Shown here: positions 1-45,508 of the stretch, one piece after another
How positions within the stretch are numbered: the first letter of the stretch is position 1
Layout: each line of letters begins with the position of its first letter
IMG/VR virus record: IMGVR_UViG_3300031565_000079
Span: 1-45,508 of that record
Strand: one strand, 5' to 3'
DNA from: a virus
Length of the DNA stretch: 45,508 bases
Made by a program: the position numbers and the translations under genes
The notes under the pieces: generated by a model
Told to the model about the DNA's origin: nothing
The model's database searches: none
Seen by the model: the letters and a program-made list of their open reading frames with translations, nothing else

Positions 1-127
1 ATATACCGTTGAATGGCTTAATCCCAACAATACCGTAATCTATAGCAACCTTTATAGTGTATTGACTTTGTAGTCTTTCATATAGAGTTTTCATTAATAC
101 CCTAAATCCCTCTAAATCTTGTTCTCT
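1..127. repeat. Terminal exact repeat: bases 1-127 equal 45382-45508, so the contig closes on itself (unique length 45381 bp)
   Basis: Read directly. The window begins atataccgttgaatggcttaatcc and the same string restarts at 45382 and runs to the last base, ending gttctct in both copies. Confidence 0.95.
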
Positions 128-346
128 CTTATAATGATTACACCTTCGGCAACTTGGCATAAGATTTTCAGAAGAGTTTAATTTTAAACCGAATATCTTT
201 TCTGGGTTTCTATACGCTTCTATTGCATATTTGGATATCATGTGGTCGATTTGCATATCTTTATATTCCAATTCTTTTCCACAATAGGCACAATGTTTGT
301 TATATTTAAACCATACCTTTTGCCGTAATTCTTCTCTTTTATTTAT
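1..346 (-). CDS. HNH endonuclease (HNH_5-like); the gene wraps the circular junction and has no canonical start codon
   Basis: Hand translation of the minus strand: INKREELRQKVWFKYNKHCAYCGKELEYKDMQIDHMISKY...NLMPSCRRCNHYKREQDLEGF. This gives CxxC, DH, N and CxxCN motifs. The ORF continues past base 1 into 45381 and ends at a TAA at 45344-45346 (127 codons on the circle). There is no ATG/GTG/TTG between the in-frame TAG at 362-364 and the first CxxC. Confidence 0.6.
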   Translation of the reverse strand, partial: MNKREELRQKVWFKYNKHCAYCGKELEYKDMQIDHMISKYAIEAYRNPEKIFGLKLNSSENLMPSCRRCNHYKREQDLEGFRVLMKTLYERLQSQYTIKVAIDYGIVGIKPFNGI

Positions 347-767
347 CTTGCTTCGCCTCCTCTATAATATCTATAATTGATTTATAAATTTTTCTACCTA
401 TATTCCCCGATAATTTATCTATTGGATAACCCATTTCTTTTTTAAGTAATTCATTTATTTTATTAAAATCTTCTTTAGGAATTGGTGTAAAAATATCTTC
501 AGGATATGGATTTTGAGATAATTTTTCTTTTAATTCCTCCCATATCTGCCGATACTTCTCACCTTGTATTACTTTTTCATCTACTAACAATTCACCGAAG
601 ATTTCACGTTTTTTAAGGGTGTCTAATTCTTTTAGCAGGGTGATAATCTTCTTTACCCAATGGTTATATTTACTTTGATATTCTGGCATATCATCTTCTT
701 CCCCGATACAAAAATATAGTGTATTTTCTAAAAACATAATCGCCTCTTTGATTTCTTTAGCTTCCAT
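339..767 (-). CDS. Hypothetical protein, member A of the GEKY...W...KYFP small-protein paralog family
   Basis: Track ORF of 142 aa with RBS ggaggaggtgaaaagcgATG. Residues 8-37 are encoded by a 93-bp stretch identical to part of ORF 43983-44351. The GEKYRQIWEE segment is encoded by a 36-bp stretch identical to part of ORF 45112-45354. Confidence 0.8.
   Translation of the reverse strand: MEAKEIKEAIMFLENTLYFCIGEEDDMPEYQSKYNHWVKKIITLLKELDTLKKREIFGELLVDEKVIQGEKYRQIWEELKEKLSQNPYPEDIFTPIPKEDFNKINELLKKEMGYPIDKLSGNIGRKIYKSIIDIIEEAKQDK
532..567. repeat. 36-bp perfect direct repeat, copy 1 (partner 45215-45250)
   Basis: aattcctcccatatctgccgatacttctcaccttgt occurs at both places. The flanking bases differ. 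Confidence 0.9.
657..749. repeat. 93-bp perfect direct repeat, copy 1 (partner 44250-44342)
   Basis: Base-by-base comparison: ccaatggttatatttactttgatattctggcatatc...aacataatcgcctcttt is identical in both copies, and the flanking bases differ. Confidence 0.9.
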
Positions 768-1026
768 CGCTTTTCACCTCCTCCTCTTTCCTCCATCGTT
801 CATTTCTTTCAAGACAATCCCAGACAAAATAAACCCAATTACCTTGGTATTTCTCTTCGATGGTTTTCTCAAAATCAGGTTTCTTTTTCAGCCACTCTCT
901 CAAACTTACTAGTGTAGAATTAACCAAGTCCTCTCCGAATCTTCTATTCCAAGCTGCTCGTATGTCGTCTTCGATGTACCAAGCCCAGATCTCGAAATCA
1001 AATTCGACTTCGTTGTATTCATTCAA
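757..1026 (-). CDS. Hypothetical protein (89 aa, Trp/acidic-rich)
   Basis: Track ORF with a TTG start preceded by gggggaa. It overlaps the next gene by 11 nt and sits in the co-directional gene chain. Confidence 0.55.
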   Translation of the reverse strand: MNEYNEVEFDFEIWAWYIEDDIRAAWNRRFGEDLVNSTLVSLREWLKKKPDFEKTIEEKYQGNWVYFVWDCLERNERWRKEEEVKSDGS

Positions 1027-1053
1027 ACTTCATTCCCCCATAAATCCCAATCT

Positions 1054-2295
1054 TTATTCCATTATCCATGATGGCTTCCAATCCTTTAATAAATCTTTTA
1101 ACCTAATTAGTTCTTTTTCTGTCCATTTTTCAAAGTTTGCATTATATCCCAATTTTTCTTTAAACTTTGCATTATCCTCCAAACATAATCCCTTCCTTAA
1201 TTCCTGAATTTTCTCGATTAATACATCTTTAGTTAGGGAAAAATCGTCATTTTTATCGACTTTCTCTAATGGTTCTCTTGGAGTAACGAATGGACTTGTT
1301 TCTTTTTCTTTTGCTTCTAATTCTCTCTTATCTCGTTCTCCTAATCCTTGATCTTTGCCATACCAATATTCCCAGTATCTAATACCTTGAGCTTTAGTTA
1401 ATTTATCTGCCTTACCTATTTTTTTAACTTCTTCTTTGGTGATATATTGAGAATCAACTATACCCCCCATTTTTTTACCTTCTTCGTTGATGTAGCCATA
1501 AATTTGTTTCTTCTGTAATATGGTAGCCATCTTATCGTTGACTGGTTCTGCCAAATGAGGATTTTTTACTAAATCTTCTCCTGGCATAGTATCTTTGACA
1601 ATTTCTTTAGCCTTGGCGATCCGTTCTTCTTTAGGTTCTAATCTTTCTTTATATTCTTTTGGTATATAAGGATTCTCTTTTACTTCTGTTGCTGTTCCAC
1701 CGAACTCTTTGGTTATGGCTTCACTTGTTATCTTGCAATTATAGATGTAACCCACTATCCTATCGGCAAACTTATAGTATTCTTTTTCAAAATTTTCATC
1801 GTTGGGAAAAATATCTTTACCTACCATTTCAGTAACTGCCTTAATAGCACACTCTCTTACGATACATTTATTATTTTCAATTTCTCGAAAGGTCTTATCG
1901 TGCCAGTAATCATCTTTGGTATATTCCTTCGGGTTTCCTTCGGGTTTTTGAGTGGTTTCTTGGGTAGATTGCATAGGTTTCTCTTGTGAAACATCTTCAT
2001 CCTTTTGAATTTCGTCTATGACTTTTCCATTGACGGATTTATCAGGTTGATTTTTCTTATTTGTAAATTCTTTTACTTTCCCGCTTACTTTAATACAAGC
2101 TCCTTTTATAATTTTATCCTCTTCGCTATCAAGATAAATCCAACAACCTTGCTCACCTGTAGAATCTGCAATTACTACCCATTGAGAAACACCATACTGA
2201 CCAGTCATTGGAGCTTTTGCAAACTTAACATTGCCTTCAATCTCTACCACATCACCTTCTTTCGTTCTTGACATTTCATTTAATTTAATTTCCAT
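1054..2295 (-). CDS. Hypothetical protein with a possible N-terminal OB-fold (possible ssDNA-binding or recombination protein)
   Basis: Track ORF of 413 aa with RBS gagggaggtgaaataaATG. The N-terminal ~95 aa (GDVVEIEGNV...SQWVVIADSTGEQGCWIYLD...IKVSGKVKEF) look like an OB barrel. It lies near a PD-(D/E)XK nuclease gene. The function is an inference. Confidence 0.75.
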   Translation of the reverse strand: MEIKLNEMSRTKEGDVVEIEGNVKFAKAPMTGQYGVSQWVVIADSTGEQGCWIYLDSEEDKIIKGACIKVSGKVKEFTNKKNQPDKSVNGKVIDEIQKDEDVSQEKPMQSTQETTQKPEGNPKEYTKDDYWHDKTFREIENNKCIVRECAIKAVTEMVGKDIFPNDENFEKEYYKFADRIVGYIYNCKITSEAITKEFGGTATEVKENPYIPKEYKERLEPKEERIAKAKEIVKDTMPGEDLVKNPHLAEPVNDKMATILQKKQIYGYINEEGKKMGGIVDSQYITKEEVKKIGKADKLTKAQGIRYWEYWYGKDQGLGERDKRELEAKEKETSPFVTPREPLEKVDKNDDFSLTKDVLIEKIQELRKGLCLEDNAKFKEKLGYNANFEKWTEKELIRLKDLLKDWKPSWIME

Positions 2296-2442
2296 TTATT
2301 TCACCTCCCTCTCTAATAAAATTTTATAATCTCTAACTATTTTCCTTAACCGTTCATTCTCATCCATTAATTCATCTCTCACTTCTTTTAAAGTTGTATT
2401 CTCATCTTCTAAATCTTCTATTTTATCTTCCAACTGTCCCAT
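2296..2442 (-). CDS. Small coiled-coil protein (48 aa)
   Basis: Hand translation gives MGQLEDKIEDLEDENTTLKEVRDELMDENERLRKIVRDYKILLEREVK. The stop codon directly abuts the ATG of the next gene. The ORF is below the track size cut-off. Confidence 0.45.
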   Translation of the reverse strand: MGQLEDKIEDLEDENTTLKEVRDELMDENERLRKIVRDYKILLEREVK

Positions 2443-2445
2443 AAT

Positions 2446-2856
2446 CTATTCCTCCTCGAATATAATTATTTTGCCTTTTAGGATGTGGATGTCGTACTTT
2501 TCTATAAATTCTTTTAAATCTTTAAAAGAGCCATAGGTATGGTTTTTATTTGTTTGTTTATCAACTCTTACCAAAGTATATATAGCTTCATCGTCTTTCC
2601 AGTCTTTTATTAACATCCCTACCCAACCATTATCGTTCCACCTGCAGAAGCACGGAAACTTTATCTTATCGAGGTTCTCGTCATTAACCCAGTTGCCCTT
2701 ATCTATTGTCCCTTTGTAATATATTCTATTTTCTTTAAGATATAGAGGTTGTCTTTTGCCCCTAATACAAATCTCCCCTATATGTTCCTCTTTTTTCTTC
2801 TCCTTCTTCGCTTTCACTACTTCTACTTCCAAATATGGTCTATCCTGTAAATTCAC
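2446..2856 (-). CDS. Hypothetical protein (136 aa)
   Basis: Track ORF with a GTG start after aaggaggtgaagaa and a GTGA overlap with the upstream gene. Confidence 0.65.
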   Translation of the reverse strand: MNLQDRPYLEVEVVKAKKEKKKEEHIGEICIRGKRQPLYLKENRIYYKGTIDKGNWVNDENLDKIKFPCFCRWNDNGWVGMLIKDWKDDEAIYTLVRVDKQTNKNHTYGSFKDLKEFIEKYDIHILKGKIIIFEEE

Positions 2857-3044
2857 TTCTTCACCTCCTTTCGTTTTTTCATTCTCAATCTTTCTTCTAA
2901 CTCTTTAAAAGCTTTTGGGTTTTCCATAAGTTTTAATAATTCCATTTCCTCTAACATTTTATTTTTTGCAAGAGTATAATAGTAATACATCTTTGTTTCA
3001 ATCCAATTATTAGTGTCCCTTAAAGCCTTTTCTCCCTTATTCAT
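2853..3044 (-). CDS. Hypothetical protein (63 aa); its N-terminus MNKGEKAL resembles that of ORF 40284-40538
   Basis: Start trimmed to the ATG at 3044, which follows gaaaggaggaataATG. The track start at 3074 lies inside the conserved 15-nt motif. Confidence 0.6.
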   Translation of the reverse strand: MNKGEKALRDTNNWIETKMYYYYTLAKNKMLEEMELLKLMENPKAFKELEERLRMKKRKEVKK

Positions 3045-3057
3045 TATTCCTCCTTTC

Positions 3058-3072
3058 GTTTCTCTGCGAAAC
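3058..3072 (-). promoter_or_regulatory. Conserved 15-nt hairpin motif GTTTCGCAGAGAAAC (as read on the minus strand), copy 1
   Basis: Exact 15-mer lying between the nuclease stop (3074) and the RBS of the next gene. The stem is GTTTC/GAAAC with a 5-nt loop. Confidence 0.6.
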
Positions 3073-3073
3073 A

Positions 3074-3727
3074 CTACCTTAATTGTTTTTGAAGATTATA
3101 AATCCCTAAACAATGCTTGAATACTTTCCAGCACAGACTTAATTTCTTCTCAGGAATTTCCTGAAATTCAAAACCTTCCATCTCAATTCTTCCTACTCTT
3201 AAAATTGCACAGTTTTTAACCTTATGCCCTGTTTCTCTTAATAACTGTCGGTAAGCACAGACTTGAATAAAATGTTCTGGGTAAAGTGCTTTACAGGTTT
3301 TGTAGTCAATTAAAGTAGGAATACCATCAAGTAAACAGTAATTGTCTATCGTTCCGCCATACTGGTACTTTTCGCTTACTAAAGGAACTTCTAATAAAAG
3401 TGGCTCAACGGTGTGATGGTTTTTCCAATTTATATATTTTTCATAACTCTTTAGTGCAATTTCAATTTGTACAGCAGTATAGTATGAAGTATCAGTATCT
3501 TTAAAACCAAGGTCTCCAAACATCATCTCATGAACCAAAGTTCCGATATCGGCTTTGTCATCTACATAATCTCTTACATTAATTCCCTGTAATCCTAAAT
3601 TATTAGCCCAGGGAACTAATAACGGTTTGTTTATTACCCCAAGAATTGTAGTTGTGCCTGGTAATCTTTTTCCTTCTTTGTTAAAGTAACTTACATGAGC
3701 TTTTATTCTCTTGCCCGATTTCTCCAT
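3074..3727 (-). CDS. PD-(D/E)XK (RecB/Cas4-like fold) nuclease
   Basis: Track ORF of 217 aa with motifs GTLVHEMM, TIDNY, LIDYKT ((D/E)xK) and QVCAYRQL (QxxxY). It has no Cas4-type cysteine cluster. Confidence 0.65.
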   Translation of the reverse strand: MEKSGKRIKAHVSYFNKEGKRLPGTTTILGVINKPLLVPWANNLGLQGINVRDYVDDKADIGTLVHEMMFGDLGFKDTDTSYYTAVQIEIALKSYEKYINWKNHHTVEPLLLEVPLVSEKYQYGGTIDNYCLLDGIPTLIDYKTCKALYPEHFIQVCAYRQLLRETGHKVKNCAILRVGRIEMEGFEFQEIPEKKLSLCWKVFKHCLGIYNLQKQLR

Positions 3728-3741
3728 AATAAAACCCCCTT

Positions 3742-3939
3742 TTAAAGTACCCTACGTGGTACTACTTTCTTTAATGCTTCTTTTACCATGTCAATGCCCT
3801 TGAAATTTCTTTTCTTTTGAGCCTCTGTTAGTTCTTCTTTTTTAAATGGTTTTTGAACCACATAAGGCTCTTCTTTTTCTTCCTCTTCTAAAAACGGATT
3901 CTTTTCCACCTTTATATATCTCCTTTTCTTAATCTCCAA
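3742..3939 (-). CDS. Hypothetical basic/acidic protein (65 aa)
   Basis: Track ORF in the co-directional chain. It overlaps the upstream HNH gene by 28 nt. Confidence 0.45.
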   Translation of the reverse strand: MEIKKRRYIKVEKNPFLEEEEKEEPYVVQKPFKKEELTEAQKKRNFKGIDMVKEALKKVVPRRVL

Positions 3940-4280
3940 TGTAAAATCGTATGTCCGCTATTTGTCATTAATTTTAGATTTTCTATTCTATTATCATCTT
4001 TTATACAATTCTTATGATGAACAACTTCTTTGGGATTCAATTTCCTTCCTAAATATCTTTCCATTTCTAATCTATGTTCTTTAATGTATTTTCCATCAGA
4101 TTGTAAAACTTTAATAAATCCTCTTTCTTCTTTTGTTTTTCCACCTTTCCAGTTATGGGGGATATTCCTTCGTGGAATATTAAGTTTTACCATCCAATAC
4201 CATATTGTTGTATTGTCTACATCACAAATTTTGGCAATTTCAACTATTGTCATGACTTCATTCCAATATTTATTGAACAA
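3912..4280 (-). CDS. HNH homing-type endonuclease with an N-terminal HTH
   Basis: Track ORF of 122 aa with WKGGKT...EHRLEMERYLGRKL..EVVHHKNCIKDDNRIENLKLMTNSGH. It is a paralog of ORF 34161-34670. Confidence 0.75.
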   Translation of the reverse strand: MFNKYWNEVMTIVEIAKICDVDNTTIWYWMVKLNIPRRNIPHNWKGGKTKEERGFIKVLQSDGKYIKEHRLEMERYLGRKLNPKEVVHHKNCIKDDNRIENLKLMTNSGHTILHWRLRKGDI

Positions 4281-4435
4281 CCATTTTCTATTTCTATACT
4301 GTTTATTAATAAAAATACCCCCTTTTTTTTGCTTTATTTAATTTTTGTAAAGAAAGTTATACTTTATACCAAACTTCTGAAATTTGCATGTCCGACCCCC
4401 TAAAAAATCAATTCTGGAGCGATTGGGGGCATTTT

Positions 4436-4837
4436 TCACACCTTAACGTATCTTTTCTCCCTGCAAATAATCCTCTTACATGATTCACAATATTTTTGTC
4501 TGGGATTACCTACGAAAGACTTACCACATCTTTGACAATCTAACTTAATTTTGCCGATAATAGGGCTTTCACTTTCAATAATGTTTTCCTTATCTTCTTG
4601 TGATAATTCATATCCTATTTTTTTCGCCTTTATATCGGCTTTATAGAGTTCTTCTAATTGAGGATTCATTGGTAATACTGCTCTCTCAAAATATCCACAT
4701 CTTTTATCCTTGGATAAAGAACATTGACAATCTTCTTCATACTCTCTGTCACAATAATCCTTAATATCATTGAGCAAAGCACTATAACAAGCACATTCAT
4801 TAACTATTAAACGTTTAATTTGTAGTTCAATCTTCAT
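4436..4837 (-). CDS. Cysteine-rich protein with a C-terminal zinc ribbon
   Basis: Track ORF of 133 aa with RBS taagggggattaaaATG. Cysteine pairs include CACY, CDREYEEDCQC and CQRCGK...CESCKRIIC. Confidence 0.65.
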   Translation of the reverse strand: MKIELQIKRLIVNECACYSALLNDIKDYCDREYEEDCQCSLSKDKRCGYFERAVLPMNPQLEELYKADIKAKKIGYELSQEDKENIIESESPIIGKIKLDCQRCGKSFVGNPRQKYCESCKRIICREKRYVKV

Positions 4838-4848
4838 TTTAATCCCCC

Positions 4849-5997
4849 TTATTCAACTTTGTTTAATATGTCTTGTTGGTCTTTATAAAGCGGTCGTTCA
4901 AATATATAACTAAATCCTTTCCAGTTGAGCCACTCTGCCACTCTCGTTCCCTCATGAGCCAAATGTCCGCCTTCAATAAAACTATACCCTGTGCCAGTTT
5001 GAGTAATTAGTCCTCCGTGGAATAGTGCAATCAAGAAACCATTCTGGTCAAAAATACCTGAACCTGAACTACCTGGTGCTGATGGGATGTCAATTTTTAC
5101 TTGATCCATCCAGCCAAGACCATCCGTACCAATGCCTAAATCTAAATGGGTCTGATTGATATGTCCCTGGTCTGTACTAAATGGTAATGCTAATGGGGCA
5201 TGTCTGATCCAGACCTTCTCACCTACTTCACATTCAGTCTGTCGGAATGTAGCATAAGGTTGAAATGCCACGTTTTTGATTTGTAAAATACCTACATCAA
5301 GTCCTTTATCGTATCCCACACAAACTGCTTCAATGTCATAATTTTGGTCTGCACTAATTTTGATACTTGCCTTATTCACGGTAGCTATCCAGAAAGTAGG
5401 TTCTCCCATTTTATCTACAAGATAAGAATATTTTTGAGATATTGGTCTTGCACCTGCTTTAATCTCTGCTTTAGGTGGGTCAATACTCGTTTTGATATCT
5501 TTCTCCTCATAAACGTTAATAGGTTCTGTTTTGCTTCCCAGATTTAATTTATCTACGAGAGGTTGTACAACATGATAGTTTGTCATTACTAAAGTTTCTG
5601 CGTAGATAACTTTATCCTGGGATTGTAATGCTTCTGGTAATATACTGGAATAGATTATAGTTCCCGTTCCATAAATAGCAGTCTCCACAATTTTATCTTT
5701 TTCATCTTTGTCGTCCCCAATCCATTCACCATACTTCACTAAATAACCTTGTTTATACCAGACTTTTTCATCCTCATTTAATTTCTTGAACTCCTCATCG
5801 GTTAACTTCACTCCTTCTTCAAATTTGTAAAAGGATAGTTGTCTATAAACTTGCTGTACGGGTATTCTGACCTGAACTCCCACCCTTTCAACGAAATCAA
5901 TCACATCTTTTTCATTAATCGGTGGAGAAGCCCATTCTGCTAAAACAGGTAATGCTAAAAAGGCTACAATAAATATCGCTAGTAAAATCTTCTTCAT
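4849..5997 (-). CDS. Secreted trypsin-like (S1/Trypsin_2-type) serine protease
   Basis: Track ORF of 382 aa with signal peptide MKKILLAIFIVAFLALPVLAEW. The candidate triad is TNYHVV (His), GLDVGILQI (Asp) and PGSSGSGIF (Ser). Confidence 0.6.
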   Translation of the reverse strand: MKKILLAIFIVAFLALPVLAEWASPPINEKDVIDFVERVGVQVRIPVQQVYRQLSFYKFEEGVKLTDEEFKKLNEDEKVWYKQGYLVKYGEWIGDDKDEKDKIVETAIYGTGTIIYSSILPEALQSQDKVIYAETLVMTNYHVVQPLVDKLNLGSKTEPINVYEEKDIKTSIDPPKAEIKAGARPISQKYSYLVDKMGEPTFWIATVNKASIKISADQNYDIEAVCVGYDKGLDVGILQIKNVAFQPYATFRQTECEVGEKVWIRHAPLALPFSTDQGHINQTHLDLGIGTDGLGWMDQVKIDIPSAPGSSGSGIFDQNGFLIALFHGGLITQTGTGYSFIEGGHLAHEGTRVAEWLNWKGFSYIFERPLYKDQQDILNKVE

Positions 5998-6003
5998 TTT
6001 TTT

Positions 6004-6099
6004 TCACCTCCTCCTTGTAATATATTTTAGAAAGAAAGCTAACCCAATTACAAAAACTATAATAATGGGAAACTTAATTAAAAAAGCGATGTTATTCAT
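6004..6099 (-). CDS. Possible 31-aa hydrophobic peptide
   Basis: Hand translation gives MNNIAFLIKFPIIIVFVIGLAFFLKYITRRR. It has an ATGA overlap with the upstream gene. It is very short, so the call is tentative. Confidence 0.3.
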   Translation of the reverse strand: MNNIAFLIKFPIIIVFVIGLAFFLKYITRRR

Positions 6100-6434
6100 T
6101 GGTTCTCCTTAAATAAAACAACACATATCAAGGAATATATTGCTAAATCTTTTAAGGTATCTTCTATGCTCTCATTTTTTACTTTGTATTCTTCTTTTTT
6201 AGCGAAGCTACATAGCCTTGAAAATTTATCACTCATTCTGACAAGACAACCTTTCCAGGCAGGTATTCCCATCATTTCGCTTAATTTCAAATTCCTGAAT
6301 GGATCACCTTCTCCTGAATAGTCATGATTTTTATTGGAATGTATTTCTTTCAACTCGTCTAATAATTTATAAAAGTCAGGATGTCCGTAATATTTTTTGT
6401 CTACCTTTAATCCTCTATATTCTTTCTCTGTCAT
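6096..6434 (-). CDS. All-alpha MazG-like/DUF1599-like protein (possible nucleotide pyrophosphohydrolase)
   Basis: Track ORF of 112 aa. The pattern KNHDYSGEGDPFRN...VRMSDKFSRL...ESIEDTLKDLAIYS matches my recollection of the DUF1599/MazG helical family. It needs an HMM check. Confidence 0.45.
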   Translation of the reverse strand: MTEKEYRGLKVDKKYYGHPDFYKLLDELKEIHSNKNHDYSGEGDPFRNLKLSEMMGIPAWKGCLVRMSDKFSRLCSFAKKEEYKVKNESIEDTLKDLAIYSLICVVLFKENQ

Positions 6435-6817
6435 ACTTGTCTCCTTTGAAAATAATCATCTTGCATTACTATGTCGTAAGCCTTTAACCAACCAGGAAAT
6501 CCACCTAAATTGAGATCATCGATATAATAATCACCATACACTTTCCTGGTATTCCACCATTGTATTTCCTCTACATTTTCATTGATTTGTTCAAAATACT
6601 GCAATATATCATGTTTTTTTAAAACTGATTTCACAAAATCCAAACTATCTTCGTTTCGTGTAGTCCAGACTATTAATCGGCAACCATTGTAAAATAAATT
6701 TTCTATAATCTTCTTACAATCAGGCATTAGTTGTGTGCCTTTATCATCGTATCTTTTAGCCTTTCTTATTGTTCCATCGAAATCTATAGCTAAAATCGGT
6801 CTATCTAAATATGCCAT
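6431..6817 (-). CDS. HAD-superfamily phosphatase (nucleotidase-like)
   Basis: Track ORF of 128 aa with DxDxT motif AIDFDGTI, motif II VWTTR and the C-terminal acidic motif GDYYIDD. Confidence 0.65.
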   Translation of the reverse strand: MAYLDRPILAIDFDGTIRKAKRYDDKGTQLMPDCKKIIENLFYNGCRLIVWTTRNEDSLDFVKSVLKKHDILQYFEQINENVEEIQWWNTRKVYGDYYIDDLNLGGFPGWLKAYDIVMQDDYFQRRQV

Positions 6818-6829
6818 TACATTACCCCC

Positions 6830-7087
6830 TTAATCAGTGAATCCTGCTTTTATCTCACTTACAGGTTCACCATTATATTCTTCAGGTTTCTCTGCGAAAC
6901 TTTCCACCGCCATCTCAAAGTGATATTTCAATTCTTCACCCTTTGGCACTCTGTTCTTTAACAGTAAATGTCCATTAATTTTTATTTCTATTTCTTCTCC
7001 TGCTCCTAATGAAAAATCAGTATGGTATTTATATTCATTTCTTTCATCGCTGTAATAAAATTTAGTTAATGGTTTCCAGACTTTCAT
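6830..7087 (-). CDS. Hypothetical protein (85 aa)
   Basis: Track ORF with an ATGA-type overlap with the upstream gene. It contains an internal copy of the 15-nt motif. Confidence 0.55.
   Translation of the reverse strand: MKVWKPLTKFYYSDERNEYKYHTDFSLGAGEEIEIKINGHLLLKNRVPKGEELKYHFEMAVESFAEKPEEYNGEPVSEIKAGFTD
6886..6900 (-). promoter_or_regulatory. Conserved 15-nt motif GTTTCGCAGAGAAAC, copy 2 (inside a CDS)
   Basis: Exact 15-mer in the same orientation relative to transcription as the other copies. It encodes SFAEKP. Confidence 0.4.
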
Positions 7088-7854
7088 AATTCACCCCCGA
7101 ATGTCCTTCCTTCAAAAGTAAATTTACCTTTAATAATTACTGGCACATATAAGTTATACATACCATCTTCCCTTACATAAAGAACTCCAAAAGCATTCAC
7201 CCATCTATTCATTCTTCCCCTCATAAATTCAGGACTGGTATCACATAAGCATCCGATAGATTGAGCAGTATGAAAACCTTGATAGTCGTCAATAGTAACT
7301 TTTGTATAGGATTGCATATCATGAGTATGACAATAAACACAACTTTTACTGAAACTATCAACAGTTTTAGCAGCATGATATTTATTGGTGTATATTCCAT
7401 GAAAAGCAAAAAGTTTTCCATATTTTTTAATGCCTCTCTTATTATCTTTTATCCAAGGTATCCACTCCCAATCTCTCTCTTTTAACCGTAATTTTATTTC
7501 AGGTTCTATACTCCCCTTTAAAGTAGTGTCTTTCCTTGTTACTATATTTACCCAGTCTTCGTGATTACCACCCATGTACGTCTTTTCACAACTTTTGGGT
7601 AGTAACTTTTCTAATGGAGTGAGGATGTCAGCATCAAAAGTATCATAGTCTTGTTGAATTCTCTTCCCCACAAAATATTCATTATCTTGTTGTTTCTTTT
7701 TCCAGTGGTTGACAGAATCCATATTCATACCATCTCCAAGAATGTTTATGGCATGAGGTTTAAACCATTTAATGAACTGAAAGACAGCACCCACAGCAGG
7801 TTTATTATGATGTGGATGGTGAAAGTCAGGTAGTAAAACTATTTTATTAATCAA
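7084..7854 (-). CDS. Calcineurin-like metallophosphoesterase
   Basis: Track ORF of 256 aa with a TTG start after agaggtga. Motifs are PDFHHPH (DxH), ILGDGMNMD (GD), GGNHEDW (GNHE), AFHG and CHTHD (GHxH-like). Confidence 0.7.
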   Translation of the reverse strand: MINKIVLLPDFHHPHHNKPAVGAVFQFIKWFKPHAINILGDGMNMDSVNHWKKKQQDNEYFVGKRIQQDYDTFDADILTPLEKLLPKSCEKTYMGGNHEDWVNIVTRKDTTLKGSIEPEIKLRLKERDWEWIPWIKDNKRGIKKYGKLFAFHGIYTNKYHAAKTVDSFSKSCVYCHTHDMQSYTKVTIDDYQGFHTAQSIGCLCDTSPEFMRGRMNRWVNAFGVLYVREDGMYNLYVPVIIKGKFTFEGRTFGGEL

Positions 7855-7879
7855 TTAATCACCTCTTTATTTTTTTTAA

Positions 7880-7898
7880 GGGCGGGGCAAACCCGCCC
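7880..7898. other. GC-rich hairpin GGGCGGG-gcaaa-CCCGCCC in the 5' leader of the phosphoesterase operon
   Basis: Perfect 7-bp stem with no U-tract on either strand, so it is not a classical terminator. Confidence 0.4.
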
Positions 7899-7944
7899 TA
7901 CCAAAGGAGAACTAAAAATGAAAAAGTTAGTAGTAGTTGCAGGC

Positions 7945-7980
7945 AAATAAAAAAGACCGAATCTCTCTTGAGACTCGGTC
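7945..7980 (-). terminator. Rho-independent terminator after the HTH gene
   Basis: The minus strand reads GACCGAGTCTC-aaga-GAGATTCGGTC followed by TTTTTTATTT. The stem is 11 bp and includes a G-U pair that exists only on the minus strand. Confidence 0.8.
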
Positions 7981-8099
7981 TCGTTCTTACTAAATTTCAA
8001 TCGGACAAAAGTTCGCTAATATATCTTATGTAAAGTAAACTCTACAGAATACAATAAAATCAACTATAACCGAATCTCTTTTATTGTCCTTATAATTTT

Positions 8100-8306
8100 T
8101 TAGATTTCAATCCCCCTTTCTCTATAAAAATTTCTAATATCTTCCAAAGCTTCTTCAAGTGCTTTAATAAGTAAAGGATGTGGTTTAGTTCCATTTCTCC
8201 ATCGTCTAATCGTTCTTGAGGATATTTCAGCTCTCTTTGCGACATCCTCGATAGTGAGTCCAGTTTTTTCTTTAATTTTTATTACTTGATTTAACAAATC
8301 GTCCAA
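8100..8306 (-). CDS. Small HTH (Cro/XRE-like) transcriptional regulator
   Basis: Track ORF of 68 aa with a TTG start. The HTH segment is LTIEDVAKRAEISSRTIRRWRNG. The gene has its own promoter and terminator. Confidence 0.65.
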   Translation of the reverse strand: MDDLLNQVIKIKEKTGLTIEDVAKRAEISSRTIRRWRNGTKPHPLLIKALEEALEDIRNFYRERGIEI

Positions 8307-8346
8307 ACACTCTTACGTCAGCAAAATTGCCTATCCTCCATTTTTT

Positions 8347-8362
8347 ATCTTACGTATAAGAT
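8347..8362. promoter_or_regulatory. Palindromic operator candidate ATCTTA-N4-TAAGAT overlapping the -10 of the HTH promoter
   Basis: The plus strand reads atcttacgtataagat. The half-site TCTTACGT recurs at 8311-8318, just upstream of the HTH start codon. Confidence 0.5.
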
Positions 8363-8386
8363 AGCACAAAATCACTCAGAAGTCAA
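8358..8386 (-). promoter_or_regulatory. Sigma70-type promoter TTGACT-N17-TATCTT (with TGc extended -10) for the HTH gene
   Basis: The minus strand reads ttgacttctgagtgattttgtgctatctt. It shares TTGACTT and 15 identical nt (attttgtgctatctt) with the lipoprotein promoter at 12915-12943. Confidence 0.65.
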
Positions 8387-8393
8387 ATTAATT

Positions 8394-8966
8394 TTAAAAC
8401 TCGAACGTAACTCCAGCCGTAATACCAGAATAAGTTGGATGTAGAGGGACAAGATTCAGACCCGTAAATAAACCAAATCTATTTCTTTTCAGTAACTCAT
8501 TAATGATGTCCTGTTGCACTTTCATTAAAGATTGCAAATTCTTCACAACTTCCATTAAGGCTTGATTATCAGCCTCTGCTTCGGTATAGAGCTTCTGATA
8601 TCCGATCGCAATTTCGGCGATGTCTTTATAAGCAATTAAGAGTTCAGAATACGTATCGGGGATAATCAGATTCTCTATAGTAGGAATTGTTATCCCCACA
8701 ATACTAACAGAAGCCAGAAGACATACAATAATAAAAACTCTAAAATGTTTTTTTAGCCGATCAGCCAAATCTTTAGCCTCTTCTTTTCTATTCTCAATTC
8801 TCTTCTCTATTTTTTTTACTTTCTCTTCTTCTACTTTGGCTTCTGCTTTTACCTCGTTAATTTTCTCTTTGAGTTTTGAATTATCCCTTCTTGTAAAAAA
8901 TACATACACCAATACAGAAAAAATAATCGCAAAAGCACCTGTTATCCAGTTCCATATATTTTTCAT
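8394..8966 (-). CDS. Membrane protein with an N-terminal TM helix, a Lys/Glu coiled coil and a second TM helix; candidate spanin-like lysis accessory protein
   Basis: Track ORF of 190 aa. TM1 is ITGAFAIIFSVLVYVFF, followed by the coiled coil KLKEKINEVKAEAKVEEEKVKK and TM2 VFIIVCLLASVSIVGITI. The C-terminus ends GVTFEF. It is the last gene of the lysis cluster. Confidence 0.6.
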   Translation of the reverse strand: MKNIWNWITGAFAIIFSVLVYVFFTRRDNSKLKEKINEVKAEAKVEEEKVKKIEKRIENRKEEAKDLADRLKKHFRVFIIVCLLASVSIVGITIPTIENLIIPDTYSELLIAYKDIAEIAIGYQKLYTEAEADNQALMEVVKNLQSLMKVQQDIINELLKRNRFGLFTGLNLVPLHPTYSGITAGVTFEF

Positions 8967-9112
8967 ACTTTACCTCCTTTCTTAAAAATCAGATTCCATA
9001 TCTTTTTAGGTACGACCATAATTATATGCCAGTACCATTTACTACAGCTAACGATATTAAAAATTGTATATATCGCAGTTGCTGATAAAAACACGTAAAA
9101 TACAATATTCAT
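8963..9112 (-). CDS. Small membrane protein (49 aa) in the lysis cluster
   Basis: Start trimmed to the ATG at 9112, which follows ggaggtggaaaATG. The protein begins MNIVFYVFLSATAIYTIFNIV. It has an ATGA overlap with the next gene. Confidence 0.55.
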   Translation of the reverse strand: MNIVFYVFLSATAIYTIFNIVSCSKWYWHIIMVVPKKIWNLIFKKGGKV

Positions 9113-9122
9113 TTTCCACCTC

Positions 9123-9572
9123 CTACGGGGTACAAATCCCACCTTCACACTTATATTCTTTTCTTTCTCTTTTCTCTTTCTTTAATAGGGAATTTATTTT
9201 ATCCTGAATATACTTCTTTGTTTGTAATCCGATAATTCGGTCAACTTCTTTTCCTTCTTTGAATAAGATCAATGTAGGTATTCCTAAAACTCTGTACTTC
9301 ACATAGATATCCCTACTATTGTCGATGTCTAACTTAAATACTTTTAGTGTCGGATTGTCCTTTGCCAATTCCTCTACAATGGGAGCTAATTTTTTACAAG
9401 GTGAACACCAATCAGCGTAGAAGTCCACCATCGCAAATTTCGCCTCAAGAACTATGTTCCAAGTCTCACTATTCACTTCTATCACCTTATTCTCCTCCCC
9501 TGGTGTGGTGATTCCATCGGAACAGCCACAAAATAATATCAAACTCAAAATTAATACAAATAATATTCTCAT
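9123..9572 (-). CDS. Exported (probably lipid-anchored) thioredoxin-fold protein
   Basis: Track ORF of 149 aa. The signal sequence is MRILFVLILSLILFCGCSDG, the active site is DFYADWCSPCKKL (CxxC), and a cis-Pro region GIPTLILF is present. Confidence 0.75.
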   Translation of the reverse strand: MRILFVLILSLILFCGCSDGITTPGEENKVIEVNSETWNIVLEAKFAMVDFYADWCSPCKKLAPIVEELAKDNPTLKVFKLDIDNSRDIYVKYRVLGIPTLILFKEGKEVDRIIGLQTKKYIQDKINSLLKKEKRERKEYKCEGGICTP

Positions 9573-10015
9573 TTATTTACCTCCTTATATAAATCTATTA
9601 CTCGGTTAATCCAACCTCTTATGTAAAGTTTTGCAGTTTTGCATTTAGTATAAAATTCTATTCTTTTTAAAAGATAATCTCTCCAATCAGCGGACACACC
9701 TAAAAACTCTTTTGCTCTACTTATTCCACAGTTAACCGCTGTATCGAAAACGATTAAGTTAAGTGGTGAAGTTAACTGGTCACAATTAGCCTTTAGCCAG
9801 TAGTTCTCGTAATAAATTTTTTCAGCTATTGCAAACGCTTCGTCTTTCTTCTGTTTATTAAAAAGTTCTTCTATCTCCATAACTTCTTTAGGATGACTAC
9901 GGTAAGAGATACCCCAAATAGTTAAACCACCAGGGTCTTTGGGGTCATTGCTTATAAAGCCTTCCCACTTCAATACAAACTTAATTGCCTTCTCGAAATC
10001 CTTATTTGTTTCCAT
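9569..10015 (-). CDS. Endolysin, glycoside hydrolase family 108-like
   Basis: Track ORF of 148 aa. KWEGFISNDPKDPGGLTIWGISYR matches the GH108 EGGxxxDPxDxGGxTxxGI signature. Confidence 0.7.
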   Translation of the reverse strand: METNKDFEKAIKFVLKWEGFISNDPKDPGGLTIWGISYRSHPKEVMEIEELFNKQKKDEAFAIAEKIYYENYWLKANCDQLTSPLNLIVFDTAVNCGISRAKEFLGVSADWRDYLLKRIEFYTKCKTAKLYIRGWINRVIDLYKEVNK

Positions 10016-10241
10016 TTAATTTAGATATCTCCAGTCGGAGTTCAACAACCTGTCCAGTATTCATGTCTACCGCATCTTTCACACTTGCTGTATTAGCAGA
10101 ATCTGCCTGAACAATAACCGCTAAATCTTTTATTACATCTTTTAATCCGTTTACTGTGGGTATTAACTTCCATAAAAGAAAGAAAGTTATTGCAGCGGGT
10201 ATCCCAACTGTGGTTACAATGTTTACTATATCAAATTCCAT
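10002..10241 (-). CDS. Holin-like single-TM protein
   Basis: Start trimmed to the ATG at 10241, which follows aaaaggagtgattttaATG. The TM segment is VTTVGIPAAITFFLLWKLIP. The gene lies immediately upstream of the endolysin and overlaps it. Confidence 0.5.
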   Translation of the reverse strand: MEFDIVNIVTTVGIPAAITFFLLWKLIPTVNGLKDVIKDLAVIVQADSANTASVKDAVDMNTGQVVELRLEISKLNGNK

Positions 10242-10246
10242 TAAAA

Positions 10247-11908
10247 TCACTCCTTTTCAACTTTACTTATGTCCCCTTTTTCTTTAATTACTTTAGTCCA
10301 GTCGTCTTTACTTTTAGATACTTTAGTCGTATCTCCTTTTTCTTTACTCACCAGAATCCAATCATCCTTTCCTTTTTCTACTTTAGTAGAATCAGCTTTT
10401 TCTTTTATTACTTTTACCCAATGATAAATAGCTTTAAGATTTGCAGTTATAGATGAAACAATATTTACCGTAGAATTTAAAGCTCTTAATATACCACTAC
10501 TTAAAACCGAAGTTATAGATGTCGCAATATTAACCGTTGAAGTTAATGCTTCTTTGATACCTCTACTTAAAGACGAGATTATCGAAGTTGTAATCGCCGA
10601 TGTACTGGTTAATGTTGCCTTAATTCCCCTGCTCAATACTGAAATTATTGACGTTGTTATTGCTGATGTTGAATTTAATACCTCTTTAATTCCTCTACTT
10701 AAAAGTGATGTAATCGATACTGCGATATTTGTCGTAGAGGTTAACGCTTCCGTTATTCCTCTACCTAAAGAAACTCCTCCACCTGTTCCATAAAGACTGA
10801 TTGTTTTATTAGCAACCAATGTAAATCCGACATTATCACAAGGAATTTGGTCGTATACATTATACCAAGTACCGGTAGCAGGAGTTAGACTGTCCACGTC
10901 TATCTTACCTGCACTTCCCCATAACCCAATATAATCTCCTTCTTCTACATCGATATCAACAACAAAGGTTTGTTTAGACCCAACAAGAACAACACCTGCA
11001 CCATTTCCATTATCAACGGTTTCATAATCACGAGTAGTTAAATTATTCCCGCTTGCCGAAAAAGTAGCCACCTTGCAGCCAGCTATCTGTGTATTAGCCC
11101 AAATCTCTACTTTAGTTATCTTCCCAGTAGCATTGGCAGGGTTATTTGCATCTACTCTTGTGGAGAAAGTATAATTATCATTGCTATTTATAGCTGGACT
11201 ACCTATATTAATTTCCCCACCAATAAAACACACTATAGTTGCTACAGAGTTTAAAGCTATAGCACTAATGCCATATACACTCATACAATAATTAGCAGCC
11301 AAAGTAAAAGTTGTATTAACGCAGGCAGTTTGGTCGCCTGCTAAATAATAAACTCCACTACCACCACTGGTATCACATTCAAGTTGGGCAGCTTCGGCTG
11401 TAAAATATAATCCGATATGATCCCCCATCGTTACAGGAAGATTAACGGCAAAACGTTTAGCAGAACCAGCTGCTATGGCACCAAGATTACTACTTGCGGA
11501 ACGAGCAGTAAATTTAGCAGGGTAACCAGTTGGGTCAGGACGATAAAAAATCGCTGCGTAAGCCCCAGTCATAGACACTGCTGCCCAAATATCAACACTT
11601 GTAATTACCCCTGTAGCGTTAGCAGGGTTAGTTAAATCTATAGAAGTATAATTTCCATATAAATAAGAATCCCTACCAATGCAATCGCTACCTATATCTA
11701 TTTCAGTCAAATTTAGTCTATCTACTTTATTTAGAATTTCTATTCTTTTGTCAATGAGTGTAAAATCGAGTTTATGTTGAAGTCCACAATGAGGACAAAC
11801 CAATATATTATTCTCGTAGATATTACCTTTAATTTCATATCCTTTATGGCAAGAACAACATTGTATTAAAGAATCATCTATTGGTGTTCCTATACTAATT
11901 TGACCCAT
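10247..11908 (-). CDS. Tail fibre/receptor-binding protein with an N-terminal zinc ribbon, a duplicated beta domain and two C-terminal tandem-repeat arrays
   Basis: Track ORF of 553 aa. It has CCSCHK...CPHCG, then NPANATGVITSVDIWAA and NPANATGKITKVEIWAN, about five 21-aa repeats (SRGIKEALTSTxxIxTSIxSxL) and three 17-aa repeats (DDWxKVxKEKGDxxKV). Confidence 0.65.
   Translation of the reverse strand: MGQISIGTPIDDSLIQCCSCHKGYEIKGNIYENNILVCPHCGLQHKLDFTLIDKRIEILNKVDRLNLTEIDIGSDCIGRDSYLYGNYTSIDLTNPANATGVITSVDIWAAVSMTGAYAAIFYRPDPTGYPAKFTARSASSNLGAIAAGSAKRFAVNLPVTMGDHIGLYFTAEAAQLECDTSGGSGVYYLAGDQTACVNTTFTLAANYCMSVYGISAIALNSVATIVCFIGGEINIGSPAINSNDNYTFSTRVDANNPANATGKITKVEIWANTQIAGCKVATFSASGNNLTTRDYETVDNGNGAGVVLVGSKQTFVVDIDVEEGDYIGLWGSAGKIDVDSLTPATGTWYNVYDQIPCDNVGFTLVANKTISLYGTGGGVSLGRGITEALTSTTNIAVSITSLLSRGIKEVLNSTSAITTSIISVLSRGIKATLTSTSAITTSIISSLSRGIKEALTSTVNIATSITSVLSSGILRALNSTVNIVSSITANLKAIYHWVKVIKEKADSTKVEKGKDDWILVSKEKGDTTKVSKSKDDWTKVIKEKGDISKVEKE
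10250..10790. repeat. In-frame coding tandem repeats (units of about 51 nt at 10250-10440 and about 63 nt at 10443-10790)
   Basis: Diverged DNA repeats are visible, for example attcctctacttaaa and atacctctacttaaa recurring with 63-nt phasing. They correspond to the protein repeats listed for the CDS. Confidence 0.7.
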
Positions 11909-11918
11909 AAGTTACTCC

Positions 11919-12716
11919 TTAATCTAACGTAATATCCAATGCACCGATAGCATATTCAGCTACGTCATTAATACCGATTACTTTAGTGGGGTCTATTGTT
12001 GCCCAGATTAACGTATTCGTTGCACTTGCTGCATCGGTCAAATGATTCAGTAATAAGAAAAACGCTACCGTTCCCCACGAAGCGGTTGCGGTGTCAAAGG
12101 TTATTGCAGCGGTGTTCTGAGTCGCACCAGCAACAGCAGCATCCCAGCCATTACAAACTTCACGAGCATAAGCACCACCTGATACTTCAGTTCCAGCGAC
12201 TCCCGAATCTGTTGGACTTGCGGTAAATAGAGCTACATACAAGTTGGTTTCTACTGTATATGGGGTTGTCTTGAACACATGGTCTAATAACTTGTTTGCA
12301 AGATTATTACATACTCCGCCAGCACTGAAAACGACATCTATATCGCCTGCTACAATGTATAAGTTAGTTCCGATAGGACAAGTCTTACTTACTGTGAAAT
12401 CTCCGTGAGCCAAGAAGTTACCAGCCGTTATTGCGTCAAAGATAGCCCAGTATGCAATAGTTCCCCAGTCTGCGGCAGCTTGTGCAAAAGTTATCTGGTT
12501 TGTATTCGCTGTTGCTCTTGCAACAGCAGCATTCCAAACATTCATAACTACCCTTGCATAACCGCCCCCCGATGGTTCGGCTATACCTGCTCCTGTGTCT
12601 AATGGGTCAGTGGTAGATAACGCTATGTAGATGTTTGCTGGTACTGAAAATGGTGTAGTTTTTAATACGTGGTCTAATAGTTTAATCTCTAATGCATCAC
12701 TTAATGAACCTGCCAT
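11919..12716 (-). CDS. Tail fibre/receptor-binding-type protein made of two tandem copies of one domain
   Basis: Track ORF of 265 aa. LLDHVLKTTPF...YIALSTTDP...GGGYARV...WNAAV...ITFAQAA.DWGTI recurs as LLDHVFKTTPY...YVALFTASP...GGAYARE...WDAAV...ITFDTAT.SWGTV. Confidence 0.6.
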   Translation of the reverse strand: MAGSLSDALEIKLLDHVLKTTPFSVPANIYIALSTTDPLDTGAGIAEPSGGGYARVVMNVWNAAVARATANTNQITFAQAAADWGTIAYWAIFDAITAGNFLAHGDFTVSKTCPIGTNLYIVAGDIDVVFSAGGVCNNLANKLLDHVFKTTPYTVETNLYVALFTASPTDSGVAGTEVSGGAYAREVCNGWDAAVAGATQNTAAITFDTATASWGTVAFFLLLNHLTDAASATNTLIWATIDPTKVIGINDVAEYAIGALDITLD

Positions 12717-12781
12717 GAAAAATCATTCCTTTCTTTTTTTTATCACCCCCTTTATAAATTTAATAGATACTATTTAAGAAA

Positions 12782-12819
12782 CCCCCCCTACATCGCCGAT
12801 AGGCGATTATACCCCCCCC
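12782..12819. repeat. Homopolymer pair C7 (12782-12788) and C8 (12812-12819) flanking the palindrome ATCGCCGATAGGCGAT (12792-12807)
   Basis: Counted base by base on the plus strand as acccccccta catcgccgat aggcgattat acccccccct. Confidence 0.9.
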
Positions 12820-12834
12820 TTTTTTGGATATCAA
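12806..12834 (-). promoter_or_regulatory. Consensus-like sigma70 promoter TTGATA-N17-TATAAT for the tail-fibre genes; its spacer contains a G8 run
   Basis: The minus strand reads ttgata tccaaaaaagggggggg tataat, with -35 at 12829-12834, -10 at 12806-12811 and a spacer of exactly 17 nt. Confidence 0.65.
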
Positions 12835-12895
12835 GTTGCATTTCTTAAAAAGAGCTGTATCTCTTATTAAGAAAGCGTTAAAAAAAAATCAGTAT

Positions 12896-12910
12896 GTTTC
12901 TCTGCGAAAC
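12896..12910 (-). promoter_or_regulatory. Conserved 15-nt motif GTTTCGCAGAGAAAC, copy 3, sitting 4 nt upstream of the -35 of the lipoprotein promoter
   Basis: Exact 15-mer lying between the two divergent promoters. Confidence 0.55.
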
Positions 12911-12914
12911 ACTA

Positions 12915-12943
12915 TTGACTTTTCCGTCATTTTGTGCTATCTT
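12915..12943 (+). promoter_or_regulatory. Sigma70-type promoter TTGACT-N17-TATCTT (TGc extended -10) for the plus-strand lipoprotein cassette
   Basis: The sequence is ttgacttttccgtcattttgtgctatctt. It is near-identical to the HTH gene promoter at 8358-8386. Confidence 0.65.
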
Positions 12944-12959
12944 GTTTAAGGGTATTAAT

Positions 12960-13418
12960 ATGAGAATTAAATATCTTGTTATTTTATTTTTAATATTACT
13001 CTTAACTGGTTGTGGTGGAGTTACTACACCATCAATTAATGTGTCTGGCAATTGGACAATGACCAGCATTACTACATCAACTACTACTCCATTCTTTCAT
13101 GTTGGTTTGGTAACAACCTCAAAATGCAATATTGTTGATAATTCTGGTTCATTAACTATCTATGGTTTCCATATTATCGGTTCAGAATTTTTCAACTGGA
13201 ATACAGGTTACGGAACATTCAACAATTCTATTATTACTGCAAATATAAGTGGTAGTTATATCAATGTTTATGGTTCAACCGTATCTACTATCGTTTATTT
13301 TGAAGGTACTATTAATCCCAATGGTATCTCTGGGAGCGGAACTTGGGTTCAAACATTGAGCGTATATGGCTATTTTGATTCCGCTTCAGGAACTACTATT
13401 TTTATTAAAGGTGGTTAG
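12960..13418 (+). CDS. Lipoprotein (152 aa), opposite-strand moron next to the tail-fibre genes; candidate superinfection-exclusion factor
   Basis: Start trimmed to the ATG at 12960. The signal plus lipobox is MRIKYLVILFLILLLTGCGG, and the mature part is Thr/Ser/Gly/Asn-rich. Confidence 0.7.
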   Translation: MRIKYLVILFLILLLTGCGGVTTPSINVSGNWTMTSITTSTTTPFFHVGLVTTSKCNIVDNSGSLTIYGFHIIGSEFFNWNTGYGTFNNSIITANISGSYINVYGSTVSTIVYFEGTINPNGISGSGTWVQTLSVYGYFDSASGTTIFIKGG

Positions 13419-13419
13419 T

Positions 13420-13599
13420 ATGAAAATCATTAAAATAATTTTCATAGTAATTTCATTACTTATAGTAACTTACATTCTATTTCCTAAATATCAGATAATC
13501 AGTAATTCAGGAAGTATCTATAAATTAAACAAGTTAACTGGTCAGGTAACACGAGAGTACAATCCCATAAAGAAGCCAACTATTTTGTTAAAACCTTAG
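13420..13599 (+). CDS. Small N-terminally anchored membrane protein (59 aa)
   Basis: Start trimmed to the ATG at 13420, which follows aaaggtggttagtATG. The protein begins MKIIKIIFIVISLLIVTYILF. Its 3' end overlaps the convergent giant gene by 20 nt. Confidence 0.5.
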   Translation: MKIIKIIFIVISLLIVTYILFPKYQIISNSGSIYKLNKLTGQVTREYNPIKKPTILLKP

Positions 13600-16500
13600 G
13601 TTTACTGACTTTGTTTTTTAAAATTGTGGGTTTCTTTACTCCCAACGTTTTTTTTAATATTTCAGGTTTTTTAAATTTTGCAGGTTCAGCTTCTTTTTCC
13701 TTCCCCTGTTCTAAAACGTATTTAGTCCAGATTAAACGCCTGATATCATCGGTTTCTCCTTGAAGCCAATCATCTACTCCGTCAATAGTTCGATAAGGCT
13801 GATTGTAAGGAAGTCCAATTACTTTACAAATACCACTAATTCCATGTTGAAATTTAGACTCCCACGTCTTATAAGTTGCAGCCTTAATAAATTCTTCTCC
13901 GAAAGACAATGGTGCTGGCATATAACCACCGTAACCTTCCATTATATTGACGACTATCGAACCTACAAAGAACCATCCACCGATGTAGTAAACCCCCATA
14001 TCTTTAACGAGTTCTTTCCAGTCTTTGGGTGGTCTGCCTCTGGTAATTGTCCCGATTAGAACAGCAGGAAGAAACCATCCCCAAAGCACTCTATGAGCAA
14101 AAGTTCCTGGAGAGATTTGTCCAGCTTTCAATTTACCGAACATATCATGCCTAATATAATTCTGGTTTTTATTAATTTGGTTTTGAAATAGATTAAATAA
14201 ATTAGCTACCGTACCATCTCTAAACCATTGCGGAAGGTCTTTGGTTAATGCTGCGGGTTGAGTCTTTCTCATGACCTCACCTGTACGTTTTATGGCTTGT
14301 CTGTCTAAATCTGCTAAATCTGTGAATTGTATTGGTTTCCCTTGTATTTTATGAGTATTCATTACTGAATTGTATGTTCCTATCCAAACTGACAAAACAG
14401 CAAACTCATCTAATGCCCTGATTAAGAATAATGTTTTCATTCTTATATCTTTAGTTTTTCCTGTAAGTATTTGTTTAGCATCAGTAGTCTCCATCCATTC
14501 CCTCATTATCTTGTCAATCTGTCCTTTTCTGGCTCTCATTTGAGGGTCTTTTTGGAAAGCAAATTGTTTGGTTTCATTATAATGAAGGGCTACCTGCTCT
14601 ATTCCACTCAAGATAGTTGCTAAATCTGTTTCTGCTACTGCGTTGCACAGCGAAACAAGTTGTTTTGATCCTGATATGATATTGATTCCTAACATAGAAA
14701 AAAAGGCACTTGTCCTGAGAAACATTAAAGCCTTATCTGAAGTGCTAAGAATTTTACTTTGTTTAGCTTTTACAGAATCCTTAAACCATTTGACGATGTT
14801 ATCATAAGCGATTCTTCCATATCTTGGATTTTGAATAATTGCATTTTTAAGTTCTTCATTAGTAAGTAAATTATTGATATCTATTACAGTTTCTTCATAA
14901 GCCTTATAGTGTTCGACCTTTGCCATATCACGCAATAAATTAGATACACAATCTATGTTGATAATATTTTCAGCACGATGTGTTCTTGGTTCACGGAATC
15001 CTTGTTCTAAATAAGCCCGTCTTGTGGTCGGGTTGCGTTCCATGTCTATCGCTACACTATTATCTAACTCTTCATTTATAATCTGAATACCAAATCGATT
15101 TTTAACTTTCTTTAAATGTACCCCTCGCACTCTTACATCAAACTCATCAAGTTGATCTCCTTGTGTTAATTGATATTTCTGATAATATTCAGCCATAGCT
15201 TTTTCTTCTTTAGTGAGACTATTGACGACATTTTCAATGTCCTTATCTGTGAATTTATAAGGTTCTTTCATACCCTTCATCAGATATACCCCAGCTCCCT
15301 GTATATGTCTTTTAGCGTCTTCATCTAAAGAACACAAATACACACCAGTTCTTTGAGAAGGCGTGAGCATTAAGTCTCCCGTTCTCTCTTGTAAGAACTT
15401 AACGATATTTATTTTGTCGTCTGTTATAGATTCTTGATAATCTTCTATCTTTTTGAAGGTACTTAATAATTCATCATTAGTGCATTTATTTACTGCATCG
15501 TAAAAAGTCTCACACCATAGACCTCTTTTTTCTCCGTCCATTCTTTCAAAGAGTGATTCATCTAAAGTAGTATTCATCCAGAAATGACTCCAGATGTCTT
15601 TGATTTTCTTTTTTGAACTTTCTAATTCCCTCATTTCTTGCTTGATATTCCTGCCTATGGGAATTTCTTTGCCTTTATAAAGCGTCTTAATGAGGTCTTG
15701 TACGAGTTCTTCTGTCCTTCTCCCCTTTTGTATTTTAAGTAATTTACCTTTAGTTTTTCCTATATGAGCAAGTTGTAAGATAGTATCATGAACATCCTCT
15801 AACTGTGCTATAGTCATGTCATTCAAAGGAATTTTCTTTATGATATCTATGACTTCTTGAGGAATCCTTAGGTTTGTGTTGCCTTCCTTAATTTCCCTTT
15901 CAATGAATTTGGCTGTTTCTTCTCTGGCATGTAAGGTCTTCTGTTGTCTCTTTTTTAAATCAAACGTTTCCTTAATCGCTTCAATCTTATCTCTGTAATC
16001 TACAGCGATGTTTTGAGTAGGAAGTTTATTAATATCATTGATTAATTTTTTGATGTATTTTTTTTGTGCTTCTCTCTCCTTCGCCTTTGCTTTAACTTCT
16101 TTTTGATGTTCTTTTATTTTCTCTATTTTTTCTTCAAATTTTTCTTTAGTGGCAAAGATTCCTTCTTTCTTTCCTGCTTTAAAGACTTCTCTGGCTGTTC
16201 TTTCTTCGCCTTTTAAGACGTACTTCAACATATCACTTTCATAAAGTTCTATTTTCTCGCCTTTAGTCTGTCCTGTAACCTCTCTAACTTTAGCCTTTAC
16301 TTGTTTAGGAGTTAATTCTTCTCCCTCGGTGTAGATATCTTTAATCTTTACATCTTTAGGAAATTCTGGTTCTTCTTCTGGTTCTGCCATTTCTGCTGTT
16401 CCTTTAGGTGGTATAGGTGGTTTGGGTGGTTCTTCTACTGCCTTTTTGACCTTAATCTGCAAATATTGTTCTATTTCTTCTGAATATTTATTTTTAAATG

Positions 16501-18859
16501 ATTCTGGCATTATATCCATAACTATTTCAGGATTAATCCCGAATTTTGATGAGTTATCAATAGCCCACTTATAGGCATCTAATTCTGTTGCTAAAAATTT
16601 ATCTCTTCCCATTAATTCTGGAAAATATGTGCCTTCATCCATAGTTGTTAAATGCCCTATTTCATGTAGAGCTTCCCCTATCTTTTGTACCTCAGATTTT
16701 CCCTTAGTCCCAACAATAATTTCAGGGGTTGGGGTTGGAGAATAAAGAGTGATTTTAGAGTCAGGGTTTTCACCAATAACAATCCCAAACGAGTCCCTTA
16801 CATTATCTTTAAATTCCTGGAATATAAGTGGTTCAAGTTCTTTGGAGATAGTAGGTTCTTTCCCTTCTACCTTCAATTCCTCTTTCGGTGCAATCTTTTC
16901 TTCAACTTTCTTTAATACTTCTTTTGGTGTAATTTCTTTACCAACTAATTCTTCTAATTTTCTTATCGTTTTTTCGCTTACAAATTCTGACGTAACATCA
17001 GCTTTAGGTAGTTCAGTAACCTTTACTTTTTCTAAGGGAATACCATATTTTTTAGCATATATTTCTTCTTTAGTAGGTTCTTTGGGTTTTGTCTTCATTT
17101 CTTCTTCGGTTTTATAAGCATAGGTTTCCATTTCTGATTCTCTCTCAAAAATCCCCAATATTGCTTTTTGTATATCTGGGTCAGTCTTAACTTTTTCCAT
17201 AATTGTTATTGGGTTTAAGTTAGGCAATATTTTAGCTATTGTTTTTAGTTGTTTTTCTACTATATTTCCAATTAATCCCTTTTTCTGTTCTGGTGAAAGT
17301 TCAGTTAAATCTATAGTCTGTTCAACGTTTGTAGTTATTGCAGATGCCCCACCACCGAGAACTGCTCCGATTGAAGTGGATTCCGCAGTACCTTCCCAAA
17401 TACTTCTCGTTTTATCCCAACCTATTGTTGCAACGAGATTTTCTCCTATTTGTTGTGAAAATTCTTGGAAACCTTCGAGTCCTGCATGTAGCAATCTATC
17501 AACCCAAAAGTTTCCACCAAATTTAGTAAACAACCATTCTAATCCTATATATTCCAAAGCACCTTCTATTACACCAGCAGTAACTGCGAGTGGCATTGCT
17601 TTACTAACTTTAACGTCTGCTTCTCTTGCTTCTTGATACATTGAACCTGTTTGGTACATTCCGAAAGCAACAGCAGCAGCATGTGGACTACCCGTTAAGA
17701 CACTTATACCTACTGCACCAGCCAATGATGTAGCACCGCTTCCTAATTGAAAGAGCCAAGCAGCAGTCTTATTGTCTAAATCAGGGTGTAATTCTTTTTT
17801 TGATAAAAATTCACGATTTGCTTTTATTATTTCCTGTGATTTATCAACTAAAAATTTATCTATCGGTTTGTATAATGCTGAATCTTTTGTTTTACTAATA
17901 GCTTTCATTAAATCTGTATACTTACCTTCATCGCCCTTAAATACATTGGGAGTGCCTTCTACTGCTTGCATATTCTCACCCACAAGACGCATTAATCCAC
18001 CAACAGCTTGAGGAGTGGAATAGATTCCATGTATAATACCTTTTATCGGTGCAGCAACATACTTATTAGCTCTGTCCAAATCTAACATAGGAGGTCGTCT
18101 CATCTTTTGTATTTCTACTTCTTGTTCTTCTAAATGTTTCCTTCTTATAAATTCCTGTTTCTTTTGAACAGAATAAATCTCATCTCTCTTGGAAATGTCG
18201 GTTTGCAATGTAGAAATTAAAGAATTGAATCGATTTACTTCTTTGTTATAATTAGCAATAATGGTAGGTTTTATTGTTTCGGGTATTCCCTCTAAGGTAG
18301 TATCAAATTCAGTGAGGTTTTTTTGCAGTTTAAGATAATCCTTATAATTCTTCTCAATAGATTCATTTAATACATCTAAAGGATTTTCTTCAGGTTCTTC
18401 TTCTATTGCTCCTGCACTACCACCCCCCCCTGATTTTTCTTTCTTATCTGCCTCTTCTTCTTTCAAAACCGAATTAAGTAAAGAGCTGGGTATTTCACCA
18501 ATCCCACCCATCCTTTGAGACCAACCAGCAGGTTCTTTCTCTTTTTTTTCTTCTTTCTCTCCTTGTAATTTACTTAATTGTTTGGCATAATCAGTGGCTG
18601 CTTTTGGCGTTTTAAATTTTCCCAAAAATTCTCCTGTTTTTCTATAATAATCAATGGCTTCTTGGTCTGATACTTTTCTCCCATTAATAATTGTAGGTAA
18701 TAATACTTCCACTCCATCAAAATTAAATGATTTTGAAAGGAGTGTACTAATTGAACCATCGGGATTTTTTATCACTGGTCGATTATTTAGATTTATATTG
18801 CCATACTCTAATATATCTGTTTCTTCTTCTTTTTTTAAAACTAAATCAAGTATTCCCAT
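13580..18859 (-). CDS. Giant virion protein (1759 aa) with an HExxH zincin motif, hydrophobic segments and long Lys/Glu-rich regions; candidate internal or ejection protein
   Basis: Single uninterrupted track ORF. ALHEIGHL is encoded at 16652-16666. Hydrophobic stretches include AAWLFQLGSGATSLAGAVGISVLTG. It follows two other candidate internal-protein genes. Confidence 0.85.
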   Translation of the reverse strand: MGILDLVLKKEEETDILEYGNINLNNRPVIKNPDGSISTLLSKSFNFDGVEVLLPTIINGRKVSDQEAIDYYRKTGEFLGKFKTPKAATDYAKQLSKLQGEKEEKKEKEPAGWSQRMGGIGEIPSSLLNSVLKEEEADKKEKSGGGGSAGAIEEEPEENPLDVLNESIEKNYKDYLKLQKNLTEFDTTLEGIPETIKPTIIANYNKEVNRFNSLISTLQTDISKRDEIYSVQKKQEFIRRKHLEEQEVEIQKMRRPPMLDLDRANKYVAAPIKGIIHGIYSTPQAVGGLMRLVGENMQAVEGTPNVFKGDEGKYTDLMKAISKTKDSALYKPIDKFLVDKSQEIIKANREFLSKKELHPDLDNKTAAWLFQLGSGATSLAGAVGISVLTGSPHAAAVAFGMYQTGSMYQEAREADVKVSKAMPLAVTAGVIEGALEYIGLEWLFTKFGGNFWVDRLLHAGLEGFQEFSQQIGENLVATIGWDKTRSIWEGTAESTSIGAVLGGGASAITTNVEQTIDLTELSPEQKKGLIGNIVEKQLKTIAKILPNLNPITIMEKVKTDPDIQKAILGIFERESEMETYAYKTEEEMKTKPKEPTKEEIYAKKYGIPLEKVKVTELPKADVTSEFVSEKTIRKLEELVGKEITPKEVLKKVEEKIAPKEELKVEGKEPTISKELEPLIFQEFKDNVRDSFGIVIGENPDSKITLYSPTPTPEIIVGTKGKSEVQKIGEALHEIGHLTTMDEGTYFPELMGRDKFLATELDAYKWAIDNSSKFGINPEIVMDIMPESFKNKYSEEIEQYLQIKVKKAVEEPPKPPIPPKGTAEMAEPEEEPEFPKDVKIKDIYTEGEELTPKQVKAKVREVTGQTKGEKIELYESDMLKYVLKGEERTAREVFKAGKKEGIFATKEKFEEKIEKIKEHQKEVKAKAKEREAQKKYIKKLINDINKLPTQNIAVDYRDKIEAIKETFDLKKRQQKTLHAREETAKFIEREIKEGNTNLRIPQEVIDIIKKIPLNDMTIAQLEDVHDTILQLAHIGKTKGKLLKIQKGRRTEELVQDLIKTLYKGKEIPIGRNIKQEMRELESSKKKIKDIWSHFWMNTTLDESLFERMDGEKRGLWCETFYDAVNKCTNDELLSTFKKIEDYQESITDDKINIVKFLQERTGDLMLTPSQRTGVYLCSLDEDAKRHIQGAGVYLMKGMKEPYKFTDKDIENVVNSLTKEEKAMAEYYQKYQLTQGDQLDEFDVRVRGVHLKKVKNRFGIQIINEELDNSVAIDMERNPTTRRAYLEQGFREPRTHRAENIINIDCVSNLLRDMAKVEHYKAYEETVIDINNLLTNEELKNAIIQNPRYGRIAYDNIVKWFKDSVKAKQSKILSTSDKALMFLRTSAFFSMLGINIISGSKQLVSLCNAVAETDLATILSGIEQVALHYNETKQFAFQKDPQMRARKGQIDKIMREWMETTDAKQILTGKTKDIRMKTLFLIRALDEFAVLSVWIGTYNSVMNTHKIQGKPIQFTDLADLDRQAIKRTGEVMRKTQPAALTKDLPQWFRDGTVANLFNLFQNQINKNQNYIRHDMFGKLKAGQISPGTFAHRVLWGWFLPAVLIGTITRGRPPKDWKELVKDMGVYYIGGWFFVGSIVVNIMEGYGGYMPAPLSFGEEFIKAATYKTWESKFQHGISGICKVIGLPYNQPYRTIDGVDDWLQGETDDIRRLIWTKYVLEQGKEKEAEPAKFKKPEILKKTLGVKKPTILKNKVSKPKVLTK

Positions 18860-18861
18860 TT

Positions 18862-20379
18862 TTACCTACTTGTTAAATAAAGTTTCATATATGCTTTTTT
18901 AAGTTCTTCTATATCAATACCCATAGCTTTGATTTTATCGAAGTCAAGGTCTTCCAAAGATTTTTTCTCTGCAATCATTTCTTTGGCTAATTCTAAGGTT
19001 TTGTTGGCTACCGCTTCTTTTTCTATTTCTGAACCTTCCTCTAATAAATGTTTACCAGTTACATTGAAATATTCTTGGTCGTAGTTTTTGGCTTTTTCGT
19101 ACCATTCCTGATAAGTCTCTTTATAATTAAGTCCTTCTGTATCAACTTCTTGAGTTGCTCCCTTTTTAATATCTGCTTCGGAAGGTTTGTTAGATATTCC
19201 CCATTTACAATATTCAATAACACTTATTGCTTCATCATATTTCTTCTTCATTAATTTTGGAAAATATTCTTTAGTCTCAAATGTTTTGGTGTCAATGTTT
19301 AAACCCTTTAACCTATTTAATTCATTTCCAAAGTCTTGTACGTTTTCTACTCTTTCCATAAATCCTTTTTCTATGCTTTCAGCAGTAGAGTAAGTAGGTG
19401 TTTCTAATTTTTCTTCTTCTTCTGGAGCAACATAAGCATCCAAAATCTTCAGTGCATTATTTAAGGGTATTTCCATATTATTGTCTTCATATATTTTTAT
19501 GAACATATTCCATTTCTTTTCAAAATCGGATAATTTCTCCTCTGCAACATAACCTCCTAATAGTTTCATAAGTTCATCTCTTGAGATTTCTTTTCTGTTA
19601 TACATATCAATGTACATTTGTGTATCTTTTTCTTTTGTAGTAATATCAAGAGCTTCTTTTTGTTGTAAAAAGTTTCTATATCCTTCAGGGTCTTCTCGTG
19701 CAAATTCTACCTCATTGGTTATTCTCGCTTTTTCTGGTTCTTGGGAATATTCCCAATATTCTGTAGCCAATTTTACATCTTTGGATAATTTTTCCTTTGG
19801 AGATTCTTGTCCTAATGCTTGATTCATAACCCATTCTTCCATAGGAGAGAAAGACCCCATGAAGAAAGGTCTGTGTTCTTTCATATAATTTAAGATAGGT
19901 TGATAGTCCATCTGACCTTCAGGCACATTCTGTATTGCATTTAGGAGTTGGGCTTTATCTCCTTTAGGGAACATGACTTCTGATGTAGGAGGCATACCTG
20001 AAGGCATACCTGAAGGCATACCTCCCATAGAAGGCATACCTAGAGAAGTCATTCCTTCTCTTCCTTTCATCATATTACCCATTACGTTAAATGTATCTAC
20101 AAATTGACCTGCTATTTCTTCGATTTTAGCAGTACCACCAGGATAAATTTCTTCCCCTGGGGTTGCATTTAATAAATCAATCATATCGGTAACTTCTTGT
20201 TCGGAACGTGCTTTTTCAAGTTGACCTATAGTTGTATCAATTAAACCTTTATTATATTTGTTTTCAATCATTCCCTTTATTCCCGACACAATAGATTTAA
20301 CCGCAGCCATCCTATCTTTGAAGATGTCGTAAGGTGTCTGACCTTGTTGGTACTGTGAAGGAAATTGTAATACTCTCAT
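18862..20379 (-). CDS. Virion (internal/ejection-type) protein with a GMPS repeat
   Basis: Track ORF of 505 aa containing MPSMGGMPSGMPSGMPP, which is encoded by 12-nt tandem repeats at 19991-20026. It lies within the structural gene chain. Confidence 0.7.
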   Translation of the reverse strand: MRVLQFPSQYQQGQTPYDIFKDRMAAVKSIVSGIKGMIENKYNKGLIDTTIGQLEKARSEQEVTDMIDLLNATPGEEIYPGGTAKIEEIAGQFVDTFNVMGNMMKGREGMTSLGMPSMGGMPSGMPSGMPPTSEVMFPKGDKAQLLNAIQNVPEGQMDYQPILNYMKEHRPFFMGSFSPMEEWVMNQALGQESPKEKLSKDVKLATEYWEYSQEPEKARITNEVEFAREDPEGYRNFLQQKEALDITTKEKDTQMYIDMYNRKEISRDELMKLLGGYVAEEKLSDFEKKWNMFIKIYEDNNMEIPLNNALKILDAYVAPEEEEKLETPTYSTAESIEKGFMERVENVQDFGNELNRLKGLNIDTKTFETKEYFPKLMKKKYDEAISVIEYCKWGISNKPSEADIKKGATQEVDTEGLNYKETYQEWYEKAKNYDQEYFNVTGKHLLEEGSEIEKEAVANKTLELAKEMIAEKKSLEDLDFDKIKAMGIDIEELKKAYMKLYLTSR

Positions 20380-20412
20380 AAAATCACATCCTTAAAAAAT
20401 TAACTGAAGATA

Positions 20413-21237
20413 CTACCAAGGTAATAAACCACCAGCATAATCCCAGAAACCTGGTACATAATGTTGTGTTGGTTGATACCAGTTACCCCAATCAGCCATA
20501 TATTGTGCGATGGGTGCTTGATAGTTAAACGGAAACAGTTCTTGTTGCGTTGCAACTTCCCAATCCGCCAATGCCTGTTTGGTGGCGATATCTCTTTCTT
20601 GTCCTGCCATTGGTGCAAAACTTTTGAGTGTTTCTATTTTCTGTCCTGGCATTGCAGACTCATATCCAGCATAACCTAATAATTGAGGTATCATACTTAC
20701 TTGTCTGTTAATATCTGCTTCATATAAACTACCCAATTCTTTAGTTAAGCCAGTTCCTAATATTCCCCTATATTCTGCTTCTGCTCCCATTGCTGGTTCA
20801 CTGTAAAGCATTCCACCTAATTGACTTCTCTGCCTGATACCACTTATACCCTTTGCTTCGGTTCTTGCTGTTTCTTCTTTTAATCCTTCATAATAAGGAG
20901 AAGTACGAGGATCATACTCTCCACCTAATACACTTTTTATCTTTTCCAAACCAAGTTCATAAGGTTCGGGAGTTCCTGCTCCCATCATCTTTTCTATAAT
21001 AGAAGTTCCCCAATCTACTAATTTTTTTTCTTGGTCAGATAATTTTGGTAAATCCACCGTAGGAAGGGTAACATCTCTACCCATAAGTTCGGTTAATTTA
21101 TCCATAGCTGGGTCGGTGTATTCTGTTTCAAGTAATTCTGGCGGTTCATCTTTCTCATAATGTCCTTTATTGGCAAATGCTATTAATACGGGAAAAAGTA
21201 ATGCCATTTTCAAAATTCTTTTAATCTTTTTCCACAT
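20413..21237 (-). CDS. Virion-associated protein with an N-terminal hydrophobic anchor
   Basis: Track ORF of 274 aa beginning MWKKIKRILKMALLFPVLIAFA. It lies within the structural gene chain. Confidence 0.65.
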   Translation of the reverse strand: MWKKIKRILKMALLFPVLIAFANKGHYEKDEPPELLETEYTDPAMDKLTELMGRDVTLPTVDLPKLSDQEKKLVDWGTSIIEKMMGAGTPEPYELGLEKIKSVLGGEYDPRTSPYYEGLKEETARTEAKGISGIRQRSQLGGMLYSEPAMGAEAEYRGILGTGLTKELGSLYEADINRQVSMIPQLLGYAGYESAMPGQKIETLKSFAPMAGQERDIATKQALADWEVATQQELFPFNYQAPIAQYMADWGNWYQPTQHYVPGFWDYAGGLLPW

Positions 21238-21685
21238 TTTTTTTCACCTCTTTCTCGATTACTCTATAGGCTTCTTTGAAGCCATATTTTTTTGATACTG
21301 CCCTAAAACCCCTGGTCATTGCACCAGCGATTCTATCGGCTTTTAGTATTTGAGCCATTTCTTCTATTTTCTTAAAAACTTTCAATCCTAATTTTAAATC
21401 CTTACCATCAGACCATGCCCATTCAATCCAGAGTATCTTCCCTTTAGCTATGTTATTGTTTAAGAACAGGACTGCACAAGAAGTTAAATCTTGTTCGTCA
21501 TTAAAAGTGACGAGTATAATGCATTTACCAAAAGCCAACCCTTTACTTACATTTTCTAAAAATATATATGGGTCAGCAGGGTCTTTTTTAACATACTTAA
21601 AAGTCGTACATATTCTTGCCAACACATTTGCATGTGAAGCAAAGTTTAATTTATTTATTATGTAAACTTCATTGGGTTCTATCAT
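21221..21685 (-). CDS. Possible GNAT-fold acetyltransferase-like protein
   Basis: Track ORF of 154 aa. The C-terminal half (ILWIEWAWSDGKDLKLGLKVFKKIEEMAQILKADRIAGAM...KKYGFKE) resembles the GNAT core. This call is weak. Confidence 0.35.
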   Translation of the reverse strand: MIEPNEVYIINKLNFASHANVLARICTTFKYVKKDPADPYIFLENVSKGLAFGKCIILVTFNDEQDLTSCAVLFLNNNIAKGKILWIEWAWSDGKDLKLGLKVFKKIEEMAQILKADRIAGAMTRGFRAVSKKYGFKEAYRVIEKEVKKNVEKD

Positions 21686-21849
21686 GGTTCTAAAGCCTCC
21701 ACTCTTTTATGTAATTCAGATATATCAGAATATAAGGCAATTACTAATTCAGAAAATACCTTATTGTATTCTTCTAATATCCTTTTCATTTCAGGGTCTT
21801 CTATATTTATATAAGGTAAAATAAGGTTCTTTGGTGTTAAAATCCTCAT
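21682..21849 (-). CDS. Small hypothetical protein (55 aa)
   Basis: Hand translation gives MRILTPKNLILPYINIEDPEMKRILEEYNKVFSELVIALYSDISELHKRVEALEP. It has a TAATG overlap upstream and an ATGA overlap downstream. Confidence 0.5.
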   Translation of the reverse strand: MRILTPKNLILPYINIEDPEMKRILEEYNKVFSELVIALYSDISELHKRVEALEP

Positions 21850-23651
21850 TATCGAACTCCTATTGGGACAAATTCATTTATTAATCCTATAAATTCAAAG
21901 TCGTTCCAAAACACAAACTTAATAAGAAAAGACTTTGCCAAGAAATCCACATCTCCACTACTATCCTGATTTTCACTTGGTAAGTGTTTGACGATAATAT
22001 CCTCATCGCCAGTTAAAGATATCTCCCCTGCATATTGCCAACTTGCCTCATTATCTCGTTTGACATATATTTTGCATGTTCCAGTATTTTTATTATCAAA
22101 ATAAGAATATAAATCCTCAAGTCTTTTCTTAATATGTAATCCTTGTTTTTCTGCCAAATCAGTCGAAAGCACAAAATAAGATTCGTAAGTTTCTCCGTCA
22201 TCAGTTAAAGATTTATTAAGTTGATAAGTATATCCAGAATTACAAGAACATATATTTATCTTTGTACCAGTAGGAACAACTCCCGATGCAGCGGTTTGGA
22301 ATTTAACCCATGCACCATAAGCAGTTCCGATTGAATTTACTGCGTAAGTACGATACCAGTATTCGGTGTTACCTTGTAAACTGGTGATATCCTTCTCATA
22401 CACTCCAATTCCATAAGTTCCATCAGTGTGAACATCGTTTAGGTCATCTTTGGTTAGGGCGTATTTGAATCCTCTTGTGGTAACATCAACTCCACCCGTA
22501 TCGGTGATGTCTCCGTTTCCCGTTACTTGAGCCTGTAAGATTGCGTCTGCGTCTAACGTTACTACGGTTGCCAGTTCTGCTGGGGTAGTATCATCATCCT
22601 CTGAATAACCATCAGAATATCCCGAATTTGGTGCGCCAGTTTTAAAACTCCAAGCCCGATAATAGTAATGGGTTATTCTTGCGAGTTCATCATCACTAAA
22701 ACTTTCACCTGTACCAAAATAGGCTTCATCTCCGTCAGTCACACCAGTAGGTGCAGAGTCTATCTTCCTCCGAATCATGGTCTTTTCTGCACCAGTTCCT
22801 TTAGTCCAGGTAAGGTTAATCTGTGTGCTACTGATTACCGTACAAGCCAGAGCAGTAGGGTCGTTTGGTTTGGTGGTGAAATTTAATACATTGCCGTAAC
22901 CATAACCTTCGGAATTGTAAGCATAAGCTCTTATGTAATATTTAGTGCCAGGTAATAATCCTGTTAAGTTTCTACTGAAAGCACCCGTTCCGAAAGTGCC
23001 TGTTTCTTCTGATTTATCATTTGCAACCGTAGGATTTCCTGTGGTATTCCAACACACTCCTCGTTTAGTAGGAGTGGCATCGCCTAAAGCAGTTATATTA
23101 CCGTTTCCTGTTGCAGTGGTTTCTTCAATTAGTGTGGTTGCCACAGAAGAAACAAAGGGAACTGATTCGTAATTAATGGTTGCATATACTTGGGTGCAAC
23201 GTGTAGCATAGGCGTTAAAGTCAGTATCCATCTCAACGCCGATTTGTAGATTGTCAATATCGTCCCAAGTCCAAGCCAATGAGGTGAATGGATTTTGTGT
23301 CCAGGTATAAGTACGGGTAACCCAGCTACTTAATGGGAAAGATTCTTTATTACTATATTGAGTACTACCTATCCTGATTAATTCCCAGCAACTAACATCA
23401 TCTGTATTTTCATATACTCTAATGCTAACTTTAACAGAGTTAATAGTTCCTGCTTCTTTTAGAGGGTCTCTATTTCTTATATTATATAAATCACGATGAC
23501 TGCCATTCGGGTAGGTGTTAAAAACACGGGTATCAAAACTGTCCGCAACTTCTTCATCAACCTTATCCCAGTTATATCCTGAAGATGGGGATTGAAATAA
23601 TTGTGTTATATAGCCAGGTGCATTTGGTCTTAAAATTAATTCTGTTGACAT
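21849..23651 (-). CDS. Tail/virion surface protein with repeated FN3-like domains
   Basis: Start trimmed to the ATG at 23651 (MSTELILRPN, TAATG overlap). The repeats are GxxYYIRAYAYNSEGYGYG, THYYYRAWSF and TEYWYRTYAVNSIGTAYG. Confidence 0.7.
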   Translation of the reverse strand: MSTELILRPNAPGYITQLFQSPSSGYNWDKVDEEVADSFDTRVFNTYPNGSHRDLYNIRNRDPLKEAGTINSVKVSIRVYENTDDVSCWELIRIGSTQYSNKESFPLSSWVTRTYTWTQNPFTSLAWTWDDIDNLQIGVEMDTDFNAYATRCTQVYATINYESVPFVSSVATTLIEETTATGNGNITALGDATPTKRGVCWNTTGNPTVANDKSEETGTFGTGAFSRNLTGLLPGTKYYIRAYAYNSEGYGYGNVLNFTTKPNDPTALACTVISSTQINLTWTKGTGAEKTMIRRKIDSAPTGVTDGDEAYFGTGESFSDDELARITHYYYRAWSFKTGAPNSGYSDGYSEDDDTTPAELATVVTLDADAILQAQVTGNGDITDTGGVDVTTRGFKYALTKDDLNDVHTDGTYGIGVYEKDITSLQGNTEYWYRTYAVNSIGTAYGAWVKFQTAASGVVPTGTKINICSCNSGYTYQLNKSLTDDGETYESYFVLSTDLAEKQGLHIKKRLEDLYSYFDNKNTGTCKIYVKRDNEASWQYAGEISLTGDEDIIVKHLPSENQDSSGDVDFLAKSFLIKFVFWNDFEFIGLINEFVPIGVR

Positions 23652-24955
23652 TATGGTTCTAAATAACCTCCAAACGAAGGAATAGCCATATCGACTTGTC
23701 CCCACTTACCTTCTTTAAAAGTTAAAAGTAAGTTATTCAGTTCGTTATCAATCGGGACAGCCCAACAAACTTCTTCAGTTTCATCTATAAATTCACTTCT
23801 GATTTTTTCAACCGAAGTTTGATAGATTAAATCTACGATGTCAGTTTGTATCGGTTGAGAGATAGTGCCTGCTGAAATTTCCTTAAAAGTACCATCAGAG
23901 GCGTACCAGTATAATCTCCCCTTACTATCATTCACGATTGACTTACTGCATCTGCAACCAATTTTCATTGAGATAAAAACCCCATTAAAAATAAGATCAG
24001 TATCAGCAGTCAACCAGTATTTATAATAACTACTTGCTTTAAAAACAATTAAAAGTCCTTGATATTTTCCAAATCCTGTTAAAGAGTCAGATTTACCCAC
24101 TTCGGTACTGCCTGAATTTACAGCTATCCATTCATTTTCATTTCCGATAGCATTCCATCTAAATCTTTGAGGATAATAATTTCCATTTTCATACGTATAT
24201 CCCAAAATAAGAAAGTTCTCATAATCAGTCATGTATTTTGCTTTAGTTAGGAAATAACCTGTCTCGTATTCGATGCCTTGAAATTCAACGACAGTTCCAC
24301 CACTTGTGTAAGTGGTATATCCCGTTGAGTCTATTCCGTTTAAAGAAAATACGTCAACAGAATCAACAGTAACTACGAATTGTAGATTATTAATCTCTAC
24401 CATTCCACCACAATCTTTAATAAAGACTCTATCCCCAGTGGTCAAATTGTGAGCAACTGCTGTTACATGACAAGGGTTTTCTCTAGTAGCTGCTGTAATG
24501 GTAGTGGGAGTAGTGTTTTGTAAAGGCATAAAGTATCCAGTTGTATCCCAAACTAAAACGGGGTCTACGTTGTTAGTAGCCATAACTTTGTCGTTGTAAC
24601 TTTTCGTTTCCCAATTTTCACAATCAGCAGAACAAGTGAATTTTATATCCCATGCTTTGTTATCCCAGTTCCAACAGTAGATATGGGCTTTGGTGAAACC
24701 AAGTAAGTACTGTGAACCAGTAGACCTCTTAACGAAAGTATGATAATGAAGGATAGGGTTTTCATCGGGAGTTCTTACCTTTACCGCTTCGGCAGTTACT
24801 AAATTCTTTTCCCTCATCTTTCTCCTGACTATCTTGCCATCTTTAAGTAGAATATTCTGGCTATCAGGCATAAGAGTTTTCAGCAAAAGTATATTAGGGA
24901 CATTTTTAGCTAACTCGTATTGTGGACTAAAAATAGCAAAAGTATTTTTATCCAT
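23651..24955 (-). CDS. Virion structural protein (tail/nozzle candidate)
   Basis: Track ORF of 434 aa that is beta-rich and lies within the structural chain. I recognised no specific motif. Confidence 0.65.
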   Translation of the reverse strand: MDKNTFAIFSPQYELAKNVPNILLLKTLMPDSQNILLKDGKIVRRKMREKNLVTAEAVKVRTPDENPILHYHTFVKRSTGSQYLLGFTKAHIYCWNWDNKAWDIKFTCSADCENWETKSYNDKVMATNNVDPVLVWDTTGYFMPLQNTTPTTITAATRENPCHVTAVAHNLTTGDRVFIKDCGGMVEINNLQFVVTVDSVDVFSLNGIDSTGYTTYTSGGTVVEFQGIEYETGYFLTKAKYMTDYENFLILGYTYENGNYYPQRFRWNAIGNENEWIAVNSGSTEVGKSDSLTGFGKYQGLLIVFKASSYYKYWLTADTDLIFNGVFISMKIGCRCSKSIVNDSKGRLYWYASDGTFKEISAGTISQPIQTDIVDLIYQTSVEKIRSEFIDETEEVCWAVPIDNELNNLLLTFKEGKWGQVDMAIPSFGGYLEP

Positions 24956-25424
24956 TACTCACCTCGAAATAAGATAATTCTCCACCATATTTATTAATAC
25001 AATCTGATACAATTTCTTCAAAAGTGTCTACATTTATTGGGTGATACGTTCTGTTACTCGAATAAGTATATTTTCCATTCTCTACAAAAACACCCAAACT
25101 ATGACGCATTAAAGAATCTTTAAAAAATATTCGTATTTGGCACGTTTTGTATCCGTGCCAATCTGCACAAAAAACTGCAAATGTTGAGAAATCATTACAA
25201 TCGCCTTTTTGTGTTTTCCATAACATGTAAGGACTAAACGCTGCGTATCTATATAATTTATAAGTAAAATTTTCCTGCATATACTGACAAATTCTTACTG
25301 GTGTATCTAAACTCTCTACCACAGTAAGAAATTCAGGGTCATCAGGTATTATAAAACCATCAAGATTAAATACTCCGCAACCTGTTAAAACTATTAAAAA
25401 TATAATTAAGATTAATCTTTTCAC
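24948..25424 (-). CDS. Lipoprotein with a transglutaminase-like cysteine-protease core
   Basis: Track ORF of 158 aa with a GTG start. The lipobox is LIVLTGCGV, the candidate Cys is in KGDCNDFSTFAVF and a downstream His is in MRHSLGVF. Confidence 0.5.
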   Translation of the reverse strand: MKRLILIIFLIVLTGCGVFNLDGFIIPDDPEFLTVVESLDTPVRICQYMQENFTYKLYRYAAFSPYMLWKTQKGDCNDFSTFAVFCADWHGYKTCQIRIFFKDSLMRHSLGVFVENGKYTYSSNRTYHPINVDTFEEIVSDCINKYGGELSYFEVSNG

Positions 25425-26065
25425 TAAAATCCATCCCTGTAGGCTGCGATTTTTGCGTGTTCTTTTAAGTTAGCTTTTCGGATACTTACCTGTTCAAAAT
25501 AAAGAGCTTTGAATTTTTGAGCATCATTATCTAAATTAAGTCCTAAAGCAACCTTGTAAAGAAGTCCCATTTCGATAGCTTCTCGGTAGATATCAGTAAA
25601 GAGAATATTATCACAGGCTTTAACTGTTTCTTCGTCTATAGTAAATGTTTCAGGATGAATGTATGAATACCACAAGTACATGTTATATTCAGCGTCTGGG
25701 ATTGGTCTCGGATACATATATCCACTTTGCCAGGTATAGCGTGTGGGAGTTCCTGTAGTTGAGTCATAATAAATATTCCTCTTATACATTTCAAATCTCT
25801 CATATACCAATGGTTTGTATATCGTTAAATCATCAGAACTCTTCATTCCGACAAATAGTAAATCTTTCAAATTATCAGGTAAACTATAATAATCCCTATC
25901 AGTAATGGTTATTCTTTTAAATTCATCCTGTAAAAAATTGCCAAGTTGACTCAAATCCTTTAATACAGAAGTAATCTTTTCATCTAACGCTGTTCCTACG
26001 GTACTGTATCCCCTGTTTAAAGTTCCATTCACGACTGCAATTAATTCAGCTTTTAAAATTGTCAT
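25424..26065 (-). CDS. Hypothetical structural protein (head-tail adaptor candidate)
   Basis: Track ORF of 213 aa. The call rests only on its position between the head and tail genes. Confidence 0.55.
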   Translation of the reverse strand: MTILKAELIAVVNGTLNRGYSTVGTALDEKITSVLKDLSQLGNFLQDEFKRITITDRDYYSLPDNLKDLLFVGMKSSDDLTIYKPLVYERFEMYKRNIYYDSTTGTPTRYTWQSGYMYPRPIPDAEYNMYLWYSYIHPETFTIDEETVKACDNILFTDIYREAIEMGLLYKVALGLNLDNDAQKFKALYFEQVSIRKANLKEHAKIAAYRDGF

Positions 26066-26205
26066 TTCTTCGCCTTCTTTTTCTTAACTTCTCCGTAATA
26101 TGATTTTCCATTTATAGTACAAACATGGACATACTTATCGCCAGGTAAGTTTATAGTTCTTACTTTTCCTTTTTTACGAACACATTCTAAAAAATCAGCT
26201 GGCAT
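26062..26205 (-). CDS. Small basic protein (47 aa)
   Basis: Hand translation gives MPADFLECVRKKGKVRTINLPGDKYVHVCTINGKSYYGEVKKKKAKK. The RBS is gaggtgatgaaATG, and there is an ATGA overlap downstream. Confidence 0.5.
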   Translation of the reverse strand: MPADFLECVRKKGKVRTINLPGDKYVHVCTINGKSYYGEVKKKKAKK

Positions 26206-26209
26206 TTCA

Positions 26210-27037
26210 TCACCTCGTAAGAACAATAGTTATAATTTTCCCTGTTTTCTGGTCAACTGGTATTGCAAGTGTTCCAGAACGCAACTTGACGAACGGAACA
26301 GCCTCAAGTGTCTGCATAACAATTCCATCCATTCCTATGGTTTTACTTGCAGCAATAGAAGCTATCGCAACTTCTGCAACATCAGTAGCTTTCACTATTT
26401 GTGTAAAAGTTCCGTCAATTGTAAGACATCCCAAAAAGGTAATCTCAGCAGTCTCCCAAGTTGATGGTAAGATAATAGCCATTTTTTTATAGTGAGATTT
26501 ATCAAATGCGGTAGAAAGAGTCAACATTATAACTTCTACCACTCCACCTATACCTGTTTGGTCTACTGTTTCAGCAACTTCGTGTGTAAATAGTAAATTC
26601 GTTGTCATAGTTAAAGAAACACCAGTCTGAACGGATAAAATAATATAGGTTGCTTCGTGTGTATCACCACTATCAACAATAACTGTTTCACCAGCTAAAA
26701 AATCAGTAGTAGCGGTAACACTCAATACTGGTTGACTAACAGCAGATTCTACATCAACGGTTGTTTGTTTAGTAATAGTGTGGTTATAAACTAAGTTAGC
26801 CAATAATGTAATAGACACATCAGCTTGAACACTATCAATAACTCCCTCTTCTTCCCTTGCTGTTCCTCTACCAAGTATTACTCTGTCTCCTGCTACCATA
26901 GTGGCAGTCGGTGCAGCTACACTTACTACCTTTTGTCCAGAAGCATTACTTAAATCACAGGTAGAACCAGTATCATAAGTTTCAGCATCTCTAGCAAAAA
27001 CTGCTTTTTCCTTAATTATCATTTTTGAATCAATCAT
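26210..27037 (-). CDS. Virion protein with an internal domain duplication
   Basis: Track ORF of 275 aa. GDRVILGRG..EEGVIDSV...SITLLANLVYNH is echoed by GETVIVDSGD.HEATYIILSV...SLTMTTNLLFTH. Confidence 0.65.
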   Translation of the reverse strand: MIDSKMIIKEKAVFARDAETYDTGSTCDLSNASGQKVVSVAAPTATMVAGDRVILGRGTAREEEGVIDSVQADVSITLLANLVYNHTITKQTTVDVESAVSQPVLSVTATTDFLAGETVIVDSGDTHEATYIILSVQTGVSLTMTTNLLFTHEVAETVDQTGIGGVVEVIMLTLSTAFDKSHYKKMAIILPSTWETAEITFLGCLTIDGTFTQIVKATDVAEVAIASIAASKTIGMDGIVMQTLEAVPFVKLRSGTLAIPVDQKTGKIITIVLTR

Positions 27038-27309
27038 TTTTTCACTTCCTCTAAAACTTTTTCTAAATCTTTCTTTTTCATGCCTTGGGTGTTTATCCCT
27101 AATTTAGCAACTTCTTGCCTCAACTTGATAAAATTTGCTATATTGGATAAAACTTTAGGACTTTCTTCACATCTAAATCTTTTTTTTAATTTATCAATTA
27201 TAATTTCATTCTTAGTCTCAAATTTTCCTTCTACGAACTGAGCTATTCTTTTATGATTTTTCTTGGATGTAACTGTGGAATCGGGTCTTTCATCGTTATA
27301 GAAAATCAT
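27034..27309 (-). CDS. Small protein with a C-terminal SAP/HeH-like motif
   Basis: Start trimmed to the ATG at 27309, which follows caaaggaggaaaatATG. The motif segment is KLRQEVAKLGINTQGMKKKDLEKVLEE. Confidence 0.5.
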   Translation of the reverse strand: MIFYNDERPDSTVTSKKNHKRIAQFVEGKFETKNEIIIDKLKKRFRCEESPKVLSNIANFIKLRQEVAKLGINTQGMKKKDLEKVLEEVKK

Positions 27310-27339
27310 ATTTTCCTCCTTTGTATGAAAAACAGTGAA

Positions 27340-27360
27340 CCCCCTCATCCCTAAAGGGGG
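27340..27360 (-). terminator. GC hairpin CCCCCT-N9-AGGGGG after the 218-aa gene (partial terminator or stabiliser)
   Basis: The stem is 6 bp. On the minus strand it is followed by ttcactgttttt. Confidence 0.4.
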
Positions 27361-27400
27361 TACAAAAGGGAATCAGAAATTCACTGTTTCTCAATTTCTT

Positions 27401-28057
27401 TTATGGTAATTCTATAAAACTTAACGCTGGTCTATGGTCAGTGTATAATTCTTTAGCAGCCTTAGGTTTGAGCATTACCAGTATTGTTCCGTCTGCCTGC
27501 ATATATGGTGCGGTCTCTATAAACAAGTAGTAAGTCTTAGCAGTTACTGTCGTAGCTGCAAAAGCAGTATAGAGTGTGTTCTTAGCAGCCCAGAATGACC
27601 CATTAAGTACACAAGGAATCATTCCAATTTCTCCAACAGCCTCTAATCCCTCTGAATAGACTATGAGTAATTTACCAGTTGCTTTAGTGGGTGTAATGAC
27701 ATAAACTGAAACAGCATATATTACAACAGTTCCAGCAGCAGCAGCAGCTTCAGTGGTAAGTACTTCGTCAGCACCTAAAGTTATTGCTCCTTCAGCAACA
27801 GATGCCATGGTATACAAACCATCATTTAGTCCACTTGTTGAACTAACAAGTATCATTTCCGCTGCACTGGCAAAATGCTGAGTAGTAATAAGACTTGCAG
27901 CTACACTTGATATTGTGCAAGCACCTGCGACATAAGCAAAGGAAATGTCAGTAGCACTAACATAACCCGTAGTCGTAGAAGTAGCAGCTTGAAGAACAGG
28001 TAACTTTGGAACTTCTTTTACCATAGTATAGTTAGTTACGGTTATCTTTCCAGCCAT
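27401..28057 (-). CDS. Ala/Thr-rich virion protein (capsid decoration or auxiliary head protein candidate)
   Basis: Track ORF of 218 aa lying immediately downstream of the major capsid gene and bracketed by hairpins. Confidence 0.6.
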   Translation of the reverse strand: MAGKITVTNYTMVKEVPKLPVLQAATSTTTGYVSATDISFAYVAGACTISSVAASLITTQHFASAAEMILVSSTSGLNDGLYTMASVAEGAITLGADEVLTTEAAAAAGTVVIYAVSVYVITPTKATGKLLIVYSEGLEAVGEIGMIPCVLNGSFWAAKNTLYTAFAATTVTAKTYYLFIETAPYMQADGTILVMLKPKAAKELYTDHRPALSFIELP

Positions 28058-28087
28058 TTAATTTTCCTCCTTCTTTCTAAATTCTAA

Positions 28088-28106
28088 GGGGGCTATAGAA
28101 GCCCCC
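28088..28106 (-). terminator. GC hairpin GGGGGCT-N5-AGCCCCC directly after the major capsid gene
   Basis: Perfect 7-bp stem with only a moderately U-rich tail. The position is typical of the attenuating hairpins that follow capsid genes. Confidence 0.45.
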
Positions 28107-28114
28107 GCATTATT

Positions 28115-28978
28115 TTATATTGAACTTTCAGCAGTGTAAGTCATATCAGCCCAGAATAATTCTTTAGGTTTAATGACTCTGCTTCCCCAGACATGTAATC
28201 CTCTGATAGCATCAGCAAATCTGGTCTCTAATCTGAGAACTTCGCTTTCTATTATCTGTTGTACGAATGCAATCGAATCATAACTTCCTGCCATAATAGC
28301 GTTATGTTTAGTTCCAGCAAGTGCAACACATCTGTTAGACTGGTACATATCGAAATTTAAGACGTTTCCTACGAAACCATTTTTAAGTTCACCTTTTAAA
28401 TCTTGAGCCTTGAGGATTCCAGCAAGTAATAATTTCAAAATAACCCAAGATGGAAGAACTATCCATTTCTTTTCGACATTTACAAGTTCTAATGCATCCC
28501 ATAATTCACCGATAACACTAGTAACGGTACTTGTATCCACAGTTGTGTCAGTTACATAAGCAGCACCAGTAGCAGTTTGGTCATATAAACTTGCTATAAA
28601 GGTATCAACCTTTTTATCTAAACCATATCCAGCTTTGTTGGCATAATCGGTCATGTGATTAATGTCAGACTGTTTTTCCTTGATGTCTCCCATAGAAATA
28701 CCATAGTAGTATGCCTTATCGACATCCAAGAAAATAGCTGAATCTTTGGGTGCTTCGTAGGTAACAGCGGGGGTAGCAGTATCATCGTATTCGTTGATGG
28801 TTACTTCTCCGAGTCCTCTGATAACAACTCTTGAACCCTTTTGCTTTATTTCGCCTTCATATTCTTTGGTAGCAATTTTTCCAAAAACTAATTTATCCTC
28901 AATTACCGTTAATATTTTAGCAGCGAAAATAATAGGGATAGTATCTCTTACCGCAGCATTACCAAAATTAATAGCCAT
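28115..28978 (-). CDS. Major capsid protein
   Basis: Track ORF of 287 aa with RBS aaggagttgaaaataaATG. Its position after portal and scaffold supports the call, as does the N-terminus NFGNAAVRD...ATKEYEGEIKQKGSRVVIR, which resembles podovirus-type HK97-fold coat proteins as I recall them. Confidence 0.7.
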   Translation of the reverse strand: MAINFGNAAVRDTIPIIFAAKILTVIEDKLVFGKIATKEYEGEIKQKGSRVVIRGLGEVTINEYDDTATPAVTYEAPKDSAIFLDVDKAYYYGISMGDIKEKQSDINHMTDYANKAGYGLDKKVDTFIASLYDQTATGAAYVTDTTVDTSTVTSVIGELWDALELVNVEKKWIVLPSWVILKLLLAGILKAQDLKGELKNGFVGNVLNFDMYQSNRCVALAGTKHNAIMAGSYDSIAFVQQIIESEVLRLETRFADAIRGLHVWGSRVIKPKELFWADMTYTAESSI

Positions 28979-28995
28979 TTATTTTCAACTCCTTA

Positions 28996-29766
28996 TCATT
29001 TTTTGTTTGTCATTTCCGCCCAGTATTTCATAGATTTCTCGATCTTGGGCAGAACTTTTTGAGCTTCTAACGGAGTCATATCACTAACTTCTTTTGGTGT
29101 AAAGAATTCATCACTCTTTATCTTAGTGCCACCCGTTAAGCTCGTTTTGTCTACCTTGCGAGTTTCCATGTCTTTAAGGAGTTCTTGATTTTCTTCTAAA
29201 TCAAGTTTTGCTTTTATATCAGGGTCTTCACAGCCTTTTTTATAAAGTCTTTCGCCTGGATTATCTGAATGGAGAATAGCTTGTTCTTCATATCTATTTC
29301 TACCAATCAACCTAACCGCTACTTTATAGACTGCGTCAAAATCTAAACCAATGTCTTTTAAATGACTGTATTTTTGGATTGCTTTACCACAAGATTCATG
29401 AAATTTTTCCATGATTCTTTCTTGCTGTTCTACTTCTTTGGCTACCTTTTGTGCTTTTTTAATGACATCCATTGCTTGCGTTTCAAAATTCTTGAAACCT
29501 GCTTTGACATCTTTAACTTTCACAAAATCTTCGCCTTCGCCTTCAAAGTTCAATTTATCAGAAATAGGCTCTGCCTTTTCGTTGACCTTTAATTTTAGGT
29601 CTTCGACAGTTTGTTTGAGAATTTCAATATCTCTTTTGCCTGATTCACTTTCAAATTGAACTTGATGGAGTTTTTCTCTTGTGTTTTGCAAATCCCCAAT
29701 AAGTCCTTTATGTTCTTTCTCGGTGTAGATTTTTTCTTCCTGAATATTCACATCCTTATCTACCAT
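28996..29766 (-). CDS. Scaffolding protein
   Basis: Track ORF of 256 aa that is highly charged with coiled-coil character. It lies between the portal and major capsid genes. Confidence 0.55.
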   Translation of the reverse strand: MVDKDVNIQEEKIYTEKEHKGLIGDLQNTREKLHQVQFESESGKRDIEILKQTVEDLKLKVNEKAEPISDKLNFEGEGEDFVKVKDVKAGFKNFETQAMDVIKKAQKVAKEVEQQERIMEKFHESCGKAIQKYSHLKDIGLDFDAVYKVAVRLIGRNRYEEQAILHSDNPGERLYKKGCEDPDIKAKLDLEENQELLKDMETRKVDKTSLTGGTKIKSDEFFTPKEVSDMTPLEAQKVLPKIEKSMKYWAEMTNKK

Positions 29767-29838
29767 GTTTGTCCTCTCCTTTCCCGAAGAGTCGGGGTAA
29801 ATCCTACAATACTCTGTAGTTGAGATTCCCTGACTTCG

Positions 29839-30117
29839 TCAGTGTTTTTTTTCATGAAGTTCTCTATGACAATTTGTACAGAGAAGATCACACTTATCCA
29901 TTTCTTCTTTAATTTTCTTTAATCCCCAAGTACCAGTAACCATACGTGCAATACTAAATTCTTTATCTCCGTTATGATGAAATTCTAAAGCAGTAGCACA
30001 TTTGTTATAACCACAAATTGCACAACCTTTTGATAATTTGTAATTTTGAACATATCGACGATTTCTTTCTTGATATTTTTCACGCTGTTTTTTTCTATAA
30101 GTAATTGCATTAAACAT
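29839..30117 (-). CDS. Small HNH endonuclease
   Basis: Track ORF of 92 aa containing CAICGYNKCATALEFHHNGDK...LLCTNCHRELH. Confidence 0.75.
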   Translation of the reverse strand: MFNAITYRKKQREKYQERNRRYVQNYKLSKGCAICGYNKCATALEFHHNGDKEFSIARMVTGTWGLKKIKEEMDKCDLLCTNCHRELHEKKH

Positions 30118-30119
30118 TT

Positions 30120-31934
30120 TTATACTGCCCTACCTATCATTGATTGATTTTTAGGCGGGCTTGGTTTTCCTTTTGCTTGTTGTCGTGCTGGTTGCTGTTC
30201 TTCTTGAGCAACCCTTTGAGCCTCTTCTCTGATTCGTTGAACGATTTCTTCTTTATTCGGAATATCCGAATTTTCAATAATCACATCTATGGGGATGGGG
30301 AGTCCACTTTGGGCTAAATTCATCAGCACTTCCAGATTAGCCATCCGAATTGTCGGCATATTTGGCATTTGCTCGACCTTAAATCCGTAATGACCAACTG
30401 CCCATGATTTCATTGCTTTATAAAGTTGTGCAATATCAATTTTTTGTTTTTCTTCCTGCATTATTTGGGCGACTTCGGCTGGTGAATAGACATTAGAATG
30501 TCTAATCATTTCAATTAATGTCTCTCCAAAAATCCTTTGAGAAACCCTAAAATTATCGTAAACTGGTTCAGAGATGGTTGCCCCTGCCTTTTGTCTTCGT
30601 AGAATAGCAATTCCCGAATCAGTCCTTTTGTCTCCTTGACCCATGATGTCAGGATTAAGACCTGAAATCTTTTTAATGTTCGATTCTTCATCTTGTTTCA
30701 GAATGAAGAGTCCTTGAGGAAAGTCATTTGGTTTGATTTTCTCTGGTGGTATATTCGAGTAGGTAATCATAACCCCAGGCTTTGAACCTTCCTCTTTTAT
30801 AAGTTCTATAGCATTTTTTTCTTTCTCATTAACAACCCAGCCTGTATTGGCTGTATGATTGATAATATGAAGCATTTGGGAAGTTCTTTTGTTAATTTCT
30901 CTTTGCGGATCTTTAAGACCCTCAACCACTCCGAAGACCACTCCATCAAACCAATAAGGAGAAAATCTTTGTAAAGGGAATAAAGTCATTCCATGATAAG
31001 GATCTTCGATATCTTCTAAAATCATGTCCCCTAACATAGTAGTTACATGTAAGACCTCGATTATATGTTCCTTAACGGAAAGTCTTGGTCGTCTTCCCTC
31101 ACTCTCAGCTAATCTTCGTTCTTTTTCTAAGACTACTTTTACTACTTCCTTTTGAGAATCATGGACAGGACTAAAACTCATACTAGCTCCATTGATTAGG
31201 TATAATTGTTTTTTATAACTCTTCCACCAAACCTCTTTAATACGATAACTATATTGCGAAGGATCTCTGTCTTCCTTATCTGATTTTTTAACGAGTTTAC
31301 CGGTGCGATCCGTCATGTCTTCATCCTGGGGATCACCTGTATATGCTTCTATCTCTGCCTCGTGTTTACTCCAGAGAAGCTTAATATGTTCCTTGTCTCC
31401 CCAGTAACATTCCCAAATATATTTTGCAGATTCATTTAAGTCATATCTATTGGTATTTGGATCTTCATAAACATCAAAAGGAGATATTCTTGACATAACA
31501 AGGTCTCCGTTTATTTTGTCTTTTTTAAAACTGATGTCAGTTTTTACCCAACCTTTTCCCGATATGATGCCATCTACAAACTGCATAGATTGTTCGATTT
31601 CACCATGACATATATCTACAGAATGTTTGGCTAAAGAGGTAAAGGCATCTGCAATAATCCTCATTCCACCTTTTCTCGGAAAGGCTTTTACATCAGCTCT
31701 ATTCTGTCTTTCCATTCCAGATAAAAGATTGATGATGGGTAGAACGTGATTAATTGTGAGACAAGGTTTTTCCTCTTCTTCTAGTAAAGCCCTATCTTGT
31801 GCAGTCCACTGGTCATTACATACAAATTCATAGTTCTCAATAGCCTCTCTTCGCCAGATTCGATGTCCCTTTTTCGCTTCTTTCCAGAATTCGGCTAACT
31901 TAGCTTCCTGATTTGTCTTATTTTCTTTGTCCAT
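30120..31934 (-). CDS. Portal protein
   Basis: Track ORF of 604 aa. Size and position fit (after terL, before scaffold and capsid). It has the N-terminal segment NYEFVCNDQWTAQDRALLEEEEKPCLTINHVLPIINLLSGMERQNR and an acidic/basic C-terminal tail. Confidence 0.75.
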   Translation of the reverse strand: MDKENKTNQEAKLAEFWKEAKKGHRIWRREAIENYEFVCNDQWTAQDRALLEEEEKPCLTINHVLPIINLLSGMERQNRADVKAFPRKGGMRIIADAFTSLAKHSVDICHGEIEQSMQFVDGIISGKGWVKTDISFKKDKINGDLVMSRISPFDVYEDPNTNRYDLNESAKYIWECYWGDKEHIKLLWSKHEAEIEAYTGDPQDEDMTDRTGKLVKKSDKEDRDPSQYSYRIKEVWWKSYKKQLYLINGASMSFSPVHDSQKEVVKVVLEKERRLAESEGRRPRLSVKEHIIEVLHVTTMLGDMILEDIEDPYHGMTLFPLQRFSPYWFDGVVFGVVEGLKDPQREINKRTSQMLHIINHTANTGWVVNEKEKNAIELIKEEGSKPGVMITYSNIPPEKIKPNDFPQGLFILKQDEESNIKKISGLNPDIMGQGDKRTDSGIAILRRQKAGATISEPVYDNFRVSQRIFGETLIEMIRHSNVYSPAEVAQIMQEEKQKIDIAQLYKAMKSWAVGHYGFKVEQMPNMPTIRMANLEVLMNLAQSGLPIPIDVIIENSDIPNKEEIVQRIREEAQRVAQEEQQPARQQAKGKPSPPKNQSMIGRAV

Positions 31935-31943
31935 TTTTCCTCC

Positions 31944-31981
31944 AAATAAAAAAAGCCCTGATAACTTTCGTTACCAGAGCT
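31944..31981 (-). terminator. Strong Rho-independent terminator abutting the portal RBS
   Basis: The minus strand reads AGCTCTGGTAAC-GAAA-GTTATCAGGGCT followed by TTTTTTATTT and then GGAGGaaaaATG. The 12-bp stem has two G-U pairs that exist only on the minus strand, and the loop is a GNRA tetraloop. Confidence 0.85.
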
Positions 31982-32330
31982 TCTAAAGAGTAGTCCCATA
32001 TGGGCTTCTTTCGAGCAGTCTCTATTAATTATTTATTCTTTTTGTGATAATCTAACCCGCCCAAAGCTATCACCAGCATCTCAGCCAAATTTTACGTCTT
32101 TCGACAACTGAGGCTTCCACCTTTGGGGATATAGACCCTAAACTCTTACTGGCTTACATCCAGCTTACTGCACCGATGGAACAGGAGTTTGAATAGGACT
32201 TACCTATACCCCTTGAATAAAGGGTTTGCCTAGGACTTAAACAGCACCCTCGGACTGTCAGGGTTACTATACACTTGGTATAGCACCCGTTATCACCACC
32301 TTGCCTACATTCGTAGTTGGAGTGGTTCTT
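31982..32330 (-). ncRNA. Unclassified structured non-coding RNA candidate (about 350 nt) between the terL-linked small ORFs and the portal gene
   Basis: No ORF of 60 codons or more on any frame. The region is visibly more GC-rich than its surroundings. Many local helices are present (CTATAC/GTATAG, CCCTT/AAGGG, GTC-GAAA-GAC, GTGATA/TATCAC, GCTGG/CCAGT with G-U). It ends at the terminator above. Confidence 0.5.
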
Positions 32331-32537
32331 TTAAATACTTTTATAACTATCTTTAAGTATAATTATTTGTTCATAAAGAAAATCTATAGGCATACCACTC
32401 ATATAACATTTTTTAATCAATTCTATTACTTGAGAAAAAATATTATCTGCAATATCATTTTTCAACTCTTCAATGAATATTGTTCTTTTATTTGCATTAC
32501 GAAGAGCTAATCCTACACCTGTAATATTTTCTTTCAT
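32331..32537 (-). CDS. Hypothetical protein (68 aa)
   Basis: Track ORF with RBS taagggggaagatATG. It is very AT-rich. Confidence 0.55.
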   Translation of the reverse strand: MKENITGVGLALRNANKRTIFIEELKNDIADNIFSQVIELIKKCYMSGMPIDFLYEQIIILKDSYKSI

Positions 32538-32547
32538 ATCTTCCCCC

Positions 32548-32754
32548 TTATTTATATATTACTATTTCTATTTTCTTAAAGCCAGTTAGACCACCAAGAC
32601 AAAAGTCCATTGTTATATTCCCAGTAAAGTCAGGACTTTCCTCGAATATATGCCTTAATTGATTATTTATTTTTTCTAAAGTTTTGTCAATTTTAGTCAA
32701 CAATACGCCTCCTATATTATACAGAGAATAAATTTGGTCGTCAAGGTAACTCAT
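32548..32754 (-). CDS. Hypothetical protein (68 aa), translationally coupled to terL
   Basis: Track ORF whose ATG overlaps the terL stop codon (ATGA). Confidence 0.55.
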   Translation of the reverse strand: MSYLDDQIYSLYNIGGVLLTKIDKTLEKINNQLRHIFEESPDFTGNITMDFCLGGLTGFKKIEIVIYK

Positions 32755-34164
32755 GCAGTCATATAACTACGCCTTTTTGTTTTCCGTCCAAAAGTATGAA
32801 TAGTTACGTGTTCCTCGGTTGCGAATTGCAAGCTCCAAAGCCCCATGATATACGCATCTCCATGGTCTGGGGATTTCCCTAAATTCTTTGGTAATTTCAT
32901 TTCGGCTTTAGGTTGGATGATTAATTGGTCTCCGTTAAATTTATATTTATAAGCATTGAGTTCCCTCTCAAGGTCTTCATCCACAAAAGTTAATTCTATT
33001 TCACTATTTCCAAACATTTCCCCAGCAAGCCATGTAGCTTCTGCTCGCCTGTTGTAGAAGCATTCGGGAACACCCGATTTCTGTCTTTCAGCACCATTAA
33101 ACTCTATGATATTACATTTCCAATTCCACTTTTGAGAATGCTGTCGCAGGATAGAAGCCACACCAGCACCACAACCTATAACATCAACCACAATCACAGA
33201 AGGTAAAAATGAAAAAGCCATTGTTTCAGCTTCTTCGGCAATATGAACTTCGTCTTGATGACCGAAAATCTTGGCTTTCATTATATCGGTATTCTTCATA
33301 GCATAGATGACAGTCTCATCATCACCGAAGCGTGCAGGGTCAATAGTTATGACTTTTCTTACAGGTTTGTGAAACTTCATCTCGTAAGCTCTTTTAATCC
33401 AAGAAAGTTGAATAACCAAGTCAGCCCCAGCCATAACATCCCAACATCCGTCTCTATAAGCCTTTAGTAAGACCGGTCTGTTTCTTAAAACATATTCCAT
33501 TCTTGGTACATAATCTTCTGGTAAGTAATTATTATCCGATGGTAAAGCAGGTAAATAGACTCTCCCATTTTTATTCTTGTTATTAACAAACGCTTCTTTT
33601 AAATAGCAATCTCTCGGATTAGCGGAATAAACATATTTATAAGGGAGGGCTTCTCCGTTGATAGTCAATCTACAAGCAAGTTTAAGTTCAACTAATTTAT
33701 CTTCTTCTATCTCTTCCGCTTGATCAAGACAAAAGAATGCTATTTCAAAAGAATTAAATTTCTGTACTACTTTCTTATTATCGAGTCCCCCGTAGTGGAT
33801 TTTGAGGCGTTTATTTACAATGATTTCCTTATTTTTGGCATTTATAGTATAAACACTTTCAGGAATGAATCTTTTCCATGATTCTAAAGTGGTATCATCG
33901 AAGTCAACGCCCTGAAGCCTCCCAAGAAACCCGATAGGTATTGGGTTTCTTAAGGGTGGAATATTGAATCTTTTTATAATCATATCGCAGTAAAGCCAAG
34001 CATATCTGCATAAGAGTACGCTTTTGTCAACCTCCCCCCTTGGCTCCACCGTATAAAAGTTCTTTGGTATATGTCTGATTCAATAACCAAAGAGCAAGTA
34101 ATTGTTTATCAGTCCATTCGATTCGATACTTCTGTTGTACAAAATCAAAGCTATTTGGATTCAT
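32751..34164 (-). CDS. terL: Terminase large subunit, encoded in two overlapping frames (N-terminal 45 codons at 34027-34164, remainder at 32751-34049); needs a +1 shift or contains a 1-nt indel
   Basis: Frame A, translated by hand, gives [45 protein letters not shown] followed by TGA, which is the start of a Walker A motif. Frame B (track ORF) continues ...[11 protein letters not shown] and contains Walker [11 protein letters not shown] and a C-terminal nuclease-like region. The frame A ATG overlaps the HNH stop codon (ATGA). Confidence 0.8.
34027..34041 (-). other. Candidate +1 recoding site AAG GGG GGA GGU UGA C (or a G6 homopolymer indel)
   Basis: The C6 run at 34034-34039 and the TGA at 34027-34029 were read base by base. 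Frame B is +1 relative to frame A. Confidence 0.6.
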
Positions 34165-34670
34165 AAGAGGGGATAATCACCACCTTTCCTTATTTTTTCT
34201 ATAAATTCTCTTGATATCTTTCCAGCAATATCCTTATGTTCTTTCAACCATAAGTCAATTAAATATTTCTCCAAACAACAATGTTCAGATTGTGTTATAA
34301 GTAACAAATTTTCTATCCTATTATCGGTTTTAATACCATTGATATGGTGAACAACCTCTTTAGAATCTAATTCTCTACCTAAATACTTTTCCATCACTGC
34401 ACGATGTTCCAGTATGGTTTTGTTAGCAGATTTCCAAAGCAACATATACCCATCAATAGTCTTTCTTCTTCCGCCTTTCCAACTGGGATTTTGATTTCCA
34501 GGAAATCTCCATATTAAGTTTATACTACTGTCTCTACGAGGAATATTGAATTTTATCATCCATCTCCATATAGTTTTAAGATGCACTCCACACAATTTAG
34601 CAATTTGGACTAAACCCAATTTTTCGTTCCAATATTTGTTATACAACCATTCCCTGTTTTGATAATTCAT
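34161..34670 (-). CDS. HNH homing-type endonuclease with an N-terminal HTH, immediately upstream of terL
   Basis: Track ORF of 169 aa containing WKGGRRK...[40 protein letters not shown]. It is a paralog of ORF 3912-4280. Confidence 0.8.
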
Positions 34671-34946
34671 TTAACCATCAATCAGTTCTGGAAAATATTC
34701 CCGTTTAATATCTTTTAAACTTACCATTTCCCATTCTATTGCACCATTTATTTCTTCTAATTCTCCCCACATTTCTTCATACTTTTTGCCACGTTCTAAA
34801 AATTCGATAACTTTGCGGTAGAAATCTACTTCGGAATCCATTAGTCTAAAAAGTTGTCTATCTTTTATTAATCTTTTAAATACTTTAATTATTTCTTCTA
34901 TATCCATTTTTTCAACATATTCTTTTGCTTCTTTTGTATCCATCAT
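34671..34946 (-). CDS. Hypothetical protein, member D of the GEKY...W...YFP paralog family
   Basis: Track ORF of 91 aa containing ERGKKYEEMWGELEE...IKREYFPE. Confidence 0.65.
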   Translation of the reverse strand: MMDTKEAKEYVEKMDIEEIIKVFKRLIKDRQLFRLMDSEVDFYRKVIEFLERGKKYEEMWGELEEINGAIEWEMVSLKDIKREYFPELIDG

Positions 34947-35182
34947 TTAACCACCTTTATTAATTTCTTTTCAGGAACTTCAGGAACTATTGATAATCTC
35001 AACTTTATATCGTATGTCTTTGCTTCTAAGTTCAGTGTTTTGTAATCATTATGACTTAACATTCCTAACATGAGTCCTTTTACATATTTGCGGAAAGTAA
35101 CATTCCTGTCTTGATAGGTTTCTTCGGTTACGTCTAATTTGCTGTTACCTTCAAAGACTTTCCCCGTGCCTACTCCGTTCAT
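34943..35182 (-). CDS. Hypothetical protein (79 aa)
   Basis: Track ORF with RBS aaaaggaggtaaatATG and an ATGA overlap downstream. Confidence 0.6.
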   Translation of the reverse strand: MNGVGTGKVFEGNSKLDVTEETYQDRNVTFRKYVKGLMLGMLSHNDYKTLNLEAKTYDIKLRLSIVPEVPEKKLIKVVK

Positions 35183-35226
35183 ATTTACCTCCTTTTATTT
35201 CGTTATAGTATCGAAAATTGGTATAA

Positions 35227-35254
35227 AACGATACCTTTTCGTTACTGTATCGTT
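35227..35254 (-). terminator. Hairpin AACGATAC-N12-GTATCGTT (weak terminator or regulatory hairpin) within a cluster of TATCG/CGTTAC repeats
   Basis: Perfect 8-bp stem followed on the minus strand by ttataccaatttt. A second imperfect hairpin lies at about 35258-35290. Confidence 0.3.
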
Positions 35255-35296
35255 ACTATCACTTATTGCAGTTTTGAGTAATAGTGATTAACGTTA

Positions 35297-35557
35297 TTAC
35301 TGTTTACAGCACAATCCTGCAACTATTTCCTCGTAAATCTCTTTTGCTTTTTTTCTCAATAATTTTTTATCTAACATTTCTCTCATAGTTATCTTTGTAT
35401 TATCCCTATATACTCCACAATCACAAGCAGGGCATACGACTGTCCCACCCACAGATGCACTCTCTACAGGAAGCCCACACCAAATACAAGGTGCATTTTC
35501 ATCATATTCTACTTTTAAATCTTTACCGTCTAATGTTTTATAAATCGCTGTTTTCAT
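35297..35557 (-). CDS. Zinc-ribbon protein (86 aa)
   Basis: Track ORF with RBS acggaggaatatattATG and cysteine pairs CIWCG...CPACDC. Confidence 0.6.
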   Translation of the reverse strand: MKTAIYKTLDGKDLKVEYDENAPCIWCGLPVESASVGGTVVCPACDCGVYRDNTKITMREMLDKKLLRKKAKEIYEEIVAGLCCKQ

Positions 35558-35805
35558 AATATATTCCTCCGTATAATACTTTACCTGACACTTACCGATA
35601 TTTGCTAAAATGTCTACTAAACATTTTATTACCTCTTGTCCTTATAATCATTGGTTATAAGTGTTTACATTTATATTTTTCTGTATACCTACTCCTCCGC
35701 ACTTATTTGTAAGTGTAAAGGTTATTTACAAAGTAACTTCCACTGTTATTATTTACAGTAATTCGCTTTGAAGTGGAATAAGATGTTCACAAGACAATGA
35801 ACATT

Positions 35806-35833
35806 AGTATAGAAGTGAACAATAACACGTCAA
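35806..35833 (-). promoter_or_regulatory. Sigma70-type promoter TTGACG-N16-TATACT with three TGTTCA/TGAACA operator-like repeats
   Basis: The minus strand reads cttgacgtgttattgttcacttctatactaatgttcattgtcttgtgaacatc. It lies inside a 400-nt ORF-free region. Confidence 0.5.
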
Positions 35834-35964
35834 GTTTGTGTATTTGCCGTGTGTTTGTAAACTATGGTTAGCAAAATGTGTAATAATATGCCGAGTTAGG
35901 TTTGCAATATGTGATGGAAAGTTGCTACATTGGGAATGCAATATTATTCACTACATTAATAATT

Positions 35965-36039
35965 TGGCGAGTCGAGTAGGATTTGAACCCACACTTTTAG
36001 TTCTGGAGACTAATGTGCTACCATTGACACTATCGACTC
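35965..36039 (-). tRNA. trnW: tRNA-Trp (anticodon CCA), with the 3' CCA encoded
   Basis: Hand-folded cloverleaf: acceptor GAGTCGA/TCGACTC, D arm GTGT-CAATGGTA-GCAC, anticodon arm TTAGT-CTCCAGA-ACTAA, T arm GTGGG-TTCAAAT-CCTAC, discriminator G, then CCA. Confidence 0.9.
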
Positions 36040-36192
36040 AGGTGGATTGCTCAAACCCCACGGCAACCCCGTAGTAACCCGTTACCACGTATTATGGCTT
36101 TATTACTACTTCCCGTCTTCGGCGGGCAAAGGTCGACTTTCACCGACAAGAGGTAGTTGCTTGACTAGTATGACTACCACGATGCCCATATT
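36040..36192 (-). ncRNA. Structured, GC-rich 153-nt RNA segment between the two tRNA-type elements (class unknown)
   Basis: Minus-strand helices include GGGCA/TGCCC enclosing GGTAGT/ACTACC and GTCGGT-GAAA-GTCGAC (GNRA loop, two G-U pairs), plus CCCG/CGGG, GTAGTAA/TTACTAC and ACGG/CCGT. No credible ORF is present. Confidence 0.4.
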
Positions 36193-36273
36193 TGGTGGAG
36201 GCGTCGGATATCGAACTCCGAGTGTTAAGCGTACACGAATTCACGGCTTTGCTTAATCGAACCTTACGCCCCC
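36193..36273 (-). ncRNA. 81-nt element resembling the tmRNA tRNA-like domain (acceptor stem with G3:U70, T arm, encoded ACCA) but lacking an anticodon arm and a tag ORF
   Basis: The RNA reads GGGGGCG UAAGGUUCGA UUAAGC-(20 nt)-GCUUAA CAC UCGGA-GUUCGAUA-UCCGA CGCCUCC ACCA. I could not fold a canonical D or anticodon arm by hand. Confidence 0.5.
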
Positions 36274-36512
36274 TAATCTTTTTTAGGGAAGTATTTTTGC
36301 TCATACCTATTTTTGATATAATTTACTACCTTTACCAAATCCCCTTCATTTACATAGAAATCCTTCCACATTGCCTTATACTTTTCGTTTTCTTTGCCTT
36401 CTTCGAGTGATTTAATAATCTCGTTTATTGGGTAAGTCACAAGGGTTCTCTCGCCACCCTCAAGATATCCTTTTACTTGATAAAGATAACTTATTAAATG
36501 TTCAATTATCAT
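36273..36512 (-). CDS. Hypothetical protein, member E of the GEKY...W...KYFP paralog family
   Basis: Track ORF of 79 aa containing EEGKENEKYKAMWKDF...YEQKYFPKKD, with RBS aaggaggaaattgaATG. Confidence 0.65.
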   Translation of the reverse strand: MIIEHLISYLYQVKGYLEGGERTLVTYPINEIIKSLEEGKENEKYKAMWKDFYVNEGDLVKVVNYIKNRYEQKYFPKKD

Positions 36513-36537
36513 TCAATTTCCTCCTTAAATTAAAATA

Positions 36538-36705
36538 TCAATCTACTACTATAGTCTTCCCCTTCGTTCTGACACATACTCGATGGACTTGTCTTTTTCT
36601 GTAACACTTTTTACACATTTCAATTACCTTATCCTCATATATGAAGTAACGAGGGGGAGGATCTATTGGTTTTCCACATTTAGAACATGTTTCGCAGATA
36701 AACAT
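36538..36705 (-). CDS. Zinc-ribbon mini-protein (55 aa)
   Basis: Hand translation gives MFICETCSKCGKPIDPPPRYFIYEDKVIEMCKKCYRKRQVHRVCVRTKGKTIVVD, with RBS taggaggaaataATG. The first codons overlap an imperfect copy of the 15-nt motif. Confidence 0.5.
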   Translation of the reverse strand: MFICETCSKCGKPIDPPPRYFIYEDKVIEMCKKCYRKRQVHRVCVRTKGKTIVVD

Positions 36706-36714
36706 TATTTCCTC

Positions 36715-36948
36715 CTAAAAATCAAATATATCTAATGGTTCACGATTGAGAAGTTTCGTGAATCCCCTATAAGTACGAAGATATTCCAAGGCATCTTTAA
36801 AATTCTTTTCTTTAAAAGCCTTAACGATACACTTTTCAGTATTTTTTCTTGCTTCTTTTAAAATATCGTTTATAGGGTCAGGTAAAAGCATACCTTCTGT
36901 AGATATACCTGCTATATTCTTAATTTCTTTATCTATATCTATCTTCAT
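36715..36948 (-). CDS. Hypothetical protein (77 aa)
   Basis: Track ORF with an ATGA overlap with the upstream gene. Confidence 0.55.
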   Translation of the reverse strand: MKIDIDKEIKNIAGISTEGMLLPDPINDILKEARKNTEKCIVKAFKEKNFKDALEYLRTYRGFTKLLNREPLDIFDF

Positions 36949-37289
36949 TTTTTAATCTTCTCCGTATATTTTAAGATTTCTCTGATAAATTCAGAATTAT
37001 TAATAATAAAGGCATAGAAACCATTAGACATTGGTGTAACCAAATCTAAATCCTTCATATCCTCAATGGCATACTCCCACATAATGCCATGAGTAGCTTC
37101 ATGATGAATAACCTGGAGCATCATTTGGTAACTGGCATTTTTGTCTACTCTTATTAAATGATGACAAAGCCATATTCTTCCGCCCAATGCCTTACCATAG
37201 TCGTCCCTAATACCATCGACGTATTCTACATCGTAATAACTGCTTCCGATTTCAATTTTCTTTATTTGTGGGATTCTTATTACCTTCAT
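36945..37289 (-). CDS. Small HExxH metallopeptidase-like protein (ImmA/IrrE- or SprT-like)
   Basis: Track ORF of 114 aa containing VIHHEATHGIMWE (HExxH), with RBS ggagaaagtaaATG. Confidence 0.45.
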   Translation of the reverse strand: MKVIRIPQIKKIEIGSSYYDVEYVDGIRDDYGKALGGRIWLCHHLIRVDKNASYQMMLQVIHHEATHGIMWEYAIEDMKDLDLVTPMSNGFYAFIINNSEFIREILKYTEKIKK

Positions 37290-37527
37290 TTACTTTCTCC
37301 AATTTCTCGATTCTCTTCTGAAATCCATCAAGTACATTCCAAAAAGCAACTTCAGAATCATTGATTTGTTCATCTAACATATCTACTTTTGGTCTTATCG
37401 TTCCATGACGGTCTTCTTTGAATAAAACTTTTGTTTGTCGAAAATCAGCATATAGCATACTAATATTGTTCCATAAATTATCTATATTTCTTTTTATATA
37501 CTCGAATTCTCTTTTATGTCCAAACAT
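37252..37527 (-). CDS. Hypothetical protein (91 aa)
   Basis: Track ORF with RBS aaggaggtaattaaATG. It overlaps the next gene by 38 nt. Confidence 0.55.
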   Translation of the reverse strand: MFGHKREFEYIKRNIDNLWNNISMLYADFRQTKVLFKEDRHGTIRPKVDMLDEQINDSEVAFWNVLDGFQKRIEKLEKVNEGNKNPTNKEN

Positions 37528-37555
37528 TTAATTACCTCCTTTCTTAATCTATGAA

Positions 37556-37759
37556 TTAACTCCTTATCTCAGTTATTACTACTATAAGACCTACTACGAT
37601 AATCCAGAGAGCAATAAGAGCTATTCCTATCCCTATTGTCCATAGTAGACCGGTAAACACTACTCCCAGAAAGAAACTAACATCTAATACTGTTACAGCA
37701 CTAAATCTGGTATAAAATACTACAAATGAAGCTATAAGCCACATCAATATAAATTTCAT
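37556..37759 (-). CDS. Multi-pass small membrane protein (67 aa)
   Basis: Start trimmed to the ATG at 37759, which follows gagaaaggaggtcaagATG. The protein begins MKFILMWLIASFVVFYTRF and continues ...GIGIALIALWIIVVGLIVVI. Confidence 0.6.
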   Translation of the reverse strand: MKFILMWLIASFVVFYTRFSAVTVLDVSFFLGVVFTGLLWTIGIGIALIALWIIVVGLIVVITEIRS

Positions 37760-37900
37760 CTTGACCTCCTTTCTCAATTACATACACCAAAGTTAACTAA
37801 TCTGGCATGTTTGGTGTAAGAGAGAGAGAAACCGTACTCTTTCTAAATCGTTCTATCAGACCTTCTATAAAATCAATTCTGGTGGGTATGGGAATGATTT

Positions 37901-38062
37901 TTACAGGGTTTTCTTAACTGCTTCTATTTTTTGTAAAATATTAAGACACTTCTCTATATCATCCAAAAAGTTTTTATTCGTTATGTTAGGGATTCTCTCA
38001 AATATTTCATCAGCAATAGTATTTAATGTTGTTACTCTATTTATTCTTTCTGTTAAATCCAT
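37901..38062 (-). CDS. Small hypothetical protein (53 aa)
   Basis: Hand translation gives MDLTERINRVTTLNTIADEIFERIPNITNKNFLDDIEKCLNILQKIEAVKKTL. The RBS is aaaggaggaaactATG, preceded by TGTACGGAA. Confidence 0.45.
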   Translation of the reverse strand: MDLTERINRVTTLNTIADEIFERIPNITNKNFLDDIEKCLNILQKIEAVKKTL

Positions 38063-38087
38063 AGTTTCCTCCTTTTTTTCCGTACAT

Positions 38088-38222
38088 TTATTTAAACCAA
38101 ATATAAATTGTTATAGCAAAGAAATAAAGATTCAATGAAAAGATTCTAAAATACAGTCCCTTTAGATATACTGTGGCTAATTTCTTTACAAATGCTTTGC
38201 TTAATTTTATTTCTATGGTCAT
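38088..38222 (-). CDS. Small hydrophobic-tailed protein (44 aa)
   Basis: Hand translation gives MTIEIKLSKAFVKKLATVYLKGLYFRIFSLNLYFFAITIYIWFK, with RBS cgaggtaacATG. Confidence 0.35.
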   Translation of the reverse strand: MTIEIKLSKAFVKKLATVYLKGLYFRIFSLNLYFFAITIYIWFK

Positions 38223-38264
38223 GTTACCTCGATTTTTTCCGTACACTATACGTTGGATATGGTA

Positions 38265-38474
38265 TTACCTTATTTTTTTTCCACAAAAAGGACAATATTT
38301 TAGTTTATAGATATTGTATTCTTCAAGGTATAAATCCCAAGCTCTAAAGATTATTCCATCACACATAGACGCTATTATGTCTTCTTCTTTATAGGCTATA
38401 TTAAATTCTTGACAACAAATATCTTCTATCCCATCACTTTCATAATATTGATTATTACGTTCAAATATTTTCAT
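38265..38474 (-). CDS. Zinc-ribbon-like small protein (69 aa)
   Basis: Start trimmed to the ATG at 38474, which follows ggaaggagaaaaATG. Cysteines are at CCQEF...MCDG...CPFCGKKI. Confidence 0.55.
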   Translation of the reverse strand: MKIFERNNQYYESDGIEDICCQEFNIAYKEEDIIASMCDGIIFRAWDLYLEEYNIYKLKYCPFCGKKIR

Positions 38475-38633
38475 TTTTCTCCTTCCGTACACCTATGTTT
38501 TGGGTATGGGGTATTATATATATATATTGTCTGCACTTGGCGAGAGACCCCCACCCCCCCTTGCTCGATATAATACTGGCTCACTATTTACTTTACATAA
38601 TTATTCTTATAGGACGTTGTAAGCTAAAACATG

Positions 38634-38663
38634 AGTATAATTCACTCTTTCACGTAGTATCAA
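38634..38663 (-). promoter_or_regulatory. Sigma70-type promoter candidate TTGATA-N18-TATACT
   Basis: The minus strand reads ttgatactacgtgaaagagtgaattatact, located just after the stop of the 252-aa gene. Confidence 0.4.
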
Positions 38664-38674
38664 CAATTACAGGC

Positions 38675-39433
38675 TTACTGGCTCGATGTACGACTGCCAT
38701 TTTCCCCTTTGTTTTTCACTGTCTTACGTTTTGGCTTACTTTTCTCTACTTCTTGAGGATTGAAGGGTAATAGACTGATAGTTTCAGGCTGTAACAGTGT
38801 AGGATCCACTGTTTTAAGCATCTCTTTGCCCTCTTTGCTTGCGATGGTCAGTTGCTCTGCTTTGATCAACATGAGTATCTTGGCGTCCTGGTTAGCTACT
38901 GCTTCGGTTAAGTACTTGCGTTCACTAAATTCTTTATCGCATAAGGTTAATATGTGTGCTTCTGCTCTCCAATCCTTTTCTCGCTTGTCTGAGGCGTATT
39001 TCATGAGTAAATCTTGATGGAATGCTATAAATTTATTCCTGGCGTATGCGAAGGAGAGTGCGAATTCTTCATTTCCCTCTCTATTCTCATCGCTTCTCCC
39101 TCTCAACTCTCTCTCTATCGTATCAACTGAAACTCCTGCTTTCCCTGCAATACTCCGGATAAAAAAATACTCCTCCGCTAACTCAATAACCTTCTCTTTC
39201 ATCTGATCTGTCATCTTTGTAGGTCTGCCAACCGCTTTAACTTCAACTGGTTTCAATACTGCTTCTGGTGTTAATATCTTCTCTGTTATTCCTTTATTAC
39301 TATAAAAAATCTCTTTACCGACTATCAATCCTTTAGCGACCTTCATTTCTTCTTGTATTATTTCTTCTCTACTTTTATATACTGCCTTCTTCATTGCTTT
39401 TATTGCTTCATTCAAGATATCTTTATTATTCAT
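38675..39433 (-). CDS. HTH DNA-binding protein resembling small-terminase-type proteins (GRPTK...HTH...)
   Basis: Track ORF of 252 aa containing AVGRPTKMTDQMKEKVIELAEEYFFIRSIAGKAGVSVDTIERELRG...EEFALSFAYARNKFIAFHQDLL. It is the first gene of the leftward unit and lies 4.6 kb from terL. Confidence 0.4.
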   Translation of the reverse strand: MNNKDILNEAIKAMKKAVYKSREEIIQEEMKVAKGLIVGKEIFYSNKGITEKILTPEAVLKPVEVKAVGRPTKMTDQMKEKVIELAEEYFFIRSIAGKAGVSVDTIERELRGRSDENREGNEEFALSFAYARNKFIAFHQDLLMKYASDKREKDWRAEAHILTLCDKEFSERKYLTEAVANQDAKILMLIKAEQLTIASKEGKEMLKTVDPTLLQPETISLLPFNPQEVEKSKPKRKTVKNKGENGSRTSSQ

Positions 39434-39503
39434 ATTCCTCTTGATTCTCCAGTAATTTCGTTATTTTAAATATATGTGCTTCTAACAATTATTGCGGATG
39501 TCA

Positions 39504-39532
39504 ACTATATCACAATTATTTTTCGATATCAA
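39504..39532 (-). promoter_or_regulatory. Sigma70-type promoter TTGATA-N17-TATAGT (leftward)
   Basis: The minus strand reads ttgatatcgaaaaataattgtgatatagt. It is divergent from the early plus-strand promoter. Confidence 0.55.
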
Positions 39533-39569
39533 GTTGTTAATGTTAATAGCAATTAAATTAAAATAATGC

Positions 39570-39598
39570 TTGACATTATAGTAGTTTCGTGGTAAAGT
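39570..39598 (+). promoter_or_regulatory. Near-consensus sigma70 promoter TTGACA-N17-TAAAGT with a TGg extended -10 (rightward early operon)
   Basis: The sequence is ttgacattatagtagtttcgtggtaaagt, about 35 nt upstream of a strong RBS. Confidence 0.7.
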
Positions 39599-39632
39599 AG
39601 GACAGTAAAAGATATAAAGGAGGATCAATAAA

Positions 39633-39995
39633 ATGTTACTTAGTTTTAAATGGACAGTATCAAAAGGTCGAGATACTTACGGTTACAATATCGTTACTTT
39701 AAGCGTGAACGGTGAGAAGGCTTCAAGGTGTGATGGTGGTAATTATGATATGAACGGTACTTGTTTAGCAATGTGGATGCAGGAACGTTTTAAAGAGGAA
39801 TTACTAAAATTTAAATATGACGAAAAGGGCAATAGTGATTTTTACGGTCTGACATTTTACAATGGTAAACCTCATTTAAACGGTGCTTGTGGTTGGGAAA
39901 GTATGGAACATGTATTGAAAGAACTAGGCTATTACCTGGAAAATGTAAACTACAAGAACAGTTTACAAGAATATATTTTACATAAAGTTGAGTAG
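39633..39995 (+). CDS. Hypothetical early protein (120 aa)
   Basis: Track ORF with RBS aaaggaggatcaataaaATG. It is the first gene of the early operon. Confidence 0.75.
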   Translation: MLLSFKWTVSKGRDTYGYNIVTLSVNGEKASRCDGGNYDMNGTCLAMWMQERFKEELLKFKYDEKGNSDFYGLTFYNGKPHLNGACGWESMEHVLKELGYYLENVNYKNSLQEYILHKVE

Positions 39996-40070
39996 CTTTA
40001 AAAGAGGGGTATATTTATTATACCCTTCTATTAAGGTTACTTAGATTACTATAAAGAAGGAGGGTTTAAA

Positions 40071-40241
40071 ATGTTTGAATTAGATGAAGATGAAGCAAAA
40101 GAATTATATGACCACTTAATTGAAAGACAAGAAGGATGTTTCTTTATCGGTGAAATAGCTTATATTTTTGGAAAATTAGAAAAATATTTGTTATCAAAAG
40201 GAATTATAGAAAAAGAAGACGCAAAAAATAGTTATGAATAA
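40071..40241 (+). CDS. Small acidic protein (56 aa)
   Basis: Hand translation gives MFELDEDEAKELYDHLIERQEGCFFIGEIAYIFGKLEKYLLSKGIIEKEDAKNSYE, with RBS gaaggagggtttaaaATG. Confidence 0.55.
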   Translation: MFELDEDEAKELYDHLIERQEGCFFIGEIAYIFGKLEKYLLSKGIIEKEDAKNSYE

Positions 40242-40248
40242 AATAAAT

Positions 40249-40263
40249 GTTTCGCAGAGAAAC
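40249..40263 (+). promoter_or_regulatory. Conserved 15-nt motif GTTTCGCAGAGAAAC, copy 4
   Basis: Exact 15-mer, preceded by ATAAAATAAAT and followed by aaaaggagg (the RBS of the next gene). Confidence 0.6.
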
Positions 40264-40283
40264 AAAAGGAGGTTAAATATATT

Positions 40284-40538
40284 ATGAATAAAGGAGAAAG
40301 GGCTTTAAAAAACGTTAGGGCGTATAAGGAGTACAAAGAACATTATCATTATATAATAACAAAAAGAAAGAAGGATACTGAAATGGAAAAAGTTAATAAA
40401 TATGGTTGGGTGTGGAATTTAATCAATGGGTTATATTGGTGTAAAACTCCTATAGAGAGTGGGATATACTGCGGAATCACTCCCGAAGAATTAGACAATA
40501 AACTTTATTATATAAAAATAGGTGGCAAAATCAAATAA
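40284..40538 (+). CDS. Hypothetical protein (84 aa); its N-terminus MNKGERAL resembles that of ORF 2853-3044
   Basis: Track ORF with RBS aaaaggaggttaaatatattATG. Confidence 0.65.
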   Translation: MNKGERALKNVRAYKEYKEHYHYIITKRKKDTEMEKVNKYGWVWNLINGLYWCKTPIESGIYCGITPEELDNKLYYIKIGGKIK

Positions 40539-40567
40539 AATTATAATTGAAGTAAGCAGTCAGAACT

Positions 40568-40599
40568 CAGGAGATAGTTTTCTTGGTTTCTATCTCCTG
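40568..40599 (+). other. Perfect 10-bp inverted repeat CAGGAGATAG-N12-CTATCTCCTG (intra-operon hairpin)
   Basis: Read directly. There is no U-tract after it. It lies in a roughly 100-nt gap between ORFs. Confidence 0.6.
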
Positions 40600-40641
40600 G
40601 GTTATGGTTACTTAGAAATTACTATAAAGGAGGTGGGAAGC

Positions 40642-40818
40642 ATGGACATAATCAATGAAATTGGAAATTTATTATGTGATAAAACAGTTGGGATTTTAGC
40701 AAAGGATAAACAATTACAAGGGAAGGACGAAAAATTCGGCTCAATGATTACATTAACATACTTACAAAAAAAGATTTATCCGTTATTAGAAGAACTAAAA
40801 ACAAAGGTACAATCATAA
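40642..40818 (+). CDS. Small hypothetical protein (58 aa)
   Basis: Start trimmed to the ATG at 40642, which follows taaaggaggtgggaagcATG. The longer track ORF begins at a GTG inside the previous gene. Confidence 0.5.
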   Translation: MDIINEIGNLLCDKTVGILAKDKQLQGKDEKFGSMITLTYLQKKIYPLLEELKTKVQS

Positions 40819-40888
40819 GCGTACCCTTAAATTCGTTCGTCTGGTGCAATCCTGGAGTGATTAAATTTAAGTAAAGGAGGTTAAAACA

Positions 40889-41074
40889 ATGAAGTATCGA
40901 ATTTACTGGACGATGACTCAATACGGAACAAGTGAAATTGAAGCTGACAATAAGAAAGAAGCAGAAGAAATTGCAGAAAAAAACACTGAAGATTTTGGCG
41001 ATCCGAATCAATTCATTCAAGAATTTAATACTGATGATTGTTGGAAAATTAATAAAATCGAAGAAATAAAATAA
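40889..41074 (+). CDS. Small acidic protein (61 aa)
   Basis: Track ORF with RBS taaaggaggttaaaacaATG. Confidence 0.6.
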   Translation: MKYRIYWTMTQYGTSEIEADNKKEAEEIAEKNTEDFGDPNQFIQEFNTDDCWKINKIEEIK

Positions 41075-41086
41075 AGAGGTGATTTA

Positions 41087-41164
41087 ATGGCAAATACAAT
41101 ATATATAGTGATTTTAGTATTCGTGATTGTATTATATTTAATAGGAAAGATGGGGGTGAAATAA
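41087..41164 (+). CDS. Possible 25-aa single-TM peptide
   Basis: Hand translation gives MANTIYIVILVFVIVLYLIGKMGVK, with RBS aagaggtgatttaATG. It is very short. Confidence 0.3.
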   Translation: MANTIYIVILVFVIVLYLIGKMGVK

Positions 41165-41167
41165 ATT

Positions 41168-41347
41168 ATGATTATAAAGGCAGAAATGGATTCGGTATTG
41201 TTCGACGCTAATGAAGAATTGAAGAAAAGAGATATGCGAATTAAATACCTTGAAGAACAAAATAAAGAATTAAAACAATATTTGATTAAATCGGGCTGGT
41301 ATGCCGATGGTTATGATGGAGTAACTGGTTGGAGAGATGAAGGATAA
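41168..41347 (+). CDS. Small coiled-coil protein (59 aa)
   Basis: Hand translation gives MIIKAEMDSVLFDANEELKKRDMRIKYLEEQNKELKQYLIKSGWYADGYDGVTGWRDEG. Confidence 0.45.
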   Translation: MIIKAEMDSVLFDANEELKKRDMRIKYLEEQNKELKQYLIKSGWYADGYDGVTGWRDEG

Positions 41348-41354
41348 AATAAAC

Positions 41355-41369
41355 GTTTCGCAGAGAAAC
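41355..41369 (+). promoter_or_regulatory. Conserved 15-nt motif GTTTCGCAGAGAAAC, copy 5
   Basis: Exact 15-mer, preceded by ATAAAATAAAC and followed by ggaggtg (RBS). Confidence 0.6.
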
Positions 41370-41385
41370 GGAGGTGAATTCAATA

Positions 41386-41592
41386 ATGAAAGAATCTAAA
41401 ATGTTTCGTATAGATAAACTAATGAGAAAAGCACAAAAAAAATATGATAAAGAAATAGCTAAAAAAGAACTTGATAAGAAAGAATTTGAAAAAATGTGTC
41501 AAAAGGCGGGAATCAAAAAAGAAGCTTTATGCGATACAATTTTCACAAGACAATTTAAAGGAAAAAAAATACAAAAGGAGATGATAATTTGA
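41386..41592 (+). CDS. Lys-rich hypothetical protein (68 aa)
   Basis: Start trimmed to the ATG at 41386, which follows ggaggtgaattcaataATG. Confidence 0.55.
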   Translation: MKESKMFRIDKLMRKAQKKYDKEIAKKELDKKEFEKMCQKAGIKKEALCDTIFTRQFKGKKIQKEMII

Positions 41593-41750
41593 AAGATAAA
41601 AACGTAAGAATATCCTGGGACAAGTGGGCATTACTGAGGGCAAAGACCGTAGAGCTTTCGCTTAAAACCGGTGAGAATATCACAATTAAAGGATATATAG
41701 ATAAATTAATAATGAAAGATTTGAGTAAAGAGAAGAAGGAGGGGAGCTGA
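41589..41750 (+). CDS. Ribbon-helix-helix (CopG/Arc-like) DNA-binding protein candidate (53 aa), last gene of the early operon
   Basis: Hand translation from a TTG after aaaaggagatgataat gives KDKNVRISWDKWALLRAKTVELSLKTGENITIKGYIDKLIMKDL. The pattern is beta strand, helix, helix. Confidence 0.4.
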   Translation: MKDKNVRISWDKWALLRAKTVELSLKTGENITIKGYIDKLIMKDLSKEKKEGS

Positions 41751-41765
41751 TCCCCTCTTTCTTTA
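41739..41765 (+). terminator. Rho-independent terminator ending the early operon
   Basis: GAGGGGA-gctga-TCCCCTC followed by TTTCTTTAT. It lies at the convergence point with the minus-strand genes. Confidence 0.75.
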
Positions 41766-42083
41766 TGTTCCGCCTAAACCTTCAAGTATTTCTTCTGTAA
41801 ATTTTTGTTCTAATGGGGTTTTAGTATTCGTGGTTTTGGTATTCTCGTTTATCATTGCCATATTTGCCCCATATAACTGATTACCCTTTTTAAGGGCTTC
41901 CCTTGCCATCTCATTTGATTTGACCATACACTCTGCAATGGTCTCTAATGATTTGACTATGCTATCTTCTGTATCTCTATGTTTCTTTAATGCTTGTAAA
42001 CGTCTAAAATTACTCTCATAAGTAGTACCGTAAATTAACATATCTTCTCTTTCAAGTGCTTTAATAAATCCTTCTCTATCCAT
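41763..42083 (-). CDS. Hypothetical protein (106 aa)
   Basis: Track ORF with RBS aggaggtgaaaaATG. Confidence 0.6.
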   Translation of the reverse strand: MDREGFIKALEREDMLIYGTTYESNFRRLQALKKHRDTEDSIVKSLETIAECMVKSNEMAREALKKGNQLYGANMAMINENTKTTNTKTPLEQKFTEEILEGLGGT

Positions 42084-42086
42084 TTT

Positions 42087-42326
42087 TCACCTCCTTATTA
42101 TTTTCATTGCCTTTGCCCTATATGGACAGCCTTGCCAAAACTTCCTACAAGTCTTAAAATCAAAACAATCGAGACAGAATATCCTCTCTCTATAAAGAGT
42201 CTTATCTGCTTGATCGTAACGACCTTCGAGATCTTCTCTATAATCTTTAATGTATAATGTTCTTAGGTCTCCAACCAAATAAATTGCCATATTATTGTAA
42301 TATTTAAAACCTAAAGGTAAACTCAT
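42087..42326 (-). CDS. Cys-rich hypothetical protein (79 aa)
   Basis: Start trimmed to the ATG at 42326, which follows ttaaaggagtaaatATG. It contains CLDCFDFKTCRKFWQGCPY. Confidence 0.55.
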   Translation of the reverse strand: MSLPLGFKYYNNMAIYLVGDLRTLYIKDYREDLEGRYDQADKTLYRERIFCLDCFDFKTCRKFWQGCPYRAKAMKIIRR

Positions 42327-42336
42327 ATTTACTCCT

Positions 42337-43119
42337 TTAAAATGGTAACAGTTCTGGGATAGACCCAACTCTATTTCTGGCTATCTCACAATATTTTGGA
42401 CTTATTTCTATGCCGATATACCTTCTATTTAATTCCTTACAGACTACTGCTGTAGTTCCCCAACCAATAAAAGGGTCTAGTATTAAATCTTCAGGATAGG
42501 TATAAAGTTTTAATAATCTGTAAGGTAATTCTTTTGGAAATGGAGCCGGATGTTTTCTATTTGTTTCTGGACAAAAATACCAACAATTAGAAGTATATTT
42601 TAAAAATTCTTCTGTGGTAATATCATTTTGCCCTTTATTGTCTGTTCGTTTATGTTTTTCTTTATCCATAATGATTATAAATTCCGATGCATTTCTTAAA
42701 TAAGGACAGGTAGGCATTTTCCAACTTCCCCAACTAGTTGATTTTGAAGGAATTTCTCCTCTAGGCATTTTTATCCAAGTAATCCATTCCCTATCTAAAA
42801 ACCCTATCTTTCTCATTAAAAGGACATAATCTAATGATAAATAAGCCATTTTGGAACTGGAACTTTGCAATATCGTACCCGGCAAATTTATTGCTATCCT
42901 TCCACCAATTTTTAATATCCTATATAATTCTCTTAAAATATTTTCTACAAAAATTAGATAATCTTGATAATTTTTTCTATCATTAGTTCCATAAGGCATT
43001 CCTACATTGTAAGGTGGAGAAGTAATAGTTAAATCAATGTAGTTATCTGGTATCCCCTTCATAACTTCAAGACAATCGCCACATATTATTTTGTTGATAA
43101 AGTCGTCGGGATACTTCAT
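42337..43119 (-). CDS. Beta-class amino DNA methyltransferase (N4-cytosine or N6-adenine), with no adjacent restriction enzyme
   Basis: Track ORF of 260 aa. Motif IV is LTITSPPYN, located N-terminal to motif I ILDPFIGWGTTAVV. This is the N6_N4_Mtase architecture. Confidence 0.85.
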   Translation of the reverse strand: MKYPDDFINKIICGDCLEVMKGIPDNYIDLTITSPPYNVGMPYGTNDRKNYQDYLIFVENILRELYRILKIGGRIAINLPGTILQSSSSKMAYLSLDYVLLMRKIGFLDREWITWIKMPRGEIPSKSTSWGSWKMPTCPYLRNASEFIIIMDKEKHKRTDNKGQNDITTEEFLKYTSNCWYFCPETNRKHPAPFPKELPYRLLKLYTYPEDLILDPFIGWGTTAVVCKELNRRYIGIEISPKYCEIARNRVGSIPELLPF

Positions 43120-43571
43120 AACATCACCTTAATTTCCATTCCGCAATGAGGACATGTAATCATCTTATAATTTGGCTGATATTCATATCCCCCTTTTAAC
43201 TGTCTTACATCTGACCTACTGAGGTTTCTTGCTTGTTCTAATACTTCTTCATAATTTTCATTAGTTGCCATTATACTTGTTAGATATAATTTCTCAATAT
43301 CTATATCAAGTTTCGCAGGCGAAACGTTAAACTTATCTACCCATATTTCGTAAACTTTCATAAGCTTAAAAGCAAAGAAACGAGACATAGAGATTTCAGG
43401 CGTTCCAAGATATTCTTCCCATGTGTCATATCCTAAAGTCCTGTAATACTGATTATCATGACTAATAATTAATAAAGAAGCTAATCTTAATAAATCTCCT
43501 CCAATACGACTTTTAAGGTCTAATATATACCGGTGATTTTCAAATACTTCTTTGACTATGATTTCATTCAC
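43116..43571 (-). CDS. Hypothetical protein with a C-terminal zinc ribbon (151 aa)
   Basis: Track ORF with ATGA overlaps on both sides. The C-terminus contains CPHCGMEIKV. It contains the palindrome GTTTCGCAGGCGAAAC at about 43313-43328. Confidence 0.6.
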   Translation of the reverse strand: MNEIIVKEVFENHRYILDLKSRIGGDLLRLASLLIISHDNQYYRTLGYDTWEEYLGTPEISMSRFFAFKLMKVYEIWVDKFNVSPAKLDIDIEKLYLTSIMATNENYEEVLEQARNLSRSDVRQLKGGYEYQPNYKMITCPHCGMEIKVML

Positions 43572-43983
43572 TCGTTATCTCCTTCTTAAATTCCTCAATT
43601 TTCTCTTCCATCTCTTTAACTGTCCACTTCTTTACTTGATTTGCTTTTACTATTAAATCCTCATACCACTCAATACCACGTTTCTTTTTTATCCATTCAA
43701 TAAACCAAATAGGTGCTTTGTGAGCAGAGTAATTATTAAAGGTATGGTGTCCAGGGCATAGACAAGCCCCATTATTCAAATCCCACCTTACAGATAGATT
43801 ACTTCTCCCGAATATATGATGAGCATTTAAGTAGTCTACTTTACTACAAGTCTTATACTCACAGACATTACCTGCCCGTTGCTTCACAATTTCAGCCCAA
43901 AGACTGTCAAGCTGGTCTCGGAGTTTCCGTCTTGTGGTCTTTGCCTTCTTACAGGCTTTTTTCCATTTAGGTTTCTTAAACAT
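43564..43983 (-). CDS. NinG/Rap-like HNH-fold nuclease
   Basis: Track ORF of 139 aa containing CEYKTCSK..LNAHHIFGRSNLSVRWDLNNGACLCPGHH. This resembles the lambda NinG family pattern as I recall it. Confidence 0.5.
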   Translation of the reverse strand: MFKKPKWKKACKKAKTTRRKLRDQLDSLWAEIVKQRAGNVCEYKTCSKVDYLNAHHIFGRSNLSVRWDLNNGACLCPGHHTFNNYSAHKAPIWFIEWIKKKRGIEWYEDLIVKANQVKKWTVKEMEEKIEEFKKEITSE

Positions 43984-44351
43984 TATTCTTCCTTAACAAA
44001 GCATTTTTTAAATAACTCTTTTTGTCTATCATCTAATTCTTTCCAAAATTCAGTAACATCAAACCTTACCCCTGTTACCAGATTTATTATCTCCATAATG
44101 TCATCTACTGCTGGGAAGTATTTTTGCTCTAATTCATATATTGTATTTAACCAATTATCTTCTTCCATTCTACACATATCATATTTAAGACTGTGCCACA
44201 TCTCCCTATATTTCTCACCTTGCTGGAGTAGGGAGATAACCTCTTTTATCCAATGGTTATATTTACTTTGATATTCTGGCATATCATCTTCTTCCCCGAT
44301 ACAAAAATATAGTGTATTTTCTAAAAACATAATCGCCTCTTTCGTATTCAT
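43983..44351 (-). CDS. Hypothetical protein, member B of the GEKY...W...KYFP paralog family
   Basis: Track ORF of 122 aa containing QQGEKYREMWHSL...ELEQKYFP. It shares the 93-bp identical block with ORF 339-767. Confidence 0.7.
   Translation of the reverse strand: MNTKEAIMFLENTLYFCIGEEDDMPEYQSKYNHWIKEVISLLQQGEKYREMWHSLKYDMCRMEEDNWLNTIYELEQKYFPAVDDIMEIINLVTGVRFDVTEFWKELDDRQKELFKKCFVKEE
44250..44342. repeat. 93-bp perfect direct repeat, copy 2 (partner 657-749)
   Basis: See copy 1. Confidence 0.9.
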
Positions 44352-44363
44352 AATTCACCTCCT

Positions 44364-44510
44364 TTAATTTTCTACCTCCCCACCACAATAAGGACAAGTA
44401 ACTATTCCCAAAAATTCCTTATCTACTGCAAATTCTTCATCACATTCATTGCAGTATAAAATGTAAAATTTTATCAAATCTTCTTTTTCTGTTTTTCTCC
44501 AATATTTCAT
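44364..44510 (-). CDS. Zinc-ribbon mini-protein (48 aa)
   Basis: Hand translation gives MKYWRKTEKEDLIKFYILYCNECDEEFAVDKEFLGIVTCPYCGGEVEN, with RBS ggaggtgaattATG. Confidence 0.5.
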   Translation of the reverse strand: MKYWRKTEKEDLIKFYILYCNECDEEFAVDKEFLGIVTCPYCGGEVEN

Positions 44511-44583
44511 AATTCACCTCCTTAATAAACTAATAATCCCCACTATAAGACATATTAATCCTATGAATGGTATAATTAAATGT

Positions 44584-44799
44584 TTATTCATCTAATATTC
44601 CATCTTTAACTAATCCGTCCATTAATGGTTTGATATTGTCTCTTAAATATCTTGCATAAAATTTTACCCAACACCAACCATCTATTTCTTGTTCTCGTTT
44701 TAGTTCAATAAATTCATCCATCTCTTTATCTGTTAATAGTTCAAATTCTATGTTTTGCCACTTACTATTTTTTTTTACTCTTACATAAGTTCCTGTCAT
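44584..44799 (-). CDS. Hypothetical protein (71 aa)
   Basis: Start trimmed to the ATG at 44799, which follows gggagggtggtaataATG. Confidence 0.55.
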   Translation of the reverse strand: MTGTYVRVKKNSKWQNIEFELLTDKEMDEFIELKREQEIDGWCWVKFYARYLRDNIKPLMDGLVKDGILDE

Positions 44800-44801
44800 T
44801 A

Positions 44802-45122
44802 TTACCACCCTCCCATATAAAAGTCATTATTATATTTTCTACACAAATTCGACCTGGGGTTTGCTCTCGTCCCTTCTGGTTGTTTAGTAAATTGCGTCTT
44901 TGAATTACGTTCCCGTATTCTCTGAAGTTCGCTACCTTTTTCTTTTCGCTTTCGACCACTACCTTGTCTACTTCCGCCCCATATGGATTTTTTACTTAAT
45001 CCCATTTTCATAAGCTGGTCTTTTACAACTTGATAAGTTAGTTCGTATTTGCGACACAAATCTTTAATTGCTACATTACTTTTGAAGTCATTTATTAATT
45101 CCTCAGGTAAGTTATTTTTCAT
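44802..45122 (-). CDS. Putative DNA-binding protein (HTH followed by a basic GGSRQGSGRKRK tail)
   Basis: Track ORF of 106 aa with RBS gaggaggggaacaATG. It contains IKDLCRKYELTYQVVKDQLMKMG. Confidence 0.55.
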   Translation of the reverse strand: MKNNLPEELINDFKSNVAIKDLCRKYELTYQVVKDQLMKMGLSKKSIWGGSRQGSGRKRKEKGSELQRIRERNSKTQFTKQPEGTRANPRSNLCRKYNNDFYMGGW

Positions 45123-45354
45123 TGTTCCCCTCCTCTTTGGGGAAGTATTTTTGCTCTAACTTATTAATGTATTTTTCCCAATAAGTTCCTATTTGTCTTG
45201 GTCTATTATCTCTAAATTCCTCCCATATCTGCCGATACTTCTCACCTTGTTGAAGATATATAATAATGTTAACTGCTTCATCTGGACATAATGGTATATC
45301 ATTTTCCGAACGTGCATATTCCCTTAAAAGGTTAATTAGATATTTAACTTCCAC
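45112..45354 (-). CDS. Hypothetical protein, member C of the GEKY...W...KYFP paralog family
   Basis: Start trimmed to the GTG at 45354, which follows gagaaggaggcgaaaagca. It contains QQGEKYRQIWEEF...LEQKYFPKEE. The longer track ORF would overlap the HNH 3' end. Confidence 0.6.
   Translation of the reverse strand: MEVKYLINLLREYARSENDIPLCPDEAVNIIIYLQQGEKYRQIWEEFRDNRPRQIGTYWEKYINKLEQKYFPKEEGNNEK
45215..45250. repeat. 36-bp perfect direct repeat, copy 2 (partner 532-567)
   Basis: See copy 1. Confidence 0.9.
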
Positions 45355-45508
45355 TGCTTTTCGCCTCCTTCTCAAAATAAAATATACCGTTGAATGGCTT
45401 AATCCCAACAATACCGTAATCTATAGCAACCTTTATAGTGTATTGACTTTGTAGTCTTTCATATAGAGTTTTCATTAATACCCTAAATCCCTCTAAATCT
45501 TGTTCTCT
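45344..45508 (-). CDS. 3' end of the junction-spanning HNH endonuclease gene (same gene as 1-346; 45382-45508 duplicates 1-127)
   Basis: The reading frame from 1-346 continues ...KPFNGIFYFEKEAKSSGS and ends at the TAA at 45344-45346. Confidence 0.6.
   Translation of the reverse strand, partial: REQDLEGFRVLMKTLYERLQSQYTIKVAIDYGIVGIKPFNGIFYFEKEAKSSGS
45382..45508. repeat. Terminal exact repeat, copy 2 (equals 1-127)
   Basis: See 1-127. Confidence 0.95.

Follow-up and report, generated by a model that had tools for sequence, protein, structure and literature searches.

Is a run of eight guanines inside the spacer of a phage promoter a switch, or is it a fixed part of that promoter? The question is raised by positions 12782-12834 of an uncultured phage genome (IMG/VR record IMGVR_UViG_3300031565_000079); in what follows, the window is the whole stretch of 45,508 nt that was analysed. 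Phase variation by homopolymer tracts in promoters is familiar from bacteria, where it acts on Neisseria porA and opc, Bordetella fim, Mycoplasma vlp, and Haemophilus hif. A preliminary description of the phage locus had proposed that gain or loss of one G would move the spacer from 17 to 18 or 16 nt, gating two receptor-binding genes and possibly the lysis genes behind them. We compared the locus with its metagenomic relatives and weighed this proposal against other accounts of the same sequence.

Genome and Gene Context

An exact direct repeat of 127 nt at the two ends of the window (1-127 and 45382-45508) indicates that the genome is complete (circular or terminally redundant), at ~45.4 kb. 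Its GC content is 34%, and nearly all genes lie on the minus strand. The encoded terminase, portal, major head proteins, 1759-aa protein, fibres, and lysis block make up a podophage-like genome, and a tRNA gene is present at 35968-36039 on the minus strand (Rfam RF00005, 60.9 bits). No phage RNA polymerase domain was found among the ~40 ORFs scanned. Other near-consensus promoters occur on the coding strand, for example at 32744 and 32690 upstream of the portal gene. Ribosome-binding sites are strong and frequently read GGGGG, which argues against hosts that lack such sites.

The gene directly downstream of the promoter (11919-12716, minus strand) encodes a 265-aa fibre protein with two tandem Gp80 (podophage GP4 fibre I) domains (Pfam PF23140, E = 2e-65) that also matches PDB 8JOU chain a (E = 1.4e-9). 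Its conserved leader (12717-12753, minus strand; AAAGGGGGTGATAAAAAAAAGAAAGGA...) carries the ribosome-binding site. Next comes a second, variable fibre-like gene of 553 aa (10247-11908, minus strand), in whose place relatives have genes of unrelated length, and then the lysis block (8394-10250, minus strand), with an 82-aa holin-like protein, a GH108 endolysin, a thioredoxin, and an Rz-like spanin. This gene order suits the proposed role of the promoter in driving two fibre genes and the holin, endolysin, and spanin genes behind them.

Two points of gene context in the preliminary description are revised here. The gene on the upstream side is on the other strand, and the region is a divergent intergenic one; the first gene downstream is the Gp80-family fibre protein. 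The upstream gene (12960-13418, plus strand) encodes a 152-aa lipoprotein with signal peptide MRIKYLVILFLILLLTGC and lipobox LTGC, for which Pfam and PHROG searches gave no match. It is followed by the gene for a small membrane protein of 59 aa (13420-13599, plus strand), and the divergent small genes of 67-71 aa at the same position in relatives were read by eye as homologues of the latter. A divergent promoter, TTGACT-N17-TATCTT with a TG extension (12915-12943, plus strand), would drive the lipoprotein pair; it is 95% conserved in lineage L009 and recognisable in L012, L013, L015, and L027. In relatives the divergent small genes are preceded by long leaders of 110-130 nt, on the opposite strand, with internal repeats and long-range complementarity (L013, ~2090-2230, with CCAAGTCGTG twice; L026, ~1080-1215; L027, ~1080-1200). 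Rfam searches assigned no family to the locus or to these leaders.

Promoter Anatomy

On the minus strand the locus reads GCAAC-TTGATA-TCCAAAAAAGGGGGGGG-TATAAT-CGCCTATCGGCGATGTA-GGGGGGG-TTTCTT. The −35 hexamer TTGATA (12829-12834) is separated from the −10 hexamer TATAAT (12806-12811) by a 17-nt spacer (12812-12828) of composition TCC-A6-G8, in which A6 occupies 12820-12825 and G8 12812-12819. A second run, G7, falls in the predicted 5′ leader (12782-12788), ~30 bp 3′ of the spacer run. Between them lies a perfect palindrome, ATCGCC-N4-GGCGAT (12792-12807), which overlaps the −10 hexamer by 2 nt and covers the expected start site. The hexamers, the spacer with its G8, the leader run, and the palindrome starting within the −10 had all been described correctly to the base. 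Folded as a DNA hairpin, the palindrome gives −6.2 kcal/mol (z = −1.4), and the structure predicted for the leader RNA does not exceed that of shuffled sequences (z = +0.41).

TTGATA-17-TATAAT matches the assumed host consensus at 11 of 12 positions and is the top-scoring site in a promoter scan of 8000-18000. A lone match of this quality to the sigma-70 consensus is nothing out of the ordinary: the 45.5-kb window holds five, against a mean of 2.7 in shuffles. Its position is more telling, being oriented toward the fibre genes inside the 243-bp non-coding divergent gap, 90 nt from the fibre ATG, and an 11/12 match on the correct strand of that gap has p ~0.007, an estimate derived from the shuffle scan. 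Homopolymers of G or C are likewise in excess. Two runs of at least 8 occur in the window against 0.31 expected, and four of at least 7 against 1.29 (first-order expectation); two of the latter lie 23 nt apart at the promoter. Since this pair recurs in relatives, it is not attributable to chance.

Conservation in Related Lineages

Relatives of the fibre protein number in the hundreds in metagenomes, and the upstream region was recovered for seven lineages, whose sequences were compared in promoter orientation. Contig counts overstate independence, since some of the ENA and JGI assemblies probably come from shared samples. Phages in GenBank gave no DNA match to the locus in near or distant mode, and searches of IMG/VR turned up no copy of either the promoter or its G-run/palindrome/G-run pattern. 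In the genome collection the only fibre homologue was a distant one, from an Atribacterota MAG.

All seven lineages have the hexamers and the A-tract in common. TTGATA is kept in six, L026 having TTGACA, and the −10 hexamer is TATAAT or TATACT throughout. Four lineages have two runs of at least 6 G, one adjoining the −10 and the other ~30 bp downstream. Next to the window lineage stand three contigs, L009-11 (fibre ~83% identical), with a TCC-A7-G7 spacer, TATAAT, the palindrome of the window, and a G6 leader run. In L012 (fibre 95% identical) the spacer is TCC-A8-G6, followed by TATACT, and in L026 (fibre 75% identical) it is GCAAG-A6-G6, again with TATACT; both have a G6 leader run and, at the start-site position, a different palindrome, ACTTTCG-N6-CGAAAGT. 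The remaining three lineages have TATAAT and no G-run in the leader, and their spacers read TCC-A8-CGTGG (L013/14), TC-A6-TATTCTGC (L027-29), and TC-A6-TAATTTGA (L015-18). Spacer length is constant within each promoter type, 17 nt with the G-run and 16 nt without it.

Between the window and the L009 lineage, 55 of 56 positions of the core (from the −35 to the leader G-run) are identical (98.2%), compared with 82.8% in the 61 nt upstream of the core and 82.5% in the fibre gene. It is mainly because of this footprint that we accept the promoter as functional. Together with the near-consensus hexamers and the placement in the divergent gap, it bears out the earlier reading of the sequence as a promoter, one that is most likely functional. 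The paired G-runs and their ~30-bp spacing are kept around two different palindromes. As these share a position across lineages, the start-site palindrome and G-runs probably form a regulatory site, one that we infer would tune or time expression. The idea of a repeated operator was rejected, the −10/+1 palindrome being present as a single copy in the genome.

The explanation that we favour, with some reservation, is that the locus works as a host-type (sigma-70-like) promoter from which the fibre-lysis operon of a complete podophage-like genome is transcribed. Host RNA polymerase would start a few bases downstream of 12806 and transcribe the fibre and lysis genes. A promoter at this place would compensate for the two-gene insert on the opposite strand, with a promoter of its own, that splits the fibre genes from the upstream late genes. 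The G-run would then be a fixed architectural part of one version of the promoter, and the two runs would bracket the start-site palindrome on roughly the same helical face.

In the sister lineage L009 (~1497-1770; also L010 and L011), an extra ORF of ~90 codons is present between promoter and fibre gene, so this interval tolerates insertions. At the equivalent place L034-36 have an HNH endonuclease gene.

G-Run Length and Spacing

If the G8 run acted by slippage, one G more or less would give a spacer of 18 or 16 nt and, in a subpopulation, reversibly lower fibre and lysis expression. The spacers do not bear this out. Following the earlier suggestion that related contigs be compared, we found 17 nt in all 10 contigs of the four G-run lineages (six with A6G8, three with A7G7, one with A8G6, plus L026 with GCAAG-A6G6), and a G-run spacer of 16 or 18 nt in none. 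The six contigs of the same strain (the window, L006/L020, L008/L021, L019, L022, and L023) all have A6G8, and those that extend beyond the leader all have G7. The leader run differs by a true indel between lineages, G7 against G6. In the spacer, changes in the length of the G-run are offset by opposite changes in the A-run, which we ascribe to selection holding the −35 and −10 at 17 nt.

Several observations are nevertheless what slippage would produce. G8 sits within an otherwise optimal 17-nt spacer, and lineages differ in G-run length (6-8 in the spacer, 6-7 in the leader, and G7 or G8 at a second locus near 38.5 kb). The boundary between A and G shifts while the runs stay unbroken, as slippage followed by compensation would give. 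Each such step is, however, explicable by a single G-to-A transition at the boundary, and uninterrupted runs after two boundary shifts, an outcome improbable under random substitution, could reflect either selection for unbroken runs or slippage with compensation. Relatives manage with G6 or without a G-run. Progeny are expected to depend on the fibre genes, and an OFF genome would then gain nothing. Moreover, changing the spacing of an 11/12 promoter by one base usually tunes output few-fold rather than turning it on or off. Among the G-run lineages, whose other members have G6-G7, the G8 of the window lies at the low edge of slippage-prone lengths; still, in Campylobacter jejuni G8 tracts are reported to switch at high rates, and they can do so rapidly in a repair-deficient host (PMC3401435). 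Low-frequency slippage at the G-runs is possible, but its use as a switch is without positive evidence in the assembled contigs, and we regard a slipped-strand switch at this promoter as unlikely. The absence of 16- or 18-nt G-run promoters from 10 contigs, combined with the dispensability of the G-run, argues for stabilising selection on spacing rather than switching. G8 thus looks like a fixed part of the promoter.

Assembly breaks near the runs bear on the same issue. In ERZ27256828 one contig ends ...GTAGGGGGG and another starts GGGTTTCTT, which places the break inside the leader G7. Another contig, from JGI, stops 5 nt past that run; it is probably from the sample of ERZ27256828, as both assemblies hold the same second strain. 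Contig ends fall at window positions 12777-12788 in L007 (start), L023 (end), and L022 (end), and elsewhere in this intergenic region in L029 and L024 (both starts), that of L029 lying within a spacer that has no G-run. Breaks at the leader G7 in the assemblies of one sample would fit slippage, although they are at the leader run and not the spacer run; they may reflect heterogeneity or a problem of coverage or quality. One could go further and take the A/G patterns with their constant sum of 14, the assembly breaks, and the run-length differences in the leader (G7/G6) and at 38.5 kb (G7/G8) together as signs of frequent slippage, the promoter toggling among 16, 17, and 18 nt as a dosage control for fibre and lysis proteins. 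We consider this distinctly unlikely. If true, it would have no described precedent among viruses as a simple-repeat switch located in a promoter.

Other G-runs in the genome were noted. The second locus (38548-38560, minus strand) is a G7-T-G5 element in the non-coding gap after the small-terminase gene and reads G8TG5 in the related phage L041; a promoter-like TTGATA-N18-TATACT lies near it, at 38663-38634. The 1759-aa gene contains a coding G8 (18423-18430), in frame within Ser-Gly-Gly-Gly-Gly-Ser, and the longest such run of the fibre gene itself is only G6 (12565-12570). A G-quadruplex formed by the G8 and G7 of the promoter was considered and not favoured. Only in the window lineage are the runs long enough for four GGG, relatives having G6 and G6, and the central loop would be ~23 nt.

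Orientation of the Regulatory Cassette

The promoter, its G-runs, and two further palindromes (15 and 34 nt) make up a regulatory cassette of 140 bp (12775-12914, minus strand in the window) that is inverted in relatives. In a blastn comparison with L012, intergenic positions 49-188 match in reverse at 81.7% identity, and both flanks match directly; the cassette is likewise reversed in L013 and L026. It faces the fibre genes in the window lineage and one sister lineage, and the divergent small genes in five lineages (L012, L013/14, L015-18, L026, and L027-29). Lineages with the opposite orientation have ~125 nt of additional sequence and, judged by eye, a further A-rich stretch that resembles a promoter ahead of the fibre leader, such as TTGTAA-N16-TATAAT in L015. 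The fibre leader itself is present whichever way the cassette faces, in every lineage but L026, where it differs.

In five of seven lineages the cassette points away from the fibre gene, which is consistent with another history, in which the promoter-like sequence is unused in the window's orientation, the cassette is a leftover of serving the divergent genes, and transcription of the late operon reads through to the fibre and lysis genes. Neither strand has a predicted terminator-like site between the 1759-aa gene and the fibre gene, and the ~2.7 matches of 11/12 that chance gives per window also fit such an account. Read-through would, however, have to pass 640 nt of genes on the opposite strand and run against the conserved promoter of these genes. 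It also leaves unexplained a core that is 98% conserved between two fibre-facing lineages next to 83% in adjoining non-coding DNA. Finally, the away-facing lineages carry the other promoter-like stretch before the fibre leader, which suggests that the operon needs a start of its own. We therefore hold read-through as the sole source of fibre transcripts to be improbable and infer that transcription starts at the promoter in the window.

Opposite orientations in relatives, one of which has a fibre protein 95% identical to that of the window, could also mean that a recombinase actively flips the cassette, or a 59-bp promoter segment within it, so that either the fibre-lysis operon or the lipoprotein genes are driven. 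Inverted repeats of 12 nt (12770-12781 and 12841-12852, 11/12) do flank this 59-bp segment, and several contigs end within the intergenic region. Such repeats are, however, at chance level for AT-rich DNA (~0.6 expected, an estimate), and they do not coincide with the ends of the 140-bp block. Orientation is uniform within five strains and 18 contigs (6/6, 3/3, 2/2, 4/4, and 3/3), and contigs that enter from the lipoprotein side cross the whole cassette before breaking. A resolvase, invertase, or integrase domain was found in none of the phage ORFs scanned, though the host might supply such an enzyme, and the ~125 nt of additional sequence between lineages speaks for rearrangement or exchange instead of a clean flip. 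An active invertible promoter is thus very improbable. With orientation constant within strains, no recombinase found, and repeats at chance level and off the block ends, the difference in orientation looks like the result of evolutionary rearrangement or exchange.

Palindromes and a Repeated Stem-Loop

A 15-nt palindrome, GTTTCGCAGAGAAAC (12896-12910, minus strand), forms the upstream end of the cassette and adjoins the −35 hexamer of the divergent promoter; the inverted block has its left breakpoint where this stem-loop ends. The window contains five exact copies (3058-3072, 6886-6900, 12896-12910, 40249-40263, and 41355-41369), against 1.6 expected even with one mismatch allowed, and a near-copy at 36689-36703. 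The exact copies all have the sense orientation of local transcription, and three of them have a stop codon directly before and the next ribosome-binding site directly after. The copy in the cassette is 100% conserved in L009, and the element occurs in the same setting in the related IMG/VR contigs L039/L041 and L056. A scan of IMG/VR for the 15-mer returned mostly chance matches, plus two related contigs. The stem-loop could be a signal at the RNA level or a recombination hotspot. Two small genes directly after copies of it (~3044, minus strand; 40284-40538, plus strand) begin MNKGEKAL... and MNKGERAL..., near-identical starts that suggest a cassette of small genes that is duplicated or mobile.

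A 34-nt palindrome (12841-12874), with 14-nt arms complementary at 13 of 14 positions around a 6-nt centre, lies immediately upstream of the −35. Its core, AAGAGATACAGCTCTT, is conserved in five lineages.

Discussion

The evidence points to a conserved host-type promoter, carried by a phage on a rearrangeable cassette, that is ordinary rather than a switch. Its likeness to the homopolymer promoters of bacteria is one of anatomy only, as far as the compared sequences go: in both, a promoter for surface or receptor-contact proteins has a mononucleotide run in its −35/−10 spacer, where slippage by one base would alter the spacing. In the bacterial systems, however, tract and spacer vary between and within strains, whereas every G-run contig of the phage locus has 17 nt, and the variable spacing of those systems is not seen here. 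Bacterial tracts are usually 9-15 bases long, those of the phage locus 6-8. The bacterial genes are dispensable contingency genes, and those behind the phage promoter are probably essential virion and lysis genes.

The preliminary description was not aware of any account of such switching as a phage strategy. For homopolymer switching in general this is too wide, as hypermutation of polyG tracts in phage receptor-binding genes has been published; for a homopolymer in a promoter spacer, our literature search found no description of such a switch in a phage. Hypermutable polyG tracts are attributed to receptor-binding genes of Campylobacter phages (Sorensen et al., 2021, Cell Rep 35:109214, as cited in PMC10877375 and PMC12823448). 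They resemble the window in having G-runs in a phage genome adjoining receptor-binding genes and differ in being coding, frameshift-acting, and of demonstrated length heterogeneity, the promoter runs of the window being non-coding. Were the promoter a switch after all, contingency switching at promoters would reach beyond bacteria to the viruses that infect them.

The rearranged cassette invites other comparisons. PeSL cassettes of T4-type phages are repeated short units of promoter and stem-loop that mark where insertions, deletions, and rearrangements between close relatives begin or end (PMC2839356, PMC4122927). The 15-nt stem-loop, present five times and bounding, in one copy, a cassette rearranged between lineages, is reminiscent of these. 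The window differs in repeating the stem-loop only and not the promoter, in an unrelated sequence, and in having the stem-loop at three sites directly between a stop codon and a ribosome-binding site. With E. coli fimS, the invertons of Bacteroides, and the G segment of Mu with Gin, the locus shares a short promoter block that occurs in both orientations between divergent gene sets that include fibres. Unlike them, it comes with no recombinase gene found in the window and no significant flanking repeats, and orientation varies between lineages only.

Phage T5 has a lipoprotein exclusion gene beside its receptor-binding gene (llp-oad). The small lipoprotein gene of the window likewise has its own promoter, adjoins the fibre genes, and would be transcribed away from them; there is no sequence similarity to the T5 gene, and the analogy comes from gene arrangement. 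By that analogy, the opposite-strand genes may be an accessory, exclusion-type module.

Contigs with fibre homologues have been binned as Atribacterota (77% and 49% identity) and WOR-3 (P0016, P0034, and L030), a tentative hint as to the host of this phage group from subsurface or sediment samples. With its core near-invariant amid changing surroundings, the promoter offers a usable model for an uncultured phage group that possibly infects Atribacterota. It would also illustrate clearly how stabilising selection can hold spacer length while homopolymer boundaries shift. More broadly, a small regulatory cassette that has been turned round between related phages would rewire which genes it drives.

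Follow-up and report, generated by a model that had tools for sequence, protein, structure and literature searches.

The DNA analysed here, called the window throughout, is the whole of the IMG/VR virus record IMGVR_UViG_3300031565_000079, 45,508 nucleotides in length. All of its genes are oriented on the minus strand, and the locus of interest is the interval between the gene for the large terminase (terL) and that for the portal protein; the coordinates of its features are collected in Table 1. The window also encodes HNH genes that flank the terL-portal pair on both sides, a possible small terminase, a methyltransferase and a spanin. The portal protein is at most about 26% identical to the portals of cultured phages, and a blastn search with 401 nt of the terL-portal interval found no match in 50,697 deposited phage genomes, which places the virus in an uncultivated lineage. 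A portal profile search of genome_contigs found no prophage relative.

Table 1. Features of the terL-portal locus and of the downstream head gene, in the order of transcription (window coordinates).
Feature	Position	Strand	Description
Sigma-70-type promoter	32716..32744	minus	TTGACG-17 nt-TATAAT; near-consensus; directly after terL stop
50-aa ORF	32548..32700	minus	TTG start behind GGAGG; motifs ..ENPDFTG..FCLGGL..; first leader gene
Cargo ORF, 68 aa	32331..32537	minus	Variable cassette, position not conserved
Module B	32211..32332	minus	Two stem-loop domains (one with nested hairpin) and H-type pseudoknot
Module X	32125..32212	minus	Branched long hairpin closed by GGGGUAUAG/CUAUAUCCCC
Module G	32038..32126	minus	Two helices, conserved loop CUUUGGGCGGGUUAGA
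A/T-rich junction	32024..32037	minus	AAUAAAUAAUUAAU, degenerate copy of boundary repeat AAAAUUAAAUAG
Module E rod (candidate antiterminator)	31976..32023	minus	AGAG-A-CU-GC-UC-G-AAAGA-AG-[CCC AUAU GGG]-ACUAC-UCUUU-A-GAAG-CUCU
Intrinsic terminator	31944..31980	minus	GCUCUGGUAAC-GAAA-GUUAUCAGGGC then UUUUUUUAUUU; from terminator scan; hairpin 31980-31955, U7 run
Portal RBS and start codon	31932..31943	minus	GGAGG 31943-31939, start codon 31934-31932; portal = phrog_156 (7e-86)
Major head protein	28115..28978	minus	

Between the stop of the 68-aa cargo ORF (32331) and the portal ATG (31934) lies a stretch without ORFs, 32330-31935, whose sense strand is the minus strand. The initial annotation, which was made from the sequence alone, had described this stretch as ORF-free, richer in GC than its surroundings and highly structured; these observations were confirmed, and the interpretation placed on them proved partly right. 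No ORF of at least 30 aa occurs on the minus strand from 32331 to 31934, save a 34-aa frame that overlaps the terminator. The GC content is 0.43-0.47 in 32000-32300, compared with 0.24-0.30 in the adjoining upstream small-ORF region and approximately 0.38 in the portal gene. Folding of 401 nt of the minus strand gives -126 kcal/mol (z = -3.52), with none of 100 shuffled sequences as good, whereas the plus strand of the same 401 nt folds much less well (z = -0.93).

Searches with Rfam 15, at both gathering and permissive thresholds, gave this RNA no name. At gathering score the only family found in the window was tRNA (tRNA-Trp), and a permissive scan of 31850-32450 returned best matches of E ≥0.08, all implausible, with no riboswitch aptamer among them. 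The covariance models for the manA and abiF RNAs had no match in the window. The initial annotation had been unable to match the stretch by eye to a group I intron or to a hammerhead or twister ribozyme; Rfam likewise gave no group I intron or small self-cleaving ribozyme, even at E ≤10, and the ORFs on either side of the stretch are complete, not split as exons would be.

The first gene of the leader had been read as a 68-aa ORF coupled to terL (32548-32754). It proves to be a 50-aa ORF with a TTG start at 32700, a GGAGG of its own and a promoter of its own; the homologues called elsewhere by other gene callers are exactly 50 aa long, so the 68-aa reading was an over-extension. The protein family is small, with about 24 clusters at E ≤0.001 among 1.84 billion representatives. 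An AF2 model of the protein consists of a helix and a beta-hairpin (pLDDT 82), and searches found no Pfam, PHROG or PDB match and no fold neighbour in the PDB at E <1.

The initial annotation had also allowed for a promoter that it could not see. Such a promoter exists, located at 32744-32716, upstream of the leader and not downstream of the terminator. With 11 of 12 matches it is the best promoter-like site in the 7 kb from 29.5 to 36.5 kb, and 34 of 38 distinct relatives have, ahead of the small ORF, a site resembling TTGAC[AG]-17-TATAAT with at least 10 of 12 positions matching. One relative, L154, is missing the small ORF, the cargo, the terminal leader module (module E, below) and the terminator altogether, and in it the equivalent promoter stands 17 nt before the portal ribosome-binding site. 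Because the site is conserved among relatives and directly abuts the portal gene in L154, we regard it as the portal-operon promoter; in the window, the terminator stands between this promoter and the portal gene. Judged from its gene arrangement, L154 would serve as a natural control, free of the leader, for the other relatives.

Portal relatives, all of them metagenomic contigs, were gathered from IMG/VR, from JGI metagenomes by means of a portal profile and, in the case of a few ENA contigs, through the small protein. They show 44 distinct arrangements of the locus, with 0-867 nt between the stop of the 50-aa ORF and module E. Every leader-bearing relative, over a range of portal identities of 50-90%, has the same frame of terL, promoter, 50-aa ORF, a variable stretch, module E and portal. 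The fixed parts are the promoter after terL, the 50-aa ORF, which is present in every relative that bears module E, and the last ~80 nt, which constitute module E (about 80-110 nt across relatives). The non-coding part in the window splits into four modules, B, X, G and E, and the helices of three of the four are kept by compensatory changes in relatives.

The contents of the variable stretch, here called cargo, differ widely. In the closest relative (L137), B is joined straight to G, without X and without the 68-aa ORF, while in L138 the order is G, another RNA module, an ORF and then B; L143, L169 and L193 have yet other orders or combinations. The 68-aa cargo ORF is replaced in L002 by an unrelated 39-aa ORF, and its N-terminal RNANKR motif recurs in the cargo ORFs of L170 and L189. 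Elsewhere the cargo includes a tRNA-Met, HNH endonuclease genes, assorted small ORFs and several further structured-looking modules. In L144 the leader contains an abiF RNA but lacks an abiF gene; the RNA scores 48.5 bits, above the gathering score of 37 for RF03085. L005 has a weak match to the manA RNA (RF01745), whose 28.2 bits lie below the gathering score of 55.2.

These arrangements bear directly on the proposal that the whole ~350 nt is one functional RNA, either a packaging-associated RNA acting with terminase or portal, in the manner of phi29, or a single large regulatory leader. The position between terL and portal and the strong folding of the full-length sense strand would suit such an RNA. 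However, the majority of relatives that keep terL, portal and E lack B, as they do X and G, and where these modules occur they may be reordered or replaced, only the last ~80 nt being constant; B is also found at a different locus (in L192, below), and Rfam gave no match to pRNA. The proposal is contradicted by the comparative data and we consider it scarcely credible. A packaging site of the pac or cos type acting at the level of DNA was rejected on account of the variable content and of U-G pairs that form on the sense strand only.

A direct repeat brackets the cargo. In most relatives the boundary repeat AAAAUUAAAUAG forms the 3' end of the 50-aa ORF (its last 9-13 nt), and wherever cargo is present a second copy, ATTAAATA[GA], stands directly before E or before the hairpin that precedes E. 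It is this recurrence of the ORF-end sequence just before E that defines the bracket. This repeat, 12 nt long and A/T-rich, includes neither promoter nor hairpin, and the cargo modules may be swapped between related phages at this repeat.

Module B is the best supported of the cargo RNAs. Its pseudoknot pairs a GAGGGU loop with ACCCUU. In an alignment of eight sequences, 98% of positions are paired and seven pairs are changed on both sides; in an alignment of ten members, which was fitted to the covariance model and therefore favours the structure, 97.7% of cells are paired and 14 of 24 pairs are changed on both sides, with no shuffle reaching any of these measures. The covariance model (R2) scores the B of the window at 142 bits. 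The module is shared with L002, L137, L177, L138, L141 and L004, and more distant copies occur in L193 and L153. In a further IMG/VR contig, L192, B lies outside the terL-portal locus, directly 3' of an 80-nt tRNA-like element that is 83% identical to the element at 36271-36192 of the window. The different locus in L192 indicates that B moves between expression sites. An exact-pattern scan found B only in this phage group, with no match in genome_contigs.

For module G, compensatory changes affect 7 of the 22 predicted pairs (seven sequences), and its covariance model (R1) gives the window copy 105 bits, with eight members found. G is common to L137, L141, L138, L143, L169, L170 and L189, and an exact-pattern scan for it had no match in IMG/VR. 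A possible pseudoknot between a 5' GGAAGC and the loop GCUUU clashes with a supported helix. Module X folds on its own (-29.3 kcal/mol, z = -3.2) and is an insert seen only in this phage, no homologue having been found; it contains UAAGUCCUAUUCAAACUCC, which resembles UAAGUCCUAGGCAAACCC in B. None of the three modules matched ROOL, GOLLD, manA or abiF in Rfam. On the strength of their covariation, B and G appear to be new families of structured RNA, both lacking an Rfam match, and it is plausible that B, X, G and other cargo RNAs are stable products in their own right.

Module E is present in all leader-bearing relatives and ends in the terminator. The initial annotation had recognised the terminator as a GNRA-capped hairpin of 12 bp with a U-tract; hairpin, cap and U-tract are all present, but the stem has 11 core pairs, or 15 if the flanking A-U pairs are counted. 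Many of its pairs are U-G and would become A-C mismatches on the opposite strand, in line with the earlier remark that such pairs work on the sense strand only. The U-run ends 4 nt before the portal GGAGG, and the portal gene follows the terminator with no room for a promoter between. In 32 relatives the terminator stem is 95.5% paired and six of nine pairs covary, U-G pairs being frequent.

The 5' arm of the terminator (31980-31976) overlaps the 3' strand of a second structure, an irregular rod. The rod is made up of a closing part in which AGAG-A-CU-(GC)-UC pairs with GAAG-CUCU, an inner helix of AAAGA with UCUUU, and an apical hairpin. Its outermost helix joins the AGAG that begins E (32023-32020) to the CUCU at 31979-31976, which are bases 2-5 of the terminator 5' arm. 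When the core of E is folded without the terminator 3' arm, the minimum-energy structure is the rod closed by the four tetranucleotide pairs in 18 of 23 sequences, and in the other five the closing helix is frame-shifted.

The comparative evidence comes from small alignments, which comprise 7-32 sequences. Over its full length of 16 pairs the rod is 89% paired in 21 relatives, with 11 pairs changed on both sides, and the closing helix AGAG:CUCU has 93% of its cells paired, with four of five pairs changed on both sides; none of 500 shuffles reaches either result. At the two variable inner pairs of AGAG:CUCU there is not one unpaired cell, and shifting the partner by a single column lowers the pairing to 31-57%. 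Changes in the four bases that begin E go hand in hand with changes in the terminator bases 2-5. Most sequences have AGAG with CUCU, eight have AAGG with CCUU (perhaps from few independent events), and GAGG with CCUC and AGGG with CCCU are found in one sequence each; a short variant of E combines AGGG with CUCU, which leaves one wobble pair. An internal CUCU (31988-31985) was rejected as the partner of AGAG, as it pairs with AAAGA in a covarying helix and is near-constant while AGAG changes. The pattern AGAGACTGCTCN{2,5}GAAG was too loose, with approximately 120 chance loci in IMG/VR, and nhmmer retained one new true match, L048.

Because rod and terminator both use 31979-31976 and both show compensatory changes, the two structures are mutually exclusive. 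The riboswitch-like decision that had been suggested for the leader is thus real in outline, but its seat is the final ~80 nt, and the remaining ~290 nt consist of exchangeable cargo RNAs and not of one large RNA.

What the competition achieves is less easily read. In the window the terminator state is calculated at -29.0 kcal/mol and the rod state at -19.1 kcal/mol (the hairpin alone also at -19.1), so that the terminator wins overwhelmingly at equilibrium and the rod might never matter in vivo. This difference of ~10 kcal/mol would suit a terminator that is partial and fixed in strength and that keeps abundant leader RNA and the scarcer mRNA of the portal operon in constant proportion. The rod would then stabilise the RNA or serve its processing, for instance as an RNase III-type site at which the leader is trimmed or the portal mRNA acquires its 5' end. 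Phage RNase III sites, such as the processing sites of T7, are irregular bulged duplexes, and the rod, an irregular bulged duplex of 18 pairs, has this general shape; the search for effector properties in the 50-aa protein (Pfam, PDB) also came back without a match. However, a hairpin that serves processing could do without four nucleotides taken from the terminator arm, and the strict Watson-Crick covariation of AGAG:CUCU, set against the tolerance of wobble pairs in the terminator partner of the same bases, argues for selection on the competition itself. We regard a fixed terminator as possible but doubtful.

A metabolite might alternatively be sensed by the rod, whose internal loops (GAC-UGCUC / GAAG and AG / ACYAC) would bind it, stabilise the closing helix and so turn on the structural genes. 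The layout, in which a closing helix shares a strand with the terminator, is that of an ON-type transcriptional riboswitch, and conservation of the unpaired nucleotides is high among relatives whose portals are 50-90% identical. Against this, the rod is duplex almost throughout and offers little space for a binding pocket, the short variant of E keeps only ~19 nt between its AGGG and GAAGCUCU, no aptamer was matched in Rfam and the element is confined to one phage clade. A small-molecule riboswitch is in our opinion improbable.

The layout of E and terminator (a conserved 5' segment, a hairpin and a U-tailed terminator) is also that of an sRNA derived from a 3' UTR, and the segment AGAGACUGCUC, conserved, single-stranded and largely free in the terminator state, might act in trans as a seed against host or phage mRNAs. 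Complementary sites in the window number 11 (up to two mismatches) compared with 6.3 expected, which is not better than chance, and none of them lies at a start codon. Moreover, AGAG covaries with CUCU in cis, which a seed acting in trans would not require. We consider this sRNA reading very improbable.

In nine of the arrangements among relatives (e.g. L162, L010, L163) the stop of the 50-aa ORF lies ~0-12 nt before AGAG, and in several it abuts AGAG. This hints at ribosome-mediated control in those phages, with a terminating ribosome masking the 5' strand of the rod, and such control may have been the ancestral mode. In the window it cannot operate, since 308 nt separate AGAG (32023) from the nearest upstream stop, at 32331.

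We therefore favour, with fair though incomplete confidence, a reading in which the ORF-free region makes up the 3' two-thirds of a leader transcription unit that separates the promoter of the portal operon from portal itself. On this reading the leader carries accessory RNAs and uses module E to decide read-through into the portal and head genes. The leader switch thus probably gates expression of the structural genes of the phage. Transcription would start at the sigma-70 promoter and the transcript would first encode the 50-aa protein, then cross the cargo bay (here the 68-aa ORF and the independently folding B, X and G) and end in E. As E is transcribed the rod would close first, through the pairing of AGAG-A-CU..UC with GAAG-CUCU. 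Were the rod to persist, only a short upper stem of the terminator could form, 5 nt away from the U-tract, and the polymerase would continue into the portal and head genes. Were the terminator 3' arm to displace the rod, transcription would stop 4 nt before the portal ribosome-binding site and an abundant leader RNA bearing the cargo would be released. The direction of the switch is inferred. Given the ~10 kcal/mol advantage of the terminator state, the rod probably has to be locked by some factor for read-through to occur; the candidates are the 50-aa protein, a different protein of phage or host, and a small ligand. The 50-aa protein is the nearest of these, being always found alongside E, and this is its one point of support; no RNA-binding fold can be recognised in it, and any role assigned to it is guesswork. 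The cargo modules, for their part, would be accessory RNAs that profit from early, strong expression.

As to what those accessory RNAs might do, the orphan abiF motif of L144 offers a lead. An abiF motif RNA neutralises the AbiF toxin by direct binding (PMC12373285), and, in vitro, manA RNAs form cages (bioRxiv 10.64898/2026.07.01.735769). With an abiF motif in its leader and no abiF gene, L144 may plausibly carry a counter-defence cassette, and by extension a counter-defence role is conceivable for B, X and G. The leader as a whole might then be an RNA anti-defence island, its swappable RNAs, which would be B, X and G here and the abiF motif, the tRNA and the manA-like RNA in relatives, acting as decoys or antitoxin mimics and E as a timer that later opens the promoter to the structural genes. 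A strong promoter would deliver the transcript from the first minutes of infection, and the RNAs would neutralise defences that rely on RNA partners or that deplete tRNAs. We put this forward tentatively, as a rather unlikely account.

If the switch works as proposed here, it would be a compact and previously undescribed RNA device through which one host-type promoter is put to two uses, an abundant early leader RNA and a late structural operon, with L154 and the remaining relatives offering a natural comparison of its absence and presence. The cargo bay shows that phages can gather and swap structured non-coding RNAs at a site devoted to their expression, in the way that small accessory genes are handled. 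At least two of these RNAs, B and G, are covariation-supported families that lie outside Rfam, and they would be the first members of new families of phage counter-defence RNA should the anti-defence account be true. With an orphan abiF antitoxin motif present in a relative, the idea of counter-defence by RNA becomes concrete and testable. There is also a caution for annotation, in that leaders of this type should not be labelled as single 'large structured RNAs'.

Among known systems, the ON-type attenuators, represented by the pbuE adenine riboswitch and the RAT elements of BglG, SacY and LicT, come closest to module E. They share with it a terminator directly upstream of the regulated gene and a competing helix that takes the 5' arm of the terminator as its 3' strand, both helices being compensated. 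Module E differs in having no known aptamer or RAT sequence (Rfam), in controlling a phage structural operon and in tolerating 0-870 nt of cargo directly upstream. Nor is there a CAT/PRD protein of the BglG, SacY and LicT type, the adjacent 50-aa protein having an unrelated predicted fold and no Pfam match.

In the late-gene gate of phage lambda, the constitutive promoter pR' gives rise to a short 6S RNA that ends at tR', and read-through into the late genes depends on Q. The locus described here shares the strong sigma-70 promoter, the short terminated transcript (as we propose it) and the morphogenesis genes placed just past the terminator. It differs in that its leader encodes a protein and carries variable structured RNAs and in that the candidate antiterminator overlaps the terminator; neither a Q-like gene nor a known antiterminator nor a phage RNA polymerase was recognised in the window. 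With regard to processive antitermination RNAs such as put of HK022 and nut of lambda, E is the one RNA module that every leader has; it overlaps the terminator and does not act from a distance, and by eye there is no sequence resemblance to boxA or boxB.

The cargo bay recalls the hyperplastic regions of T4-type phages and their PeSL cassettes (PMC2839356, PMC4122927), with which it shares variable content within conserved flanks and a repeated boundary motif. The boundary of a PeSL cassette consists of an early promoter and a stem-loop, whereas the 12-nt A/T-rich repeat that marks it here has the same sequence as the end of the 50-aa ORF; the cargo of those cassettes consists of ORFs, whereas much of the cargo here is non-coding structured RNA. 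Structured RNAs of unknown or anti-defence function are borne by other phages, often next to tRNAs, and include ROOL and GOLLD (PMC12286853), manA (bioRxiv 10.64898/2026.07.01.735769), pseudo-ToxI (PMC3475682) and the abiF antitoxin RNA (PMC12373285). Relatives of the window carry a bona fide abiF motif, a manA-like RNA and a tRNA in the same bay, while B, X and G of the window match none of these families. The principle of the attenuator is a known one; the motif that embodies it here, its placement before the portal gene and the RNA-cargo bay upstream of it are new.

The 68-aa ORF at 32548-32754 (minus strand) looks translationally coupled to terL, but this reading probably extends the gene too far. 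The conserved protein within it is 50 aa in length, with a TTG start at 32700 and its own GGAGG site, and the promoter of this shorter ORF (32744-32716) falls inside the apparent N-terminal extension of the 68-aa reading. A natural 'no-leader' control is provided by L154, a contig from a related uncultivated phage whose portal is 51% identical. The small ORF, the cargo, module E (the conserved last ~80 nt before portal) and the terminator are all absent from it, and the promoter, TTGACA-17-TATTAA, lies directly upstream of the portal ribosome-binding site (L154 540-610).

A short variant of the module E core (AGGGACCACCUGnAACCCAGAAG) occurs as a tandem duplicate in L176 (95-170), and likewise in L185, L181, L156 and L164; the terminator is joined to the second copy only. 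In the window leader, UAAGUCCUAUUCAAACUCC in cargo RNA module X (32194-32176) is very close in sequence to UAAGUCCUAGGCAAACCC of cargo RNA module B (32238-32221), a likeness which suggests that X originated in part from a duplication of the 3' part of B. A palindrome in B, CCUAGG or CCUAUAGG, could support loop-loop dimerisation.

The leaders of relatives carry other RNAs as cargo. A bona fide abiF RNA motif (RF03085) is present in the L144 leader at 1018-1054, where its 48.5 bits exceed the gathering score of 37; the L144 variable region has no abiF gene, and the motif is a candidate RNA antitoxin mimic. L005 carries a manA-like RNA (422-625; its 28.2 bits fall short of the gathering score, 55.2), L141 a tRNA-Met(CAU) (~2294-2368), and L153 and L136 long tRNA-like sequences with the T-arm GGUUCGAAUCC, which ARAGORN did not call. 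The leader cargo of L144, L169, L170 and L189 includes HNH genes related to those in the window, which may contribute to cassette mobility.

Features outside the terL-portal leader of the window
Feature	Position	Strand	Remarks
tRNA-like element, 80 nt	36271-36192	minus	acceptor stem, T-arm, encoded CCA
ORF-free GC-rich stretch, ~150 nt	36191-36040	minus	between tRNA-like element and tRNA-Trp (36039-35965)
HNH endonuclease genes	34161-34670 and 29839-30117	minus	either side of terL-portal pair

The ORF-free stretch upstream of tRNA-Trp, whose predicted fold contains several hairpins (-42.9 kcal/mol), forms a second cluster of non-coding RNA, approximately 4 kb upstream of the leader stretch between terL and portal. 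Downstream of tRNA-Trp, two copies of a short direct repeat, TT[AG]GG[TA][TA]TGCAATAT, lie 34 nt apart (35896-35944) and could be operator or origin-like sites; similar repeats, of the ATATTGCAAA type, are found in L192. The same contig has a copy of the tRNA-like element, 83% identical, with module B directly after it. Neither ARAGORN nor Rfam called this element in the window, the top match being tmRNA_permuted (15.5 bits, E 0.44), and it has no tag ORF. Its acceptor stem is 7 bp long with a G3:U70 pair, its T-arm is GGAGUUCGAUAUCC and its 5' end is tmRNA-like, so that the whole is possibly a mini tmRNA-like or alanine-accepting domain.

Follow-up and report, generated by a model that had tools for sequence, protein, structure and literature searches.

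To our knowledge, very few natural cases of translational bypassing have been described, namely gene 60 of phage T4 and its homologues, Magnusiomyces mitochondria and, probably, the terminase of phage Hau3. Forward shifting at an in-frame UGA-C is represented by prfB, the gene of RF2. In T4, the 50-nt translational bypass of gene 60 is accompanied by a MobA (HNH) cassette (Bonocora et al., 2011, as cited by Manning and Atkins, bioRxiv 10.1101/2022.08.31.505936). Within the gene for the terminase in Streptomyces phage Hau3/StrepC.1, coding gaps of 7–10 nt are led by UUA (Smith et al., 2013; Antonov et al., 2023, PMC10732093), and the junction peptide of the Hau3 bypass was seen by mass spectrometry in E. 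coli (PMC10732093). Shorter skips over a stop codon, the synthetic "stop-hops", were engineered in E. coli (Weiss et al., 1987, as cited by Atkins et al., 2016, PMC5009743). In its account of these constructs, the review describes only stop-hops with matched codons flanking the stop, and according to the same account no natural in-frame stop-hop is known (PMC5009743). Finally, the P-loop of phage TerL proteins is a place where inteins are found (Kelley et al., 2016, PMC5050341).

The terL gene considered here lies on the minus strand of a 45,508-nt stretch of virus DNA (the window), where it is split at the Walker A motif. Its first segment (34030..34164, minus strand; codons 1–45, starting MNPNS) begins with an ATG at 34164 that overlaps the stop codon of an HNH gene (ATGA), shares 98% identity with a 45-aa ORF product (P0122) and agrees with the N-termini known from intact relatives (P0002–P0009); with its TGA (34029..34027), this 45-codon ORF occupies 34164..34027 on the minus strand. 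The second segment (32751..34025, minus strand) runs in the +1 frame from Lys46 to the stop at 32751 (424 codons), holds what remains of Walker A (KS) together with Walker B (FFCLDQAEE) and the nuclease domain, and is 73–93% identical to full-length relatives. The Pfam matches in the window are a weak one to Terminase_3, with HNH_3 upstream and P22_portal downstream. No second terL was found among the 20 large ORFs of the window, so terL is single-copy. Searches of cultured phages found no near-identical DNA; their best TerL matches are at most 32% identical, and hence no annotated relative exists. A scan of GTDB genomes for hosts or prophages returned only relatives of at most 50% identity, mostly in Planctomycetota MAGs.

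The first-pass annotation had reported this layout, and it is borne out, as is its placement of the break inside the P-loop. In the mRNA (gcc aag ggg gga ggt tga c aaa agc gta), TGAC separates the third Gly codon of Walker A from the Lys codon that follows, with GGT-TGAC-AAA falling within the codons of that motif. With Walker A interrupted in this way, neither piece can be functional by itself, as had been argued. The view that the second piece has no plausible start of its own also stands: an independent start was considered and rejected, the sole start codon in that frame being a GTG at 34049 with no Shine-Dalgarno sequence and with a product that would lack the P-loop. However, the size of the lesion has to be revised. 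It had been taken as 1 nt, whereas alignment with about 90 intact relatives, all of which encode GGAKGGGKS (L001, for example, reads ggagggggt-aaaagc), gives an excess of 4 nt. This insert, TGAC (34026..34029, minus strand), consists of the stop TGA at 34029..34027 and a C at 34026, and is the proposed untranslated gap. Its removal in silico yields an uninterrupted 469-codon ORF with the canonical GGAKGGGKS, while a +1 slip would yield GGGDKS and a shortened G-run GEVDKS, neither of which restores Walker A. Because all intact relatives read GGAKGGGKS, only the removal of exactly TGAC restores the motif.

We propose, with a probability of roughly 0.6, that the insert is an immunity scar against a homing endonuclease and is decoded by a short stop-stimulated ribosomal hop; that is, ribosomes probably skip the insert, and the insert probably protects terL from the adjacent nuclease. 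The neighbouring HNH gene would encode a free-standing homing endonuclease that targets insert-free terL in competing phages at its very conserved P-loop-coding DNA, with a putative cut in or near TAYGGNGGNGCNAARGGNGGNGGNAAR. The insert would disrupt this target in the nuclease's own genome, which would then stay uncut. During translation, GGU (Gly45) would be in the P site and UGA-C, a slowly decoded stop, in the A site, with a Shine-Dalgarno-like GGAGGU abutting the P site. Peptidyl-tRNA-Gly would unpair, the mRNA would move forward by 4 nt, the tRNA would re-pair with GAC at the first and third positions, and decoding would restart at AAA-AGC to give the canonical GGAKGGGKS TerL, while terminating ribosomes would instead release a 45-aa peptide. 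The outcome would be a miniature of the T4 mobA/gene 60 cassette, with a nuclease gene and a stop-led untranslated gap of 4 nt.

Several features of the break are in line with such a hop. The two terL ORFs, joined without the gap, give the conserved protein, and the stop UGA lies directly 3' of the take-off codon GGU. The G-rich run GGGGGGAGGT (34030..34039, minus strand; codons GGG GGA GGT), which includes a G6 run at 34039..34034, has within it a perfect Shine-Dalgarno-like element, GGAGGT, whose end falls on GGT (Gly45, 34032..34030), the proposed take-off codon. Other features fit less well. The proposed landing triplet GAC (34028..34026) is a poor match to GGU, as only the first and third positions agree and the central pair is an A-C mismatch. 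When six loci were folded, z-scores ranged from -2.5 to +1.8 and no conserved stimulatory RNA structure emerged; a gap of 4 nt would need no elaborate RNA signal, and the hop may need no RNA structure at all. The literature provided no direct experimental precedent for a +4 shift. Stop-stimulated recoding, which the first-pass annotation had already put forward in general terms, is retained as the best explanation, with an in-frame stop recurring at the exact position in relatives.

The relatives extend this pattern. Inserts other than TGAC, of 1–10 nt, are carried by at least 13 lineages of relatives, at two Walker A positions and in a second conserved motif. Counted by type, there are 13 independent inserts, which occupy four positions; each position falls in one of the two TerL motifs with the highest conservation. 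After the GGT of KGGG (site 2), the inserts are TGAC, TAGC, TGAGT and TGAATAAGGT; after the GCN of GGA (site 1), they are TAGTT, TAGCT, TAGCA, TGACT, TGAACT and TAATTT; one further insert, TA, follows AAA, and two, T and TAGGGC, lie in the second conserved motif. In all 13 types a stop stands in the 0-frame directly 3' of a conserved codon, and removal of each type restores the canonical protein (over full-length ORFs where the locus is complete, otherwise at the motif). The inserts measure 1, 2, 4, 5, 6 or 10 nt, some of them are in frame, and the 10-nt insert brings stops into two frames. A skip that does not depend on length is the only explanation that covers all of these. ORFs of at least 420 codons remain open 3' of the insert in every lineage. 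Take-off and landing codons also show regularities. GGT is the take-off codon in all four site-2 lineages counted, compared with 25 of 90 intact loci, and L186, which was found later and is outside that count, takes off from GGT as well. The landing triplet is the take-off codon itself or a synonym in three lineages (GGT..GGT, GCT..GCT and GCT..GCA). Overall, 24 of 33 landing positions match the take-off codon (P=5e-5 against random tails), and the third position is compatible in 13/13 pairs.

Such breaks are widespread. Roughly a third to a half of the lineages in the clade are affected, and an identical insert recurs in 4–7 samples. In a database of 5.8 billion proteins, dozens of ORF products of 31–47 aa end exactly at ...GGAKGGG or ...YGGA, in a search that favours breaks ending in an immediate stop; several of these products occur in 3–7 samples. 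The first-pass annotation would have counted uninterrupted terL genes in relatives as evidence against recoding. Many such relatives exist, but they do not refute recoding, because a sporadic distribution is expected for a mobile element.

The nuclease gene beside terL (34161..34670, minus strand) encodes a 169-aa protein, putatively a homing endonuclease of the free-standing kind, whose N-terminal region is HTH-like. It matches Pfam HNH_3 (E=1.4e-13) and the PHROG family phrog_7545, "HNH endonuclease" (E=1e-27), and no sequence match was found among solved structures. Its orthologues are 95% identical in L168 and 81% identical in L012, and are also present in L170 and in L084, where the protein has an additional NUMOD3; dN/dS values for the gene are 0.10–0.25. 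The gene has the sporadic distribution of a cassette, with conserved flanks, empty sites and a decayed copy in close relatives. It is absent from the intact-terL relatives L001 and L010. A conserved left-hand neighbour gene (34943..35182, minus strand; 79 aa, ending KKLIKVVK*) abuts terL in nuclease-free relatives, which represent the empty site; in L001 the stop of its homologue overlaps the terL start. In L169, the HNH ORF has been lost and an 80-nt 3' remnant is left, with TGAC retained, while the same slot is filled in L170. In L012, the last 14 codons of the neighbour gene are fused to a 5' remnant of terL upstream of the HNH gene, and this remnant breaks inside the P-loop codons.

In addition, the nuclease genes go together with the inserts. 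A nuclease gene or its remnant, of the HNH_3 or a LAGLIDADG-like family, flanks terL in 8 of 11 insert lineages and in 2 of 76 intact loci (p=1.2e-7). Two unrelated nuclease families share the same slot. The association has exceptions in both directions: the available DNA of the insert lineages L005/6, L174–180 and L181 contains no nuclease gene, and the intact loci L015 and L016 have HNH genes nearby. Together with the terL remnant of L012, the association supports indirectly the proposed cleavage of nuclease-free alleles. The suggestion that the frame break is a regulatory device for timing TerL synthesis is not needed here, as the link with homing-endonuclease genes points to an immunity scar. 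A role of the HNH protein in packaging, as a cofactor like HK97 gp74, was also considered and is unlikely, given that the gene occurs in a minority of relatives, has decayed in L169 and is replaced by an unrelated nuclease in L173 and L184.

Four other explanations deserve consideration. A sequencing or assembly artefact, either a 1-nt error in the G6/C6 homopolymer, as the first-pass annotation had allowed, or another local misassembly, might be suspected from the G6 run 5 nt upstream and from one relative (L187) that shows a homopolymer-type 1-nt loss in a G7 run. However, the bases in excess over the relatives lie outside the run, and correcting the run produces GEVDKS rather than GGGKS. 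The sequence AAGGGGGGAGGT-TGAC-AAAAG is also identical in five further assemblies (L168 and L169–L172) from other samples and at least two other projects; the G-run is the same in all of them despite differing flanking codons, and portal genes in 48 loci are free of such breaks. Because TGAC and the G-run recur in this way, a homopolymer error is excluded, and the artefact explanation as a whole, to which we attach a negligible probability, is refuted as far as this analysis allows. The prfB-like programmed +1 shift, the specific mechanism first suggested for this locus, would have tRNA-Gly slip from GGU to GUU and read GAC as Asp, giving GGAKGGG-D-KS. It is a well-established mechanism, and the window does present a weak-context stop in the A site (GGU UGA C, 34032..34026) with GGAGGU immediately upstream. 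One relative, L181, even has a real prfB-like site, AGGGGG-UU-UGA-C, in which a +1 shift corrects the 1-nt insert exactly. In the window, however, the +1 product GGAKGGGDKS is not the conserved protein: it breaks the [AG]xxxxGK[ST] motif, which is invariant (as GGGKS) in the roughly 90 intact relatives, and a 4-nt lesion needs +4. Slippage from GGU to GUU retains only position 1 and a wobble pair, no better than re-pairing from GGU to GAC, and the Shine-Dalgarno-like element abuts the P-site codon (spacing 0) rather than lying 3 nt upstream as in prfB. Furthermore, the 5-, 6- and 10-nt inserts of relatives are unsolvable by +1, the 6-nt insert being in frame and the 10-nt insert having a stop in the +1 frame. 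We consider a +1 shift unlikely in the window.

It is about equally improbable that terL is simply inactive, either as a pseudogene of a defective or decaying phage or in a cheater packaged by the TerL of co-infecting insert-free relatives, with the inserts as undecoded repair scars of nuclease cuts. TerL acts in trans, and intact and insert-bearing relatives are found in the same JGI sample series (3300031539 gave both the intact L004 and the insert-bearing L173). The family also contains clearly damaging lesions, namely a 20-codon deletion in L088, whose C-terminal frame break is a plain deletion, and a TAG in place of the Walker A Lys codon in L182/183. Against inactivation, insert-bearing terL genes are under purifying selection in both pieces, with dN/dS values of 0.05–0.11 (0.047 at dS 0.43 for L169/L170, 0.086 for L005/L017 and 0.11 for the window and L169), some of these comparisons being weakened in that homing could carry an insert into already diverged genes; L169 and L170 have a common HNH ancestry as well as a common insert. 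Selection of this kind on both pieces also supports, indirectly, a single polypeptide that spans the gap. The ORFs that stay open after the insert in every lineage and the recurrence of the same insert across samples argue in the same direction, as do the stop that leads every insert and landing triplets that mimic the take-off codons, a resemblance needless for repair scars. A last alternative, which we regard as very improbable, places the loss or neglect of the insert at a level other than translation: RNA might be excised or edited, transcription might realign, or a decoding factor specific to the phage or the host might act. That the protein is restored exactly does not tell at which level the insert is removed, and the window encodes a tRNA-Trp(CCA) of its own. 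However, RNA-polymerase slippage needs homopolymers and cannot delete TGAC, we know of no process that excises 1–10 nt from bacterial or phage mRNA, and the universal leading stop and the take-off/landing match are signatures of a ribosomal event. The tRNA-Trp(CCA), a normal tRNA and the only one found, was rejected as a decoding factor, as reading UGA would not restore the frame. An alternative genetic code or stop suppression was likewise discarded: the inserts use TGA, TAG and TAA, most of them shift the frame, and the ORFs are long under table 11.

Among the described systems, T4 gene 60/mobA resembles this locus in many respects. In both, the gene of an essential phage enzyme has, within a motif of high conservation, a gap proposed or known to be untranslated, which opens with a stop right behind a Gly take-off codon and is adjoined by a gene for an HNH homing endonuclease. 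In both, the nuclease has been lost but the gap kept in some lineages, another nuclease family occupies the same place in some relatives, and the distribution is sporadic and looks recent. In contrast to the 50 nt of gene 60, the terL gap measures 4 nt (1–10 nt in the family). The two systems share no sequence homology, and the target gene is terL here but a topoisomerase gene in T4; at terL, neither a take-off stem-loop nor a dedicated nascent-peptide signal was detected, the landing match in the window is imperfect, and the nuclease ORF does not physically interrupt the gene. Bypass and protection of terL are, moreover, deduced from sequences.

The Hau3 terminase offers a parallel in the same kind of gene, with short non-coding blocks at highly conserved junctions of the terminase large subunit and the same argument that frameshifting would add residues to an invariant motif. 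However, its pause codon is the rare sense codon UUA, a sensor of the host bldA tRNA, whereas the terL inserts always begin with a stop. An endonuclease link has not been reported for Hau3, only 3/100 genes are affected there, well below the proportion of lineages seen here, and the TerL family and hosts differ. With prfB, the window shares an in-frame UGA-C at the shift site, a G-rich Shine-Dalgarno-like element just upstream and a forward shift, and L181 fits that model closely; unlike prfB, the window lacks a CUU-type slippery codon and the RF2 autoregulatory logic. In its mechanics, the proposed hop resembles the synthetic stop-hops: peptidyl-tRNA lets go of a codon that precedes a stop and pairs again with a similar one a few nucleotides further downstream, and any frame may be reached, frame 0 among them. 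The synthetic cases were engineered, with matched codons, and worked at low efficiency; L012, L084 and L173 would be candidate natural in-frame stop-hops.

More generally, it can be proposed, at what we judge to be even odds, that these phages carry a class of natural micro-bypass elements: stop-led gaps of 1–10 nt in the two most conserved TerL motifs, which arise repeatedly as immunity scars, directed at homing endonucleases of two or more families, and are hopped without dedicated RNA machinery. The class would include the first in-frame stop-hops from nature. In that case, bypassing would be a generally available, inexpensive response to homing-endonuclease conflict rather than a T4 curiosity, and gene callers would systematically mis-annotate such essential genes as broken. 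It would also be the second time that bypassing is tied to this conflict, which would support the view that the gaps arise as target-site protection. The dozens of independent short gaps, graded in length and in the match of take-off to landing, fall in one gene family with an unambiguous correct product, and therefore offer a natural series for the minimal signals of nucleotide skipping at a stop. A terL call that is split at Walker A in a metagenomic phage should not be written off as an error or a pseudogene.

Not all irregularities of the family are of this kind. The loss in the G7 run of L187, the two extra A in an A-run of L207 and the TAG of L182/183 look mundane or unexplained. The P-loop inteins mark the same hot spot, with homing-endonuclease-associated elements in or next to the terL Walker A codons; inteins are spliced at the protein level and carry the nuclease within, whereas the window has a 4-nt insert and a free-standing nuclease. 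In a distant relative (L218), an intein-like insert of about 1 kb lies between the K and the S of Walker A.

On the minus strand of the window, the stop codon of an HNH gene (34670..34161) overlaps the ATG of terL, which encodes the large terminase subunit, as ATGA. From this ATG at 34164, a first terL segment of 45 codons is ended by a TGA at 34029..34027, and a second segment of 424 further codons is open in the +1 frame up to a stop at 32751. In the mRNA, the sequence across the break is gcc aag ggg gga ggt tga c aaa agc gta. When the ORF layout was re-read on the minus strand, the description and coordinates of the break in the first-pass annotation proved correct. The joined TerL protein gives a weak Pfam match to Terminase_3, its neighbours match HNH_3 (upstream) and P22_portal (downstream), and no second terL was found in the window. 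The sole tRNA or Rfam match in the window, a tRNA-Trp (anticodon CCA; 35965-36039, minus strand) located about 1.8 kb upstream of terL, was considered as a rescuer and rejected, as it is incapable of restoring the frame.

The first-pass annotation had attributed the break either to a programmed +1 slip or to a 1-nt error in the G run. A search of 5.8 billion proteins identified about 12 TerL relatives at 73-93% identity, together with hundreds further off, and protein comparison showed that the Walker A region is identical in every intact relative. In L001, an intact related locus from another assembly, the DNA at the junction is ggagggggt-aaaagc, vs. ggaggt-TGAC-aaaagc in the window; L001 lacks TGAC at this point, and the window therefore carries four extra bases. 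Deletion of TGAC in silico gives an unbroken 469-codon ORF with a canonical Walker A. Neither of the earlier explanations does so: the +1 slip, for an excess of 4 nt, would yield GGGDKS and the shortened run GEVDKS, and both products are devoid of a Walker A motif. The homopolymer error is also contradicted by the identical AAGGGGGGAGGT-TGAC-AAAAG in several other assemblies. It is exact in L168, the closest relative (HNH 95% identical, with synonymous differences), and in L169-L172, four assemblies of one lineage whose TerL is just 78% identical to that of the window. Alignment of terL from relatives, which had been proposed as a check, gave a divided answer: the stop and the G run are kept in L168-L172, and the intact relatives have an uninterrupted terL. 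No stops or frame breaks were found in portal genes across 48 related loci. The terL break is a real, conserved feature.

Similar inserts came to light when 230 related loci were compared in a frame-aware way and the 45-aa N-terminal peptide was used for a profile search. The third Gly codon (GGT) is followed by TGAC (window, L168, and L169-172), TAGC (L186), TGAGT (L005/L006), and TGAATAAGGT (L017). The Ala codon of GGA is followed by TAGTT in L007, TAGCT in L174-L180 (seven samples), TAGCA in L074 (merely 37% identical), TGACT in L173 (context GCC[TGACT]AAA), TGAACT in L084, and TAATTT in L012, and the Lys codon of GGAK by TA in L184. The GRLQGVDF motif contains a single T in L181 (1800-1830, Ga0466255_098811; AGGGGG-UU-UGA-C) and TAGGGC in L173 (context GAT[TAGGGC]TTC), the latter being the second stop-led insert of one terL (2615-2790, Ga0307380_10003314). 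All of these inserts, which are 1, 2, 4, 5, 6, or 10 nt long with frame 0 represented, place a stop of the incoming frame immediately 3' of a conserved codon, and removal of any of them brings back the canonical protein; the 10-nt insert has stops in two frames. In the short-ORF search, which is biased toward immediate stops, ORF products of 31-47 aa ending in ...GGAKGGG or ...YGGA group into more than 18 clusters, the close clade having about 38 clusters of full-length products; an immediate stop is present in 7/7 inserts found independently of short ORFs (chance below about 8% for each). Insert-bearing and intact terL are intermingled among near-identical sequences.

Selection was estimated as dN/dS (NG86) in pairs of insert-bearing genomes, keeping in mind that homing is able to carry inserts into diverged backgrounds: the ratio is 0.047 for L169/L170 (dS 0.43; TGAC in both, with a common HNH insertion history), 0.086 for L005/L017 (dS 1.1; zero non-synonymous changes in the 45-codon piece, pS 0.41), 0.08-0.11 for L007/L012/L174, and 0.11 for window/L169, vs. 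0.03-0.08 in intact pairs. Once the insert is removed, an ORF of at least 464 codons is open in all full-length loci. These comparisons indicate that an essential, single-copy terL under such constraint must be expressed, so that some recoding event would cancel the effect of the insert.

Every case would be explained by one length-independent skip of the insert. With a +1 or +2 shift, the invariant loop would gain a residue, and such a shift does not work for the 10-nt or the in-frame inserts. The break was also examined as a prfB-type site, a class in which the +1 product is the functional protein; here the +1 product would not be, and the break is not of this type for that reason. L181 (CAG GGG GUU UGA C) closely resembles the +1 site of prfB (AGGGGG, NUU UGA C), and there a +1 shift restores the canonical protein. 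With regard to a skip, the take-off codon is GGT in 4/4 lineages tested vs. 25/90 intact loci, and GCT in 5/6 insert lineages vs. 27/90. The last three gap bases are the same as, or synonymous with, the take-off codon in L017, L174-180, and L074; overall, 24 of the 33 positions match between take-off and gap-end triplets (P=5e-5), and the third position is compatible in 13/13. A stop in the A site, a U-ending take-off codon, and a take-off-like gap end are signatures of peptidyl-tRNA hopping. In the window, GGU would be the take-off codon in the P site with UGA-C in the A site, landing would occur on GAC with pairing at positions 1 and 3, and decoding would pick up again at AAA. This landing match is poor (GGU vs. 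GAC); hop efficiency may be low, and TerL may tolerate low output. A perfect GGAGGU, made up by the G-rich Gly codons, lies directly against the P site. A Shine-Dalgarno-like element very near the P site favours forward movement, as in RF2 frameshifting, and UGA-C is the weakest termination context in E. coli. No conserved RNA structure was found around the site.

The inserts are associated with nuclease genes. In intact L001, the left-neighbour gene ending ...KKLIKVVK* (34943..35182, minus strand, in the window) directly abuts terL; in L168 and the window, the two are separated by the HNH gene. The HNH_3 protein of the window matches phrog_7545 and, with a dN/dS of 0.10-0.25, evolves under purifying selection. 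The HNH gene is present in L170; of this gene, the near-twin L169 retains only the last 80 nt, with TGAC still present. In L173 and L184, the same slot, directly upstream of terL in L173, is occupied by nuclease-like ORFs unrelated to HNH; at 47% mutual identity, the two have a WLAGFWEGEG motif in common and match LAGLIDADG_1 (weakly) and phrog_5046. A nuclease gene or remnant accompanies 8/11 insert lineages (Fisher p=1.2e-7), the other three having none within the DNA available; the 114 ORFs flanking intact terL (76 distinct loci) include two HNH_3 and no other homing-type nuclease.

In L012, the tail of the ...VVK gene is fused to a 5' remnant of terL, followed by the HNH gene and then a complete terL with insert. 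The remnant (634-819, Ga0307427_1002309), 45 codons of a different allele continuing the reading frame of the final 14 codons of the ...VVK gene, ends inside the P-loop codons, after AAG GGC, and its product, P0137, is seen on 3 contigs. It is an apparent fossil of the recombination that brought in the cassette, and the layout would be the expected residue of a P-loop break repaired from an HNH-bearing donor. The TerL P-loop is an established homing hot spot for inteins (PMC5050341). Given this hot spot, the L012 layout, and the nuclease association, we read TGAC as a putative shield of the nuclease's own genome. The same logic applies to the mobA/gene 60 cassette of phage T4, in which the gap guards against MobA and has a stop as its first codon, following a Gly codon; frequently, the nuclease has been lost and the gap kept, and other nuclease families may substitute (bioRxiv 10.1101/2022.08.31.505936). 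The gene encoding the terminase in Streptomyces phage Hau3 is one precedent for short gaps, with a junction peptide detected by mass spectrometry; those gaps are 7-10 nt long and UUA-led (PMC10732093), whereas ours are stop-led. Stop-hops are known from synthetic constructs, and a 2016 review states that in-frame stop-hops were not known in nature (PMC5009743). In the literature searched, neither stop-led micro-inserts in Walker A nor a link of such inserts with nucleases turned up. From these sequence comparisons, the most likely reading of the break in the window is an insert conferring immunity to the nuclease, which would be decoded by means of a 4-nt stop-hop.

In some members of the family, the lesion is mundane or unexplained. 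In L182 (590-600) and L183 (538-548), a distant relative found in two samples, the Walker A Lys codon is swapped in frame for TAG (GGCGGCGGT TAG TCC); with no insert present, the Lys cannot come from a hop, and the TAG could reflect a nonsense mutant or a suppressor. Homopolymer-type breaks affect the same motif in L207 (2025-2045, Omnitrophota MAG), where two extra A create a dnaX-type -1 heptamer (A_AAA_AAG), and in L187 (1620-1640), where a G7 run has become one G shorter. As no immediate stop results in either case, both may be errors or slippage sites. The terL of L088 (2676-2690), with a 20-codon deletion and a frame change, is genuinely defective. L218, a distant relative (300-1375, Ca. 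Oleincola secundus MAG), has an insert of about 1 kb between K and S of Walker A (...GGGK/MQPL...VTHN/SFLF), which has an intein-like C-terminal junction (HN+Ser) and occupies the classic site of P-loop inteins.

Between the ...VVK and HNH genes, the window also contains an ORF of 91 aa that matches no family (34671-34946, minus strand), bracketed by a 10-nt direct repeat, GGTTAAATGA, near 34943-34952 and 34668-34677. L168 does not have this ORF, its HNH gene coming straight after the ...VVK gene, and the ORF seems to be a small gene that was inserted separately. An Endonuclease VII gene lies between terL and the portal gene in L007 (4880-5293), and an Acb2/Tad1-like anti-defence gene upstream in L170 (699-965). 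Elsewhere in the window, two large structural ORFs on the minus strand (21849-23705 and 23651-24955) overlap by 55 nt, a 434-aa product with virion/tail matches being followed by one of 618 aa with a GTG start.

Follow-up and report, generated by a model that had tools for sequence, protein, structure and literature searches.

A minus-strand tmRNA gene of tRNA-like-domain-only type in a phage tRNA cluster: a slightly deviant member of a covarying phage family and a candidate competitor of trans-translation

The analysed stretch of DNA (45,508 nt, IMG/VR record IMGVR_UViG_3300031565_000079, referred to below as the window) contains at positions 36193-36273 a minus-strand RNA gene of 81 nt, including an encoded CCA, the sequence of which, read as the reverse complement, is GGGGGCGUAAGGUUCGAUUAAGCAAAGCCGUGAAUUCGUGUACGCUUAACACUCGGAGUUCGAUAUCCGACGCCUCCACCA. 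The parts assigned to this gene and its downstream surroundings are given below together with the basis of each assignment. R1 stands for a covariance model that was built, with the window left out, on 49 viral elements laid out in the same way, and L followed by a number denotes a locus of a relative.

36193..36273, minus strand: whole mini-tmRNA gene, predicted to consist of a tRNA-like domain (TLD) only; R1 match over 36196-36273, clade pattern unique in the window
36267..36273, minus strand: 5' strand of the acceptor stem, GGGGGCG, nt 1-7; pairs with 36197-36203
36257..36266, minus strand: D-loop analogue UAAGGUUCGA, nt 8-17; R1 alignment, comparison with L176, L174 and L165
36251..36256, minus strand: 5' strand of the P2-like helix, UUAAGC, nt 18-23; pairs with 36225-36230
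36231..36250, minus strand: internal loop of 20 nt, AAAGCCGUGAAUUCGUGUAC, nt 24-43; near-identical in L176, L174, L165 and L183
36225..36230, minus strand: 3' strand of the P2-like helix, GCUUAA, nt 44-49; R1 alignment, clade comparison
36222..36224, minus strand: linker CAC, nt 50-52; R1 alignment
36204..36221, minus strand: T-arm UCGGA/UCCGA with an 8-nt loop GUUCGAUA, nt 53-70; 1-nt insertion relative to the canonical arm
36197..36203, minus strand: 3' strand of the acceptor stem, CGCCUCC, nt 71-77, holding U70 of G3:U70; pairing, family covariation
36193..36196, minus strand: discriminator A73 and encoded CCA; read from the sequence
36040..36192, minus strand: 153-nt spacer between the element and tRNA-Trp; read below as a decayed array
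35965..36039, minus strand: tRNA-Trp (CCA), downstream partner in the cluster; ARAGORN, Rfam tRNA model 60.9 bits

The acceptor stem consists of 7 bp (GGGGGCG/CGCCUCC) with a G3:U70 pair and is followed by the unpaired A73 and the encoded CCA. The combination of G3:U70, A73 and CCA is the identity set of alanyl-tRNA synthetase (AlaRS). The 5' acceptor strand passes directly into a tmRNA-type D-loop analogue, UAAGGUUCGAU (GG-UUCGA), and a P2-like helix of 6 bp (UUAAGC/GCUUAA) is closed by a loop of 20 nt, which stands in place of the pseudoknots and the tag ORF of full tmRNA. A49 and the linker CAC together read ACAC, where tmRNA usually has GGAC; the junction A, which is invariant in the seed alignment, is kept. 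All three helices pair fully, and G3:U70, A73 and CCA are intact. An earlier note on this DNA had listed the same sequence with its acceptor stem, G3:U70, A73, CCA and T hairpin, all of which were confirmed letter by letter; the GGUUCGA tmRNA-type 5' end that it described is present as the R1-aligned D-loop analogue, and its 6-bp helix with a 20-nt loop is present as well and shows compensatory changes in relatives. The G1 of the element is at the same time the final base of the UAG stop codon of an upstream ORF (36273-36512).

When the window was searched with R1 on both strands (45.5 kb, filters off), the element was matched end to end with 42.8 bits (E of about 1e-7). The structural pattern of the clade to which the element belongs fits it as the only match in the window, compared with 0.00 matches expected from 100 shuffles. 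The element is thus far beyond chance. Support for the proposed fold is comparative and not energetic: its energy is -21.6 kcal/mol versus -26.1 kcal/mol for the minimum free energy structure (z-score -1.7), and thermodynamics alone does not favour the TLD fold. The seed of R1 is the subset of members with a 4-nt linker, and MAFFT misregistered the acceptor strand of members with a 3-nt linker. The first structural pattern that we used demanded GG-N-TTCGA and skipped the window copy, yet it revealed the family; a 17-mer of the 5' end of the element has no exact match in IMG/VR. The next-best R1 site of the window, at 36043-36069, was considered as a second TLD or alanine minihelix and rejected, with only 12 bits and with its G·U pair replaced by A-U in L163 and L171.

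Comparison of the members indicates that the family is a real structured RNA with strong compensatory covariation. Compensatory double changes occur at 15 of the 19 pairs of the seed alignment, which answers the earlier suggestion to look for such changes in related phages, and acceptor pairs 5-7 covary across the family. Within the clade, 90% of the cells pair as compared with 41-50% in slid controls, and none of 500 shuffles reached the observed values. In the Streptomyces phage LuckySocke, the copy of which was found by BLAST and not by the structural pattern, G3:U70 is kept although the adjacent pair 4:69 has changed. The internal region of the family is a single helix whose insert varies from 20 to ~50 nt; a 7-nt anticodon loop is absent. 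The CCA is encoded in 40 of 120 viral members among the matches listed and in all members of the clade of the window.

The use of tmRNA models, proposed in the earlier note, gave a divided result. The Rfam tmRNA model RF00023 reported all ten sampled viral members at 54-81 bits versus a gathering threshold of 47, with relatives aligned to model positions 1-374 and the whole middle deleted, while the window copy was reported neither at gathering (47 bits) nor at E ≤ 10 on a 501-nt slice, and ARAGORN made no tmRNA or tag call at the element. The Rfam mt-tmRNA model gave no match to it either. The central claim of the earlier note, a free-standing TLD of alanine identity lacking the mRNA-like domain, is upheld: the element belongs to a covarying family of which RF00023 recognizes the relatives and which includes the published TLD-only tmRNA of mycobacteriophage DS6A.

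The strict pattern is found in at least 120 IMG/VR contigs, and the clade of the window alone in 32 metagenome contigs; further carriers are DS6A, cultured Streptomyces phages and MAG contigs of several phyla. None of 185,579 species genomes matched the clade pattern. A relaxed general pattern applied to genome contigs gave loci of which 15 of the 80 scanned obtained an R1 score; because these matches are mostly chance matches in GC-rich coding DNA, they are unfit for counting prophage copies. A tblastn search of 1.7 Mb of loci with an approximate E. coli SmpB query found no phage-encoded SmpB, which is a weak negative. ARAGORN called no family member correctly, and the gene is left blank in GenBank entries such as those of DS6A, LuckySocke and Shaeky. 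Judged from these sequence comparisons, TLD-only RNAs are a large covarying phage family that is missed by standard annotation. A hidden micro tag-ORF (GCA-AAG-CCG-UGA in the window, with UAA in relatives), an idea to which GCN-GAA-UAA in a group of 106-nt members had also given rise, was rejected: no frame or stop is conserved among 118 members, and a GCN...stop arrangement occurs in 43 of these 118 versus 42.1±4.5 in shuffles.

Within its clade the window copy deviates in two places. Its D-loop analogue is 1 nt shorter than that of the sister copies in L176, L174 and L165 (UAAGGUUUCGA) and 1-2 nt shorter than in most of the family; the acceptor strand and UUCGA are 7 nt apart in 67 members, 6 in 48, 5 in 5 (the window included) and 4 in 3. 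Short D-loop forms recur in L122 and L124-L128, beside otherwise canonical arms. The T-arm is canonical (5-bp stem, 7-nt loop) in 118 of 123 unique family members, and the shifted form is found among these 123 only in the window and in its nearest relative, L183. Instead of the canonical 7-nt UUCGANN loop with the G53-C61 closing pair, the window copy has an 8-nt loop closed by A-U, or can be drawn with a bulged A and G·U. Both indels are common to the window and L183, and the R1 scores are 59.9-67.1 bits in the three sisters, 42.8 in the window and 35.9 in L183, which carries two extra C·A mismatches resulting from pair-breaking G-to-A changes. L183, with the same indels, is also not reported by RF00023; the sister copy L176 scores 49.2 bits with this model, above gathering, other clade members reach 47.7-60 bits, and most of the clade is above gathering. 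T-stems are defective in three further alleles of the clade, and the junction reads ACAC, AUAC or AGAC throughout. The P2-like helix shows compensatory changes in L165 (UUAAGU/ACUUAA), L129 (AGGA/UCCU) and L130 (AGC/GCU), and also in L161 and L172. The elements of the window and L183 are 94% identical, while the rest of the 9.3-kb contig of L183 is barely alignable; since the split from L183 the window copy has acquired a single change, located in the loop. The 94% identity could reflect recent exchange rather than selection.

Family members are usually located at the head of, or within, phage tRNA clusters. tRNA genes are present at 34 family loci; 29 of these have one no more than 300 nt away from the element, in 28 cases on the same strand and in 18 within 9 nt. 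Members of the clade head clusters of the types His-Met, His-Trp-Met, His-Thr-Trp, Thr and Trp, and two cultured phages, Shaeky and LuckySocke, have the element in a tRNA-sized gap of the tRNA array. The two relatives closest to the window by genome sequence, L129 and L130, carry a TLD at the corresponding, syntenic position; the tRNA-Trp of L130 comes 2 nt behind the TLD, and L129 has lost this tRNA. In relatives the TLD is followed by a tRNA-His, with the 5' part of which the first ~35 nt of the spacer behind the window element align, and the distal part of this spacer contains a block common to L163 and L171. The spacer (36040..36192) gave no folding signal (z = 0.03), no BLAST homologue and no Rfam match; it appears to represent decayed remnants of a tRNA array and is probably not a functional part. 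Pfam searches of the small neighbouring ORFs gave nothing informative. In L069, a Pistol ribozyme lies ~100 nt from the TLD, and in L183 an abiF-RNA-like motif is found ~150 nt downstream of it (35.9 bits versus a gathering threshold of 37); the latter motif was seen in this one relative and is absent from the window.

The reading that we favour, at somewhat better than even confidence, is that the element is a phage-encoded, CDS-less, TLD-only tmRNA that acts as a competitor in trans-translation. Judging from its position in the tRNA cluster, it would be transcribed from the minus strand together with upstream small genes and the downstream tRNA-Trp, and it would mature like a tRNA, with RNase P cutting at G1 and the 3' end trimmed back to the encoded CCA. 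According to the identity rule, host alanyl-tRNA synthetase would charge it by virtue of G3:U70 and A73. By homology to tmRNA and by analogy to engineered TLDs, its elbow and D-loop analogue would bind host SmpB, and the charged form would bind EF-Tu. For want of a resume codon, a tag ORF and pseudoknots, the RNA could not complete trans-translation, and it would therefore compete with host tmRNA for SmpB and stalled ribosomes. The predicted net effect is less ssrA tagging and proteolysis of unfinished proteins, including those of the phage, during infection. This proposal matches the published inhibition by a DS6A-like RNA and the in-vitro work on engineered TLDs. In the case of the window copy, full activity should not be taken for granted, because the D-loop analogue and the T-arm deviate from the consensus; as the two indels fall in elbow-forming regions, this copy may be less active than canonical members of the family.

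The last point leads to the possibility, which we hold to be rather unlikely, that the window copy is eroding: it would be an allele with little or no activity, on its way to becoming a pseudogene within a decaying tRNA cluster. The shifted T-arm, the ACAC junction, the T-stem defects of the clade and the decay of tRNA-His hint at erosion of the RNA cluster. The stepwise fall of R1 scores from the sisters through the window to L183, with its two added pair-breaking changes, agrees with erosion, as do the restriction of the T-arm form to these two copies, the D-loop analogue at the short end of the family range, the failure of Rfam tmRNA to report either copy, the tRNA-His of which only a remnant is left, and the loss of tRNA-Trp in L129. 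Against it stand the fully paired helices and the intact G3:U70, A73 and CCA of the window copy, the T-stem change, which can be read as a compensatory swap of G-C to A-U, and the independent appearance of short D-loop forms beside canonical arms (L122, L124-L128). The variant is, moreover, 94% identical between two phages that have almost nothing else in common, with only the one loop-located change in the window copy since their split. A productive role is less likely still: as a minimal rescue device, the Ala-TLD with SmpB would move into stalled ribosomes, receive the growing chain and add one or more Ala to it with no ssrA tag; after release by another route, phage proteins encoded by damaged mRNAs would be salvaged and the ribosomes set free. 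In vitro, TLD fragments take over the peptide in the presence of SmpB and allow polyalanine to be made without a template (PMC3929946, PMC3895274), CDS-less organellar tmRNAs have been retained alongside SmpB, a sign that the TLD can be useful by itself (PMC11915505), and alanine identity and CCA are conserved in the family. The release step is, however, unexplained in such a scheme, since release factors would have neither a stop codon nor a message to bring them in, and the sole reported in-vivo test showed inhibition of tmRNA whether the RNA was chargeable or not (PMC4131195).

We consider it improbable that the RNA is a decoy or anti-defence RNA directed at another target, for example a nuclease or sensor that recognizes the tRNA or tmRNA shape, within a counter-defence RNA island. 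The element does sit among phage tRNAs, and phage tRNAs replace host tRNAs cut by defence nucleases. The abiF-RNA-like motif near the TLD of L183 and the Pistol ribozyme near that of L069 would fit such an island, as would the SmpB-like domains of CoCoNuT defence systems, which are predicted to bind tmRNA-like RNA (PMC11090510). All of this is circumstantial, the abiF-like motif occurring in one relative and not in the window, and the conserved features are those that AlaRS, EF-Tu and SmpB need, which a generic decoy would not require. An attachment-site remnant derived from ssrA, which the earlier note had offered as an alternative, or an acceptor piece of a permuted two-piece tmRNA, is very improbable. 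Phages often integrate into ssrA, and an att core holds just the 3' part of ssrA. Unlike such a core, the element has both halves, contiguous and covarying, and no integrase was detected in 30 ORFs of the window scanned with Pfam and PHROGs, among them all of at least 300 aa, in agreement with the earlier note, which had seen none. The Rfam permuted tmRNA model combines the T-arm and CCA with GGGGUUG...GGGGUUUGA further downstream in a weak match (15.5 bits, E = 0.47), and the second-best R1 match lies at 36043-36069. The scores of 15.5 and 6.9 bits are, however, to be compared with gathering thresholds of 47 and 50 (RF04321, RF01849), the supposed second 5' end is at most 30 nt before tRNA-Trp, too near for a coding piece to fit in between, and the G·U of this end is replaced by A-U in L163, so that it holds no conserved alanine determinant. 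Hardly credible at all is the reading as a tRNA, be it ordinary, unusual or a pseudogene, whose anticodon was overlooked. The tRNA-like size, the position in a tRNA cluster and the force-fitting of L068 and L125 by ARAGORN as odd tRNAs might suggest it, but at the element ARAGORN called no tRNA, while calling the neighbouring tRNA-Trp, and the Rfam tRNA model (RF00005) gave no match even at E ≤ 10 on a 501-nt slice. The check for an ordinary tRNA put forward in the earlier note thus yielded no confident tRNA fold; neither program found a D arm or an anticodon arm, in line with what that note had reported, and the internal region is a single helix with an insert in place of a 7-nt anticodon loop.

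Trans-translation is the main pathway of ribosome rescue and quality control in bacteria and a proposed antibiotic target. A natural, compact RNA by which phages interfere with this pathway or bypass it would be a new tool of host take-over and a ready-made inhibitor scaffold. More tentatively, the family as a whole may be a widespread and largely unannotated class of phage RNAs that reprogramme host ribosome rescue, with ssrA tagging either blocked or replaced by the addition of Ala or poly-Ala without a tag, possibly in order to counter abortive infection by RNA cleavage, which floods the cell with non-stop mRNAs. Should this hold, alleles such as those of the clade would be swapped among mosaic phages at the head of tRNA clusters. 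The value of the window itself is modest, as it provides one somewhat deviant allele of an uncultured phage; several carriers are, however, cultivable Streptomyces and Mycobacterium phages, and therefore the role of phage tmRNA-like genes is directly testable.

In the literature searched, the TLD-only form is treated as a single phage case, DS6A, with a few organellar cases. The TLD-only class was noted in 2009, 2014 and 2025 (PMC4131195, PMC11915505), and in these two papers the DS6A RNA is traced to tmRNA Website entry tmID 11587 and Mao et al. 2009. The decoy idea has already been published, together with an inhibition experiment, which is the only reported in-vivo test of a DS6A-like RNA and in which tmRNA was inhibited irrespective of chargeability (PMC4131195). 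R1 detects the DS6A gene at JN698994 28478-28557 with 58.9 bits. The DS6A and window elements are alike in the acceptor stem with G3:U70, the GG-N-UCGAC D-loop analogue, the short P2 helix with a small loop, size, the T-arm and the lack of a tag ORF, and both are phage-borne and unannotated in their records. DS6A has a canonical 7-nt T-loop, a G/CAC junction and a common loop mini-hairpin, AAAACCGCACGCGGUA, whereas in the window copy the T-loop measures 8 nt, the D-loop analogue is shorter, the junction reads ACAC and another conserved loop, AAAGCCGUGAAUUCGUGUAC, is present. Their genomic settings differ too: DS6A, a temperate actinophage of high GC content, has its integrase 10 kb from the element and no tRNA adjacent to it, and the window represents an AT-rich phage of ~45 kb in which the element lies within a tRNA cluster.

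Bacterial one-piece tmRNA (SsrA, RF00023) has homologous 5' and 3' ends that form the TLD, with the same alanine identity and CCA end, and the window element differs from it by the absence of ~280 nt that comprise pseudoknots PK1-PK4, the resume codon and the tag ORF. Mitochondria of jakobids and oomycetes, as well as two plastids, have kept CDS-less tmRNAs along with SmpB (PMC11915505). These mitochondrial tmRNAs and the ~65-bp plastid forms of Mallomonadaceae are likewise TLDs without a tag frame (PMC11915505, PMC3590771) and pose the same functional puzzle as the phage RNA; the organellar forms are, however, a vertically inherited replacement of the sole tmRNA, while the phage RNA is an extra copy beside a full one. 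Permuted two-piece tmRNA (RF04321, RF01849), as in phage Melnitz (PMC9004378), is also a phage-encoded tmRNA relative, but the gene order in the window is not permuted and there is no coding piece. With tRNA-Ala and the alanine minihelix the element has G3:U70, A73 and CCA in common; unlike tRNA-Ala it possesses no anticodon arm or D stem and has the tmRNA-type D-loop analogue and junction instead. The same design as in the phage RNA was reached in engineered TLDs (T. thermophilus, PDB 2CZJ; Shimizu & Ueda 2006). One such TLD, which joins the 5' 25 nt and the 3' 34 nt by a tetraloop, binds SmpB (PDB 2CZJ; PMC3929946, PMC3895274); engineered fragments are delivered by EF-Tu and accept the peptide, and with SmpB they carry out peptidyl transfer and polyalanine synthesis without mRNA (PMC3929946, PMC3895274). 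These are artificial cuts of bacterial tmRNA, in contrast to which the window RNA has a longer conserved internal loop and noncanonical details in its D and T regions. The TLD-only class is thus not new, and the window copy is a slightly deviant member of it.

The 81-nt element at 36193-36273 on the minus strand, whose reverse complement reads GGGGGCGUAAGGUUCGAUUAAGCAAAGCCGUGAAUUCGUGUACGCUUAACACUCGGAGUUCGAUAUCCGACGCCUCCACCA, was described in the earlier note as a tmRNA-like domain of alanine identity, and direct reading of the sequence confirmed each of the parts that had been assigned to it:

Acceptor stem, 36193-36273 element (-): 7 bp with G3:U70, followed by A73 and an encoded CCA
GG-UUCGA segment, 36193-36273 element (-): directly 3' of the acceptor 5' strand
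P2-like helix UUAAGC/GCUUAA, 36193-36273 element (-): 6 bp, closing a 20-nt loop
T hairpin UCGGA/UCCGA, 36193-36273 element (-): 8-nt loop GUUCGAUA

The message part is absent. Across 118 family members, no reading frame recurs consistently in the internal loop, which is 20 nt long in the window's element; 43-61 of the members have in-frame stops, depending on the frame, and the number of GCN...stop micro-ORFs is that of shuffled sequences (43 vs. 42.1±4.5). A mechanically predicted ORF of 54 aa (36140-36304, minus strand) spans the entire mini-tmRNA. The RNA-type covariation described below makes it almost certain that this ORF is spurious, and gene callers might wrongly list it as a hypothetical protein. 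Phage GiJojo has a 'hypothetical protein' CDS over the site of its tRNA-like domain (TLD).

ARAGORN and the Rfam tRNA and tmRNA models, proposed previously as a check, made no ordinary-tRNA call at the site. ARAGORN detected neither tRNA nor tmRNA there, its sole call in the window being a tRNA-Trp at 35965-36039 (-), and Rfam at gathering thresholds reported this tRNA-Trp and nothing else. With permissive settings, Rfam on a 501-nt slice gave no tRNA match, only a partial and weak one to the permuted-tmRNA model (15.5 bits, E=0.47). Scans of 30 window ORFs revealed no integrase. When tested, the ordinary-tRNA, permuted-tmRNA and attachment-site readings failed. The minimum folding energy of the element is -26.1 kcal/mol (z-score -1.7), and that of the proposed TLD fold is -21.6 kcal/mol. 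As these energies do not single out the TLD fold, the case for it must rest on comparison with relatives.

A covariance model built from 49 viral mini-TLD sequences without the window (R1) and run over the entire window with filters off matched the element end to end (36196-36273, 42.8 bits, E~1e-7), while the next-best site reached 12 bits. Genome-wide relatives identified by terminase search, L129 and L130 (80% and 76% TerL identity; 73-77% nucleotide identity over 9-12 kb), each have a mini-TLD in the syntenic position, upstream of the terminase, and none was found in more distant relatives (58-61% TerL identity). A clade-specific pattern retrieved 32 further metagenome contigs. Relatives compare with the window's element as follows:

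L176, L174, L165: same conserved internal loop as in the window (AAAGCCGUAAAUUCGUGUAC); D and T regions canonical
L176, L174, L165: compensatory changes in P2, T-stem and acceptor stem
106-nt subgroup: a longer arm in place of the loop, the arm itself covarying
L183: 94% identical to the window's element, with both its peculiarities, GG-UUCGA and UCGGAG-UUCGAUA-UCCGA

In the alignment of 25 clade members, which was fitted to the model and is thus somewhat biased towards the TLD structure, 90% of cells pair vs. 41-50% with slid partners, and double changes occur at 14 of 19 pairs, values reached by none of 500 shuffles. The Rfam bacterial tmRNA model, RF00023, scores most clade members above gathering (L176, 49.2 bits) and reports neither the window's element nor that of L183. 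The R1 match, the covariation and the RF00023 matches in relatives bear out the earlier assignment of a free-standing tRNA-like domain of tmRNA; the feature is real and its interpretation was essentially correct.

The kind extends far beyond this clade. A general structural pattern (GGGG..GG-N-TTCGA, short gap, TTCGA-N10-CTCCA) matches at least 120 IMG/VR contigs vs. roughly two expected by chance. All listed matches (59-86 nt) have a common layout of acceptor stem, GGNUUCGA(C/U), a 5-7-bp helix with a short loop, often containing the mini-hairpin CCGCAYGCGG, then (G)GAC, a canonical T-arm and CUCCA with or without CCA. RNAalifold of 49 in-register members gave three helices, with compensatory double changes at 15 of 19 pairs. 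RF00023 matches all ten sampled members with 54-81 bits (gathering score 47), in alignments that span model positions 1-374 and skip the middle; ARAGORN made no correct calls on family members. R1 also found the published TLD-only tmRNA of mycobacteriophage DS6A in an unannotated gap (JN698994 28478-28557, 58.9 bits), and copies within tRNA arrays of Streptomyces phages Shaeky (MT701595 42932-43011, 68.5 bits) and LuckySocke (OR725497 17977-18055, 62.8 bits). The latter, which came from BLAST and not from the general pattern, keeps G3:U70 despite a changed pair 4:69. The TLD-only genes are unannotated in the GenBank records of these three phages. L196, a Candidatus Eremiobacteraeota MAG contig, has three separate mini-tmRNA matches (39-44 bits) within 4 kb, at 2432-2499 (-), 2733-2801 (-) and 6364-6436 (+). 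In viral contig L069, the mini-tmRNA (5905-5987 (-)) has a Pistol ribozyme ~100 nt away (6093-6154 (-); Rfam 51.9 bits, gathering score 34.5).

Around the element, the window has genes on the minus strand only, and G1 of the mini-tmRNA doubles as the G of the UAG codon that ends a 79-aa ORF. Downstream on this strand, after a 153-nt gap, lies tRNA-Trp; beyond it, the order is promoter-like site, small ORFs, HNH endonuclease, large terminase. Small tRNA clusters in clade relatives (e.g., His-Met, His-Trp-Met, His-Thr-Trp, Thr, Trp) begin with the TLD, typically at a spacing of 2-5 nt. Of 122 unique family loci, 34 contain tRNAs, the nearest being within 300 nt in 29 (same strand in 28 of these, within 9 nt in 18). 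The spacer (36040-36192 (-)), with no folding signal and no Rfam match, looks like debris. The initial ~35 nt can be aligned with the 5' part of the tRNA-His that occupies this position in relatives (AUCGUGGUAGU-CAUACUAGUCAAGC vs. AUCGUGGCAGUAGCAUAUAGGUAAUGC in L176), suggesting a decayed tRNA-His, and its distal end shares with L163 and L171 the block CGGGAAGUAGUAAU...UUACUACG...GGGGUUUGAGCAAUCCA. A hairpin abutting tRNA-Trp (36043-36069 (-), GGGUUGC-CGUGGGGUUUGA-GCAAUCC, then ACC) resembles an acceptor minihelix carrying G·U at position 3; it gives the 12-bit R1 match and is probably not an alanine minihelix, the G·U being A-U in L163. In L129, the closest relative, the mini-tmRNA is canonical and the expected tRNA-Trp is reduced to a remnant (8677-8720 (+), GAGTCGATAATG...); the two genes thus decay independently in different phages.

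Compared with L130, two insertions flank the RNA cluster of the window, both with junctions ending in a GATT(A)G-like sequence:

34167-35027 (-): HNH endonuclease and 91-aa ORF, separating the small ORFs from the terminase
36273-36540 (-): 79-aa ORF, separating a zinc-ribbon-like ORF from the mini-tmRNA

Many clade members (e.g., L163, L181, L162, L173) share a conserved A/T-rich stretch, ...TAATAT or ...AATAAT, immediately 5' of G1, so that the sequence reads ATG-GGG-GCG-TAA; in the window and L130, GATTAG stands there instead. The A/T-rich stretch may reflect a leader preference of RNase P, a promoter element or coincidence. A conserved non-coding segment of ~150 nt follows the TLD or tRNA-His in L183 (~4480-4800 (-)) and L176 (~880-1105 (-)), running from (A)UGGAAGUAG to GCUUCCAUUUAUCAAC and then a terminator-like hairpin (GCCCGUUGA...GACGGGC). 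Rfam recognised in it only an abiF-like piece (RF03085) of the L183 phage contig, ~150 nt downstream of the mini-tmRNA (4621-4657 (-), 35.9 bits vs. gathering score 37, E~7e-5 on a local slice). The abiF RNA motif accompanies AbiF abortive-infection genes; it was absent from the window and 11 other relatives scanned.

The setting and anatomy are consistent with an RNA that would be co-transcribed with tRNA, matured in the tRNA manner, alanylated via G3:U70 and A73, and bound by SmpB and EF-Tu, so as to compete with host tmRNA and reduce ssrA tagging. Engineered TLD fragments of the same design bind SmpB (PDB 2CZJ; PMC3929946, PMC3895274). With SmpB, such a TLD also accepts peptide and yields polyalanine without mRNA (PMC3929946, PMC3895274), which is in line with one main alternative, a productive tag-less rescue by addition of Ala or poly-Ala. 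No SmpB-like gene was found by a rough probe in 1.7 Mb of loci. The RNA may, alternatively, be a decoy in another RNA-based conflict.

Erosion of the window's particular allele is the third main alternative to competition with host tmRNA. The canonical T-arm (5-bp stem, 7-nt loop) is present in 118 of 123 unique family members, and the shifted form with an 8-nt loop occurs only in the window and L183; three other alleles of the clade have defective T-stems. R1 scores fall from 60-67 bits (L176, L174, L165) to 42.8 in the window and 35.9 in L183, where two further C·A mismatches occur. The two peculiarities, being common to L183, are inherited and not sequencing errors; the remainder of the 9.3-kb L183 contig is almost unalignable to the window. 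The D-loop analogue (5 nt before UUCGA vs. 6-7 in 115 members) is at the short end of the range, and such short forms recur independently in elements with otherwise canonical arms. The junction ACAC, not GGAC, is found in the window and its entire clade, with the family-invariant A kept.

The more interesting result is collateral to the window's single copy: TLD-only tmRNAs are common in uncultured and cultured phages and systematically unannotated, and their biology is therefore testable in cultivable systems. Full-text literature searches, of incomplete coverage and short of proving absence, turned up no account of such RNAs as a broad phage family. Forms lacking the CDS are known in mitochondria and two plastids (PMC11915505). 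The phage form was entered as 'Mycobacterium phage DS6A (TLD only)' by Hudson, Lau & Williams 2014 (PMC4131195), and the same 2025 tmRNA database paper repeats that it inhibits endogenous tmRNA in E. coli (PMC11915505). The window's element is a new, somewhat deviant member of this known but obscure DS6A type.
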